Source of the DNA: Iphione sp. A-MEVVRFRX5
Taxonomy: Eukaryota
Length of the DNA: 64,000 nucleotides
NCBI GenBank assembly: GCA_976226885.1
Contig: OZ320315.1
Span: 63,426,001-63,490,000, forward strand
Reading direction: 5' to 3'
Shown: positions 1 to 64,000 of the stretch, one piece after another
Position numbering within the stretch: the first letter of the stretch is position 1
How the letters are laid out: every line of letters begins with the position of its first letter
Made by a program: the position numbers and the translations under genes
Notes under the pieces: model-generated
What the model saw: only the letters and a program-made list of their open reading frames with translations
The model's database searches: none
What the model was told of the DNA's origin: nothing

Positions 1-986
1 GCTGTCCTCAACTGACGAGTGTCAAGAACCTTCAGATCTACATATATCCTAGTCCTTATGCATATATCTTACAACTACCCTATACCTTTCTTCAAAAAAT
101 CTACTCACCTAGTTATTGGTGGTTCTGTATCACATGAACAACCCCTACTGAAGTATACTAATGTATTTACTGTTCTCTTATATATCCTACAACCACAGGT
201 TTCCCTTCATCTATAGACATTTTCTGGCGTATAGATCTAAGCACCGGAATAAGTGTATGTTTATGGCTTACACCACTAGCTCCCACCTTTCTTTCTCTCT
301 CCAGAACATGCATTGGGTTACACTTCTAGGTATAAGTGACACTAATACACCTATATATCCTCCTCCTTATATTTCAACTTCAGCTAAAGACAGTCTTTTG
401 CTTTTGAGGTCTAAACATAGAGACATTTATCTTATCTAACCAACATGTTCTCTCTATTTCTAATTATACTACTTGTGCTTATTTATCCATCTAAATATCA
501 TATGTTCATATATTTTCTTATATTCAAGGAACATTTCCACTTGTTCTGTACATAGGAAATATTCTGACATGCACCTTTGATTATCATCTTATTGATATGC
601 GCTAATTAAATGTATCCAGGCGCCAGTTTTACTTGACTTATTGAAATTATCTGGTGCGACTTCGCATAGTTACTACTGAAAATCCGATTTCTACTCAAGT
701 TGGTACATTTTTTCAATTTCGTTTCAAATATTTTTCACATCGTCTTTTGTTCTTAGAGTCTGAGCACTGATATATGAATATTTTCCGAATTGGAAACCTC
801 AGTGCTAATTTATTTAAATGTCATTCAACCGTCATTTTTATCTCTGACCTGAACCCTGCCCGACGGTACACCTACGTCTTTTCTATTCCACCAGCACTGC
901 TAGTGCCGCATTCATCCAATTTCGTATATTTATACGGAACGTGTATTTTTCAGAAGGAAATTCATTTTACACCTGTCACGTCTTAC

Positions 987-1113
987 CTGTTTACCCTTGT
1001 TCCCCTCACCTTCTACAAAAGCATCTACCGCCGGAGGCACATACACAAACATACAGAAGGGATCGGGATGAACAATATGCCCTTTGTGGTAAAGCTTCAC
1101 ATCTTCTTTGTAT
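987..1113 (-). CDS. Candidate internal exon of an unidentified minus-strand gene (YKEDVKLYHKGHIVHPDPFCMFVYVPPAVDAFVEGEGNKGKQ)
   Basis: On the minus strand, 127 nt lie between acceptor ctttacAG and a strong donor CAG|GTAAGA, with an open frame. I do not recognise a homologue. Confidence 0.25.
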
Positions 1114-4100
1114 CTGTAAAGCTGATATTATTAATATAGTCCGGTTACCTCACACCCAAACGTGAGGTTGTACTGTACTCTCTTTGTCCTGATACGTTAC
1201 TGAGATACGTATATATAGGAAAACCTTGTCATTCTTCTGTCAAAGCCACACAAAAGGCAAAGAGCACCGGCTGGTACATTGTGAAGTATAGTCTGTCCTT
1301 CACCCCCATAAAAACGCTCTGCAGATCAGATCCCGTTAAAGGGTGGCTTTAGTGCGTAAAGACCGACGCGGATGGCATTGTTTGCCTTCAAGCAAGGACC
1401 TTTATCAAAGAGAAATCCATACAAATATTTCGCCGTAGTCTGAGGTTGGTGCACGCCTTATGTTCACCATCATCTCTACAAGAGATTTCAATGACACAGA
1501 ACACTGTTTTCCAGGTCCGTGTTTTGGGTAGTAAAATTCCGTCAATGCTAACCTGATCACTGGATACTCAAAGGACAAATTCATACAATTATTTTATACA
1601 CGATAGAAACCCTGAAATGAGACCAAGATTTGGGACGGCCCATGTATTGGCCCCGCAGGTTGTTCTATGCTGTGGGTTGGTTAAATATTGCTAGTATACG
1701 CTAAGGTCCTGAACGTCTCAAGAAAGGTTGCAAACAGTGGTCACTCTTTAACCAAGTCTCTACTGTATATATTCTTGATTGTTCGATATCGTTATGTTAC
1801 CAATTTTGACTTTTGATTCCGACAGAACAGGTAGACATAACATAAATGACTGATTCCACCAATAGATGTACCAAAATGTATTCTCTGGGACTGTGTCTTT
1901 TTGTTTTTTTTAGTAAAAATATATTTCAATTGATATTTTATATATCTTTTGCTATGGCTTGGTCTAAGGGATATGAGGAAGTTGTAATAATATTTTTAGC
2001 ACTATAAATAATTTCCTCCTGTAGTTTTCAGTAGTCCTGGAGAATACCGCTGGTACATCTATTGATATTTCTAATCAAATATGTAGTCTTGAACATTATA
2101 TCCAATTGTCTAAACCGTTGAGGCTTCAATCGGCCCAGTTGGCTTGAAAGTACTACAAGCCTTCTAATGAGATCATCCTGGGGGCCATAAATTGATACCT
2201 GGACCCAGATAGGAGAGCAGCCAATAGGGACACACAACCACTTCTGAAATGACTTGGACCTGCAGTACACCTGATGCTACCACTGAGCGAAGCCACGTAC
2301 TCCGGTAGACCACACCGGGCTTTCTATTAGCCTATTGTGCCTGACACTATCCTAACATTGGTAACACTCCTGTTTCTTTCATAGGTGAGGACCTGCCAGG
2401 AAATTGGGGTGACGGAAGGCCTTCAGGGGAAGAGAAGACCTGGGCCTCTTGGTTAAAACATATTAAGTGTCTTGCAAGTGTGGGTTTGTGGGTGGGTTGG
2501 TGGTCGGGTCGTTATGACAAATCAAAGCAGGATTGCGGAGGAAAATGCACCAGGAAACATGCTGCGGGAAATGTCCAGCGGAAATAACCAAGAAAAGGGT
2601 GGTGTGGGATGGGTGGAGGGCATGGGAGTAGGGAGAACCAGAAATGCTATCAAGGCAAGCATGGGTGGCTGGATAAGGGTCAGCTGGCGAATGGAGTGAG
2701 TAGTGACCGAGAGCAAGAGTAGATGTGGATATGACATCGTCCGGTAGAACCCAGTGGTCAAACTCGACACTTGACGGAAAACCTATCTTGAAGTGCACAT
2801 AACGAGATATATGGTTCCCCTACCACCACCGTACGCATGCGCCGGGCTAAGATGGAACTCTCTACAGAACCCAGGGGGCGGTAGAATGGTTTCTACCATT
2901 TCGGGACAGTTCCTACCGAATCTGCTTAACTAAAGCTATCAAATACGGTTTTCCTTGGTTTTCCCTTTCTCCAAGGATATGCAGAAGTCCACGAGACAGC
3001 CTTGCCGCCAAAGGGAGTGGGGTTTAGCGCGGTGCGAGTTAGAAATGTAGACTGGTAGAGGATGCGGTGGATGTATCTATATATGTATGTTTGTGTGTGT
3101 GGGGGGGCAGAGGTTTCTCAGGAAGGCAGCCTAAATCGCCACCTAACGGTGTTAGCTATAGTGAGAAGGACGGCTGGGCGGACAGGGCTCTTGATCAGAA
3201 TTGCAAATGGCAGGACATTTAGACCAAGCCCCGCTGAAAACGGGACGGACTGGATCCGTATAAATTGGACTTAGATCCAGGTTGCTGTCCTACTCCGTCC
3301 ACGCAATTGCCTAGTTGACAGGCAACTATCACTGGGTGTAACACCTCGCGCATTCTTATGCCGCTCGTGCCCCAGGTCCTCCTGACAGAGGGAGAACCGG
3401 GCGCCTCTGTGAAAGTATGGAAAAGGGTATCCAAGCATAGAGTTACTAGCTGGTCGGTCCCCCTTAAGTAAAAGCCAGTATATTCTAACTCGGTCGCCAG
3501 CCGCTGCTGTCGTACCGTCCCGTTGTTGATTCGCCTGATTCAAGGGGTTATAATACAAATGGGCAGGCCTAGATCGGCCCACTGTAAACTCATGGTAGTC
3601 TTTGCTTTATGGAGTCATTTCCTCCTGCATAAGCCTCCCCTACTCCACTGGACTTGGCTGGTCCAGTGCTTCCTGACAGTTACCGGGATTCATACATTGG
3701 TCAGTTGCGCAAGGCCTCGTAAGGAGCGCTGCTGCCTCTTGGTGGCGCTGGGATGATAACCACAGCGCCCTCTAGTGGAATCTAACCTGCAAAACGCTGG
3801 CAGGCAACGCCTCCGTCTGGGCGGGCGTCGCACCAACTGGCGATATAGCGGCAGCCTTTGCAAACTCATTGAATGTGTTGTTCTCGCTCCTTCAACAACG
3901 CGGCTCTGCCTATACGTCCCAACACAACCTAATACCATCGTAGCTGCCTCCTTCCTCCTTCTCCTCCAAGCACGTGGTCTATAGCCGAACCATCTACCAC
4001 CGCCACCTCCTCCTGCTTTACTCTACAAGGCGTGATGCCATTGTAGGCATTGTGTAAGTGGAGGATATCGGCCATTTGGTCGCACAATAGACCTGCTTCA

Positions 4101-4699
4101 TTTAATCATGCGGAGAATACCACCATGAACCGGGATGCCGGCCAGCCCATTCCCTTTAAACTCTACTCCATCCATGCTCTCTCCATTCACTGGATGCCTT
4201 CATAATGGCATGGGTAGCCCGTCGTCGTCTTTCTTCGGCGCAGTATCCCTTCAGTTGTACTCCTTTTCTGTGTGTTCTCTCGTGTTCCTTTCATTTCCCC
4301 CACCGCCCTGCCTTCCTCCACCACAATCTCATTTTGGGTACTTCTCATTAAAAGCTGCTTTTGATCGGAGTAGATTTTGCTTCCAATTAACCTCCTTCTA
4401 TTCTGTACGATTGGTAAAGATATTTAAGACATTTCCACTGTTTTAACCGCGAACCGCAGTCTGTTTCGAGGGTATATTTTATCGTTAAGTACAAGCAGGT
4501 CACATAAGGGAAACCAAGAACAGGTTTTAAAAAATATCCAACACACAGCAAGTGCATTTTTAAAGCGACCTGAATTCCCATGATAGAATCAATAGGTTAC
4601 ACACACGCTAAAGGCCTGCAAATGAGGTGGTACCACGTATCCCATTGCCAAGTCCCGTCTGAGGTGAGCTTAGCAGCTCCGTTCTTATACACTTTTCTC

Positions 4700-5330
4700 T
4701 TTCGTTTTACTCTCTCCTCTTCTCTCTCATTCTTTCTCTCCCACCTATCAGGGCCGCCCATATATTACAAGGAAAAGAGATAAAGTTTAGTTACAAATGT
4801 CCCTCAAGTCTTTCATCTTTGACCATTCCTCTTATCTTTCTTTTATTTCTCCCTCTTTCGTCTGTCTCTGTCTCCTTGTCTTCCTCCCTCCTTCTCTTTG
4901 CTATCTCTATCTGCGTCCTCTACATCGCTCCTCTCTCTCCCTCCTGCTCCGCTCTATCATCCATCATCTTCTCTATCCTCTCTCCATTCTTCAGCTCTTT
5001 CTGTCCCTTTCCACAGTCTCTCTCTCCATCGCACCTTATCAGCTCCCGTCCCTCTTCAGATCTCTTCCCCATTCCATTGCATCTCTTTTTCTCCCTCTTG
5101 TCCCTCTCTTCCTTCGTCCCTCCTTCGCCCCTCTCTCATCTCCTCCCTGTCCCTTTATATCTCACTGCCCCCATTCCACTTACTTCTCTCTCCCATTCCC
5201 CCTCTCCCTCCCACTCCTGTTTCCTTACCTCTCCATCTCTCTCTCTCCCTCTCCCTCTCGTCATTGCTCCATCCCCCTTTCTCTTTCTGTCCCACACTCT
5301 AGCATTAGCCCCGTATCTGTTACAGGCTGA
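4700..5330. repeat. Degenerate CT-rich (polypyrimidine) low-complexity tract
   Basis: The + strand is almost entirely C/T; the overlapping S/L/P-rich ORFs are a compositional artefact. Confidence 0.85.
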
Positions 5331-8300
5331 CAACCCCTTACCGCCTGAAGAAGCCCTGAGGCCTGAACAGACCCCATCCCTTACTGAAGCCACCACAGTC
5401 AACTTGGACAGTGAGCCGGGGCGATTACAATGCCATTACTGTCTGGTCCGGCGAACGGTTAAGGCATGTTCATCTGTGCTTCCACACCCATTAGCCGCAT
5501 GTGGGACTGGGATTAGAGGGTAATAGTAATTGAAATGTTGTGTCGCCTATATCGGCCGGCCCACCCAACTGAGCGGCCACTCTCCGCTCTTATAGCGGTA
5601 ATACTGCCGAACATTTTAGCAGGCCCCGCAGCGACCCCTGTAGTCGGCCCAGGAAACTAGAGGCATAGGGGAGTTCCCGTCTCCCGAAGAAGCCAAAGAG
5701 GGTTTCCCTTCCATCCTGCAGACCATCAATACGTTTTAGTCAGGGTGCATCAGTAAAACATGCATGCTAATGCGTTCTAAAAGGAAACCATAAGCTTAGA
5801 AATGTAGCTATAGTTTCGGGGTTGTGGTCTTAATCGTAATCAGTGAAATGTTATTGGCCTACGTATTGATTCAAATAATGTTGTAGGTTTTTCAAATACT
5901 ATCGTCATTATCAGAATCATTATAACATTTGGAGGCCACAGAGAAAATGGGACCATCTGTCTGTAAATACAGCTAATATTACGTTGGTATCCTTTGCGTT
6001 ATATACTATTTCTGCACAGAATGATGGTGCTCTTAGACAAGCTCAACGCAGGATCTTGAAGTCATTGGCAATAAAGCAATGAATGTCGACGGATGTGCCA
6101 ATGGCCCGTATATCTTAGTCCACGTTAAAAAAATCGAAAACAAAAAGAGGGGAAAACCAGACTTCTATCATTCATCGGTAAACAGGATTGGAGTCATCTT
6201 TCTACCTGAAGGAGCTCCTGAGTACCTCCCGGGCAGTTAATAACCCCCGTTCGCGAAAGGTTATTAATGACTGGGAAGTACATCCTGTAGGGACGGATAC
6301 AAGTAGATAACGAATGGCTTCCCTACAACAAACCGGCCAGCGTAATGGCTTGCTTCCACCGTCACATAAAAGCCGCACCGTGCCCGCTGCGATATACTAG
6401 TCAGAGCACACTCCACAAGTAAACACCCCTGCCCACCAGGGAGCGTCCCTGGTCTGTTCTCGCTTTAGCTATAGCAATCCGCTTTTGTTTTTCGCGGCAG
6501 CTTCCCTTGTGTTTTGTTCGTATGAAACCCGATAGAGCTTCTGACAAGGCCATAGGTATTGCATGTACCTGAACCGTATCAAAAGGAGCAGAAGCAGCAT
6601 TTGATCATACTTCGCCCTTTTGCAACTTGACCAAAGCCACTGCCACATGCGGAAATTACATCCGCAGGTGTTGCGCGGCTCGTCCTGACGATGGCGCTGT
6701 CATCGATGTTTATAGAGCCTCGTTGTGCGTGCGTGCGGGCACGGGTGGGGTGGGGGTGTTTCACCACCAGGCTTTGTGAGGGATTGGACACAGAATTCAT
6801 ACGAACATATTATCTAAACATACACACGTATGGATCTGCGTACGTACATATCAAAGCAGACATACATAGAGGGAGAAGGTATCCAGTAAGAAATAAAAAA
6901 AGGAAAAGATAATCTTTATCATTTGAAAGAAATAGAGAGACCACCATCACCGATAAAGAGGCCACGTTTTAAAGAGAAAGAACGATTTAGACAAAGAGGA
7001 AGAGATGGGAGGAGAGGAAGAGAAGAGGAACTGTATTTCAGAGGCTAATGCCAAAAGCTATATCAGACCAAGTGCTTCGTAGTTATAGATACTCGGGTAC
7101 TAATATAACCTAGTCTATATGTACGCGTAGATTACGTTTAGAGAGATTATGGGTGTTTCATCTCAGACAACACCAGAATGATCCACAAGGTTCTAGGCCA
7201 GCCTTTCGGGTCTTTTTTTCGTCTCGAGCGCTAAGAGCTTAGAATGGTTTCTATCTGTATATAAGTTCTGGTGGTATTGGCAGCTATTGAGGCAGGGAGA
7301 GAATGGGGAGGTAGTTGAGAGGTGCAGGACTGTAGTGTGGAGGAGAAATGAAATGTACATGGAGGGGGGGGGGGGCTAGTGCAGGGAGCTACTGATGGCT
7401 TGGTTTAAGTATTTCACCCAGCCGACGTGTCCCAGCAACGCCTGCCCGACTGGAATGGATGGGAGGGGGTTAGTCGGTAGTTGGTGGTAGTGGGAGGCTA
7501 GGTGGGTCCCATAGTGGGTTGCAGACCACTGGACTTGGAGCGCAGGAAAAGATCGATGTAAACAGTGAATTGCCACCACTCTAACTTCTCCACCACCTCG
7601 ATCCTTCTGCCTATCTGCTAGTAGCCAATCCCCCCTCCCACCAGAGGGCACTAGCTAGCCAGTGGCGGCTCAACTCAATACAGAACTGCCAACTCGTGTA
7701 CAAGACGCCCCTGCAGTCTTCTCATACTATATTCTTACACTCCTGCTAAGTCGCTCACGTGACAATGCGCCGCAAATGCTATATGCACATACATTCTAGA
7801 TTCATTGGCAGTAGATAGAAACGCTGTCACTTCGTATGAGGAGCAGACGATTGAAGGAAATTGCTCGTGGATGGCCGCATATGTGTGTTGAGTCAATGTG
7901 AGCAGATATGCGGGAGCGCTTCAGTCTATCAAAACCTCATCCCGGCGCAGGGGCCCGGGCCCTGGACATACCATTAGCATCCCGCCGCCTTGAGTGGCGC
8001 GGGGTGCAGAGGTTACGAGCGCCTCTACCTCTTTGTAATTATATGGGTTGTTCCCATGGGGAAACCACTCTACAACGGGGAGTTACTTGGGGTCAAGGAA
8101 AGACAGCAGGCAATGCAGGGGTTAGCAACTCCACGGAGCTACTCATCTCCCATGTAGGCTTGTAAACATTTAAAGATCCATCGCTCTCTTGTTGTGTGTG
8201 GAACGCTAGGCGAAAGTCGTGGCGCTGGCTGCCCCTTATCTGATAAGATAGTAAATAACTCGCCGGGAACGTAGGAAGCGAGGAGATAAGAGGCAAGCTG

Positions 8301-10049
8301 ACGTGTGAGATAATAACAAAGTATAGATATATATGGGACAGGAGAAGCCACGTACGATAGTACAATGTGAGTGAGAAGGAGATAAGAGCGTGTGTGTTTT
8401 ACAGATGCAAAGTGGCCGAGAAAATGGGACCGAGAGAAAAGAGGTTTTGAGCTACAAAAATACAGAAGAAAAATAAAGGAAATATGGGTACGATATGTAT
8501 TGCATAATAAAAAGAGAAGAATGACAAGAAAGAGCATACTGATACAGAACTGAGGAGACGAAGAAGGGCGATGAAGGAAAATTATGATGAAGTTTACTAA
8601 TGTGGCTTATGGGGTCCACTGTGTTCGTCTCTATCACGATGGCGTTTATTGGCTACATCCTCGACAAAAGGCAATGTGTAAAGTTGAATATGAACACGTT
8701 CACAAGAGTAAACATGTATGCATGTTATAAAACTCCTGGCTTGACGTTTTGGGAAGTTATGAACGTTTTAATGCGCAGCAAAAGCTAGATTCTAAGTGTT
8801 AGGCGGTCAGACAGCACCACTCCTAAAACGCAGCGAGAACTCTTCAACAGAAAACACAGCCTTACATGATGTCGGATAGAAAGCGATGGGGGTAGGTCGT
8901 AAATTGGTTGTCGCCTCATTGAGAGGGGGATGAGTATAAGGAACATAAAAGCAATGCATAATACATGGATGTAATACACGCCACAATACTCAGTCAGGTA
9001 TTGGGCCATTGCAGGCATGAAGCCATGAAATGGGTTAAGAGGCAGCAGCTAGGAGCAGTATATAGGCTTCTCACTCAACATAACATTGACCAGACTGTTT
9101 CAAGAGGTACTTGCTCCTGCTCTTTCTAAATAGACGGACGCATATTTTTTTATCTTATTTGCAACGATGTTTCACAATAGTCTTTTTTTCAGCAGAAGTA
9201 GTTTTTCGGATTGACTGTAGAAAGTATACATATACTGCAGTAAAACACTGGGACTGCTACTTTGGGAATACGACCCGGCTGAATTCTATATTAAGGACAT
9301 ATCGTAATAATAATTATCTTTTGAAGGGTGAATTGTTCTTAGAAAGGAAATATATGCAACTTTGAAATGATGTCTATCATTTATGCCTGGGGTTCAATAC
9401 TGGCTGGTATCCTGCGTCAATTACATGGACTACGTAAACAGTACTTCATTTTTGGTATGATACATTTTGGTCCCCTTCATTTTCAGTAGTTAACATTTGG
9501 TCTCCTTTAGGAGCAGTGGGATGGTGTGCCTTCCTTCCAGCAATAACGGACCATACCAGAAACGACAAACATAAAGACTGGAATATCGCCTGCGCCCTCC
9601 CATAAGGAGGTTAGGCCAGCAAATTCTATAAACAACCATATCATCACCTAACCTGACGGCAGTCACTCCAGTAGATAACACTCTAGCCTCCTTACAGTTC
9701 TTTAGTCACATCTTCTTCGCAATTCATTGTCCATCAGCTCCCATACCATGAGTACTGATCCTCTCCCAAGTGCATAGTGACCATCTCAGGAAGAAAATGA
9801 TACCGTTATGGTTTAACTGACCGAGTGTCCCTTGCCATTGGCAGCGACAATGGTCATCTGGTCATTCTATACTATAACTGCTTGTTCTCAGAATGTCTAG
9901 GAGACTATAAAAACCCACACCCCTGCTACAATTGTAGATTTAGTGTCCACTTCGGGCCTCGTCGTTTCTCGCCAAGAGATCATGCAGCAAGGGAAGCAGG
10001 TATTGTTGAGGCTTCTCCTCCGAATTGATGTTCAGACATCGAGTCTAAC

Positions 10050-10074
10050 TATATATATATATATATATATATAT
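10050..10074. repeat. (TA)n microsatellite, about 12 units
   Basis: Read directly from the sequence. Confidence 0.95.
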
Positions 10075-13000
10075 GGATACAAGTATCGGAAGTTTTTCGT
10101 AAAACAAGCCGTCAGAATTGTATCGAATCAGGGCTCAAACATATTAACAATTCTCATTAAAATACAACTCCAGAAAATCCATCTGTTCCGAGAAGGACTA
10201 AACTTAAAATTATGCACTAAGTAGCATTGCAGCTAGTCTCCCCTAGCCACCTCCGCTGATTTTCACACTAGCCTTTCCTGTCCGGGCAGTCAGTAGAGGC
10301 AGATGGCAACTGCTCTTCACATTTTAGGTAATCAAGGAGCAGTTCGGAGACAACACAGGGCCCGGGCCCCAGGCCTCATCCTCACGGCTGTGAGCTGCTC
10401 GCCAGCTTGGTGTAATTCACAGGCCCACCCTCCACCTCGCCCCAGGGCCGCCTGGGCCGCCGCAGCTACATGTGTCTGCGAAATCCCGCGCTCATTAGCT
10501 TCGTTTTCGGAGACCCCGAACCGGCTACAATTAGTGGAAGAGCAACTGTATTTACTCGTCAGATCTTTATAATTTGTAGTCGGCGGCGGTGGCGGCGGCG
10601 AGCGGCGAGAAGGCGACGCATTCAGCAACGTCGAAAGACGGCGCGCGCGGTCGTACTGGAGGGGAAAGTGGCGTGTGCGGATAAGGGCAGGAACGGGGTG
10701 TAAAAGGAGCATCTCTGTCGGGGGTGTTCGCCTACTCATTTATTAGGGTTTGGGGTGTGTTCGCCCACTCATTTCTTGTCATCCATTGAGGTAACGAGCA
10801 GGTGCTGATAACTCCTATTCACCAGCAACAAGGTCTTACAGTTGATCTGAAAGATGTAAGCCTATTACGATCCAGCCCTAAAATTAAAAGTTGGGGGAAT
10901 GACCTTTTTTTGGGGGGGGGGGACTGGAAGGGAGGAATGTGACAATAGGTTAAGCAAATTCAGTTTTCTCATTTGCATAGTTGATGTTTCCTATTAGATG
11001 GAAGCGTTGGCCTGGGAAATAACCTAGGAGAAACCCTACAAAATCAGCATGTGGGGAAAAACACAATCAGGAGGTGACAGAGTGATTTCATAGTGTAGGG
11101 TCCGTTGCAGAACTGCTGCTACTACTACCAGCCTGGGTGAAATGACTCCCCTCCCCCGTTGCTAATAGGAATATTCAATTATTATGTTGGGCGCCGTGTG
11201 CATGCCTGGAAACGGCATGCGCTCGCAATGTCTGTTTGGAATCGTCGGCGAACAAATAGAGTTGGAAGCGGAGATTATTTGGGAGCGATGTCAGCTGACA
11301 TGTGCCAGGGATAGTTTTGTTGCTATTTGGGCGGCAGGGGATGATGGTGACGGCGACGGTAGAGACAATAGTGGATGGGGGAGGAGGAAACGTGAGTCAG
11401 ACTTTCCAAAAAAGAGAAAAATAGAGATAGTGAGAGGGAGAGTAAAGTACTTGCCTTAAAACAAATCATGAAGTAGACACAATAATAATGATACAGAAAT
11501 TGAAAGGGGCCCATAATAGCAGAGAGTGGATGAGAGGAAGACAGAAAGGACGGGCAAGCAAGCGAACAACCTAGATGTAGAGAGAGGCATATGGACTGTC
11601 AGGAAGATGACTGTATACATGTATGTACTTCCAGCTACAATGCAAGGGCTCATGGAGGAATTAGTCAAATAGGTTGTATACCTTCTTAAGTACATGTATA
11701 CACAGACACAGGCTTGTATATATATATACAATATATAGACATAGGTTACAGACTGGAGGATACCATGACAAACAGTAATGGCCGATTCTTCATTGCAATT
11801 TTGTCTACCTCAGGTGTGCGATAAGGTGCCCATCTTGGTATATGGTTTGCACATTGTGGTAGCTGATAACAAGAAGTTAAGGATCAGCCTCAGGTGTTCC
11901 TTTTTGTAGATTCTTCATTGCAGATAAGATAAGGCGGGTTTGTGCTTGGCCAAGCCACCTTTCAGGCTGGCTTATCCCAGGCTTAGGTAATTTCAATTTT
12001 AATTTCTTTTATTTACTTCTCAATACAAGGATGAGGTTCTCAAGTTAATAGGTAGATAGGGAAAAAATACAATGAAAAAGTAGATATCTTAGCATTTACT
12101 AATAAAATGATTGTAGATATGAGTTATACTAGGAACACTAGTCAAATATGACTCAAACCCATCACATACACATATATACAAGTAGAGGATCGTGGTAGAG
12201 GGCAAGAGAGGAGGAGGGTCATACATAGTGCTGCTTTGAGGTTAACACAAGATTTATACCATATTCACACTATATTTACACTTCACATTGTGAACAATGC
12301 TGCAGGCCTTTGCCCAGGGGTTACACCTTTGTAAGTGTAAAAAAAAACTGAAAAACATGTTAAAATACATTAGAATGTAACACAATACAACAGTATGTCA
12401 AAGGGAGTGCCAGATCACTAAAAAAACACCTCAAACATCATTATTGGAATATAATGCCAACATTTTGGAGAGGATTTTGTGGCCCGGGATAAGTAAATTA
12501 CATAAAAAAATCAATTAAATATTGTCTCTATCATCCCTTTCCTAACTGTACATCAACTCTATCTTAACCTTTCCTAGTCTTCCCACCACAGAGTTAAGGT
12601 TTGTAACAAAAAATGCGCTCCAAGGTGGCCACAGGTGTTAATCTCGACTAACCAGAGATAAGGTCAGGATAATGAAAAATCAGCCATAAGATATCTAAGC
12701 GCCTAAGGAGTGAAGGAATGCAAACCTAAGTTGTGAAGACTCATGATAGAGTGTGACAACCACCAAACGTGAGCAGTGTTAAATAACTGACAGCTGTTAC
12801 AAAGTCCACATGTCCAGAGCAACTGACTCCAGGCAGAAGGTACCTTAGTCAGACGTGTCACAGAAACGAAGGGAAATAATCCAACCAGAGATTATATCAC
12901 AAGGGAAATATAGTGAGTGCAGGCTAACACTTTACAGACAGCATATAACATCTTTTGGTGTATAAATATAGGAAAATGGCAAGCACTGCAGCCGTCGACA

Positions 13001-15145
13001 ACCATTTTCGTGAGCCTTTGGTGTTAAAGTTACAAATGACCCGCAAAACCGCGGCGGCAATGATCCTGGTGCATGATTTGGCTTCACAGAAACAGCGATA
13101 CAGCGGGCTTTTTATAACCTTTTACAAGATACCTTCGTTATCAAACCAGTCGTGGCTGCTAGTCATAAGCTCACAAATAGTAAAGAAAACTGCGCACATA
13201 TACCCGAATGTTGAACGAAAACTTTAAAACATGGGTTGATAATGTCCTGCGTAAAACCTTCTATGATTTTTCCCAATACAGTCAGCTCAAAGTCATCTCC
13301 TTTGTTGCTTATTTCATAAATTGATACAAATACAATATTCTGATTCAGCATCTTGTCACTTGTAGCCGACTATAGTACGACGCATTTAATAAGCAGGAAA
13401 CGTACATTCACATTTACACACACATATATATGTGCATGCCTGTGAAAATTAATACTTCTATCTTTTATGTTCTTGCCAATGTAACCTGTGTTGTATGGCT
13501 GCTTAAGCTTCTATTTCAAAATGTGAAGCAATCAATTAGGCTCTGTTTTGAGAAAAACAATCATCGTCTTCCGTCTCTGTGTACAAAGTGTCATTGCACA
13601 ATACAGAGATCGATTTGTATTGGATTACTGCTCAAACAGATGGATGGTAACGTAGCCCTAAGTGTTCTCTGGCTTCACATGCAGTGAGCACATTATATAT
13701 ACAATATATTCACACATACCGTGTATTCGGGAGAATAGGGGGGGGGGAGGAAGGGGGAGGGAGGATGGTTTCTAATTATAGAGAGAGCTAGCCAAGAAAG
13801 GCAGTCTATAGTATCAAATTAAGGAAGGCCTTCCTGTAGCCTTCTAGTTACCTACAGCATTCATGGCAGAGTGCCGCATATAGATATTCCTCTAAATATT
13901 GCATCAGTGAAAGTTGTCTCATCCATACAAAGCTCCCATAATGTGAACCTTTATCCTCCCTGCGCTGCGCGCCCCGCGTCCAGCCCCTCACTTCAACCTC
14001 CACTTGCTTGCCTATGTCTAGCCTGGGACTTCCAGGCCTGGATTGTGTTTCATTTAAATTAAAATGTGGTGCTCTTTCAGTAATATCATGAACCGCGTGA
14101 TTAGGAGTAGATGGTGATAGGGATAACAGGGGGAACAGCAGGAGGGAAGGAAAGAAGAGGAAGGAGGCAGGAAGTATGGGTGGGTGTGGGTTGGTTAGGA
14201 TCGGTGGATGTGTGGTTTAATATTTCACGTCAAGGGGCTTTTATGGATGGCTGTCGTTCATGTGATTGGATAACGCATCACGTGAGAAAGTAAAAAAATG
14301 ACTTCTGTTAACGAGCGGGACATTGTGTGGCACCTGGTGTGCTATGGAGAGAAAGTGGAGTGCATGTGTGTGTTGGTGATTTAATGACTCCGATGGGTAT
14401 AACAGTAGGGGGGTGGCTGTTGTAAGCAAGAACAGCAGGGAGAATAGTAAGAGGAGGCAGAGATGGGGTTGGCACATCCAGGCCACGCTAAGACGTAATT
14501 AATGTTGCACCATGGTCCCAGCGTCTTATCTTCTGGTGCACCACGACCACCTACCTAGCAGCCCGCCTCCTCCAGCCCCAGCACCCGCCGCCAGAGCACC
14601 TAGCTGTTCCTCTACTAACAACCACATCCACCACCACCATCACCACCACACTCTCCTTTCATCTCGGAGGCTGGTCTCCCCAGATCGGACCAGAACGCAC
14701 AGACTCTACCAAGCAAGACCCACAAGGGATTTAATAAATGGAAAATTAAAAACCGTGATGAGCTGTACAATATATATTTATATATACGAAGCTTAGACGT
14801 GTCAGACTTTTTTCACTTGTGCACTTATTTCGTTGAATTAATTGGATATTGAGCATTATTCATCAGTCATACCTGTCTGTCATCAGTCGGATAGTTTGGC
14901 CTGTCTTGGGGATTACAATTGGTTAGATTTCAATGGTAAAAAAAACTAGCGCTGTTAACCTTTACAGCTGCGAATAAAAGTGAAAATGGAAACTTCAACT
15001 TAGATCGATGAAGCCGATTATTCCGAAGGGAGACATAGGATTTTCATTGGTAAAAAGAAAACAAAGGAAGACGGGCGGCAGAACGAGCGTAGAATCCCAT
15101 AAATCAATGGGGGGAAACACGAGGAGAAAAAACAGCCCCCCTTAC

Positions 15146-15167
15146 CGTCCCCCTCAGCCTCCGCCAT
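15146..15167 (-). CDS. Putative first coding exon (MAEAEGD+G, phase 1) of an unidentified minus-strand gene
   Basis: The minus strand reads aaaATGGCGGAGGCTGAGGGGGACG|GTAAGG: a strong start context followed directly by a consensus splice donor, next to promoter motifs. Confidence 0.55.
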
Positions 15168-15330
15168 TTTGAGTCCGCCCTGTTCGGCCGGATCTCTAAC
15201 GATTCGAGGATCAATCACTCAGGTAATCGACACTGGAGGGCGCTGCGATCCACCGACGACGGTAGACGATCATTAACGACCGGCCTTGGCAGCACCATGT
15301 GACGTCACTTCCGGCCGTAGATTACCGCCG
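15168..15330. promoter_or_regulatory. CpG-rich housekeeping-type promoter, possibly bidirectional
   Basis: GC box (CCGCCC, 15175-15180), YY1-like CCGCCATTTT over the ATG, and a composite TGACGTCACTTCCGG (CRE plus ETS) at about 15300-15314. Confidence 0.55.
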
Positions 15331-18300
15331 ACGCGGCAAGGAGGAAGAAACAGGGATAGTTCATTAAGTCTCCGCTGCGTCACCGGTGTCGCTGCTGTCT
15401 CCGCCACGCCTGTGACGGGCAGGGGACAGAGTTAACCTCAGAAGTGATAGATAGTGATCGCACCCTACTAAAGAACAAAAGAGCGGGCGGCAGGAGGGGT
15501 GTAAGAAAAAGGGGACACTCAGTGAGGGAATTGATTATGGTGGGAAGAAATGGCTTCAGACAGGCTGGAGGTGGCTTCAGACTGGCTGACATGATGGTGG
15601 TGGTGGTAGTGGTGGTGGTGATGGTGGTGTTAGTGGTGACCTCGCGTTTTGACACGTAATGCTTATCAGAAACTGTCGTCTTATATTGAGAAATTAGCCT
15701 GTCCATCCTTATACACCAAGGGAAAGGATTTACTTAGGGGACACTAACGGTTTATAGGAAGTTTTCTGACAGGGATCGGAGAGTGGTGGGGGGGGGGGGG
15801 AGGGGTCGGTTAACTGTTTCAGTTGGTACGTTGACGTATCGGGTCACCGATAGGTCCTGCCATAGCAATCAAGATAGTCAGGGAAATCATCCTGCATACC
15901 CTCCTTCCACGTCCCTTATCCAACCAGTCACCACCGAACTCTCACACTCCAACAACCACCCCAACCCCCTCTCAACGGATGCATTCCTAAAAGCAATTAG
16001 AAAACTTCATCTCCAATCCATGTTCAATCATGCACCATTTCCACCAAGTCCGAGATTTTTTCCCTACCTCTCTTTCATTTCGGGGTGGTTTTCTTAGCAA
16101 GGCATAATCACCATCGGGTTTGGCTGGCTGGTTTTATGTTTGCCTGACTACCGCTTGAAATGTTTCTAATGAATTAACACAGCAGGAAAATTAACAAAAC
16201 ATTTTCGGTCCATTTTATCTCATTACTGCAAGGGGAATTATTTAATATTCCGTTCTCAGCGAATGAAAGACAAGAGAACAAGAGAGGGTGATGGACTGGG
16301 TGGTGGTGTTGACTTGCCCCTTAGCAGCTCCGCGTTAATAAAGGGATTATTTTATTGGAAACGGCAGAATGACTGACAAAACGGGGGGGGGGGCTATAGC
16401 CAATCTGTCTCTAAAGTATATGAAAACTACCATAGGAAAGCATGATTCACATTGCCAGGTATCTAACGCCAAATACATCAACAATATAGCACATTGTTAT
16501 GCTCTGATGTAGGCTCTCTCCTATTGTGTCTACATGAATATACTGGGGCCGTCTCCCTTATTCACCATTCGTTAATATGCCTCTCCAAAGCAGCTACTGA
16601 TGAACATCAGTGCGACATAATGGCATTCTCGAACCATGCAAAGTAAGCGAATTACTTTCCTCGTGCATCGTCCATATAGCAATACAAAAGAAGAACATAC
16701 ATGCACGCCAGAATTGGATGACAAATAAACTGACACATTTTGTTTTTTTGTCGCCTGTTCTTTGCCCCTTGGAGTCCTCCATACCATTGCCATGCTTCCT
16801 CCTGTGTACTCTTCCTCCAGTGGATGAGAAGATCGCATGATCGATAGAGATGAGCGGTCGTTAGGGGCTCCTCCCGAGGATACACACTGACTGCTCCATG
16901 CCGTTCCTTTTTATAACGCTCTTTGAAAGGAAATAATTGTTGTCATTATTTTGGTGGCGCGATGGGCCCCCGGAAAGGGGAATCCCCTTGTGGATGGTAG
17001 CTTCTCTGCTCCTAGCATAGGCTGTGTCCTACCGAGCCCTACCGAGTCCTGCCGAGTGCCTCCGAGTCCCTGCTGTGTCTACCCGGTGATTATGCCTGTT
17101 GTACTGGGCTAGTGATACGACCATTAGGCCCTATGGGCTGCAGCTAGTGTGTGGTACATATGCTCCATGAAGACCTTTGTAAAAAGATCTTTCCTGTGTC
17201 CGTGACTTTCCTACTCCTTCCCTGAAGGGACCGTTAACACGAGGCTTTCAAGGATTTTTCTTTCATGCAGTATAGCATATCAGTTTAATCAATATGAAAT
17301 TACAGTTTGTTCCATGTGTGATTTCATTGAATATTTTATTTATTAATGTGCATGTGCATACTAAAAAGGCAGACACAGAAACCAAAGCAGCTGCATACAT
17401 ACACAGGGAGACAGAAACATATGATAAGGTGCAAGATAGGTATTGGAACGGATAAGAGTGAACAATTAAAGAGAACAGAGAACACATGGGTACGGAGTTA
17501 AGCTGGAAAGAGTGCGGAAGAAGACAGTAGAAAGGTGCAAGAGATATAGATCCAAAGCACAGATAGGACAGGGTTGGTGAGCAGCAGCATGAGGCGAGGT
17601 CCAAGTAGAGTCTAGGGGTTTAAGGGGTCATGTTCATGTCTATGTTTGTTTACAGTCTATAACAGATGTCTGTAACCAGCAACCACTAACAGACTCTCCT
17701 CCCTCTCCTATATTCACCAGGAGCTTTCTATACACATACGCAATGTTATAGGTTCGTCATGTGGGTTGGTTAAGAGATCCCTGGTTACCCGTTCACTTAG
17801 ACAGGGTCCCTATGTTTACTAGATTTTCGAAACTTCTCGCATACTTACCTACGTACATACCGCATTTAGGCCTATAAGAATAGGGACATTATCCCGCAGG
17901 CCTGGTGCCGACAATGTTGCATTCACAACAGCCCCGTGATGCAGAATGACATCGGTTTCCAATAATAGTAGTGCGCATTAATGGCGATGATGCTTGCTCT
18001 CCTGCTAAATAAACAAGAACTGATACTGTTACCAAATGATTTATTCACACAACACATTCCACACTAGGCACGGAGGTGGGGTTGGGGGCGCGTTGCCACC
18101 AAGTAGTCCACGCGCATGTTGGCCCGACTGGTATCCTCGGCAGAACGTCGGGGTGTGGATCATGTTGTTGCCCTAAGGTTCGCAGTATCGATGTGGATGC
18201 ACTTTGGACTGGCTTTTCAGAGGAGGCCTCCTTTAGGTGGGCATGTATTTTTCCATATGATAATACATGTATACCGCTGATTTTAAATTCGCTTGAGTTT

Positions 18301-19682
18301 AGATAACGCCTCTCTCCTACAACAAGGCCCTTTATTATCCGAACACCCTGTTCGATATATCCAGCGGAAATCCACCTTTTGGGACACGTCCCAAATAAAA
18401 ATATGTCTTTAATAGAGACACTTTAGGAAAGAACACATCATGTCCACTATATATTAAAAACCCGCTAATAGGGAAACATCCCAATTAGGGACATTTGGGA
18501 AATAAGAAGAAATGTTATAATAAAATTGACTTTCAATTACCGATAGAAATTCGTTGATCCAGTGATGGAATGTAATTGACAGACTGATGGATGAGTCATG
18601 GAGAATGGATGATGGATAGACGCTCGGGAAATGTTTTAGGCTTTATGAAGATATATCTTGTGGAATAAACGTAAGGACCGGCGCATTCGTGCAGCATAGA
18701 AAGTGAAAATGTAACGCCAGATAGACAACGCTCCCCTTTAAAAAAGAGAGTAAAGCTTCTACTACAGGTCAAGTAAACATTTCGAGGATGGGGTATTAGC
18801 TTAAATTACACCAGTGTCACTTGAAAACCACATTTAGTTAATGGTGAGCACCCCCCCCCCCCACCGACAAAAACCCAACACCCTATCCACCTAAATATGC
18901 AAAGGTCAAACCTGCGCACGCCGTTCTCTGGTATTTCCGGTCGGGAGCTGGCCTATCCGGTGGTGCGGCAGTTTGTCAGTGGATTGGTGCGTTCGGCAGG
19001 GGTTGTCGCGGAAGGGTATGTGCCTGGACGGCTTCCTGTTGGTCCTTTGCCCTTGTCATGCCGTATTACCCCTTTGGGTCCGCTGTAGCCGCCGATTTCT
19101 CACTGGCGACGAGCGGAGAGCAACGCCCGGCCATGGGAGAGACTCCTGTCCTCGGCCCCTGATTCATGGGGGGATCGGACCAAGAGGGACTCAGAGATTT
19201 AGCATCCGTTAGGACAGGGAACTAATTGGCGGACGTAAGTGGGCTTACGGAGTGACTATTTACACAGGGCACTCTACCTTTTAAAATGCAATAACGTATC
19301 TTGGAGTAGTACAGTCACATGGCACCTGAATAAAGGTTGAATAGGGAAGGAGTTACATGGTTACCAAAAGAAGGTGGGGGAATGGCATGGGTGGGAATGG
19401 CGAGGAGACACAAGAAGAGTTACTTGAACGGAGGACTGACCAGAGGAAGAGACAGAAAGAGCAGTGGGCGGATGGAGGCAGAATAAAATGTGAATGAAAA
19501 GATATCTACAAGAGACGCTCATAGATTAAGGGAGTAGGGAATATGAATGAAAAAGAGCTAAAAGCAGAGGTTAGTTGATGGAAGGAGAGCTATAAGGAGA
19601 GGTGTATACATTGAAGGAGCAAGCAGTGTGAAAGGATGGGGAATAAAGAAGGAAAGTAAGATAGTAAAGGTACCGAGAGTAA

Positions 19683-20298
19683 GGCCGGCATTCCATATAC
19701 ATGGAAAACGTCTCCAGAGCACGGAGACCGTCCGGAAATTTAGCCAGTTTTCCCTTATCTCCGCACAGGTGCTTTCCATGTGTGCTTGCATGTGTGCGTG
19801 CGTGTGTACGTGCATGCATGCATGTATGTATGTGTTTCACTTCACTTCACTTCAAAGACAGAGAGAGAAATTGTGCGTTTTTTCATGGAGTTTGAAGCAG
19901 ATCAGTGGAAATTGTGCAGTTTTTCATGGAGTTTGAAGCAGATCGGTGGAAATTGTGTGGTTTTTCATGGAGTTTGAAGCAGATCAGTGGAAATTGTGCA
20001 GTTTTTATCCAAATGATATGCAAATTACAAAATAATGCACAACATCTGTCATGTGACAGACAGTGTCTGTCCTGCTCCAAACCTCCATGTCTCTATTCTA
20101 CTGGCCTCTGTGGGCCTCCGGAGTCCGTGCTACGGAGAAATTTATGGCCCGGGTCCGTTTTCGGCCCACGAACCCAGGCCACGGACCCACAGACCCGTAC
20201 ACATGGGTGACCCTCTGTTAAAACCAGTGAGTTGTTTTTTTTCCGCATTTCTGTGTACCTACTCCGGACACGTTTTCCGTATGCATGGAAAGCCGGCC
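19683..20298. mobile_element. Non-autonomous PIF/Harbinger-type MITE, 616 bp
   Basis: 39-bp imperfect TIRs (GGCCGGCATTCCAT... and ...ATGGAAAGCCGGCC, 31/39 matching) flanked by TAA on both sides (19680-19682 and 20299-20301). A 3-bp TAA/TTA target duplication is typical of PIF/Harbinger. Confidence 0.75.
19868..20006. repeat. 41-bp tandem repeat, about 3.4 copies, inside the MITE
   Basis: Unit AAATTGTGCAGTTTTTCATGGAGTTTGAAGCAGATCAGTGG starts at 19868, 19909, 19950 and 19991. Confidence 0.95.
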
Positions 20299-23200
20299 TA
20301 AATGAAGTAAAAGACAGATAGGGGAGAGATTGGGAAAAAGAATGTATTGGAAAACGTGACAAATGCATAAAACTGAATGGAAGGAATAGTAGGAGAGGCG
20401 GATAGAAGGCGGGAGTGGTTGGATAGAAGGACGGAGAGGGTGGAAAGAGCGAGTGGTGAATGGAACAAATAGAAACGTAGGGTGTACAGGATTAGAGGAA
20501 CCTGAAAACAGCGGCATGGGAGACAGGGAGAGGGATAATCGACTTGTTAAGGATAAGCATATATGAGCTACATTACAACATTCCTTTAGCAAAGCCTAAC
20601 TCCCATCTCCCGCAGTTACTCTCATAGAAATGGCAATATCCATGTGATATATCTGTGTTTAAAATGATACAGATACATTCTTTGTAATAGAGCCTTCAAT
20701 CCCTGAGACGACACTGTTGGAAATATCTCTTTCTTCCAAATCTTCCTCAGTCGTCTCCCTCAAGGCAAGGAAATAAGAAACTTTCGGCGGGAGCTCTCCA
20801 AAAAGGTAATCGATGGGAGCGAGGCTCTATAGAGGTCAGGCCGATCGACCCCGGGCTTGCCTACGCTGTTAGCCTTGTTATATAGGAAGGGCAATGAACG
20901 GGCTGCTGATAGTACGCTATGATGCAATTAGGCCCCGAGAGATGGCGCTTCGGCGGAGGTGGAGCTTGGAGTGATTGTGGGGAGGGACGATTGGCGGGGG
21001 TTGTGCTAGGGGCAGCAGGTTCGGCCGTCGGGACAGGTGGTTTTTCTTCGTAATGAGGCAGAGGACAGATGGGGATAGATACACACCATGGCTATCTCAC
21101 CGTGTCGCAGCTACAGTAGCTTCCCTGCTCCTACAAATACACACCCAAACACAGACACTCAAATGCGTACATGACATTTGTGAGCAGACGCTCACAGACT
21201 AACAAGGCATGTGCATACAAAGCTGATGAAAGCGAGAATGTGATAATGTTGCTGATATGATTTAGTGAGCCCATATTTACAGATCGATACGTTAAAACAT
21301 GTATGTTACAAATACGTAGCGGTCTGAATATATTACTCGCTGAAGGAGTATTGTATTACCAGATTCAGAAAGAGATAGTAGGTAGATACAGGAGATGCAG
21401 ACAATACTTTATTAGGAGAAATATTGTCAAGACAATATATGCAGCCACTCGTAAACCACTATTAACCGAAGGGCACTAAAAAGACACAAGCAATCTCTCT
21501 CTCTCATTTGTTCTTACAATATCGTCCATTTCTCTGTACTTCCACTCTGGGTATTATTGCTATATATGCCATTTTTCTCATTTCCCTACTTTTTGCACAT
21601 AACACTCAGTATCCATTCCTGAACCCTTGCTACCGTCTTTCCTGTCTTTCTGATAGACTGCAAACTTCGCGCTCTTTCTTCCAATTTCTTGTGATTTCCT
21701 AAATCGATTCTTACCTGTCCTCACATTCCCTATCTCTTCTCCCGCTGTCTGTCTTCTTTTGGCTTTGTCCAACAATTTTTCCAACCATACATCTTCCGTT
21801 ATCATATCGATTAACTTTCCTGCCACTTTTACACTGTATTGGGCTGATACACTGTCAACTTGGCTCTATTTACGTTTCTCCCCTGTCATCCTTGCCTCTC
21901 CATTCTCTTCAGCGATGCATCCTTCCATGCCATTCCTTTACCTCTCGTCTCCTTCGTTAATGTCTTAATTTTTTTCGCCTGACCTTGTTTTACCTCACTC
22001 TCTCTCTCATGTCTCGGATTTCCCACTTGGCATTTCTCAGCCTCTAACGCCTTCTCTGTCGAGCATCGGCTGATTTAATAGGTCGGCTCTTCGGACCAAT
22101 CAAAACCAAAAAATAGGATGCCAATATGAGGTGTCAATATAACCTCGTGGATATTGCAAGCCTTGGCCCGGCCACCTCGCATCAGTCACAATAACTTAGC
22201 AACTTCATCAAATGAACCCAATACAAACGCACCGGGGGGGTTTAATATCCCAATCAGAAGAAAAAGACCCCCCCCCTTGAAGTTTCCTTCTGTGACTCTT
22301 AAGCGCCATAAGGCAAGTGCTTAGAATGGGATAAGACATGGGCATTAAGGGATTTTCTAGTTTTTCTCTTTCGGTAGAACTCGTATAGCACCTGATGTTT
22401 GAGGCCCCTGAGGCAGCAGGAAACAGAGCTTTGAATCGTTATGAATCGTCAGGGTTATTAGAAACATTCGTCCGTGCCCCAACTCAACTTTCCCTCCCGT
22501 TCTCCCCGAAGCTTATGAGTTCCTCGATAATGACTCCTTCTTCATTCATCATTTAGCCGTGTCTTCATAAAAGACCAGACCCACAACGCCACCTGGTGCA
22601 TGATAACGAGCAATCACCACCCACCCACCCTGCCAGGAAACACCAGCCCTCCCAGCCGCCCTTCTGTCACCCACCCACTTACCGTGGCTCCTCCCTCCTC
22701 CCTCCCAGGGCCGTACATCAAGACCGGATGCAGTGGCGGAATAACCTCCGAATCTTTTCGCTGTCTTCAAAGGTCGATGCTCTTTTCTGAAGATGCGGTG
22801 TCTGGCCCATAATGAGCCACTATCATTACGAGTGCGTTCTTCTGAGACCATATTCTGTATTTCAGGACACTGCTCTGATGATAAGCATTGGGAATGTGAA
22901 CAGCACACACACATATACATTGTAGATGTCTATATATCTGTAAATATATATTTGTTTGTGTGTGTGTGAGCAATGTCTGTGTTCATCTGTGTATGTACGT
23001 GTCCGAGAAAAAGTGTGATGGGTAGAAAGAAGTTTTTCATATCAATATAGCTATTTCGAGTGATGAGTTAACATACATTCAGCGTACTTCTTGTCCCTCA
23101 AAAATACAGGGACTCTGATATTATGATATCTACTTACAGTATAAAACTACACCCCAAATTCACTTCTATTGAAAAGCATTTCCTCCTGGTATTTCAAACT

Positions 23201-23360
23201 GAACCCTATTTTAAAGCAGAATTTCTGTAATCGACCGTAATTTCGGTTCACTAGTTTTTAGCTGACAACCCAAAAGACTGTTGCGCTACTAGTGTCAGCC
23301 ACCAGCAAACGAATCGTTGACTACAAACAAATAATTTTTCTGTGTATTTATGTCTTGCAG

Positions 23361-23438
23361 GACTCCACCGTTGGCATACCGGTGACTTTGAAGGTCGACC
23401 CTAAAGGTTACATCCTGTACTGGCGCGATCAGCATAAG
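23361..23438 (+). CDS. PLCB: Phospholipase C-beta family, N-terminal PH-domain internal exon (DSTVGIPVTLKVDPKGYILYWRDQHK)
   Basis: A 78-nt phase-0/0 exon between tgtcttgcAG and AAG|GTGAGT. The peptide matches the PLC-beta segment recalled as [26 protein letters not shown] (PLCB1) and VILRVDPKGYYLYW (PLCB2). The paralogue cannot be assigned and no other exons were confidently found. Confidence 0.8.
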
Positions 23439-26400
23439 GTGAGTTCAAACATCCTTATTATTGCTCACATCAGATTCTTTCTATTTATTACGACTGTTTA
23501 CAGCGTCCCTCTGATTTGTCCCTTCGCATTCGCCGCAAATTGTGTTTCCAGGCTGATCCTGTTTTGACAACTGAAGTATTCTTGCTCAACCCTCTAAATA
23601 ATCCTGATAATTGTTTTATTCATGTTACCCTTCATTCGTATTAATTTTAGTATGGTTAAGGCCGATGACTTTCACGTAACTTTCGAATGTTGTCCGAATA
23701 TATTGCTTGGTTTTCTGTGGGGTTATGCCGAGTTCTGTCAGTTAATCGCTCTGTTTCTATGTAGGTCTTTCTATCATTCTCCCGGCCCCATTCAGTTTCT
23801 ATCTATATCCCTCCCATTGTTAAATGTTCTCCTTTAGCCTCTTTCGGATCCTGTTTTTTTCCAACCATGCTTTTAGGATGCCCATTCTTGACCCCTCCCC
23901 CTACCAGATGTGGTCCCTAGCCTTACCAACCTCTGTCAATAGTTCTTCTTGGCTTGTTGAAAGAAGAGCCTTGACGAATACGCCAGGTCTCCTGGTGACA
24001 TTTGAAAATGGACTTTAATTTGCAGAGCGGTGGCCTTTCCCGAGGTCTCTTCCCATAACTCACTCATTTACCTTTCATTTTTAGGTTTCGTCGCAGGCAT
24101 TCTGACAGCCACCGAGACTTATTTGCAGCATGATCTATGCTGCGAACACTCCCATGGGCGAAACCCTCGGTCATTCCTACTCTCATTGCATGCCATCCAT
24201 GTATCAAACGTGTACAATTTCAAGATCTGATTTATTTACCTGACAGATTGTCTTGCTTTTGCTACAGGATCGGAATCTGATATCCGGCATTGCTTTTCCC
24301 TATCCGGGAATGAGAACTCCTCATAGATTTTCCCGAAACATCAGACAATATGAATTAGATTTTCTCTAATATTCCTTCTAATTTTCGAATGCCCATTCTT
24401 GCTACCTGATATCCAAGAGCATCAGCACTTAAAACAGCTACTCAAGCAAATCGACGCGAAAATAGTTCTTGATCGTTACCGGGTTCATCTGTTGAGACAG
24501 ATGAACTGTATCCATTTGTGCCCAGGGTTGTGCACATAATTGGTGTTATGTTGTGCATACTGCTAACGTTTGGCGATGTTCATTGTACTGTGAAGGCCTA
24601 GCGAAGCCCAGCACGGGCGAGCGCCTGTCATTTGCTCGGTGCGCACGACTGGGTTGCTCCAGAAGTGCTCATTCGACTGTCAGGGCGAGCTGAAAGGGAG
24701 AACAACTAGATATTTGGGGGCCTTGCCAGCGTGGTTATGGTGGGAGGGTTAGGTGGCCGGGCAGGCAGGTAGGTAGCTGGGGGTTTGGTTATCATGGCTG
24801 GAATTGTGCTGGTGATTGTGGCATTTGATGCCGTGATGACATTTCTGATAGAGAGCATGGAGGATCGATGCAGACCTGTATTGTCAGAGATAACGGCCCT
24901 GGTGCACCACCATGGCAAGTCGAACGTAATGCATGTAATCTCTGCCTATGGGCCTCATTGTCTGTGTTCATATGTGCATAATTGGGTGGATATATATGGG
25001 AGCTTTATTCAGGCCATGCAGAGCTTCAGAGTAATGAATACTTAGTATCTGGGTATAGGGTGACTACATGCATATTCTATGCATCTCCATTTGTATCTAT
25101 GAGTGCCGGGGAGGGATAACGATCATATAACCAAACAGAGAAGTACGCCCCCGTCGCTTTTCGGTTCTATGTATGGCTATATGCATGTGATATATGTGTG
25201 AACGTTTATGTGACTGCAGTGGCTATGTATATGCATTTATCATCTGTGTATCCGTAATAGATATCTGCATATCTGTATGTAGTATGAATGCCTGTATATA
25301 TGTAAACTGTGCATGTGATAGAGATGGCTAAGTATGTATATGTGTAAGATGTGAATATGAATGTGATAAGATTATATGTGTATGTGCACGTATAAACTGT
25401 GTAAACATGCGTCTGTGATAAGGAGCGCTGCGACTGGGTCCACATCAGCGATCTTCAGTGTGTATGTTGGACGGGCTGTAAAGGCGACCATCACTGAGAC
25501 GACCGTCCCCGGCTCACAGTCCCCTCTGTGATAGTTTACCTTGAAAACAACAGTCTGCCTACTACCACCAGCAGTACTCCCAATTGCTGCTGTCTTCAAT
25601 GTCCCTTTTTATACTAGGGAATACTCAGGGGGTGGCAATTCAGTCGCTCGCTAGACTTCTGTCATTGCTTTTGGCGCTTTCTCTTGTGAGAATAGAGTGT
25701 TGGGTTGACTGTCTGGTAGACTTGTGGCTGCCCTCTAGGTAGGAATTGGTTAAATTGCAAGGCTTGCACCTCTGTTATTGACATTAGACTAGCTATATAC
25801 TGCTGGTCTGTGGTAGACTAGCTGTCTGGAACTAATATAATAGAAAGTTTATGTCCTGAGTTTTCTTAGTTTCAAATGTAGCATTCGACTCCAAAAAATC
25901 ATTCTTATGTTTTCTAGCTTATTCTCTTTCATTGGTAGTTAGGAACCTGACAGAGTAATTGGCCTGCTGGTTGCTACTGTTTCAGTCAATCATTACCTCC
26001 TCTGAATTTATTAGACAACCAAGCTACTATGTTTGTCAATTACCTTTAAACACTCCAAAGTATGATAGCAGATTTCCTTATTGATGTTGTTGCGGTCTGG
26101 CAGCAGGTTGGTAGGTAACTGTTTTTGCTTTCTCCTTCTTCCCAGATGACCTCCTCGTAAGCTGGTATGTAGTCCGATAACGCACTGCCTTTGCCAAAGC
26201 GCAGCCTTTCCTCTCTTTTCTGTAGCCGATCGGTGGCAGAGATCGGTCCAGTGGCAGCCATCCAGACCTGTGGGATGCTACCTTTACCACAGGTTACTCT
26301 TTCTTTGAGGACAGACTGATAGCCGGGTTCTCACTGGGCTTGCTCTTGAAGAGAAAAGATGGCAGCTGCCAGGGATGTTTGTGTGTGCGTGTGTGTGTGT

Positions 26401-27229
26401 GTGGGGGAACTCCCGGGCGTGCGCCAAAGGGGAATGTACCAGGCTTCAGTGATCTGTGAGGATAGGAGGGTTGGGAGAGATTTAGGGCGCGTAAACTTAA
26501 AGGGCTAGTGCAGGTGACTGCTACTCGAGAGACAGAGGGGAGGAGGAGGTAGAGGAGGAGGAGAAGGAGGAGGAGGAGGATGGTGGGTGGTTGGGTTTGG
26601 CAACGATTGGACTGGCCCAAGGTTGACTGCGGCAATATTATTTTATCATAAAGCACCATTGGAACCTTGGCGACAGCGATCAAACGTAAGGCGCCGGCGG
26701 GTAAGGTGGGGAGGCTGGGGGTTCCCTGGCCTTATCCAATCAGGGGTTGAAACGCCTTATAACCCCATAAAGCTTGCCGTCATCAAAGTTGACTGTGATT
26801 GCAGTTGACACGGCATCCAGAAATCTATAGTGCGCTGGCTGGCCCTGCCTCTGCCGCTCCTGATCAATCGTCTAGAGGCTGCCGTAAAACGTCCGGTAGG
26901 GGTCGCCTGTAGTGGCAGCGCCCTCTGTTGGGTGCTGAGAAGGGTCTTCCTGCTGTCTGTGTTGCCTTCCTGTCAGTGACACTACTGATTGAAGTGGCCT
27001 GTCAGGGATGGCATCCGGCGTACACTACTGGCGTCGTGTGATAATGTAATTGTCACCAGTAACTCAGAGCTGAGCCATGAATCAGCGATCCGTCAAGACA
27101 CCACAGTACCTCACGCAAAAACTATTCTTATAGCAAATAGGCCTCCCTTTCGCAAGAAAACGTTCAAAAATTTGCAAATTTTCAGATACTTAGTGTAAAG
27201 AAGTCGTGTCCTGACTGCATAGGTATTAC

Positions 27230-27511
27230 TTGAGTTTGAGTTTGAGTTTGAACAAAGTTTATTGAGTTTCGATTCATCTCATACAGGATGTTTATCAATC
27301 GCACCTCACAGAGGTTAGTTTACTTACCTGATATGACTTCGAAGAAGTCATGACACCAGTAAAACATGTTCCGGTAGTACCGTTGATACTGTAAAGATGA
27401 AAATAGGTAAGCCTGCTGTCCTATCAGTCTGCCTTTCAAGGACACAGGTCGCGCAATGTCATAGAGTTTCTGAAGTGCGGTGTCATAACGGGGAAGTATT
27501 TTTATATGCAT
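27230..27511 (-). mobile_element. Decayed 3' end of a CR1/L2-type LINE
   Basis: The minus strand ends in AATAAA followed by a (CTCAAA)n short-repeat tail. The upstream frame (RYDTALQKL...QRYYRNMF) loosely resembles the C-terminus of CR1/L2 ORF2. Confidence 0.45.
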
Positions 27512-30500
27512 TATGTCATTCTAATTCATTTGATTCCTCCAACAATGACACATTAAAGTAAGACATTACAGAGTCTGAAAGCAACGGAGCAAACGCCATT
27601 TACAAAGAGTTACATGAGTATCTTCCACGGCAGAGCAGCCTCGCCTGTAATTGTACATTGATAACGTTAAATGAGCCCGCTGCTAGGGAGACTAAGCCTA
27701 CATGAACATGAGCAGCCGGAGCATATGAGATAGATAATTACTGGAGCATGTAAACTAAGGCAACCATCCAGGTCCCTGGGGAATGTATGCCCTTGAGGCA
27801 GGCAGCCAGGACCAATCCCTGGCATACGGCCTTAATATGCTCGCCTATTCATAGAATGGCTGTCTTAAATGAGCTGCTTAGGGAATAGACCCTGTATCTA
27901 CTTGGTACATGTATTTATCTGAAATAGTTTTTCCTTTTTGAGGGGGGGTGGTGGCTTTGCAGGGTTGCTTTAAGATTTGTTGTGTGTAACCAAAGACAGA
28001 TGGAAACAATCACTCGTTTTGACGAATCATCTGTGAATGAAGATCCTTCATAACGAAGTTTTATTTGTGTATAAACTTTGTGGTATGATGCCACTTTTAC
28101 CAACCTGTAGCAGGAATAGGTAAAAGGGAGGGGAAATTGCAAACTCTACAGTTTTAAAACCCAACACATTTATGAATAAAAACAGAAATATCAGAAATGC
28201 CTTAAGTGATTTTATGATGTACCCCATATCATGAAATGGCCCACAACGAAGTGTTGCTTCATTAGAAGAGGTTTACTTGTACACAGACTTGTACACACTC
28301 TAGAAATGTTATGAAGACTATGAGCAATGCGATGTTAATTCATCAAGCAGCCGATTAAATTGGATCAATAATCTAAACACAGTTCTATTCTGATAACTAA
28401 TAACATTGTAATATTTTCCATCCAAATTGTTCATACAAAGCACAAGATGAAACCAGAGGAGATCTACCCAAGAAATAACAACAGGCGACAGTGCCCTGTG
28501 TGCAAGGCTGATATCGTAGTTCGTGAATGGGGAAGGATGTCACTATTGCTCCTTGTGCCAGGTGGGCACCTACCGTCATTTCTTATTGCCCGCATTAGTA
28601 CTCCTTCAAAGGGCATGTAGGGCTGGGTAAATGGGCGCCAAGACCCACGGGGCCGCCCAATCGGGCGTCACCTTCCTGGCGCCAGACGCCTCTACTAGAC
28701 CCGCAGAGTTGGCGCCTACAAGGGCGCCAAAACATTTTCCTTCCCGAAGCGCCAGGTCGACCCCGCTGATTGCTGCATGAATAATGGAGAGGTCACAAAT
28801 AGTTGAGCCAAATGAGTCGGTGTGGCAGGAGAGGGGCGGCATTGCACCAAATAGCAGAAGGGCGTACCTGTGGTTGGCTGAAAAACTCGGGGCGCCTTCT
28901 GGTGTTAACCAATAGATCATTTTTCATGGGTTTCCACTCGGGGTCCCTGGTGGGGCTTTCGGCTGGGTTTTTCTCTGGAAACCCTGGGTTGTAGATGGGC
29001 CTCTCTGAGTTGGGGAGTCCAATGACACAGATGTAAATGATGGGTATCTTTGCTTGTAACATAGGTAGTTTCCCCTCTGTGCAGGGTTGCGTTTCAATGA
29101 AACTCACTCTTAGCAAGTGTTTTAAATTGCGAATGTCGAGTGTTGCCTCGGAGTCCAAAAAGAACGTTTACCCAACATAGATTGCCTCTCTTTAAATAGA
29201 TGCAAAGTAGAAACAGCAGAAAGTGTGAACACAGTTACGACAATATTCATCAGGAGAATCCAGAGCAAGTCAGACAGCATTGCCGTATACGTGCTGTAGT
29301 CGTATGTTTTTGTAATTTGTAAGTCTCAAGGTCGACAGGGAGAATATTCCGGTCACATCGGCGCACGTGGGAAATCATTCTACGTCACCGCTTGCTATAT
29401 TTACCCCTTTGGCCTCAGTCTCACCTCGCCAGCGCCATGCAGTGTCTCTCAATGGCGGCTCCACTAATGAGACCGATAGGCCAGCAATGCGCAGGTCTTG
29501 TCAATTCGGTTCGTTAGACTTATATTAAATCCCCATACGTCGGCGAGGAACAAGTGCCAAGACGATGGACGTAATGAAGGCTACCAATACATTTTGTATA
29601 ATATACCAGCATGCTTTAGACAGTACATCTTATGCTGCGATACTGTGTCAGATACCTTAAGACCTGCACATGAACGATTCGGTGTGAGGGAAAGATATTT
29701 AACCATATTTTGTAACATACCCTGTGAGGGACCCTATTTTAAGTTGTGTTATCCACTTATCCGGATGAAAGATATCTGTTGAGGATAGATTTGATTTCAT
29801 GTCCATACATGGACGGGTATACCACCGTCTCACCGCCGTGTGATGTTCTGCATACTGTACAGTAAATACACAGCAAAATGTTCCTTAGACTGGCAAAAAC
29901 ATGTGACATTCATATGATGAAAATTTGTTCCAGTTCTTTGCACTCAACCTTTGGTCTCGTGCAGTACAGATAAACTCATACATCACACACCATTCACTGT
30001 CTAAATACTGTACAGTCGTATGCTTGAATAAAAATCATAAACCATACGGAATGGCAGGCGCACCTAAGTATATGTCCAGGAAACTGCATAACATTGCTTG
30101 AATCATAAAAACGCCAATGCCTCTATGGCTATTAAGCTGAACAGCTGCCTTGGCAATCGAAGTCTCCATTGCCATGTGCACGCAATCAATTCTCAGTCGA
30201 ATTAAAATGCTTACAAAAATCATTTCCAGCAACAAAAGTGCTACAAGCTGAAGGGTGCTACACCTGCTGGGAGAGGAGGGAGGGGGGATACTACTAACAG
30301 GCAGGAACAGCGATGTGTAGGAATAAAGCGAAAGGTGGGTATTTCTAGGGCGTTTAACCATATGTTGTTTTCTTTCTGATCGAACGCCAGCCAAAATGTA
30401 TCGCATGCGGGGAGCCCTCAAAAAGGTGGTTAAAGTTCGAAGCAGATACAGACGGTAATGCGGTATAATGGTCCAGAATATCAATCTAAATAGGCCTAGT

Positions 30501-33500
30501 TCCCTCCATGCTGGGCCCCCTCCCCCAGGCCTGATTCCCCCTAAAGCTGGAGAAATCGATGCCTGCTTGCATTTTGCATGGCCCCGATCGACAAGCATCT
30601 GTGTTAGTGAAGCTATTCACTGTCAACCTGCCGCATGCCGCCGAGCGCAGGGACATCCAATACCATGAGATATTTATAGCTCCTGTTATATTTCGGCCGA
30701 GGCCAATTCATATTGGCACCGCAAGCATTATTGGGGTTCTAGCACTGCTGTATGCTGTACAGAGGCTGTTGCTGCTATGGCTGCTCACTCCGCATAAATT
30801 ATACGTTCGAAAGTGTATGGTTTAATGCTGGGTGACCTATCACCTCTGGGCCATCAGTGCTCGTGTCTGTGATCCACTCAGTGCAGAGGGCATCTTTTTG
30901 GCACACCTCGCGATGATACAATATAAAGTAGACAAACCCTTCATGTTAATGCCACCCGAAGAAGACCTGCTGGTGGGCTTCATGACCATGCATGGGATAT
31001 ATTTTCGAGCCTGAAAATCACATGCTATGTCTTCCTTCATATGATGGGTCTAACGTCGCGAAGTGTGGATGTCAGTGCGCCAGAGTCTACCCTGTCTAAA
31101 AGACTACAGTTCGTCAGAGATTAATCTATGAGGTTTGCAACAAACACAGTAAGGATAGGCTCCCAGTCGGCCAGATTGTACTGTTCTTTTACATGACGCA
31201 CGTTTCCAATACAGATTTGCAAATTATATTCCTGTATAAATATGCGATTATATAATTTTGTGTACTATATTTACGTTGATATGTATAATTATGTGGACAA
31301 AATTTTAGTTTACCATCGAAAGGATATTCCTTTCTAAAATATCTTACTTAATATCTTACTTAATATTGTAGAGCTATGTTTAAGTTGATCCCAGTACCGT
31401 GAACATAACGATAGCTGAGCAGAAGGGTTTTGTACCTAGCTAGTTGAATCTGACTCCTGTCGACCTAGCACTGTAGAGGTAATGATATCTGGAAGGCAGC
31501 AATATATATTTCTATATAACTCTTAACCCGTGGACCCGACGTTGAACGTGTGATGAATTTTAAAAGAAAGAGTTTTACTACATATGTAAATGCGACCTTG
31601 AGTTCTTTCTAATGTAATTCCTAAGGGGGTAGTAATTTACCCATGTATGCAAATCTGATCCGAGTGGACCTGCTACTGTAAAGTTAACAGGGATGGAGGT
31701 CAAATAATGCCCATCTTTTCATGTTGTCCATGTTAAAATGATGGTAGCCATCAGGTTAAGTGCTAACGACGATTAATGGTTGTTCAAGGTTTTGTGCAAG
31801 CGCCTGCCAATTGGATGGGTTCGGGCGCCCTCTGGTGCTTATAGGTGGAAGAAGCCCATTCATTTTTGTAACAACGCTCCACAACACCACACACATACAA
31901 ATAAACACACAAACACTCATAAACTTAAATGTATTAATGTATCAATGTGAAGGCCGTCCTGGTAGACAGAGGCTTCGGAATAGCCATATTAGGACTCGCT
32001 CCTATCCCTCCTGGGAGGCGCTGCTTACTAGGCTAATAGAGCTGTCCCCATGGTTGGAGAACTTATATGCAAGGTGGTTTTAGCGACAATACTAGGTAAT
32101 ACATACAACACGTGTCGTGTGTATACATACAGTTTCTCCAGAATACACATGCCCACATATTTATCCAAGGTAGCAATTTTATCTTTATCACGCTCGAAAA
32201 CCACGCACACAATTATGTTAACGCTAACAAAGAGACATATTGAAACATATACAAACACACTAACTACTTACACAGACAGTCTAGGGTCAACCTTATCGCA
32301 CCAAAACACACATATGCACACACATGCACACATAGAGTATGAGTGGGCGTCGACTCTTCTGCGCCTCTGTTTTCAAATCGGTGAGGCCCTGAGGGACGGA
32401 CATGATTTCACTTTAAGCGCCTGCTTTCAGTGGCAGGCGGTCCCATATTGACACACACCCGAGTACACCTCAACAGAGGCCGTCCTTCCTGCAAGACTGA
32501 ACCGCCGTCAACAAACTGGCACCGACTACTAATTCGACCCTTCCTCCTACTCATCCTGCTCTTCCTCACAAAAGTCACTCTTTATTAAAACAACCTTGAA
32601 ACAAAAAGTTTCTTTTCTCAACCTGGCGGCGCTTAGGACGCATTTGGAAATGCCTAATTTGAAATTTAAGATCTTCGGAAAAGAAAAGGTTATTGAGATA
32701 ATTGTTCGAATAATTAAGAACTATATAATATTTATTAAATGGGCACTAGAGCACCTTCCTCCCCATCTCACGAAGTCTGTGGTGGTCTGTTTCGGTTTTT
32801 GTAGACATAATACAATTTGTTTTGCTCAATTTATTTTTTCATTTTGCGAAAACCCACGTTGATACTATCAGACCTTTCTATGTAGAAGAGGACGTTCATC
32901 GTTCTCAGATGCCTAGGTAGAATCTAAAATGTTTGACATATAAAAAAACAAGCAGTTTGCAGTGTGTCATTCAGTGCTTAAGACTGTCCTCCTATAAAGT
33001 TTCTGGTTGTTGTTTATGCGGTTCGTGTAGTTTATGACCGTGTAGGGACTCTTTCCCTGTAAAGTTTCTGCTTATCTTTAACTACATACAGTGGAGACTC
33101 AGTTAAAGACCGGATCACAAGGATGATCAAACCACGCGAGAGACCAGGATTTGTGCGACCAAATCATTCATTTCCGTCTATGTAGAGTATGTCTAGTGAA
33201 ACCAAACAATATTGATTTTTGTTAACAATATTGATAAATATTATAACTAATCTGTAAATTATATAATCAGACTTCAGACAACATGAAATCAACCTACATA
33301 CCTAATATTTTGGCGGTGATGTTACCCACTAATCTGCATGCCACGATAGCTATTGGTAGCCATTAATTTTCCTGGGTTGGCAGCAGTGAACACAACCTTT
33401 GATGTAATGTCTTGTTTGCAGTGCGCCAGCGAATACTCTAGTGGGAAGGGGTCACCTTGGCCAGCATGTTTGCAGCGCAAATCCTGTGGACAAGTATTGA

Positions 33501-33853
33501 TCTCTTCTCCTGCATAACTTGAACCTCCGAGGGCCACATTGTGTGTATTTCGTTGCATTTAGGTGGAATCTCACCTTCACAGACCGTGAAGCCCCATTTA
33601 TATTTGGCTGGTTTACTGGGTTATTTTCTTTGAACATAGACACATCCATAAAAATTTTTGTATGTCTTGTGACATGTCACCATCCAACAGATATGCTTTA
33701 TATTATGTACCTGTAGGGTTCATAAGAACATATCATTTTTCAAAATTGTTTGAACAAAGTTCAATGGAAGTTTGTTCTATCATGGTTCTCTCTCTCACAC
33801 TCTTTTTCCTTTTTTGTGTGTGTTAATCACGTTGCAAGAGAGGGGACGACGGG

Positions 33854-33978
33854 TTTAACTACGAAATTGAGTGAAAAGTCCCCAGGTTTCGACACGATAG
33901 CCCGAGGGATGGGCCGATAGGCCCATCCCGAGGGATGAGTGTTGAAACCTGGACTTTTCACGAAATGTAGTGGTTAAA
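33854..33978 (+). mobile_element. Long imperfect hairpin with GA/GA mismatches; probable end of a decayed non-autonomous Crypton-like element
   Basis: GTGAAAAGT..AGGTTTC..CAC-GA..CCC-GA-GGGATGGGCC-[GATA]-GGCCCATCCC-GA-GGG..GA-GTG..GAAACCT..ACTTTTCAC-GA. It is followed by CCGCCATCTT (34128-34137) and CCAATCA (34160-34166), the same motif order as in the array elements. Confidence 0.6.
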
Positions 33979-36659
33979 TTCGGTTCTAAAATGGTTATAT
34001 TTGAACTAATATTATAAGTAATATAATATTATAACTAACCTTTTACATGGCTTAAATTATCCATATTTTGCCCTTTGAAGTGGTTCCCCTACCACGTACA
34101 GCTGCTTCCCTCCATTTTCAAAACAAACCGCCATCTTAGTGTCATGTGACCTCTCTCATCCAATCAGATTTCAGGAAATGCAATGAATATTGATTACTCC
34201 CTCCTTGACCAATGAGCTACCACGTTCTGCTCTAATGAATATTTATACAGTGACTAGTCCACGGTTTCAATATGTTTCTTCAATGTTGCGAGTATTGCGG
34301 CGTCACGCCGAACCATTTTAGAACATTCCTTCAAGGCTGTGATGGAATCGATCTAAGACTCGCATGTAAAAAGGAAACAGGCATTGGCTGGCATCACTTG
34401 TCACTAAAAGCCATCGGACAAGCCGAGACGAGGTTATCTGGGAATCAGTACCCCACCAGCTCGGCACCGAAGCCTTATTCCGTCCCCATCCGATTCCTAA
34501 GCCTTTCAGAAACATCCTGCCCTCTACAATACCAAATAGCTCTGCCACCCTTGCACCAGACAGGTAAAGAAAGGATTGGGAGCGCTTGCCATGTAGGAGA
34601 ACAGGCCAAACGTCGCCATGGCAACGTGTGGAAACTCAAATGTTTGCAATGTGACGTGGTATTTGGTGGAGCTATCACTTTGGCTATCGAGGCACCGGAT
34701 GTAGCTTCTGCAAATTTTGATCTTTTCTAAAAGTGCCGCTTTCTTATGTAGCCACCTCAGAAAGCTGAGTCAGCTTCATCACCGGCCTGACTCTGATTTG
34801 TCCGTCTGTGTGTTTGTGTGTCTGTCTGTCTCCCTCCCATCCACGCCCTCTTTTTACTTGCATCTCGTTCACCCCTTGAGATTTTTCTGTGTCACGTTCC
34901 CGTTTTCTCCTTCTTTTACGGAAACACACACGCACATACACGCGTAAACACACACAAGAACACACAGCGGTGTGGGACTTTTAATACATGCTGGTCTATC
35001 ACCTGACAAACAGTGCAAATACAAAAATTTCAATTATCCCTACCGTACATGCCATACATATAGAATTTTTTCTTAATTGGGGACCGATCTCAGCAGAGTT
35101 AACAAGAATAGTTGTCAACGTTAATTTCTGTAAAGTAGGGATAATGATATCACTGTAGATAATTATGTGCTTCTAAAAAAGAAGAGATACAACGTAGAAG
35201 GGCAGTACACGTTTTACCCTTGCAAATGCACTCGATATGTCAAAAGAAATATAAAGTAAGAGAGAAACACTGGAAGAGTCTTAGAGGTTTTATTTACTTT
35301 TAAAGGTGACTGTCTGTCGTCATATTTGGGGAGACGCACAGACGCCCTCTCAGGAGAGATAGAAAACGAATAAGCGTGCGCAAAATACAGCAAGCTGTCT
35401 CTGGCAGAGCCCAAGGACACCAGCGCCACCTACCGAAGTTGGTGTCATGCTGGCAACACGTCGGGTAGATTAATTTACCCCCCCCAGTAGGTGTCCCTGC
35501 GATCGATCGCTGTTGCCCTAGGCTCTTTTTTCAGCCCCCACCGTTTGCCGTGCCCCCTCCCATCCAATCCCCCCTAACAGGTAGGTAGGTAGGTTGGCGG
35601 CAGCAGGGGTGTTCGTGGTTGGTTGGCAGAGGCTGGCGGCAGAAAAACGACGCGTTTGGTGAAGAGTATTATTTCCACAGTGATTTTTTTCTCTTTCACC
35701 TTCACTCTGACCTTCATGTCTGGGATGATGCTAAGCATCTGGAGCGTGGTAATCCTTCTACCTGCTTCCAACCTTGCAACTGGAGGACTGAAAAGGTAGG
35801 TCGGAGAGGGGAAGGTGTATCTGTGTGACTTTATTTTGGCAATCCGTTCTCAAAATTGGTTTTATCTATCATGCTGCAACAATCCATATATATTCATGCG
35901 CTGACGTCTAGCGTGTCGGAAACAAAGGTTGCTAAACTGATAATATCCTTTTAATGACGATCATATTTCTACTAGTTAGCCGTCCAGTTGGTCAGGCTAT
36001 TTACTTTCAGAGTCGATATAGCTGGGATGTGTAGAAATGACTCCTGAGAGTTAACAATATCGCCGGACAAAGATTTTTCCATGTTCCTTCAGTTTAGTCA
36101 ATCTATATACCCATATCTTAAATTATTTCGTCAGTTTTTAAAGTTACTCCTCTAACCTTCAAAGTGACACAGAAACCCAAGTGGAGAGTTGTACGAACTA
36201 ATGTCAACCAGCGATTTAAATACGATTCAGTAAACCAGTGTTTCAGTTAACAGCTAAAACGGAAATAAATTGAAAGCTAGACTCACGTTCTCCTCGCTTA
36301 TGATCTTTTTCTTCTGAGACCTACATAGTATATTCGATGAAAAAGGTTTCTTTTAATCTCCTTTGTTCGCTGCTGACAACCCTGAGTGGATTGCACGGTT
36401 TTTAGCTCTACTCAATATTTAGTCCAGATACTTGTGTGTGGAGAAAGTTAAACTGAGAGAGAGAGGGGGGAGGGAGGGAGGGGAGGAGGGTGGGAGGGAT
36501 TTAGAGAGGGAGGGAGGGAGGAAAGGAGGGAGAGGGGAATTGTTTTGTGATCAGACAATGTTCCTTTGGGGAATACATGTACCGTAGAATCCCGCCACAA
36601 CGGACATCGACGGGACTGGCACCAGGTCGTCCGTTGTCGGGGGTGTCCGCTGTGGCCGA

Positions 36660-36800
36660 GCTGTTGTAGGGGTATGTTGAAGATGATAGATTGGAGGTTG
36701 GTAGTTGTAGAGGGAATGTCTGCTGTGGTAGAGGGTATGTTCAAGGTGGTAAAGTAGAGGTTGGTAGTGGTAGAGCGGAGGTTGGCTGTGGTAGAGTGGA
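36660..36800. repeat. Degenerate minisatellite, unit about 21 bp (GGTAGAG/GGTTGG motifs)
   Basis: Recurring gtggtagag/gaggttggtag units; explains the T-rich peptide of ORF 36448..37113. Confidence 0.55.
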
Positions 36801-38019
36801 GGATCAGCTTGACTTGGTCTTCTAGAGAAAACATAACCCTCTTCTCAGGCATGGTGAATGGAGAAGGAACACTGAAGGGTGGGCAGCGGCAGAGGAAAGA
36901 GCGGCAATGGCAAACTGAAGGGCAGGCAACGACAAAGGAATGAACGGCAATGACAGACTGAAGGGCGTTGGGGCCCCTAAGGTGTGATGGAAACCTCCTC
37001 CAGAGTGACGAGAAGGGGTCGCGCCTTCTCCAGAGAGGGTGGGCGTCCACTGTAGACCTCTTAAAATCAGTGTTAGGAACTGTCCAGGGACTGTCCGAAG
37101 TCGCGGTGTCCACTGTCCCTGAGTGTCTGCTGTGTCCGGGCTCCCTTAAACATGATTTAAAGGGGTTTTGTAAGGGACTGAAGCCAGGGCGTCCGTTGTG
37201 AGGGGCGTCTGCTGTGGCCGGGGATCCGTAATCAGGGGTTATCCTGTACTAGGATCAGTTGAAGGACAGGGTAAGACTCAAACTAAGGAAGGAGACTCCA
37301 CAGTGCACATAGTGCGAAGAAAATACGGGCAGCTTTGAGCTGGATCTAGCATTTAGGGAATGAACAGATCGGGCGTGTCATTCCTCCTTCCTCCTCAGCT
37401 GCTCATTGTAAACCATTGCCGATCCGTGCCAGTATCTTGCCGCCTTTGTCAGTCTAGCCGCTGTTTGCTCTGACCAGGCAGCAAAGGTAGGCATGATTGC
37501 TGCCTACGTTCTAATACCTCCTCCTGACAGCCCCCTTACGCGCCCCTGACAAACAGACACAGAGGGCCATGAGGTCTGTAGAAGTAGCTGTAGATAGAGT
37601 GGGGTGGTAGTGGTGAGGCTTGCGGGGGTAGGGGAGTTCTTGTAGTAGTGGCGGCTCGCGGTTGTACGGGCGATGGTCAAGTGTCAGCCGCACTCGCTGG
37701 AGCTTCGATGGAGAGCCCCAGCGAGCAGTTCCGAGCAGATTGAATTAATCGTGCCCTGGGATCTCCAAGTGGCTCCGCCTGGCGGAATAGAGCTGTGAGC
37801 TGCTCAAGCACCCTCGTTGCTTCTCACACTAGTAGTTCATTACAGGCACTGATTGTGGCAGCCAGGACCAGGACCACCTCACCCCGGCTGACCTCTTCTC
37901 ATAGTGAAATATCGACGCAACTTTTCCTCACTCTGTGCACAATCCGTCGAGGTCTCCCACTGCCGACCAGGAGAACCTCCACTCCAACCGTCTGATCATC
38001 TCTCTTCCTGCTAACCAAT

Positions 38020-38400
38020 TGCTCCTAAGGCAACCAAGTTCCACCCAGTAGACCAACACCCACCCAGGTGACCAATGCCCATACAGCAGACCAACTCCAC
38101 CCATTAGGTGAACTCCAACCTAGCAGAGCAACTCCTATATAATAGACCGCATCCCACCCATTAGACCAACTACCATCCATTAAAGCAACTCCCAGTCAAA
38201 AGGCCATCACCGAGTAGAATACTACTATACTAACCACTCACACCCAGTAGATAATCTCCATTTAAACAAATCCTACCCAATTGCCTAACCCTCACCCAGT
38301 CGACCAACCATTACCTAGTAGGCTAACTCCCATCTAGTAGACCAATGCGCACTAAGTGAACTCTATCCCATCCATTAGGCCCACGCAGGCCAAATAAACC
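38020..38400. repeat. Old degenerate minisatellite, unit about 20 bp (CACCCAGTAGACCAAC-like)
   Basis: Repeated cacccagtag/agaccaac variants at roughly 20-bp spacing. Confidence 0.6.
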
Positions 38401-38846
38401 ACCTCTGACCTATCTGACCAATACCAATCTTGCTGAGCACGTCAACAGTCCCACCCGTTCAAACCATCTCCTAACCAGTCGTCTAAGTCCCCCACAACTC
38501 CATGCTCTACCCCAGCTGTCTAAGCCCGATCCATCCATCCAAGCTACCACCCAGTCTTTCGTCTGTGCTAGCGTCTGTGTAACCATCACATCCTCACTGA
38601 GTCGTGCAGGCCAGGACACAAACAGGCGGCAGTCAATCCGGCCTCCAGTTTCCATTTCTTCCTCACCTCCTTTCATCCGACCCATTTCTGAAAGACCTGC
38701 TCAACCAGCAAGATGCAAAGCCTCCAGTCCCGGATTAACGCTCAGCCTTCAGGTCAGCGAGCGCACCTGCTCCTTCTGTGGAGTTATTTGAATTTGAGCT
38801 GTCCAGAGTTTGTTTAATTGACTCGCACTGCCGCTTGCCTCAGGAA

Positions 38847-38870
38847 GAGGAGGAGGAGGAGGAGGAGGAG
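38847..38870. repeat. (GAG)8 trinucleotide repeat
   Basis: Read directly from the sequence. Confidence 0.9.
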
Positions 38871-41800
38871 GACGAGGAGGGACTGGAGAAAGACTGGCGG
38901 CCTAAAAGAAATGATATTGGTTTTATTTGTTCACGCCTCATTTGTCCTCTATTAGCCGCAGCAGTATTGGAGTGCTATTTACAAGGAATCCAAGGTCTTA
39001 GCCGGACGGGCTAAGCAGTGCAGTGATGTTAGGCTGTTGGCTCATGCGAGTGATTTATTAGCATAACCCTACATAGATGAACAGACAAGCTTTAGGATTA
39101 CATCCAAGGTTTTCCTGTTAAGCCTAATCTAGCCTTTAGGCCGCTTGTCTACATGTTCTTTCTTCCACATGTCCCTGCTTTCGGTACGTAAGCGGAAAAC
39201 CTGGACGCTTGTCTGGGAGAATCAGAATGCACAGCGTGTGGTTTCCTCTTTCCTGAATGGTTACTATAGTAGTGTTTGTAGCATGCATTAATGCAGAAAA
39301 AGCCTGCATGTGTGATCAAACAGCTTCAGTCAAACACAAAGGGAGAAGTGTTTTAATGTAAAGTCAATGTCCACCACAAAAAAACACCCTGCCCTTTTTT
39401 ACTTAATCTCAACTATTTGTTTATTTCTTCTCAAAAAAGAAAGAAACTGGATTGAACCTGTGCCTTAGATTAATCGACACGGCTCCCGGAGGGGGGTGGG
39501 TGCCAACTATAGAATGACAGCCACTCCAGTCGCAAGGCTGGCAACAACCAGTTTATCTACTTGCTGGGTAGTTTGCTCAGGGAAATCTTATTTACCTGGC
39601 CTTTCTCAGCGCCAACCATCGGTCTGTAGAGACTCTGGGGGCTGCGGTTATTTTTAGAGCATGGACGCAGAAGAGAAGGTGCAGCCAAGACGGTTGTTTC
39701 CAATCGATTGCTTGCCATTGGGTATAGTTCTTTCACTGATCGGGCCAGACTGGATTTGAGCCAAGATGAGTCACAGCTTGGCCCGGAATAAGCACACCAC
39801 TTCGATATTTAGTAGAATTTAGTCAGTAATTGTGTGCCTAAACGAAATTACAGCAAGTCTCTCAGTCTCATGTATTTTGAGGCCTTAGTGAGTGGACGTA
39901 TTGGAAAGAGTGTTCTGTATATATATGTATTTTTTATTTAGAATTCCGTTGATTGTTACGAACCATTCAGCTCCATTAGTCAACATGTCCATTACAACAA
40001 TCTCTCTCAGATTCAGTCTGGGAATAGTGGATAGTGGACTCACCGCGTATATATACAACTGTATATAAATATATAGAAAGGGATTCATTACTTTGTTAAA
40101 GGTTCCCCTTGCGGGTCAGCAGGTCGGTTAGGTGTGGGCAATTGCATTCTGTAGCTGGAATTTAATAGGGAGAGACTGAGGCTTGAGTCTGGTCAAGAGT
40201 TCACATTATTGCACTCACATATACCTACATATTTTATAGGCTTTACACACATAGATTCGGACATTTCAGAAAACACAACGAAAGGTTCACTGTACTCCAG
40301 GAAATAATCTTCCTGTTGAGTGCTTGGTTATTAGGTCATGAGTTCGCAGATCAATCAAACTAACTTGATTATCTATGATAATGTTACTGCAGTGCCTCTG
40401 GGTGAAAAGAAGCAAGAAAGGTCCTCAAGCGGCTAGTTTCCCAATGTAAGCCAAGCCTTGAGGCTGGGATACACCAGACGATTTTCTTCAAGGAGACTGG
40501 TGCTAGCCGATGGATTGCCATAAAAAAGCCCAGACATGTTCGATATTCATCCAACCGGACTCAGGTCAACAGGCTGCAGTTGCCTGGCTGTGGTACTCGA
40601 TTTATTCCCTTAAATAGAGTCACATACCTTTGGTACTAAAGGCTTATTTCTTTTTGTTTCTTTTGTCACGACGAAAGCCCTTGTGCGCAAACCGCTTTCT
40701 CTTCAGTTTCCACCAGTCCCAGGCAAATATATAAGTGTAGGCAACCCACCAGACCTTTCCACTTCCATCTCCACCAACCCGCCAGTATCCACCAGTATCC
40801 CCATCTCCACAGAAAACCATCTCCAAAGGAAAACTCTCCTACTTTCCCTACTATCTCCTGCAACAACCACCTCCCCACTTCCTTCACCGCCGCCTGCAAC
40901 CAGCCCAAGAAGTAACAGCCTCGCCTTTTGTTAGAGAGCAGTTGAGGCAGACTATAGTGTGGCTGGAAGTGGTCTCCCCCTCAGTCACTCCAGGCTCATG
41001 TGGCACTATTACTGGCCTGACATGTTGGAAATTAAAGACGTCCACTTAAGCTGTAAGGCGGCTCTCTGGGGCCCACCGCGTATACATTAGTGTCCTTTTA
41101 AATCCCCAAGCGAAACACAACGTTTCCATTAACATCGCTGAGGCGCTTTCGGGCACCTTCGCTTAGAAATCTTTAACATTTTACGGAAACTTAGCCTGAA
41201 TACCAACTAGGCCAGCCTAGCTATAGGAAAGAAGCGGCTTCATATAAGGATAACCATGCGAGGAGGAATGGCAAGGGTTTATGCTGTTTTTAGCGCATTT
41301 TCAACAGCTGTTCTGATACGAAGCCATCATGTCCATTATATCCATATGACGAGATTCATTTTTCGGGATTTGCCCTCACCTTATGACCTTTTCTTATTGT
41401 TTGTTTTTGAAAATCATTTTAATCACTGTTTCGCCTCCGTTTGCAAGAGCATCTTATTTTCATGCTATCTGTAATTCTGTTTTTATCGTCTCTCTTTGTC
41501 AATGAAACCACTAACTAAATTCCTACACACAACTTACACGAAACCTGTTCCTTAAAAAAAGTGACAGTATTTCATTTGGTCAAATAATTTGTTTATCCTC
41601 TTAAATTATGATAAATCTATATCCGAAACCCAGCCATCAATCCTCTTACTGAGACCAAGACAACCCTTACGCTAATCAAATATGTCATAACCAACATGAA
41701 CCACGATAATCCTGTGTCACGATCCATTTCTGCTGTGATAAACTACAAGAGTCCTTTTTCTAACCATGAGACAGTTTTTAAACCAGAATACACCGTATAA

Positions 41801-44800
41801 AGTTTACATTAATATAAATGTCACATATGCTTGAAATACGGATCCAACAGTATAGTGTGAACAGATTTTCAATTCCTTTTATACAGACAGGACAGAAGAT
41901 ATGATAGGGATTAGCTGATGGTGTTGAGAGTTTACCATGGCCTTAGTCCTGATGGTATGAATTCGTAGTGTTGTCAGTTGACAGTGGTGCAAGTAGTGAG
42001 GAGATGTCGGTGAATTTACGTTGGTTATGATCTCAACCTTCTTGTACTGCCCCACCATTCCAGGAGATGAATGGACTTGAAGTTGACGTGAGAACCTTGT
42101 ATGGTTGTACTTGCTTGTAATTGCTTTTCTACTTGACACCATTTTTGTATAACTGACTATTACTTTAGGTTCAGAACAGGCCCTCCTCATGACCCGGTCA
42201 ACCTTCTGTTTGGGCCCCATATTCTCCTTAGGGGTCCGAGCCCGACCGAAGTACTGAATACTAAGTATTCAAAAATGGCGGGGATCTGGGCGTTGGTTCT
42301 TGAGGGGTCAAGACCCTTGGGACGTCAGGTCCCCCAAAAGGCAGAAGAGGTGGATTTGTTCCTGGAAAAGACCCAAAAGGAAAGGAAGACATTCGCTCTG
42401 GTGTACGAGCTGGGTACGAGTAGGTGTAATTGTCGGGGCATTGTGGCGGGGCACTGGGTTGAAAGCCTGAGATTGATAGGTCCGACCCGTCGATGAGATT
42501 TCAACTAAGACGTTCAGACTGGCAGCTGCGGTCCTTTGGAAGGGAAGGCAGCGGTTGCCTTGGCCTAGGTAATTAGAGCGCGGATGCCATGCACGTCTTG
42601 AATTCTGGCTATGATTAGATATCAGGATTAGAAGTTGAACTCATTCTTAGCTGTGTTATGTTACCAGACAATGGCTAGTCCCTAGGGGTACCATGAAATG
42701 GAATGATTATGTCTGAAGCCATAGTATCAGCAGTCCTATTACTAGAAGGATATGTACAAAGGATACAGTGGCCCGTGGCGAACGTGAAAGGGACCGTAGT
42801 ACGAAAGGGTTATATTTGCAGGAGAGGGGGGAGGGTTCATATCACCAATGGTAAGGGTACCACAGGGTTTTAGTTCATGAATATATGTTAGGAGATTTCA
42901 TTTATTCATGCCCTTGGAGTCACAAGTTTTGAGACGGAATAGAATGACATAGTGAACTCACTGCCTTTGCAAATGGGAGAGAGGAGGAGGAGAAAAAAGG
43001 CCTTTTCCTAACCAAGCACGCGCCCCGGCTTCTTCAACAGCGTAACAAGCGTCGGTGCTGGCTGCTGCAATTTGGCAGCCATTTGATGAGGGATAATTGT
43101 GGTTTACGCCCATCGATTGCGCACAACAAATGTGTAACATTGATCAGATAAATTGAGGGCGGTTTCCCACTATCGCCCGCAATCCTTGTGGAATTTCCTG
43201 ATTATTTTGCTACTATTTGCCTCCGAACCCGTAAGTACCTTTCCATAACCGGTACTTTTCCTCCATAAATTGAGACTTTAGCGACCACTTTGTTTTAGCA
43301 TGCAAGAAGCTACTTGTTCACCACTAGTCGACCTGGCAGAATGGATGCAGTTGCTCCAAAGTTCTTCTAAGATATTTCCTTCCGAAGAAAGGTTCTTTCG
43401 TGAGCAAGGCTTAACGCGCCTGGTATACAGATATAAATTGTAAACCATATGGATATTCTTCCCTCCCCCCTTTCACCGTTATAACCTTCTGGCAGATCTG
43501 CTATCAATTGTTTTCGAAAGGACGTCCCCTGCCTGTCCGATGGGTATTATTTAATGCACATAATGATAGGTTTGGCAGGCTTTGGGGAAATGCCCAGCAG
43601 AGCGGGCCGTTCCGCTGGGGCATTGTTAGTCAACTCTGTTACAACACAGGGACCTGTTCTGCTCGCTGTACGTCACCGTGACAAGGTAATGCGGGGAAGG
43701 AGTGGCAGGAAGGCCAGAAGAGGGAGCGTGCAGGAAGGTAGGTAGACGGAGGACGGGGTGCGACGTAAGGGGGAGGGGGGCTAGCGGATATGGGGGTTTG
43801 AAATGGGAAGGAAGGAGCATATGGAGATCGGAGTAGAAAAGAGAGAGATACAAAGGTATAGGTGGTGAAGAATGCGGATAGGAGTAAGAAGAACGAGAGA
43901 AAGTGGATAAGGAGTTTAGGATGTACTCTGAGGGAATATGATAGAAGGATGTGTGCCCGTGGGGTTGGTTATCATAGGATGGACATGGTGTACAGGCAGC
44001 ATTTGATAGAGAAGCTGTAATGGTATACCAGAGGATGGCGCCCAGATAGAGGATAAATAAAATGAGGCAGAGACAGACGGACAGATAGACAGACAGGGAG
44101 AGAGAGTAGAAGAGAAGGCATTGGGCCCCTACCCGCACGCAAATATATATAATCGGAGGGAATGAGGTTAGGGTGCAGACAGGCAGGCAGGCAGGCAGGC
44201 AGGGAAGAGAGGACGGGGTTTGGTGAGGGAGCTAGACAGGGGGCAGCAGTTTAAGCGATGGCCTCCACCTCGCCGACGTCCGCCTACCTTTTCTCCATTT
44301 GTCACGGCTGTATCGATCCGACTCAGCGCGTTAATGTCGCGGGCATGGCGTGTTCAAACAGAGAGGCTTTCAGTGTCAAATAGCCGAGCGTGGCCTTCAA
44401 CAATGCTGGGTCCCGCAGGGCGCTGTTATATGCCAATAACCTGTCATGCATGTATTCAGAAGGTAGAGACAATAGACTTGGCACAGGACCTACGGGTGGC
44501 TTTTCACCTCCATATAAGGGGGTTTGTGTATATGTATGCCTTCCGAAGGACCCCAAGTTATTAATACCGCAGGTAGGTATGCTAGGCTTAACAGGTTCAT
44601 AAGTGTTAACAATTCATACCTGCGGTGTACCTACGACAGGACGAAATAATTCAGTATCCAAAACTCCCCTGCTAATCTAGTCCTTGGATAGTTTATAATT
44701 TATATTTTTCAGTCCACTTCAGGACCCACATTTCCTTCTTGTAATACTAGTTCATTCTAACGAATATGCCAATTTATGCAAGCTGTTACGGACGATGTTC

Positions 44801-47800
44801 AGATAGATACCGATAGTACGTGTACATGTGACATACGGTATGCTTGTAGCGATGGTCATGTGCACAATAGCCTGAGCGTGATGCAAATTGTTTTGCTAGA
44901 CTGTCATGTCTTAATACAAACCCCTATCATATGTAACGCAATTACATATATATAACAGATATAAACCTGGTAACATGCAGGTCGATCTCGGATCTTGGTT
45001 ATCATAATTTGAGCAACTACCGAAACGGGTACGTCCATGAATTTACATTTACAAGGATATTTACTTTTTCACTTAAAATGTTCCACAGAGCTAAAACCTG
45101 ACAACATTGCATCGATAAATATGTTACATCATTAGATCGATCAATATATTATACATATATAAAGATATTTACTCAGAAGCCGTACAGGCACACTGCGCGT
45201 TTTTCTCTCATGCTTCTAGGAACCATGTAACTTCTTTCTAAAAGACGTTACCCAATGCCTGAACAGAAGTGTACACATACACCATTTAATGGGCCCGTCA
45301 TTGATGGGTAGCATGCAATAGTGTGGACAAGCCTGGGCAGGCCCGAATAGTATGTAACTATTTGGCGTCTCCACCCTCAGCTATAAATAACAGTGGGTTC
45401 TATATTTGTATAATGTTATCGTCACCCGACACCAACCCCATATGCTCTATACTACTTACGACTGTACCTCGTTAGGGTCTATTCCCACAAGCCAGCCAAG
45501 CCAGGTTGTAGGAATCAAAACAATCGATTGCCTCCTGTATACCTACTTATGTAGGCACAATACACACAGAATCTACCAAACAACGGACCTTAGTAACGCG
45601 TAGGACGGTAGCCAGGCTTTCGTCCATACAGAATTAAACATAGTGATATAGACGTTCATTTACGCATCGTCTTCAGTTACCTGCCTTTAACTTTTAACCT
45701 TTTGTCTCAGATCACCATGCACGATGGCAGTATTAGCAACCACCATGGTCGATGTGTCGTAAGTTACCTACGATAGGCAGATGGTTGAGCATGTGCTGGA
45801 ACATATTATTATTGTACATCGTATCGAAAAAGAACGTATGGCTGATGGCATGTGCGTGTACAAAAGAATGGAAAAGCAAACATCAGCTTGCATGAATAAC
45901 ACACACATTCGTGAACATGCATGCAGTAAGCATCAGCTGTACTGACAGGTACGTCAGATACAGGAATACACATACTCATATGAGCATATATTTACTTCTG
46001 TATATGTGTAGGCACATACTGTCATACGTAGGGATACACACACATATTCGTAGATTTTTTACTTACATAAATAGACATAGATCGACAGAGATACAACTAT
46101 ACCCATACACACCGGTCTGTAAACACGAAACCTGCAGATACATTCATACGCACATACAAACATGGACACATATACGCCGACTGATATCAACCGTGGACTC
46201 ATTTTTTAGTCTCCTCACGGGAGGTCCCTACTTATCACGAGAGACTTTTACTTCCTCTGCGTGCCACACGTGATATAAACCATGGCTTTTGTGGTTCCCT
46301 TTCAATCTTACCATACTTCGCCATTCGTGTTTCGAGCAAAATAGACAATTTTAAACGTCATGATATAATTTGTTTTCAGTTTAAGAAACAATCAAGTATC
46401 GACATGAGATACTCGATACTATTCAATATATCTTCCTTCCATCTAGTTCACGTGTCACCACCGTTTGTTGTACAGTTTAACTTGCTTAAAAGCGCTGACT
46501 AACTAAACAATCATTTATGGGGAAATATCATCTCCATGGAGTACCTGATGAATTAGGCTCGTGTCTTTGTTGATTTTGTCGATAGTTGCCCCATGCCTTG
46601 TATAAATTGATTGCCACGCTCCACGGTCTAAGCAGTTGGAGAGGCGGGTTTAGGTGTTGAAAGGTCCCAGACACCTAGGGTATTGATCAGGGTGCTGTTA
46701 GTCATTATCAGTGCTGACCTGGTGTCCGTGGCACAGGCACGATTACCTGAGTCAATGTCCACTTTGCCTCTACTACTTCCAGACCCTCTGCCTCTCCACA
46801 TATTTTCAAATAGTAGCTGAGGGTCCTGGTATGCATATTGAAATCCCGGTGACAAACAAGGAGAATTTCTGTATAATCGTCTCTGCTTTATCTCGGTACA
46901 TGAACATATGGTGACGGCTGAAGAAGTCCTTTCCGTTGGGAAGCATGCACAGAGGCAAAATCTATTCTATAAATGTCAGTACCTCTCCAGATTATTATCA
47001 TCGTAGTTTATTAATTTTAAGGAATGGTACTATTTTGAAATCTTTAATGACTCCCCTTATGCTGCTATTCCTTATTCACTCAAAAGTCCTGATTCTCATG
47101 TGTTTAAGGGTTGCCCCTTTTCTGCCACAGGAGGAAATTGCTTACATTAAGGTTCCACATCTTGTCTTCTTTCGTTAACACCAAGTGACGTATGTTGGTG
47201 AAGGCTAAAGCTAGAGGTCTCAGCTGGCTTCAGAAGCGGTGACTTTGTCCGTCCACACCCTCTCACCTATATAGCTTAAACACCCTCCCACCAACACTTC
47301 CACCCCTTTCATCAGCCGCGACCTATCCAACCTACTGAACCCTTGCTGCGCGGCCCACCCACTACCGGGCTCAAGACGGAAACCTATGCACCTGCACCCC
47401 CACTGCCCGAAAATAACTCCTTAAACCCAAATGCTCGGTAGAAATGCTAACATAAAGGAAAGAGGGCGAAGACAGAGGAGTGTTTCTACTGCACTGTTGT
47501 TGTATATCTTTTATCGACTTTCTGATTTCTCCTTGCACATACCCAGGCACATTTACGATATCAAAGTTTGTCAGTTGGAGTGAGAGGGAGAGGGAGAGAA
47601 ACAATGCCAGAGAACTTGAGAGAAAGAGTGACAGAAAAACGAGTACATAGAGGGAGAATTAAAAGGCTCACAGTTGCCTGTGTCATTTGCAGACATTTTC
47701 ACAGTCAGATACACATACACACCTCAACAGTGGATGCCTACAAACACTCCAAGAAAGTGTTCTGGCCCTACCCGATGCAGCTGACAAGGCTTTTACGGTC

Positions 47801-49453
47801 TCTGTCATGTACACACATCTGCTCCCTCTCGTCCCCTTTCTCACCAACAACAACTAGGTAGACAAGTAATAAAGCAGGCAAAATACATCGACTGAGAGAG
47901 GAACAGAAGTAATTGCCTCTCACATAGCAAGCCGAAGGGTATTCCTCTCCGTAGACCAGTGTTTTGTATGTGTCACTCTTTCACCCTAACGTTTCTCTTT
48001 TTTTTCTCTCCTGCTCTTCCTTCCCTATCTCTCTCTTGTCTCATTCCCTCTGTCATCCATCCCGTTCGTACTCTCTATTTTTTCGCCATGTGTATACGCA
48101 TATAAACTGTACAAAGAATACCTTTCAGTGCCTCACACATAGACTAACCTAGTAGGCCTCTCAGACTTGAGTCCATTTATGAAAGTCTCAGTGGAGCGTG
48201 TGCTGCTCAGTTCTCTCAACCTTGATGTGATTGTCGTCCGGCTTTCTGTCCACCCATAAGTAGACATGATAGATCTGCCTCCCAGGTACTCTATAGCCCC
48301 CACTCAATGCAAGAGCATTCGTGGAATGACCTGACTTGTTATGTTATCGATAATACGTTTGTGGTCCATTTTGGTGACTGATTGGTGAATATTAAATAAT
48401 ATCTAATGATCAAGTGACGTGTATAGATCTTTGCTATGCTTGTTCGAGAACTCAAGGGGACGTGTCTGGATATTCTGGATATGAATATGGATTTTTAGAT
48501 CAGTGTAAAAATTAGTTTATGCGCGCTTATACGGTGAATATATACGGTGCGAATATATACGGTAGGAGTATATATATACATATATATCAAAAGCTATTTT
48601 AACAGGTTTTGTTTTATGAAAAAAAAACAATAATCTTGGTATGCGAATGCCGGCATGTGAATTTTCAAGTCTTGAAGGCATCATAAATTTCATCTTTAAT
48701 GTATCTGTCACATCTGTATTTATACTTGCGTCTTTCAACCTTAGAAGCCGGTGCCTGTGGCTCCAGCTAGCCCGGCTACCTGGAGCCAGGTACCGCGAGA
48801 CTTGCCCCTGCTCTCTCGTGGGAGGAGATACTCTAACCAAAGGTCTGCTCTAGGTTATGTGATGCTTCAGGGGGCCCTGCTTCGGTGTGGGAGGAGATGG
48901 CTATAATCAGAGCGGAGCTCCTAGCACTTGAGAGGTAATCACCAGGGAGGGCATGTCAACACTGTTACACCTGACACGCACCGAGGGGGGTGGGGTGCGG
49001 GGGTCACATGAAGAGCGGCTGTTGCGCGTACCTCCCCATTCTCCCGAGTCTCGTCTCCGGCGGGGACGTGATTTTTTTTCATATGAATCTCTTTCTAGCA
49101 CCTAGATTGCTCGTTAGGTGACAGGACCAGACGGCCGGGGCTCTAGGTAGCCTTTTAACTTATGCCCCTTGAGTAGAGAGAGGTACGTGACAGGACCCGC
49201 GGCTGGTGTTAATTCTATCGGGAGTTCGGCTGTATTATTTATTCAACATGGTCACAGTATTAGGATCAAAGCACTCACGTTTCGAATATATTTACGTTTT
49301 AGACGTCTTATGTTCTAAATACATAAAAGAATGAGACAGGTGAGAGAGATGGATGAAGAGAAGAATCTCCTCTCTACCGTTCTCTTTCTATAAACCTCTC
49401 ATTTGTCATTTCTCTCTTTCTTTCTCCCTATCTCTACTACTTCTTGTGCTCCC

Positions 49454-49458
<5 letters not shown>

Positions 49459-49502
<44 letters not shown>
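49459..49502. repeat. (TC)22 microsatellite
   Basis: Read directly from the sequence. Confidence 0.95.
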
Positions 49503-49506
<4 letters not shown>

Positions 49507-50047
49507 ATGATATCCACCTGTACATGTAAATGAGGGCACCGGATATGTGGGTAAGTGCGTGTGCTTGAGTGTTGGGCGCCGTTTAATGGTGCCCTCTACA
49601 GGTGAGGAGAGAACCCATTAGCGATGGACGCAGAGAGACCGAGGCCCAATTAACCCAGGAATGAACGCGCGCGGGCAGCCTCGTTATGAGAGCAATGATA
49701 AATAGGGCGGTGCAGGGCCGACAGGCGGATGGCCCAGTGATACATGCCAAGCCACGACGTCTGACGGATTGCCGCACCACTTCCAATGTAACCTGTGAGC
49801 CTCCGGCGCATGCGTAGTTTAATGATTTGGAGGCAAGAGGAGGGGGGCGGCGTTGGGGTGGGGTGGGATGGCTGATAGATTGGTGTATATTATGGTTTGT
49901 GGTTAAGCATAGTTGGCATGACTATTAAGGTCAAGGTAAGCGGTCAGCATCAGTAGCTTGGCTACTTTCAGTCTGGAGGTGTTATTAGTCTCTGGTCATA
50001 GGGACTTAAACTTTTAAGTATTGCCATCTGCCCCTCGGACCAAAGGG

Positions 50048-50193
50048 ATTAGCGATGGGAACCTACTACGAGTGCCAAGGACTCAGCGCGAAGCCCGAGA
50101 GGCTTGGTCCAGTCTGCCGCAGGCAGACGGGACCAAGCCTCGAGGGCTGAGCGCTGAGTCCTTGGCACTCGTAATAAGGTTCCCATCGCTAAT
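50048..50193 (+). other. 146-bp terminal hairpin, copy 1 (65 Watson-Crick pairs, G.A mismatches, GCA triloop)
   Basis: Paired by hand from the outside in: 17-bp stem, bulged A, 1 bp, C.A, 23-bp stem, tandem GA/GA, 5 bp, tandem GA/GA, 12 bp, A.G, 7 bp, loop GCA (50119-50121). Confidence 0.95.
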
Positions 50194-50598
50194 TGCTGTT
50201 CTGATATGGTTTTATTCACATTAAAATTAGCTAATTCAAAGTGAAAATCAACCTTCGCTTACTTGGCCGCCATCTTGAGTATCTAGTCTCATTCAGTATA
50301 GAAGCTGCAATTCTATTGGCTAATTCAAAATGCGTAATTATTTTTTTATTTTATCTACAGTACACAATTTCGTTGTATTTTTAATTGTTATGTAATAAAA
50401 CAGTTTTTAAAACAGTTCAATATTTTTATTGTCCACATTTGATGAACTTTATCCAGTATGTGAAAAAAAGGATTTTCATTATAACATGACATTGCGTGAT
50501 CATAACATGTGGCGCCAACTAACAACTCCGCCAAGTATACTGCGTAGTTTTCACTGGAAAGGAAGCTGTGAAAGTCACATTGTGATAGTCAATATGAT

Positions 50599-51701
50599 TT
50601 ATCTGAAGTTAAATGTGCAATTATTGAAAGTGTTGGATCCAGAAAGAAGGGCTGCCATAGCATTCACAGTGGTGGATGCACTCGGTTCTCTTGTAGACTG
50701 TGTCGACAGCATCACGCTTGATTCCGTTGTGACAATTTCCCCCTCTGATGACGAGTGGCTGTATGTTGCTAATGTTTTCGACATCTCTCGGCGGACTTCT
50801 GAGGTGACTCCTCCTCTGTAGACATCAAGTGAGGCTGCACTCTTGTGTCCCGTGATCGCCTGGATTTTTTCGGATGAGAAGCCTGCGACATCTAACGCTG
50901 TAACACAAGTACGCCGAATACAGTGATTCGTGTACTGTTTGCTTAGGCCTGCATCAACACTCATCTCCTTCATCATGTTGTGAAGGGTGTTCACTCCAAG
51001 AACTTGATTGGCGAACCAGGGACCATCTCCACTTGGAATGGACTTGTTAGGACGTTGGAAGAAGAATTCATTGTTCTTGTTCAACTTTGCCATATATTTC
51101 TGGAAGTGTCTGACTGGACATCGACTTGGATTCCCAGGAGTTTCATACATTCTTCTATCAGTGTCAGACTCATCATCGTTGAGCCCAGACTTTGTCTTTT
51201 CCGCCTCCCAGTGCGTCATGGTTACGTACTTGGCACCGGATCCATCTTCCTTTACCTCGAATGAATTCTTCTTTAATTGGCGGAGTCCCTCTCTACCACG
51301 TCGTCCGTAGTGGAGCATGATTTCGAAGAAAACTCTTCGTTGGAGCCCTTTTGGTGTGTCTGTGAAGGCGTGAGTATAGAGCTTCTCAATGTCCTCAGGG
51401 TCAATTAATTCTTTGTGAGTGGTACGATCCAAACCTTCATTACGTAATTTGGCAAGGTAACCTGAATAAGTTGCGTTGCTCTGACGAAAAGCTGTATCTG
51501 TCAAAATGTTGATTCTGCGGTTGTGTGGGGGGCTGCAAAGGTGGCGTTGTATGCCTGCACGAATGTTCTTCATGGCAGATTTACTGTAGAATTCGCCAGT
51601 CTTGCTACGCACAACTGTATAAAACTGCTCAAGTTTTATAGCCAATATATCATCATCCAAGTGCTCAAAGTTACTGTCATCACCGACCTCTACAAGCCAC
51701 T
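50599..51701 (-). CDS. Crypton tyrosine recombinase (DUF3504-like), exon 2, copy 1
   Basis: Acceptor tttccAG at 51703-51702. The spliced frame gives TKWAVRIFKEWL...FYTVVRSKTGEFYS. Catalytic set present: GRRGRE (R), NHCIRRT (HxxR), TGHKS (H), LDVY (Y). Total 484 aa. Confidence 0.9.
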
Positions 51702-51853
51702 CTGGAAATATATATAAACGGGAAAATAATAATGGTTAGGGAATTCCTTTATTCTTTTCCCTCAAAAATACAAACTCCACATCGCTAAGGCATATTTTTG
51801 ACAACGTTTTTGTGATGTTTGCTTGCTTTCTAAGAGAAGGAATTCTCATTTAC

Positions 51854-52205
51854 CTTTGAATATGCGGACTGCCCACTTAGTTTGCAGTTCTGTACTGTGA
51901 CGGGTACGGTTCCTCTTCATTTCGTCTATTTCAGCCTCAGATGGCATGTGGAATCTCTTCTTTTCCTCATCTTTTTCCTCTTCTGACGTTGGGGGGCTGG
52001 CTGGGCATGCACTTTCATTCATTTCAACGTCATCAATTTTCTCCAGCTGCTCACGGTTCGCAGTCTCCTTCTGGTTAGTTTCAACATCTTCAATCACAAA
52101 GAGGTGGTAGGGGAAGATCGTTGGTCGATATTTGGAGATTACCAGAAATATTCTGTCCTTAAAAAGCACTAAATCACCGATTTCAATGCTCTGTGACTCT
52201 GCCAT
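51854..52205 (-). CDS. Crypton tyrosine recombinase, exon 1 (117 codons plus 1 nt), copy 1
   Basis: ATG at 52205 and donor AAAG|GTAAAT at 51853; a 152-nt intron joins it in frame to exon 2. Confidence 0.85.
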
Positions 52206-52300
52206 TGTGTATGTTAAAGATCGTCTGCTATTGTCGCTCCCCTGTTTTTAACCAATCAGAGTCCACAGAATAGCACTTCCGTTTCCAGTGTAAACAATAC
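52206..52300 (-). promoter_or_regulatory. Putative promoter of the recombinase gene
   Basis: CCAATCA box and tandem ETS-like CACTTCCGTTTCC(A/G)G directly upstream of the ATG; the same in the other copies. Confidence 0.45.
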
Positions 52301-52698
52301 GAACGTTGCACACTTTTTCCTGGATTAAGTGAAATTATTGCTTTCTTTGCACTGAGCTATGTACAAAACATCACATCTTATGTACCAAGGTTCTATAGGT
52401 ATAATACTTTATCATTATAATTATTTAAAATGATTTTAACCTTGTCTGAACATTTGAAGCGGTGAACAAAATGGCGTCTTTCTGCTTCCCATTCATTCAG
52501 AGAACAGGTGCGTTTGATTATCCAATTAAATTTTATGTTACTTTATGGAATGTGTGCTGAGCCATCTGACCCGTTCACTCAATTGGCAATGCTATAAGAT
52601 AGCAGTATCACTCCCCACCATATTAGAACTTCTGACAATCCAGCTGACTGCGCAGATCTTGAACATTTGTGAATTTGCTTTCTACTTGGGCCAAAGGG

Positions 52699-52844
52699 AT
52701 TAGCGATGGGAACCTACTACGAGTGCCAAGGACTCAGCGCGAAGCCCGAGAGGCTTGGTCCAGTCTGCCGCAGGCAGACGGGACCAAGCCTCGAGGGCTG
52801 AGCGCTGAGTCCTTGGCACTCGTAATAAGGTTCCCATCGCTAAT
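52699..52844 (+). other. 146-bp terminal hairpin, copy 2
   Basis: Same sequence as 50048-50193. Confidence 0.95.
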
Positions 52845-53249
52845 TGCTGTTCTGATATGGTTTTATTCACATTAAAATTAGCTAATTCAAAGTGAAAATC
52901 AACCTTCGCTTACTTGGCCGCCATCTTGAGTATCTAGTCTCATTCAGTATAGAAGCTGCAATTCTATTGGCTAATTCAAAATGCGTAATTATTTTTTTAT
53001 TTTATCTACAGTACACAATTTCGTTGTATTTTTAATTGTTATGTAATAAAACAGTTTTTAAAACAGTTCAATATTTTTATTGTCCACATTTGATGAACTT
53101 TATCCAGTATGTGAAAAAAAGGATTTTCATTATAACATGACATTGCGTGATCATAACATGTGGCGCCAACTAACAACTCCGCCAAGTATACTGCGTAGTT
53201 TTCACTGGAAAGGAAGCTGTGAAAGTCACATTGTGATAGTCAATATGAT

Positions 53250-54352
53250 TTATCTGAAGTTAAATGTGCAATTATTGAAAGTGTTGGATCCAGAAAGAAG
53301 GGCTGCCATAGCATTCACAGTGGTGGATGCACTCGGTTCTCTTGTAGACTGTGTCGACAGCATCACGCTTGATTCCGTTGTGACAATTTCCCCCTCTGAT
53401 GACGAGTGGCTGTATGTTGCTAATGTTTTCGACATCTCTCGGCGGACTTCTGAGGTGACTCCTCCTCTGTAGACATCAAGTGAGGCTGCACTCTTGTGTC
53501 CCGTGATCGCCTGGATTTTTTCGGATGAGAAGCCTGCGACATCTAACGCTGTAACACAAGTACGCCGAATACAGTGATTCGTGTACTGTTTGCTTAGGCC
53601 TGCATCAACACTCATCTCCTTCATCATGTTGTGAAGGGTGTTCACTCCAAGAACTTGATTGGCGAACCAGGGACCATCTCCACTTGGAATGGACTTGTTA
53701 GGACGTTGGAAGAAGAATTCATTGTTCTTGTTCAACTTTGCCATATATTTCTGGAAGTGTCTGACTGGACATCGACTTGGATTCCCAGGAGTTTCATACA
53801 TTCTTCTATCAGTGTCAGACTCATCATCGTTGAGCCCAGACTTTGTCTTTTCCGCCTCCCAGTGCGTCATGGTTACGTACTTGGCACCGGATCCATCTTC
53901 CTTTACCTCGAATGAATTCTTCTTTAATTGGCGGAGTCCCTCTCTACCACGTCGTCCGTAGTGGAGCATGATTTCGAAGAAAACTCTTCGTTGGAGCCCT
54001 TTTGGTGTGTCTGTGAAGGCGTGAGTATAGAGCTTCTCAATGTCCTCAGGGTCAATTAATTCTTTGTGAGTGGTACGATCCAAACCTTCATTACGTAATT
54101 TGGCAAGGTAACCTGAATAAGTTGCGTTGCTCTGACGAAAAGCTGTATCTGTCAAAATGTTGATTCTGCGGTTGTGTGGGGGGCTGCAAAGGTGGCGTTG
54201 TATGCCTGCACGAATGTTCTTCATGGCAGATTTACTGTAGAATTCGCCAGTCTTGCTACGCACAACTGTATAAAACTGCTCAAGTTTTATAGCCAATATA
54301 TCATCATCCAAGTGCTCAAAGTTACTGTCATCACCGACCTCTACAAGCCACT
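53250..54352 (-). CDS. Crypton tyrosine recombinase, exon 2, copy 2
   Basis: Same translation as copy 1. Confidence 0.9.
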
Positions 54353-54504
54353 CTGGAAATATATATAAACGGGAAAATAATAATGGTTAGGGAATTCCTT
54401 TATTCTTTTCCCTCAAAAATACAAACTCCACATCGCTAAGGCATATTTTTGACAACGTTTTTGTGATGTTTGCTTGCTTTCTAAGAGAAGGAATTCTCAT
54501 TTAC

Positions 54505-54856
54505 CTTTGAATATGCGGACTGCCCACTTAGTTTGCAGTTCTGTACTGTGACGGGTACGGTTCCTCTTCATTTCGTCTATTTCAGCCTCAGATGGCATGT
54601 GGAATCTCTTCTTTTCCTCATCTTTTTCCTCTTCTGACGTTGGGGGGCTGGCTGGGCATGCACTTTCATTCATTTCAACGTCATCAATTTTCTCCAGCTG
54701 CTCACGGTTCGCAGTCTCCTTCTGGTTAGTTTCAACATCTTCAATCACAAAGAGGTGGTAGGGGAAGATCGTTGGTCGATATTTGGAGATTACCAGAAAT
54801 ATTCTGTCCTTAAAAAGCACTAAATCACCGATTTCAATGCTCTGTGACTCTGCCAT
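54505..54856 (-). CDS. Crypton tyrosine recombinase, exon 1, copy 2
   Basis: Same as copy 1. Confidence 0.85.
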
Positions 54857-55349
54857 TGTGTATGTTAAAGATCGTCTGCTATTGTCGCTCCCCTGTTTTT
54901 AACCAATCAGAGTCCACAGAATAGCACTTCCGTTTCCGGTGTAAACAATACGAACGTTGCACACTTTTTCCTGGATTAAGTGAAATTATTGCTTTCTTTG
55001 CACTGAGCTATGTACAAAACATCACATCTTATGTACCAAGGTTCTATAGGTATAATACTTTATCATTATAATTATTTAAAATGATTTTAACCTTGTCTGA
55101 ACATTTGAAGCGGTGAACAAAATGGCGTCTTTCTGCTTCCCATTCATTCAGAGAACAGGTGCGTTTGATTATCCAATTAAATTTTATGTTACTTTATGGA
55201 ATGTGTGCTGAGCCATCTGACCCGTTCACTCAATTGGCAATGCTATAAGATAGCAGTATCACTCCCCACCATATTAGAACTTCTGACAATCCAGCTGACT
55301 GCGCAGATCTTGAACATTTGTGAATTTGCTTTCTACTTGGGCCAAAGGG

Positions 55350-55495
55350 ATTAGCGATGGGAACCTACTACGAGTGCCAAGGACTCAGCGCGAAGCCCGA
55401 GAGGCTTGGTCCAGTCTGCCGCAGGCAGACGGGACCAAGCCTCGAGGGCTGAGCGCTGAGTCCTTGGCACTCGTAATAAGGTTCCCATCGCTAAT
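55350..55495 (+). other. 146-bp terminal hairpin, copy 3
   Basis: Same sequence as 50048-50193. Confidence 0.95.
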
Positions 55496-55900
55496 TGCTG
55501 TTCTGATATGGTTTTATTCACATTAAAATTAGCTAATTCAAAGTGAAAATCAACCTTCGCTTACTTGGCCGCCATCTTGAGTATCTAGTCTCATTCAGTA
55601 TAGAAGCTGCAATTCTATTGGCTAATTCAAAATGCGTAATTATTTTTTTATTTTATCTACAGTACACAATTTCGTTGTATTTTTAATTGTTATGTAATAA
55701 AACAGTTTTTAAAACAGTTCAATATTTTTATTGTCCACATTTGATGAACTTTATCCAGTATGTGAAAAAAAGGATTTTCATTATAACATGACATTGCGTG
55801 ATCATAACATGTGGCGCCAACTAACAACTCCGCCAAGTATACTGCGTAGTTTTCACTGGAAAGGAAGCTGTGAAAGTCACATTGTGATAGTCAATATGAT

Positions 55901-57003
55901 TTATCTGAAGTTAAATGTGCAATTATTGAAAGTGTTGGATCCAGAAAGAAGGGCTGCCATAGCATTCACAGTGGTGGATGCACTCGGTTCTCTTGTAGAC
56001 TGTGTCGACAGCATCACGCTTGATTCCGTTGTGACAATTTCCCCCTCTGATGACGAGTGGCTGTATGTTGCTAATGTTTTCGACATCTCTCGGCGGACTT
56101 CTGAGGTGACTCCTCCTCTGTAGACATCAAGTGAGGCTGCACTCTTGTGTCCCGTGATCGCCTGGATTTTTTCGGATGAGAAGCCTGCGACATCTAACGC
56201 TGTAACACAAGTACGCCGAATACAGTGATTCGTGTACTGTTTGCTTAGGCCTGCATCAACACTCATCTCCTTCATCATGTTGTGAAGGGTGTTCACTCCA
56301 AGAACTTGATTGGCGAACCAGGGACCATCTCCACTTGGAATGGACTTGTTAGGACGTTGGAAGAAGAATTCATTGTTCTTGTTCAACTTTGCCATATATT
56401 TCTGGAAGTGTCTGACTGGACATCGACTTGGATTCCCAGGAGTTTCATACATTCTTCTATCAGTGTCAGACTCATCATTGTTGAGCCCAGACTTTGTCTT
56501 TTCCGCCTCCCAGTGCGTCATGGTTACGTACTTGGCACCGGATCCATCTTCCTTTACCTCGAATGAATTCTTCTTTAATTGGCGGAGTCCCTCTCTACCA
56601 CGTCGTCCGTAGTGGAGCATGATTTCGAAGAAAACTCTTCGTTGGAGCCCTTTTGGTGTGTCTGTGAAGGCGTGAGTATAGAGCTTCTCAATGTCCTCAG
56701 GGTCAATTAATTCTTTGTGAGTGGTACGATCCAAACCTTCATTACGTAATTTGGCAAGGTAACCTGAATAAGTTGCGTTGCTCTGACGAAAAGCTGTATC
56801 TGTCAAAATGTTGATTCTGCGGTTGTGTGGGGGGCTGCAAAGGTGGCGTTGTATGCCTGCACGAATGTTCTTCATGGCAGATTTACTGTAGAATTCGCCA
56901 GTCTTGCTACGCACAACTGTATAAAACTGCTCAAGTTTTATAGCCAATATATCATCATCCAAGTGCTCAAAGTTACTGTCATCACCGACCTCTACAAGCC
57001 ACT
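55901..57003 (-). CDS. Crypton tyrosine recombinase, exon 2, copy 3
   Basis: As copy 1 except GLNNDESD instead of GLNDDESD; catalytic residues intact. Confidence 0.9.
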
Positions 57004-57155
57004 CTGGAAATATATATAAACGGGAAAATAATAATGGTTAGGGAATTCCTTTATTCTTTTCCCTCAAAAATACAAACTCCACATCGCTAAGGCATATTTT
57101 TGACAACGTTTTTGTGATGTTTGCTTGCTTTCTAAGAGAAGGAATTCTCATTTAC

Positions 57156-57507
57156 CTTTGAATATGCGGACTGCCCACTTAGTTTGCAGTTCTGTACTGT
57201 GACGGGTACGGTTCCTCTTCATTTCGTCTATTTCAGCCTCAGATGGCATGTGGAATCTCTTCTTTTCCTCATCTTTTTCCTCTTCTGACGTTGGGGGGCT
57301 GGCTGGGCATGCACTTTCATTCATTTCAACGTCATCAATTTTCTCCAGCTGCTCACGGTTCGCAGTCTCCTTCTGGTTAGTTTCAACATCTTCAATCACA
57401 AAGAGGTGGTAGGGGAAGATCGTTGGTCGATATTTGGAGATTACCAGAAATATTCTGTCCTTAAAAAGCACTAAATCACCGATTTCAATGCTCTGTGACT
57501 CTGCCAT
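57156..57507 (-). CDS. Crypton tyrosine recombinase, exon 1, copy 3
   Basis: Same as copy 1. Confidence 0.85.
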
Positions 57508-58779
57508 TGTGTATGTTAAAGATCGTCTGCTATTGTCGCTCCCCTGTTTTTAACCAATCAGAGTCCACAGAATAGCACTTCCGTTTCCGGTGTAAACAAT
57601 ACGAACGTTGCACACTTTTTCCTGGATTAAGTGAAATTATTGCTTTCTTTGCACTGAGCTATGTACAAAACATCACATCTTATGTACCAAGGTTCTATAG
57701 GTATAATACTTTATCATTATAATTATTTAAAATGATTTTAACCTTGTCTGAACATTTGAAGCGGTGAACAAAATGGCGTCTTTCTGCTTCCCATTCATTC
57801 AGAGAACAGGTGCGTTTGATTATCCAATTAAATTTTATGTTACTTTATGGAATGTGTGCTGAGCCATCTGACCCGTTCACTCAATTGGCAATGCTATAAG
57901 ATAGCAGTATCACTCCCCACCATATTAGAACAGATTGCATGCATTATCACTGATTATCATGAAATGTAACCATTTTGGTAGTTACCATGATACTGGTTTA
58001 TTCCTTATTTCGAGGGAACCAGGACTACACCAGTTAACTTGTACATATAGTTGGTTTGATCCCGTTGAGCCATCGATAGAAGGTGCATTTTCATTTAATA
58101 AATGTAAAGATATAATCAAACCTGATACAGTATCAATCTACAGTACTAAACAGAGTAACCGGTGTACCGGTCTGCCTGAATTGTTCACAGGAGTGCACAG
58201 GAGCCTACACGATGTAAACAGTCATCAAGAACCATTATCCCTGCTGAAACCAAGCAAGTGGCGGATCACCAGGTAGCAACCTTCTGGTCTGGCGGTAAAG
58301 CCATGCAAGAGCTTTCAGATTGAAACAGGCTAAACAACACTGCCATTGCAACATAGAAGGCCATGCGTGATAACCTGTACAAAACCTTAGCTCCATGTAC
58401 CACACCATACCGCTCCCCCCCATTTTAGTGCTACCGTGATAAAAGCCAATCGATACGCTCTCCATGCGGAATTTCATGTAGGATAAAGAAATTTTAACTA
58501 GATGAGATCAAAGTGCACTTGTTTCGATACAAAGGGAACATGCCAAGTGAAAATAAACGACGATGCAAAGCCAAGGTTCTTCCCTGCAAGGTCATCCAGT
58601 TCGTGACAACATGGTCCTGGCGATACTTTCATGCCATGTACAGGCAAATATAGCTTGCCTGGCTAGATTTCACTGTAAGGCAACCCATTTATTCTCCCAT
58701 TTTCGTCAATGTAATTATGAACACTACTAGGTCAGAGATATTAGATATTTGATATTCTCCTTGTTAAACAAAGCCATAC

Positions 58780-58880
58780 TTCCAACTTTTAAACCAAGGC
58801 ATTCCACTGTAATTTTGTAGAGTAGTCCGACAAAGGCAGCGGCTTTATTCTGTAACATGTTCCATGTTAGCAATGGCTTG
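58780..58880 (-). mobile_element. Possible decayed LINE ORF2 C-terminal fragment
   Basis: With one frameshift it reads NMEHV-QNKAAAFVGLLYKITVECLGL, loosely like the LExVQRRAxRxV...LGL motif of CR1/L2 reverse transcriptases. Confidence 0.3.
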
Positions 58881-61800
58881 GCATACCTGTATGATGCAAC
58901 TAAAAACGTTCCTGATTATGTAAATCTCCTAACTTAAGTTACGATTTTGTTCCTTTTGGGTAATGTGTATCGTTAGTGGTGGGACATCTCGTTCAAGAGA
59001 GGTGGTGCAAGCAGGAGGGGCAGTTGATCTTCATTACTCATGCCACCATGTTAATAACCTTGATTACATTTGCCTTCATAACTGATCGCAACAATGGGCA
59101 AAGCAGCTGGGTAACTGTTGCGAATGAGCCATTACCTTGAGAGAGTGGATAATGACTATACAGCATCTCTTAACAGTTGTTACATGTAGTGTTAAACTCG
59201 GCTAAGTCATGAGGTAATGGACATTACTTCTGGTGAGACAAGCAAGAGGCATTGGCATCTGTTATGATACTAAATACAGGACATTATTCAACACAAGCGC
59301 ATATAACAAATAAATGGTGGTACTTCGCAAAGTGTGTACTTGACAACATGTAATAGTTATTACACACAAGGTTAAGCCACGAGTTACGTCGAGGTAGGCA
59401 AGACCAGGATTCGTATGATATTTCATACTGTGATATTCAACTTGCATCAAAAAAGGTTGTTTGTAAATATATAAGTATCGTTAGCTACAGGCGCGTCTGG
59501 GTGTTGATAGGGGTGCTTCTGGCCCTTGCCCTTCCATACTTACATGTTGGCATCATAGGCATGCAGCTTTTCCACAATGACATCAATGAGAGAAAGTCTT
59601 ATTCTCCAATGATTAATGGTCAAGTGAACTATTCCTAACTTCTGTAAAGACTCCCGCCTTACTTGATGGGTTGGTTGGGAGATGAGTTAGTTGTTTGTTG
59701 ATGTGGCCTGGGAGTGGCTAGTTAGTTTGTGGGCTGGTTGGTTGATGAGCGGGCTCCATCTGGTTTAATTAAGTTGCACCACACGTTGGGCCCACTTAGC
59801 GGACAGCGGGCGGCGCCGTCGACGACATCCTCATTTATCGCCCGTTCTGGGAAGGGAGGCGTTTGCTACGAACGCTCTTTCATATGTGAACATTGCGTCT
59901 CGCGTTCGTCAATTAGAGCGGTGGTTATGAAGTATGCTACCGTAATATTTACAATCCTCCGAACACGACCTCCCCCTATTCATACTACAGCCGCCCACCC
60001 ACCCTGATGCACATACCATCGCGCACAGTTACACCTGACTCCAGCCCTCCTTCCCTACTGCGACTTTGTTGTCACCCTCCTTCTTCGTCACCTGCGCCTA
60101 TGTGCACCTTCTTCGTCTAAAAAAGGTTCGTCTACTTGTGTTTTGCATTGCATTACCCTCTTCTCCTACATCTTTTACTACGTCTCCTGTGTTTGCTTAC
60201 ATCTGAATTTTATATATATCTCTGTTCTCTGTTTTCCTTGCTCTCTTTTACGTTCTTGCTTTTCTACTTCACGTGTTTGCTTTAATCTTAACTCTATTTC
60301 GAATATATACTTCCTTTGTTCCCCCTAACTTTTTTGCCCGCCCCCTCTTTCATCTACTGTAGAGCATCCATTACCCCAGCTTACTTACTCGGCTTAGTAG
60401 TGCAATTCGGTAGATCTATCACACTCATAAACATGCCTATGAGCTAGCAGTTAGCCACCAGGCCTATAGCTCAGACCTACGCTGAAGGTCCATCAAATAT
60501 TCACTACCCTGCTCCTAATTAATGAAAGACTGAAACCTGTTAGCCGTATATCTTGCAGTATAAAACGTAATTTACCAAACCAAAACACAAGGAAGGGAAA
60601 GGGACTGGGAAAATGGCGTGATTAGAATGACCGATTAAGAAAACCGGGAAAATTGCTTTGCAGCTTAACCGATAATGCGAAAGTAGTCTTCTCCAAACGA
60701 AAACAGTTTAGTGAAGGTTACCGACACCGAGGACACAGTCATTGCTACCAAGCAGCCGATTTCACTCACCGTTGCATAGGCCAATTACATCGCTACTGCT
60801 CTCACAATGGCTGAGCCTTTCATACTCAGATCACACACAGCTGGTGTTTCCCTTGAGGAAAGTCACCACGACACACACGCACCATAAATCCCTCTACGCT
60901 GCTGCTCCCTCCTGTGAGTGAGCACCTCGAAACTGCTCAGTCCTGCTCGCTCTGTATATTGGCCACTCGGTCCTGTCACATCACCTAGGCCAAAACCTAT
61001 TTATCTCCTACACCGGGTCTCACCTTCTCGTCCTTATTCTTCTCATAAGCATGTCCACCTCGAGATGCATTTGCCTTGTTATTGATGCTTGGTCCTGTGC
61101 CTTGAGTATTTCCCACCCCCATTCTGAAGTAACTGTACACCTGCCTCCAACTGCTATAAAATTATTGCATCCCTCCCTCCCTCCCAACCCTAGCCGTAGC
61201 CATCACTTCTGTCTCCTATTGTTTTAACGGACTATTTCAATCGATCTCAATACCTCTGCCCCTCAGCACCCTCCTCCCCTATCCTACTCTCCCTTCTATC
61301 TCAGCGCACTGAACTTGTGGGCTGGAAACCGAATACCAGCAGCGCATCCCAAAGGCCCATCCATAGGCGAATATTGATCATCTAATCATTCCATTAAGCC
61401 TAATCAGGACCGGTTTTTGTCGGCCTGGCTGTGGAGTTTCCAAGTAATTACCCTTCAACATTAGACAGAGATTACTCGCGCTGATGTCATGCGCCGTCTA
61501 GCCGTGGTGTGTCGCCATGGTCGTCGCGCATGTCTATGCAGATTTGGCAGTTTATACTGGTCCGTTCTAGTGCGTATTACAGGGCTCTAAATATAACTGA
61601 AGGCCATCAGGGCTGAGCTGATGGTGGGATAGATTGTTGGATGTCAAAGTCCACAAAGTTTCCGCCATAACTGCCGCCATATTGTTGAATTCCCGCCGGG
61701 CTCCTAGCAGCACTAAATCGCCTTTGATGTCATTATCACCTTACAGGTGATATTGACCTCCCTCCCTCCTATCCCCTGCGATCTGTCAGTATGAAGAGTT

Positions 61801-64000
61801 GTCACGGGAGGGCGGAGGTATACAGGGGCTGTAGGAGTAGGAGGCCTTTGGTGCTTGTGAACCTGACAGTAGGGAGAAATGGAGAGTGTTAGGAACACTA
61901 GATATGAGCCGGAGTGTACTAGGTAACTGTGTACAGGAGTTGGGGTGATATACAATACCTTCAAAGAATGATGGCTGGGAATGAGGTGGTCGGGGAAGAA
62001 TAGGGAGAGAAAGAGGAAGGGAGGTGGTAAAGAACGGTGGAATAAGGTACTTTTACCTGTGCTGGTGACTGTGTAGAAGATATGAAAGGAGCGTAGGAGG
62101 AAGGTACATCAGTGGTTTGGAAGGAAGGCACTCAGTAGTCAATTGATGGTTTCTAATGATGTAGTTCGGAGTTAATGGGGGGGGGGCGGGAGAGAAGAGG
62201 TAGGTGGGTTCCTAATAATATAGTTCGGAGTTAATGCCGGAGAGAGGAGGTAGGTAGGAGTCATCGGCATTAGACCTTTCGAGGATAACGGAACAGCAGA
62301 AAGAGAAGCGGAGGAGATACTTCGAAGAAGAGGGGGGGGGGAAGAGAGGGAACGATGGAAGTGGGAGGGGGGCATCAGGCTGAAGGTGGAGGTGGGCAAT
62401 ATTTCATGCAGCCCGGAACCGGAAACTGACATCAGGTGAGGGCGACACGAACGCCGGCTCCAAGCATGGCAGACGCGAACAAAGAGGGATTGATTTTACA
62501 TCGGTTGTTATGGCAACCTGAGTTCTGATGGTCACATGAGCTGGTGAGCAGCAGGTGGGAGGGGGAGGTGCGATCTATGGGGATCATTGGAGGGTAAGGC
62601 CAGACCCGTTAGTAGAGAGGCGGCGTCGGAGAAATCAACCTTGTTTCAATTATGACCTTGTGGAGTACATAATCCATGTCGTAAAAATATTCCACATACT
62701 TTACACATATGGTACATACATTTCACTTATTCACTCTCTTACATTGCCACATCATAATATCAAATCGTTACCAAAACCTTTACTTTTAGGTTGATAGCAT
62801 CTTCTGTCAACGTTAGATCTTTGGCTGGGAGAATTATCCGTACGTATATATGATCAGCCTTGAAAGCGTACTGTGTTAAACAAATCACTGCGTCCGGTGT
62901 AAAATTATAGTATTCTTATAGAATGTATTGATTAGTTCCAGAAAGATGGTAGAGCGGATGAATGTTTATTCACGCTGAGATAAAGCTTTATTGGCACAAA
63001 GTTCAAGCAGCATCATGTCAAATATGAACTAGGTATCTGAATCAGGGCAACAGAGGTGAGGGGAGTATGCACTGTTAATAGTGTATAACTGTGTGAAAGA
63101 TGACTTTGACAACCATTTTGCCGATAGGGCATTTACCTTCGGGCCACGCAAAACGACAGAGAAACCCAGATCATGCAAGTGCGGTTTAGAAAAGCAGGAT
63201 TAAGACCCCCCCCACCTTGGTGGGGTTTGAACAGGACTGACAGACATTTGACATTGATCCCTAGCGCCATACTTGCTGCACTGCCCCCTGGCGGCAAGTA
63301 GGACGACAGTGTTGGTGGCGGGGTCGAGGAGAGTGATGAAAAAACACGCATGGTAGTGCCCACCACTTAGCCCCTGCAGCAGCGCCACTAGGCGGCGCGG
63401 CTGTTTGCCATAGCATGCGAACTAGGGACCAATCGATGCTTTAATGTAAGCATAAATCCACAGGCTAGATGGTTTCTCGCAATGTTCTACCACCGCCGTC
63501 CTGTTTACCGTGCCTGATATTAAGGAACCCAATGGTCTGGGCATCGCCTTACCTGCACTCCTAGCACTTGGTCATTGTGGTTAGGCACACTGGACGGCGC
63601 ATGGACACGGGGCATTGTAATATCCCTCAGACGCAGTCAATGTTAGACTTGCCTATGTGATTTCAGTGAAGCCTTATGGCAGGAATTGCCCCGTAATTAT
63701 AAATTATTGGTTCAACACAGCAACCCGATATTTAACATACATACATTCATGTAGGCTAAATGTTCACAAGACCATACTTTGTGACAGGTTGTCCAGTCAC
63801 AACCTACAATCCGTGTTTCTTTAATTGGGACACTAACACGTGTCCATGTGTGTCTAAAGATGTGCGGTCGTCCAGGTACATGCAACGTCCAACCACATGT
63901 GCAATCCAGCTTGTACGCAACATAAATTTCAGATGAACAGTTTGAGTCTCCCAGTGACTCTCAAAGTTCCCGACCTGAACGTGGAGTGTCTGAAGGGAGG

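What the first reader, a model, noticed from the sequence alone, without database searches (positions are those of the whole stretch)
50040..57933. Head-to-tail array of three intact Crypton tyrosine-recombinase elements
Seen: period exactly 2651 bp, 2.98 units, only two differences noticed, and every copy retains promoter motifs, intron and the R-HxxR-H-Y catalytic set. Established: Cryptons are intron-containing tyrosine-recombinase DNA transposons proposed to move via circular intermediates, and intact copies are uncommon in animals. Inference: a very recent concatemer, produced by repeated integration of a circle into its own site or by insertion of a rolling-circle multimer; this would be a snapshot of an active family.
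Basis: partly seen in the sequence, partly recalled or inferred. Interest (0 to 1): 0.8.

Follow-up and report, generated by a model that had tools for sequence, protein, structure and literature searches.

The report
Three-copy tandem array of Crypton transposon
Three complete, almost identical copies of a small jumping gene (a Crypton, moved by a Cre-like tyrosine recombinase) lie head to tail, separated by two identical 61-base spacers that are not part of the element. The array is real and young, but it was not built simply by a circle re-entering its own site.

Summary
Observation confirmed. Window 50040-57931 is periodic at exactly 2651 bp (2.98 units) with only two internal differences. 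Each unit carries an intact two-exon gene on the minus strand. Its product has DUF3504 and phage-integrase domains and the full R..HxxR..H..Y catalytic set.

New here:
- Five diverged sister lineages elsewhere in the genome fix the true termini. The element is 2590 bp, so the array is E-61-E-61-E, and its outer ends are exact element ends.
- The 61-bp spacer and both flanks are unique in the 1.18-Gb assembly. No other copy above about 72% nucleotide identity exists.
- Both differences are CpG transitions private to the outer copies, so the three copies were identical at birth.
- A second, older array on contig C17 has two copies directly abutted and sharing ACAC. That is what circle-into-own-site integration predicts, and the window array is not like that.

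Best reading: a founding dimer E-61-E, amplified by one 2651-bp unit through unequal exchange, either homologous or recombinase-mediated. An "active family" is not shown. No reads could be obtained, so copy number rests on the assembly.

The scan had already noted the terminal hairpin and split palindrome of these Cryptons on other DNA of this genome. It had not noted a tandem array.

The parts
50040..57931 (+). Whole array: E-61-E-61-E, period 2651 bp
50040..52629 (+). Crypton copy 1 (2590 bp). Private CpG transition at 52287 (G to A), 82 bp upstream of the ATG
   Evidence: Termini fixed by sister lineages; difference
52630..52690 (+). Spacer 1, 61 bp. Not part of the element; unique in the genome apart from spacer 2
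52691..55280 (+). Crypton copy 2 (2590 bp). Carries the shared state at both variable sites
55281..55341 (+). Spacer 2, identical to spacer 1
55342..57931 (+). Crypton copy 3 (2590 bp). Private CpG transition at 56479 (C to T), giving D176N
50047..50193 (+). Left-end palindrome of about 146 nt (copy 1). The same structure lies at 52698-52844 and 55349-55495
   Evidence: dG -82 kcal/mol, z -19. In 13 diverged copies 96.7% of cells are paired and 42 of 67 pairs show compensatory changes
50198..50210 (+). Inner inverted repeat GTTCTGATATGGT just inside the palindrome. Also at 52849 and 55500
52617..52629 (+). Right-end repeat ACCATATTAGAAC, the reverse complement of the inner repeat with one mismatch. 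Also ends at 55280 and 57931
51854..52205 (-). Recombinase exon 1 (ATG at 52205, 117 codons plus 1 base). Copies 2 and 3 at 54505-54856 and 57156-57507
51702..51853 (-). Intron, 152 nt, GT..AG, phase 1. Its position is conserved in five sister lineages
50599..51701 (-). Recombinase exon 2 (DUF3504 and Phage_integrase domains, catalytic R-HxxR-H-Y, stop TAA). Copies 2 and 3 at 53250-54352 and 55901-57003

Best explanation
Shown: window 50040-57931 holds three head-to-tail copies of a 2590-bp autonomous Crypton, a DNA transposon whose only gene is a tyrosine recombinase. Each copy is complete. It has a covarying palindrome of about 146 nt at the left end, and a 13-bp repeat just inside that palindrome that pairs with the right end. 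It also has a two-exon, 484-codon recombinase gene on the minus strand with all catalytic residues. The copies are separated by two identical 61-bp spacers that do not belong to the element, and the array's outer ends are exact element termini. The copies were identical when the array formed; since then each outer copy has gained one CpG transition.

Inferred history:
1. Recombinase-mediated insertion produced a founding dimer E-61-E. In this view the 61 bp is host DNA lying between two target-like sites. The sequence just left of each element (CTCGGAC, CTTGGGC) resembles the left junctions of sister lineages and the element's own right end TTAGAAC.
2. One further 2651-bp unit (E+61) was then added by unequal exchange between the two copies on sister chromatids. 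This could be ordinary homologous recombination or the element's own recombinase acting on non-allelic ends. The second route is equivalent to excising a 2651-bp circle and reintegrating it.

The array is therefore a recent local amplification of a single-locus element. It is not evidence that the family is spreading through the genome.
For: - Periodicity, boundaries and the two differences.
- True termini: homology to five diverged lineages with unrelated flanks starts at unit position 1-2 and ends at 2590.
- Spacer and flanks are unique in the genome.
- Both differences are CG to CA or CG to TG, each private to one outer copy, while the middle copy has the shared state at both sites. This fits three identical copies at birth.
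- The two spacers are identical, so all copies descend from one E+61 unit. McGurk & Barbash used the same logic for a hobo array (PMC5932611).
- Recombinase identity: DUF3504 2e-13 and Phage_integrase 2e-9; catalytic residues invariant and aligned to XerA; exon 1 and intron position conserved in sister lineages.
- Contrast case: the C17 array has two abutted copies sharing ACAC, and its junction folds into one continuous palindrome.
- In the window the spacer sits exactly at the split point of that palindrome.
- Left-flank junctions of 16 copies tend to end in GG or a purine, as do both junctions here.
Against:
- Two same-orientation insertions 61 bp apart with none elsewhere in 1.18 Gb is improbable unless reinsertion is strongly local. 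I could not test that.
- No empty site (flank-spacer-flank, or flank-flank) is available, so the spacer may have been brought in by the element rather than being host DNA.
- The target-like look of the two left junctions is weak (3-5 of 7 positions), and it is equally predicted by aberrant excision at a pseudo-site.
- Gene conversion could make an older array look young.
Confidence: 0.55

Rival explanations
1. A pre-formed multimer was inserted in one step. An aberrant excision, or a copy-out from a donor array, gave a 2651-bp circle of E plus 61 bp of foreign flank. The circle multimerised by rolling-circle replication or recombination. It was then inserted, or a whole E-61-E-61-E composite was transposed, using the outermost left and right ends, losing one spacer.
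For: The array length is exactly 3 x 2651 - 61 and both outer ends are true termini. All copies and both spacers were identical at birth. The spacer matches neither flank nor anything else in the genome. No donor copy exists in the assembly. Cryptons in Chlamydomonas rise in copy number despite clean excisions, so a replicative step is suspected (PMC9977147).
Against: A classical tyrosine-recombinase integration is a single reciprocal exchange at one site. On a circle with RE-61-LE junctions it would leave a spacer at one end of the array, and none is there. No circle or rolling-circle function is known for Cryptons. No trace of a donor locus was found.
Confidence: 0.22
2. The element's own 2590-bp circle integrated repeatedly into its own junction.
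For: This mechanism does seem to operate in the clade. The C17 array has abutted copies with the ACAC core at the left end, junction and right end.
Against: It predicts RE-core-LE junctions with no spacer. Here both internal junctions carry the same 61-bp non-element insert.
Confidence: 0.04
3. Assembly artefact in copy number. The true locus has one or two copies, and the third comes from mis-assembly or from collapsed or expanded haplotypes.
For: No read evidence could be obtained. Near-identical tandem repeats are a classic source of copy-number error.
Against: The two outer copies each carry a private CpG transition, which is a biological mutation type, and the copies are otherwise free of indels. 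The array is only 7.9 kb in an assembly of 89 contigs; that long reads could span it is my inference. An independent array of a sister lineage exists on C17.
Confidence: 0.08
4. This is a tandemly duplicated host gene (a domesticated DUF3504 protein), not a mobile element.
For: The family occupies a single locus. DUF3504 genes have been domesticated repeatedly in animals (PMC3212892).
Against: The full catalytic set is kept, whereas domesticated DUF3504 genes have lost it. Sister lineages at many unrelated loci share the same precise ends, palindrome and gene. The duplication boundaries coincide with the element termini.
Confidence: 0.02

Closest known systems
Animal Cryptons (CryptonA lineage; Kojima & Jurka 2011, PMC3212892; model of Goodwin et al. 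2003)
   Same: A small element whose only gene is a tyrosine recombinase that matches DUF3504. The R-H-R-Y catalytic residues are intact, the gene contains an intron, copy number per lineage is low, and there are no long terminal repeats. A relative (the C17 array) shows a 4-bp terminal direct repeat, ACAC.
   Different: The literature describes Crypton ends as featureless apart from 4-6-bp direct repeats. This clade has a covarying terminal palindrome of about 146 nt and a 13-bp repeat linking the two ends. In the papers I searched, tandem arrays are not described for Cryptons.
CryptonF-1_cRei of Chlamydomonas, the first Crypton seen moving (PMC9977147)
   Same: It inserts at a short target resembling its own terminus (CACCG against CAYCG). 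Here the left junctions loosely resemble the right end TTAGAAC. Its recombinase also drives rearrangements between copies and target-like sites.
   Different: It belongs to a different Crypton group (fungal/algal F group). No activity is shown here. No tandem arrays are reported there.
Tandem dimers and arrays of P-element and hobo in Drosophila (McGurk & Barbash 2018, PMC5932611)
   Same: Full-length DNA transposons lie head to tail. An identical junction sequence in every repeat shows descent from one dimer. Expansion is by unequal exchange, and the arrays form quickly and are young.
   Different: There the junction is the 8-bp target-site duplication from two insertions at the same site. 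Here it is 61 bp, and the enzyme is a tyrosine recombinase that makes no target-site duplication.
Tandem integration of bacterial tyrosine-recombinase elements (SGI1, PMC2297512, title and abstract only; CTX prophage arrays, from my own knowledge)
   Same: Site-specific integration of a circle next to a resident copy gives head-to-tail arrays. The C17 array fits this pattern. CTX also uses a folded single-stranded hairpin site.
   Different: These are prokaryotic systems. The arrays there have hybrid att junctions with no foreign spacer. Nothing here shows single-stranded intermediates.

Membership tests
Crypton (tyrosine-recombinase DNA transposon) | Encodes a tyrosine recombinase with the catalytic R-H-R-Y residues | tested here: met
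   Pfam Phage_integrase 2e-9 and DUF3504 2e-13. R135, H260, R263, H286 and Y295 are conserved in alignment A1 and aligned to XerA 5hxy. All three copies are open.
Crypton (tyrosine-recombinase DNA transposon) | The recombinase is the only protein: no reverse transcriptase, RNase H or methyltransferase (separates it from DIRS, Ngaro and PAT) | tested here: met
   The element is 2590 bp. The only long frames are the two recombinase exons. Exon 1 has no Pfam domain. No RNA gene was found.
Crypton (tyrosine-recombinase DNA transposon) | Short (4-6 bp) direct repeats at both termini and no long terminal repeats | tested here: inconclusive
   In the window only C or AC is shared between the left junction and the right end. 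The C17 relative has a clear ACAC at the left end, junction and right end. There are no LTRs or long TIRs, but there is a one-sided terminal palindrome and a 13-bp end-linking repeat.
Crypton (tyrosine-recombinase DNA transposon) | Copies at unrelated loci with the same precise ends (evidence of mobility) | tested here: inconclusive
   Met for the clade: five or more sister lineages have the same ends and unrelated flanks. Not met for this exact family, which exists only as this array.
Crypton (tyrosine-recombinase DNA transposon) | Moves through an excised circular intermediate | not testable with these tools
The abutted C17 junction is compatible with this but does not prove it.
TE tandem array from a dimer expanded by unequal exchange | Full-length copies head to tail with the same junction sequence at every repeat | tested here: met
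   The two 61-bp spacers are identical, the period is exactly 2651 bp, and there are no indels.
TE tandem array from a dimer expanded by unequal exchange | The junction equals the element's target-site duplication (double insertion at one site) | tested here: not met
   The junction is 61 bp. The element's core repeat is at most 4 bp. Two nearby sites would be needed, not one.
Own-site (att junction) tandem integration of a circle | Copies abut directly and share the crossover core | tested here: not met
   Not met in the window, where a 61-bp spacer lies at both junctions. Met in the C17 array of a sister lineage.

The most novel reading that the evidence does not exclude
The tandem array is a functional launch pad. 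Because integration splits the element's long palindrome, a single integrated copy lacks the complete recombination site. A head-to-tail array restores right-end/left-end neighbourhoods, so unit-length copies (2651 bp here, 2583 bp on C17) can be copied or recombined out without losing the donor. This would resemble CTX prophage arrays in Vibrio. It would explain how a 'conservative' tyrosine-recombinase transposon gains copies, and why about 1% of sampled Crypton loci in this genome are tandem.
Probability: 0.1. Interest if true: 0.8.

Novelty: new member of a known kind. Interest (0 to 1): 0.45.

Why it matters
Crypton transposition has been observed only once (in Chlamydomonas), and its mechanism is inferred by analogy.

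This locus and the C17 array give two natural products of the recombinase.
- C17 preserves an intact right-end/left-end junction in the chromosome. That is the sequence expected at the circle junction, with a 4-bp core.
- The window array is three still-intact copies only two mutations old. It is a good place to look for circles, for array-length polymorphism and for an empty site.

The array also shows that copy gain in these elements can be local and tandem, which bears on how low-copy Crypton lineages persist. It is a useful specimen rather than a new kind of system.

Tried and rejected
The target-site logo therefore rests on about 16 left and 12 right junctions.
- Further junctions: a genome-wide pattern search for a right end followed within 130 bp by a left end gave 16 hits. 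Only the window (two junctions) and C17 are real. The 13 others have no recombinase or hairpin nearby.
- Origin of the spacer: there is no match elsewhere in the genome or in any held locus. Its first 10 bp equal the inner repeat of another lineage (L023), but at chance level, E 6.4.
- One unequal crossover between two already diverged copies is rejected. The middle copy would then be T/A at the two variable sites, and it is C/G.
- Simple tandem duplication of a genomic segment is rejected. It gives a whole number of periods, not 3 x 2651 - 61 with element termini at both ends.
- Unit-length contigs of homologues from other samples (L050, L051) show no circular overlap and no such termini.
- No tRNA or Rfam family lies in the array.
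- Other long frames in the window have no Pfam domain, so the host organism was not identified. The best named protein relatives are corals, at 36-40% identity.
Full report
**Observation**

The stretch is periodic at exactly 2651 bp. A base-by-base comparison puts the periodic region at 50040-57931, which is 7892 bp or 2.977 units. It has no indels and two internal differences. Position 52287 is A in copy 1 and G in copies 2 and 3. Position 56479 is T in copy 3 and C in copies 1 and 2. The window has no N. Tandem Repeats Finder does not list the array, because its longest period is 500.

**What each unit encodes**

The gene is on the minus strand.
- Exon 1 runs 52205-51854, with the ATG at 52205 and the donor G|GTAAAT.
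- The intron is 51853-51702 (152 nt, phase 1, acceptor TTTCCAG).
- Exon 2 runs 51701-50599 and ends in the stop TAA.

Exon 2 matches DUF3504 (2e-13) and Phage_integrase (2e-9), and more weakly QRICH1 and DUF3435. In an alignment with 12 database homologues, R135, H260, H286 and Y295 are invariant and R263 is nearly so. HMMER aligns the HxxR, H and Y to those of the XerA recombinase 5hxy. Exon 1 has no Pfam domain. It is nevertheless conserved (48-65% identity), ending ...TKWAxRIFK, in five sister lineages, each followed by an intron of about 100-150 bp.

All three copies are open. The only coding change is D176N in copy 3, in a variable loop. The best database relatives are only 50% identical, and the named ones are corals.

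**True element ends**

A DNA search of the window's own genome (1.18 Gb, 89 contigs) found nothing closer than 72% identity. It did find many diverged relatives. Their homology starts at unit position 1-2 and stops at position 2590, next to unrelated flanks.
- The left end reads (A/C)CAAAGGGATTAGC...
- The right end reads ...CCATATTAGAAC.

The element is therefore 2590 bp. The last 61 bp of the period (52630-52690 and 55281-55341) is a spacer, and the array is E-61-E-61-E. Both outer boundaries are exact element termini.

The spacer occurs nowhere else in the genome, and both flanks are single-copy. The spacer has no significant similarity to the element or to any held locus.

**End structure**

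Unit positions 8-154 form a palindrome of about 146 nt (dG -82 kcal/mol, z -19). Across 13 diverged copies, 96.7% of cells pair and 42 of 67 pairs show changes on both sides. G-U pairs are very few, and the structure far exceeds the shuffled and slid controls.

Just inside the palindrome lies GTTCTGATATGGT. This is the reverse complement, with one mismatch, of the right end ACCATATTAGAAC, and the two covary in the C17 lineage. Joining the two ends would therefore extend the palindrome. This agrees with earlier notes of this scan on other windows, which I used as leads and re-tested here.

**A second array, of the other kind**

On contig C17 (L035/L036) a lineage with 65% nucleotide identity forms two copies with period 2583. 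They are 99.0% identical and each is broken by a different stop codon. The copies abut directly, and ACAC occurs at the left end, the junction and the right end. Its chromosomal junction folds into one continuous palindrome (dG -88, z -23). This is what integration of a circle into its own junction predicts.

In the window, the same pairing of the right end with the inner repeat is predicted, but the 61-nt spacer loops out exactly at the split point.

A genome-wide pattern search for right-end/left-end junctions with up to 130 bp between them found only these two arrays. Among about 260 recombinase loci listed by two searches, a third direct pair (C22, period 2797) and three inverted pairs appear. 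I could not fetch them.

**History of the window array**

Both differences are CpG transitions (CG to CA and CG to TG). Each is private to one outer copy, and the middle copy has the shared state at both. So all three copies, and both spacers, were identical at birth.

Two mutations in 7.9 kb is about 2.5e-4 per site. At 1e-9 to 1e-8 per site per generation this gives tens to hundreds of thousands of generations, and fewer if methylated CpGs mutate faster. This dating is an inference. Gene conversion could also keep an older array uniform.

Some histories can be excluded.
- Simple tandem duplication of a genomic segment cannot give 3 x 2651 - 61 with element ends on both sides.
- One unequal crossover between two already diverged copies would give a middle copy with the opposite combination of variants.
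- Reintegration of the 2590-bp circle into its own junction would leave no spacer.

Two histories remain.
- (a) A founding dimer E-61-E arose from two insertions 61 bp apart. One 2651-bp unit was then added by unequal sister exchange, either homologous or catalysed by the recombinase between non-allelic ends. The same logic and precedent hold for hobo and P-element arrays (PMC5932611).
- (b) A pre-formed E+61 multimer or composite was inserted using its outermost ends.

The sequence left of each element (CTCGGAC, CTTGGGC) looks like the left junctions of sister lineages and loosely like the right end TTAGAAC. Both histories predict this.

I favour (a), because it needs only known reactions. 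The decisive test is the empty allele: does it contain the 61 bp or not?

**Limits**

The private CpG variants, the absence of indels and the small size of the array argue against an assembly artefact but do not exclude it.

**Comparison with the literature**

Cryptons are described as low-copy elements whose only end feature is a short direct repeat (PMC3212892; PMC8969392). Activity has been seen only in Chlamydomonas, where copy number rose despite clean excisions (PMC9977147). I found no paper reporting Crypton tandem arrays.

The element is a new member of a known kind. The array is an ordinary type of transposon rearrangement, seen here for the first time in this class as far as I could search. 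It is informative mainly as a specimen for experiments.

Noticed in passing
L035/L036 = G000:C17:46834155-46839321: A second Crypton tandem array from a sister lineage with 65% nucleotide identity. It has two copies, period 2583, 99.0% identical, directly abutted, with ACAC at the left end, junction and right end. Each copy is broken by a different stop codon. The junction rebuilds one continuous palindrome of about 190 nt.
   Followed up: yes
G000:C22:981213-984471: Two equal-scoring DUF3504 matches lie in the same orientation 2797 bp apart, probably a third tandem array. Inverted pairs lie at C15:20415641/20417910, C13:9432436/9435547 and C19:15504003/15507736.
   Followed up: partly
whole genome G000: The genome is very rich in Crypton recombinase genes. 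The protein search gave 1926 first-look candidates; all 111 scored had E below 1e-111 and most were without stops. They fall into many diverged lineages (48-77% amino-acid identity) that look single-copy or low-copy.
   Followed up: partly
L005:858-1026 (G000:C10:54925757-54925924) against window 50041-50208: The terminal palindrome of the C10 sister element is 94% identical to the window's, while the rest of the element is only about 69% identical (77% at amino-acid level). L007 shows 93% over the first 112 nt. Either the constraint on the palindrome sequence is very strong or end modules are exchanged between lineages.
   Followed up: no
alignment A2, columns 76-77/83-84 against 128-129/135-136 (window about 50091-50099 and 50141-50149): Two tandem G·A mismatches inside the palindrome are kept in most lineages. 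They are converted to perfect pairs in L005 (3' arm changed) and in L011 (5' arm changed). This fits a one-strand-specific fold, as other notes of this scan propose.
   Followed up: partly
window 52287 (copy 1): The private CpG transition of copy 1 changes CCGGAA to CTGGAA on the gene's strand. It lies in a CCGGAAACGGAAGTG stretch (two ETS-like cores) about 82 bp upstream of the ATG. An inverted CCAAT box lies about 45-60 bp upstream. Promoter function was not tested.
   Followed up: no
window 52630-52690: The 61-bp spacer contains three short palindromes (CAGCTG, CTGCGCAG, AGATCT). It begins TTCTGACAAT, which is identical to the inner repeat of another Crypton lineage (L023:1653-1662). Statistically this is at chance level.
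   Followed up: partly
window 33854-34270: Another first-reader note reports an unrelated hairpin of the same design here. Neither the window recombinase nor the array's palindrome matches there by BLAST.
   Followed up: no

Follow-up and report, generated by a model that had tools for sequence, protein, structure and literature searches.

To our knowledge, accounts of how Crypton transposons move have not gone beyond a model, the ends of these elements are described as lacking features, and no single-stranded stage is known for them. As reported, Cryptons have no terminal inverted repeats and carry only 4–6-bp direct repeats at their ends (PMC3212892). Neither that study nor PMC13465315 describes a hairpin or palindrome on Cryptons, which are said to lack inverted repeats. 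Additionally, our full-text search of the literature for Cryptons with a hairpin, palindrome, stem-loop, or cruciform found nothing relevant.

At the attP site of CTX-phi, the substrate of XerCD is a forked hairpin that the single-stranded phage genome forms. Similarly, the integron integrase IntI acts on attC as a folded single strand; this site measures 57–141 nt, its binding boxes lie in the stem, and extrahelical bases determine the choice of strand (PMC5027507). Moreover, GCGNAGC and GCGNNAGC form extraordinarily stable DNA mini-hairpins that melt at ~76 °C as DNA versus ~39 °C as RNA. Hairpins of the GCGNAGC type bind SSB poorly and resist nucleases; in nature, they are found where single-strand priming takes place in phage G4 and at ssiA, and also in the hairpin promoters of phage N4 (PMC13037366). 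The d(GNA) loops need a C-G closing pair (PMC3201870).

In this study, we analyzed a 64-kb window, that is, the whole stretch of DNA considered here, in which a long palindrome opens a small Crypton element, and compared it with related loci. The hairpin looks like a DNA-structure signal used in transposition that is new to the literature.

Hairpins and Crypton elements in the window

The preliminary description had noticed an imperfect palindrome of 146 bases (Table 1). Folding and parsing gave a stem of 65 Watson–Crick pairs, in which the mispairs of the + strand are two 5'-GA/3'-AG tandems, one single A.G, and one C.A, the latter being a G.T wobble on the − strand. Five G.A mismatches are thus present on the + strand, tandems included. 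One bulged A lies close to the base, and the loop is C-GCA-G. Apart from the wobble, these features had been noted before and were confirmed. When both strands were folded with DNA parameters, the + strand, which carries the G.A pairs, was the stabler one (−82.1 versus −78.9 kcal/mol); dinucleotide shuffles had a mean of ~−24 kcal/mol (z ~−19), and 0 of 200 were equally stable. RNA parameters gave the same strand asymmetry (−137.9 for + versus −132.6 for −). In single-stranded DNA, both tandem G.A steps and GNA loops confer great stability, and only one strand of the palindrome has them.

The hairpin opens each unit of a head-to-tail repeat of a 2651-bp unit, which runs from 50040 to 57931. 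The unit begins 8 nt before the hairpin, which agrees with the distance to the left element end given in the preliminary description. We refer to the element opened by this hairpin as W1 and to its 2590-bp sequence as E; the array has the layout E-j-E-j-E, with three copies of E and two 61-bp segments j. The three hairpins are identical, and the three copies differ at two positions only, which argues against a collapsed repeat. The array starts exactly at the hairpin end and stops exactly at the third far inverted repeat. Moreover, the inverted-repeat motif of W1 has 8 matches in the window versus 0.27 expected, and all of them lie at the predicted places. At both junctions, an identical segment j fits exactly between the terminal repeat of one copy and the tail of its neighbor. 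The segment j matches neither outer flank of the array, and neither j nor the flanks are similar to the remainder of the window. It might be flanking DNA of the donor that a circle brought along, or target DNA from between two insertions that unequal crossing-over later amplified.

Table 1. Features of the W1 array and of the miniature element W2 in the window
Feature	Position	Strand	Details
W1, element copy 1 (E)	50040..52629		2590 bp; opened by hairpin copy 1
8-nt tail, element end to hairpin; candidate crossover/overlap segment	50040..50047	+	repeat identity starts at 50040; tail lengths elsewhere: 4 nt in the L046 family, 9 nt in L031/L033
Terminal hairpin, copy 1	50048..50193	+	two G.A tandems, single A.G, and C-GCA-G loop on + strand
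Inner inverted repeat, 13 bp, 4 nt from hairpin base	50198..50210	+	12/13 complementary to far terminus
Promoter-like cassette	50266..50319	−	YY1-type AAGATGGCGGC 50266–50276 and CCAAT box 50315–50319, reading towards hairpin
Predicted Crypton tyrosine recombinase gene, 484 aa	50602..52205	−	exon 1 52205–51854, exon 2 51701–50602; Pfam domains, homologues, conserved columns
Far-end terminal inverted repeat, copy 1	52617..52629	+	pairs with 50198–50210; array ends at its third copy (57931)
61-bp junction segment j	52630..52690, also 55281–55341	.	between complete copies
Element copy 2	52691..55280	−	hairpin 52699–52844, inner repeat 52849–52861, far repeat 55268–55280
Element copy 3	55342..57931	−	hairpin 55350–55495, inner repeat 55500–55512, far repeat 57919–57931
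W2, miniature non-autonomous relative, ~483 bp	33842..34324	+	left end approximate; hairpin, repeats, cassette
W2 hairpin	33850..33982	+	two G.A tandems and C-GATA-G loop
W2 inner repeat, 13 nt	33983..33995		directly after hairpin; perfect inverted copy at 34312–34324
W2 cassette	~34127..34230		YY1-type AAGATGGCGGC motif and CCAAT boxes; block common to W1 and W2

The 484-aa recombinase reported earlier on the − strand proved to be encoded by a two-exon gene. This is the sole gene of the 2651-bp unit, which contains no reverse transcriptase or other enzyme gene. In Pfam, the protein matches DUF3504 (2e-13) and Phage_integrase (2e-9). In an alignment of 25 sequences, H259, H285, and Y294 are invariant, R133–R136 and R262 are nearly so, and these residues are held in the motifs RRGREG, NHCxR, GH, and Y. 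Collectively, the two domains and the conserved HxxR, H, and Y columns identify the predicted protein as a CryptonA-type tyrosine recombinase. On the − strand, AATAAA signals precede the hairpin by 237, 157, and 23 nt, so the W1 hairpin probably lies outside the recombinase mRNA. The YY1/CCAAT cassette of W1 is located between these poly(A) signals and the hairpin, and a second YY1-like/CCAAT pair is found upstream of the recombinase ATG (~52250–52475). Elsewhere in the window, a 41-bp unit forms three to four tandem copies that are 91–97% identical (19867–20006).

The preliminary description had missed that the second hairpin of the window is not an unrelated sequence; it opens W2, a relative of W1 with the same design. 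No recombinase remnant was found near W2 by tblastn or with a profile HMM. Judged from its sequence, W2 is a non-autonomous Crypton derivative that has retained nothing but the hairpin, the repeats, and a short cassette. The window contains four long inverted repeats in all, and every one of them belongs to these hairpins.

Hairpin design among related loci

Of the 88 loci that we fetched, 80 came from a metagenome scan and the other 8 were retrieved through exact protein look-up; most of the loci are metagenomic contigs. The loci were scanned for long hairpins by script, and the candidates were folded on both strands. The recombinase homologues are at most 50% identical to the window protein. 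The sequence extends 1300 nt or more past the recombinase match at 25 loci; 18 of these contain a hairpin of 100–190 nt downstream, and one further locus has it upstream. The same design is present in the brittle star Amphiura filiformis (L088, 5670–5828) and the clam Mercenaria mercenaria (L087, 5727–5905). Between families, the stem sequences are unalignable, yet 85–95% of the positions are paired.

In the 23 hairpin families located beside homologous recombinase genes, 30 of the 34 two-by-two internal loops are GA/GA or the complement TC/TC (binomial p ~5e-47 versus a 2% expectation, a value that overstates independence because some families are related), and the context of the tandems is always Y-GA-R. 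Triloops of the form C-GNA-G (GAA, GCA, GGA, or GTA) cap 13 of the 23 families and C-GATA-G caps two, all on the G.A strand; where a hairpin has both tandems and such a loop, they lie on one strand (12 of 12 cases). On the G.A strand, the apices read GCGAAGC, GCGCAGC, GCGGAGC, GCGTAGC, CCGAAGG, or C-GATA-G, always with a C-G closing pair. Additionally, the G.A strand is the stabler one in nearly all folded hairpins with tandems or a GNA loop, and very few G.T wobble pairs occur on either strand of the stems. The G.A bias that the preliminary description wanted tested across homologues therefore holds, and the mismatch types are clearly not random. With 30 of 34 two-by-two loops being of this kind across 23 families, the hairpin design is not due to chance.

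The YY1/CCAAT cassette was considered as a conserved partner of the hairpin and rejected, because it is found only in W1 and W2 and is absent from 17 other hairpins and from the elements of other species. A hairpin is lacking in families L063–L069 and L042–L044, whose 3' boundaries are defined, and over a distance of 4 kb in L001. In L041 (16–69) and L045 (2841–2894), a more distantly related homologue of the recombinase is preceded by a 54-nt near-perfect palindrome with no G.A steps.

In L029 and L002, the hairpin lies downstream of the gene and the G.A strand is the gene-sense strand. For L029 (2489–2648), the two inner GA/GA steps and the GAA loop are on the gene-sense strand and the outer step is TC/TC, a pattern such as would result if the two arms had recombined and thereby flipped the inner portion. 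For L002 (6705–6829), the hairpin is of the same design, with a GAA loop and a purine–purine triple mismatch. It lies 1.7 kb downstream of the Crypton recombinase gene and 7 bp before a 485-aa DUF7869 ORF that shares its strand. The DUF7869 gene was dismissed as a shared feature because it has no counterpart in the window or at the other loci.

Element ends and explanations of the hairpin

Read 5' to 3' on the G.A strand, the architecture is a tail of 4–9 nt, a hairpin of 100–190 nt, an inverted repeat of 12–17 bp, the body, and the matching repeat, which lies 0–3 nt from the other element end. The hairpin is terminal in three multi-copy families, whose flanks diverge 8 nt (window), 4 nt (L046/L047/L049), and 9 nt (L031/L033) past it. 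Contigs that end 2–8 nt past a hairpin were not counted as showing termini, since assemblies break at palindromes. In addition to W1, a repeat abutting the hairpin with a partner at or near the far end is found in W2 (13/13), L046 (13/13), L054 (17/17), and L038 (18/20), and the same arrangement is seen in L086, L088 (12/12), L064 (13/13), and L062 (14/15). The search for inverted repeats was unsuccessful in L003, L004, L006, L012, L033, L040, L073, L085, L074, L028, L029, and L002. Two further arrangements were observed among these families. In L031 (3071–3280), an L033-type element ends at 3071 and an inverted L046-type hairpin follows ~92 nt on, which places two Cryptons tail to tail. L046 (2461–3135) and L049 (196–871) have 675 bp of identical 5' flank and different 3' flanks, which suggests repeated insertion beside, or co-mobilization with, another repeat.

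Compared with W1, L064 and L062 carry the gene in the opposite orientation, and the order of tail, hairpin, repeat, body, and repeat on the GNA strand is unchanged. This indicates that hairpin polarity is tied to the element end and not to gene transcription, which points to a role of the DNA rather than of the mRNA. The DNA-level reading is also favored because GNA loops with a C-G closing pair favor DNA and wobbles are almost absent. The preliminary description had proposed a structure selected for one strand at the DNA level and acting as an attC-like substrate or an origin. The first part is borne out by the predominance of GA loops, the constant strand of the loop, the terminal position in three families, and the polarity that follows the element end; the attC-like or origin part lies outside this outcome and is weighed below.

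On balance, we consider it somewhat probable that the palindrome is a cis-acting DNA structural element at a CryptonA-type terminus, which would work in transposition by forming a recombination site and not in the mRNA. A more specific version, which we hold tentatively and as falling short of probable, is that animal Cryptons use a structure-gated site, in which the palindrome would leave the B-form to assemble the core site, and the G.A tandems and GNA cap would mark the strand or arm used.

With extrusion, recombinase binding, and cleavage sites placed as we infer them, the recombinase would bind both inverted repeats. In B-form duplex, the inner repeat would be 150–190 bp from the element end. 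Extrusion of the palindrome into a cruciform, as might occur in a supercoiled circle after excision, or its folding on a transient single strand would loop it out, and the inner repeat would come to lie beside the tail and what follows it, which is the flank in an integrated copy and the other repeat in a circle. In other words, the palindrome would act as a structural gate, since the inner repeat would reach the terminus only on extrusion or folding. For L046, the circle junction with the hairpin looped out would consist of 12 bp, 7 nt, and 12 bp, which corresponds to the usual core-site format of tyrosine recombinases, and the crossover would fall in the tail. The G.A/GNA design might make the hairpin of one strand unusually stable and geometrically distinct from its T.C-mismatched complement, thereby giving the site polarity.

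Several observations stand against this looping-out model. The looped-out spacing varies from 7 nt in L046 to ~8 nt in W2 and 12 nt in W1, and the W1 junctions add the 61 bp of j (73 nt). Inverted repeats were not detected in several families, two families with defined ends have no hairpin, and L029 and L002 carry the G.A strand as the gene-sense strand. Moreover, no short direct repeats were seen flanking the copies or at the junctions, which counts against the model because a simple conservative crossover would give them.

Two other uses of the palindrome were considered and rejected. A classical core site with the crossover at the palindrome center does not agree with integrated copies that keep the whole palindrome at one end. 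A junction of the hairpin-telomere or protelomerase type does not agree with head-to-tail units that have one palindrome each, the center of which is an odd, asymmetric triloop.

Head-to-tail arrays of hairpin-bearing Cryptons are also present in L004/L005 (ENA ERZ25069853 ctg20619c, 17.9 kb), with a period of ~3203–3215 bp, and L085 contains two hairpin-bearing units head to tail; tandem arrays thus recur in this Crypton group. Arrays from three unrelated sources (the window, L004/L005, and L085), together with an array start precisely at the hairpin end, could also reflect a replication or priming signal, which we regard as unlikely. The hairpin would then serve an extrachromosomal circle, which might be single-stranded, as its origin or as a site that primase recognizes, and the arrays would be integrated rolling-circle concatemers starting at the hairpin end. 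The priming sites of G4 and ssiA contain mini-hairpins of exactly this type, which are resistant to SSB and nucleases (PMC13037366). However, the 2.6-kb unit is without a Rep/HUH or polymerase gene. Cleavage by tyrosine recombinases leaves a 5'-OH and a 3'-phosphotyrosine, which are unable to prime synthesis. Furthermore, the array does not stop randomly but exactly at the far inverted repeat, as recombination at defined ends predicts.

The conserved base of some stems bears on whether the hairpin is a true attC-like site, a reading that appears quite unlikely, in which the folded stem of one strand would form the boxes near the G-WTTAR base and a single strand would be exchanged and then resolved by replication. 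The stem-base motif GG|G(A/T)TTA(A/G) is kept in W1, W2, L003, L004, L006, L012, and L033, which belong to one subclade. The strand-specific design, a candidate crossover point a few nucleotides outside the stem base, and arrays that look like cassette arrays are likewise consistent with such a site. In contrast, extrahelical bases, which set the strand choice of attC (PMC5027507), are not a conserved feature here; the single bulged A of W1 is not conserved across families. Additionally, the clearest inverted-repeat pair lies outside the stem, and stem length exceeds that of attC by a factor of three to five.

A role in RNA is distinctly unlikely. A transcript through the palindrome would yield a long hairpin RNA that regulates the element through small RNAs, 3'-end formation, or protein binding. 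The RNA folds of the W1 hairpin are indeed very stable, tandem G.A pairs are stable in RNA too, and the promoter-like YY1/CCAAT cassette of W1 and W2 points into the hairpin. However, this cassette would transcribe the T.C strand and not the G.A strand, it is absent in other species, and the polarity goes with the element end, being reversed with respect to the gene in L064/L062. In an RNA structure, GNRA tetraloops and some G.U wobbles would be expected, whereas the loops here are GNA triloops or GATA and very few G.T wobbles occur on either strand. An Rfam 15 covariance-model scan of the whole window gave 0 matches at the gathering score. Moreover, the DNA form of such loops is far stabler than the RNA form (PMC13037366).

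Finally, a palindrome without function, whether a by-product, a generic genomic palindrome, or an assembly artefact, is disfavored and very improbable: many short contigs do end at the hairpin, which assemblers can cause at palindromes, but the design is conserved across phyla with unrelated stem sequences, the three window copies differ at two other positions, and the four hairpins are the only long inverted repeats in the window.

Significance and comparison with known systems

Crypton transposons and folded-DNA recombination sites are both known kinds; what is new here is a G.A/GNA terminal hairpin with an inverted repeat on Cryptons. The architecture of end, hairpin, and inverted repeat offers concrete substrates with which a Crypton recombinase from a eukaryote could be studied biochemically for the first time. 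Should the hairpin function in its folded form, the action of tyrosine recombinases on single-stranded or cruciform DNA would not be confined to bacteria. If the structure-gated reading of the site is true, eukaryotes would have their first counterpart of the folded-DNA recombination known from attC and CTX-type sites, with the strand marked by a different code. Additionally, G.A tandems and a C-GNA-G cap beside a short inverted repeat form a search signature for Crypton ends and miniature non-autonomous derivatives, which current annotation misses.

Similar to described CryptonA elements (PMC3212892), the elements here have a single tyrosine recombinase gene with DUF3504 and Phage_integrase domains, no reverse transcriptase, a small size (2.6 kb), and animal hosts. 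In contrast to described Cryptons, they have 12–17-bp inverted repeats, one of which is displaced inward by a terminal hairpin of 100–190 nt, and no flanking direct repeats were seen. The subterminal hairpins of IS200/IS605 and the 3' hairpins of Helitrons are likewise strand-specific end-recognition signals located a few to some tens of nucleotides from the end. They differ in that their transposases are HUH enzymes (Y1/Y2) with 5'-phosphotyrosine chemistry and their hairpins measure 16–40 nt; no HUH (Rep/Y1/Y2) transposase is encoded by W1, the only protein of which is the tyrosine recombinase. The W1 loop C-GCA-G shows the characteristics of the stable mini-hairpins, namely a GNA/GNNA loop, a 5'-C…G-3' closing pair, and a G+C stem. 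The known examples are phage and plasmid priming sites and N4 promoters, whereas here the motif caps a 55–85-bp stem in a eukaryotic transposon.

For CTX-phi attP, the likeness is a tyrosine recombinase site that exists only in folded DNA, with mismatches that give polarity. However, the folded stem of CTX-phi itself forms the XerC/XerD sites, and its DNA is a packaged single strand. For integron attC (IntI, folded single strand; PMC5027507), the likeness extends to a small gene-carrying unit bounded on one side by an imperfect palindrome, strand-specific non-Watson–Crick or unpaired features, a tyrosine recombinase, head-to-tail arrays, and a crossover near the stem base, which here is a candidate one. 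In contrast to attC, the strand here is marked by G.A tandems and a GNA cap, the stem is longer, the host is eukaryotic, and neither of the two candidate binding repeats of 12–17 bp is part of the stem; one adjoins the hairpin, and its partner is at the far end. Collectively, the proposed site would resemble attC in logic, not in detail.
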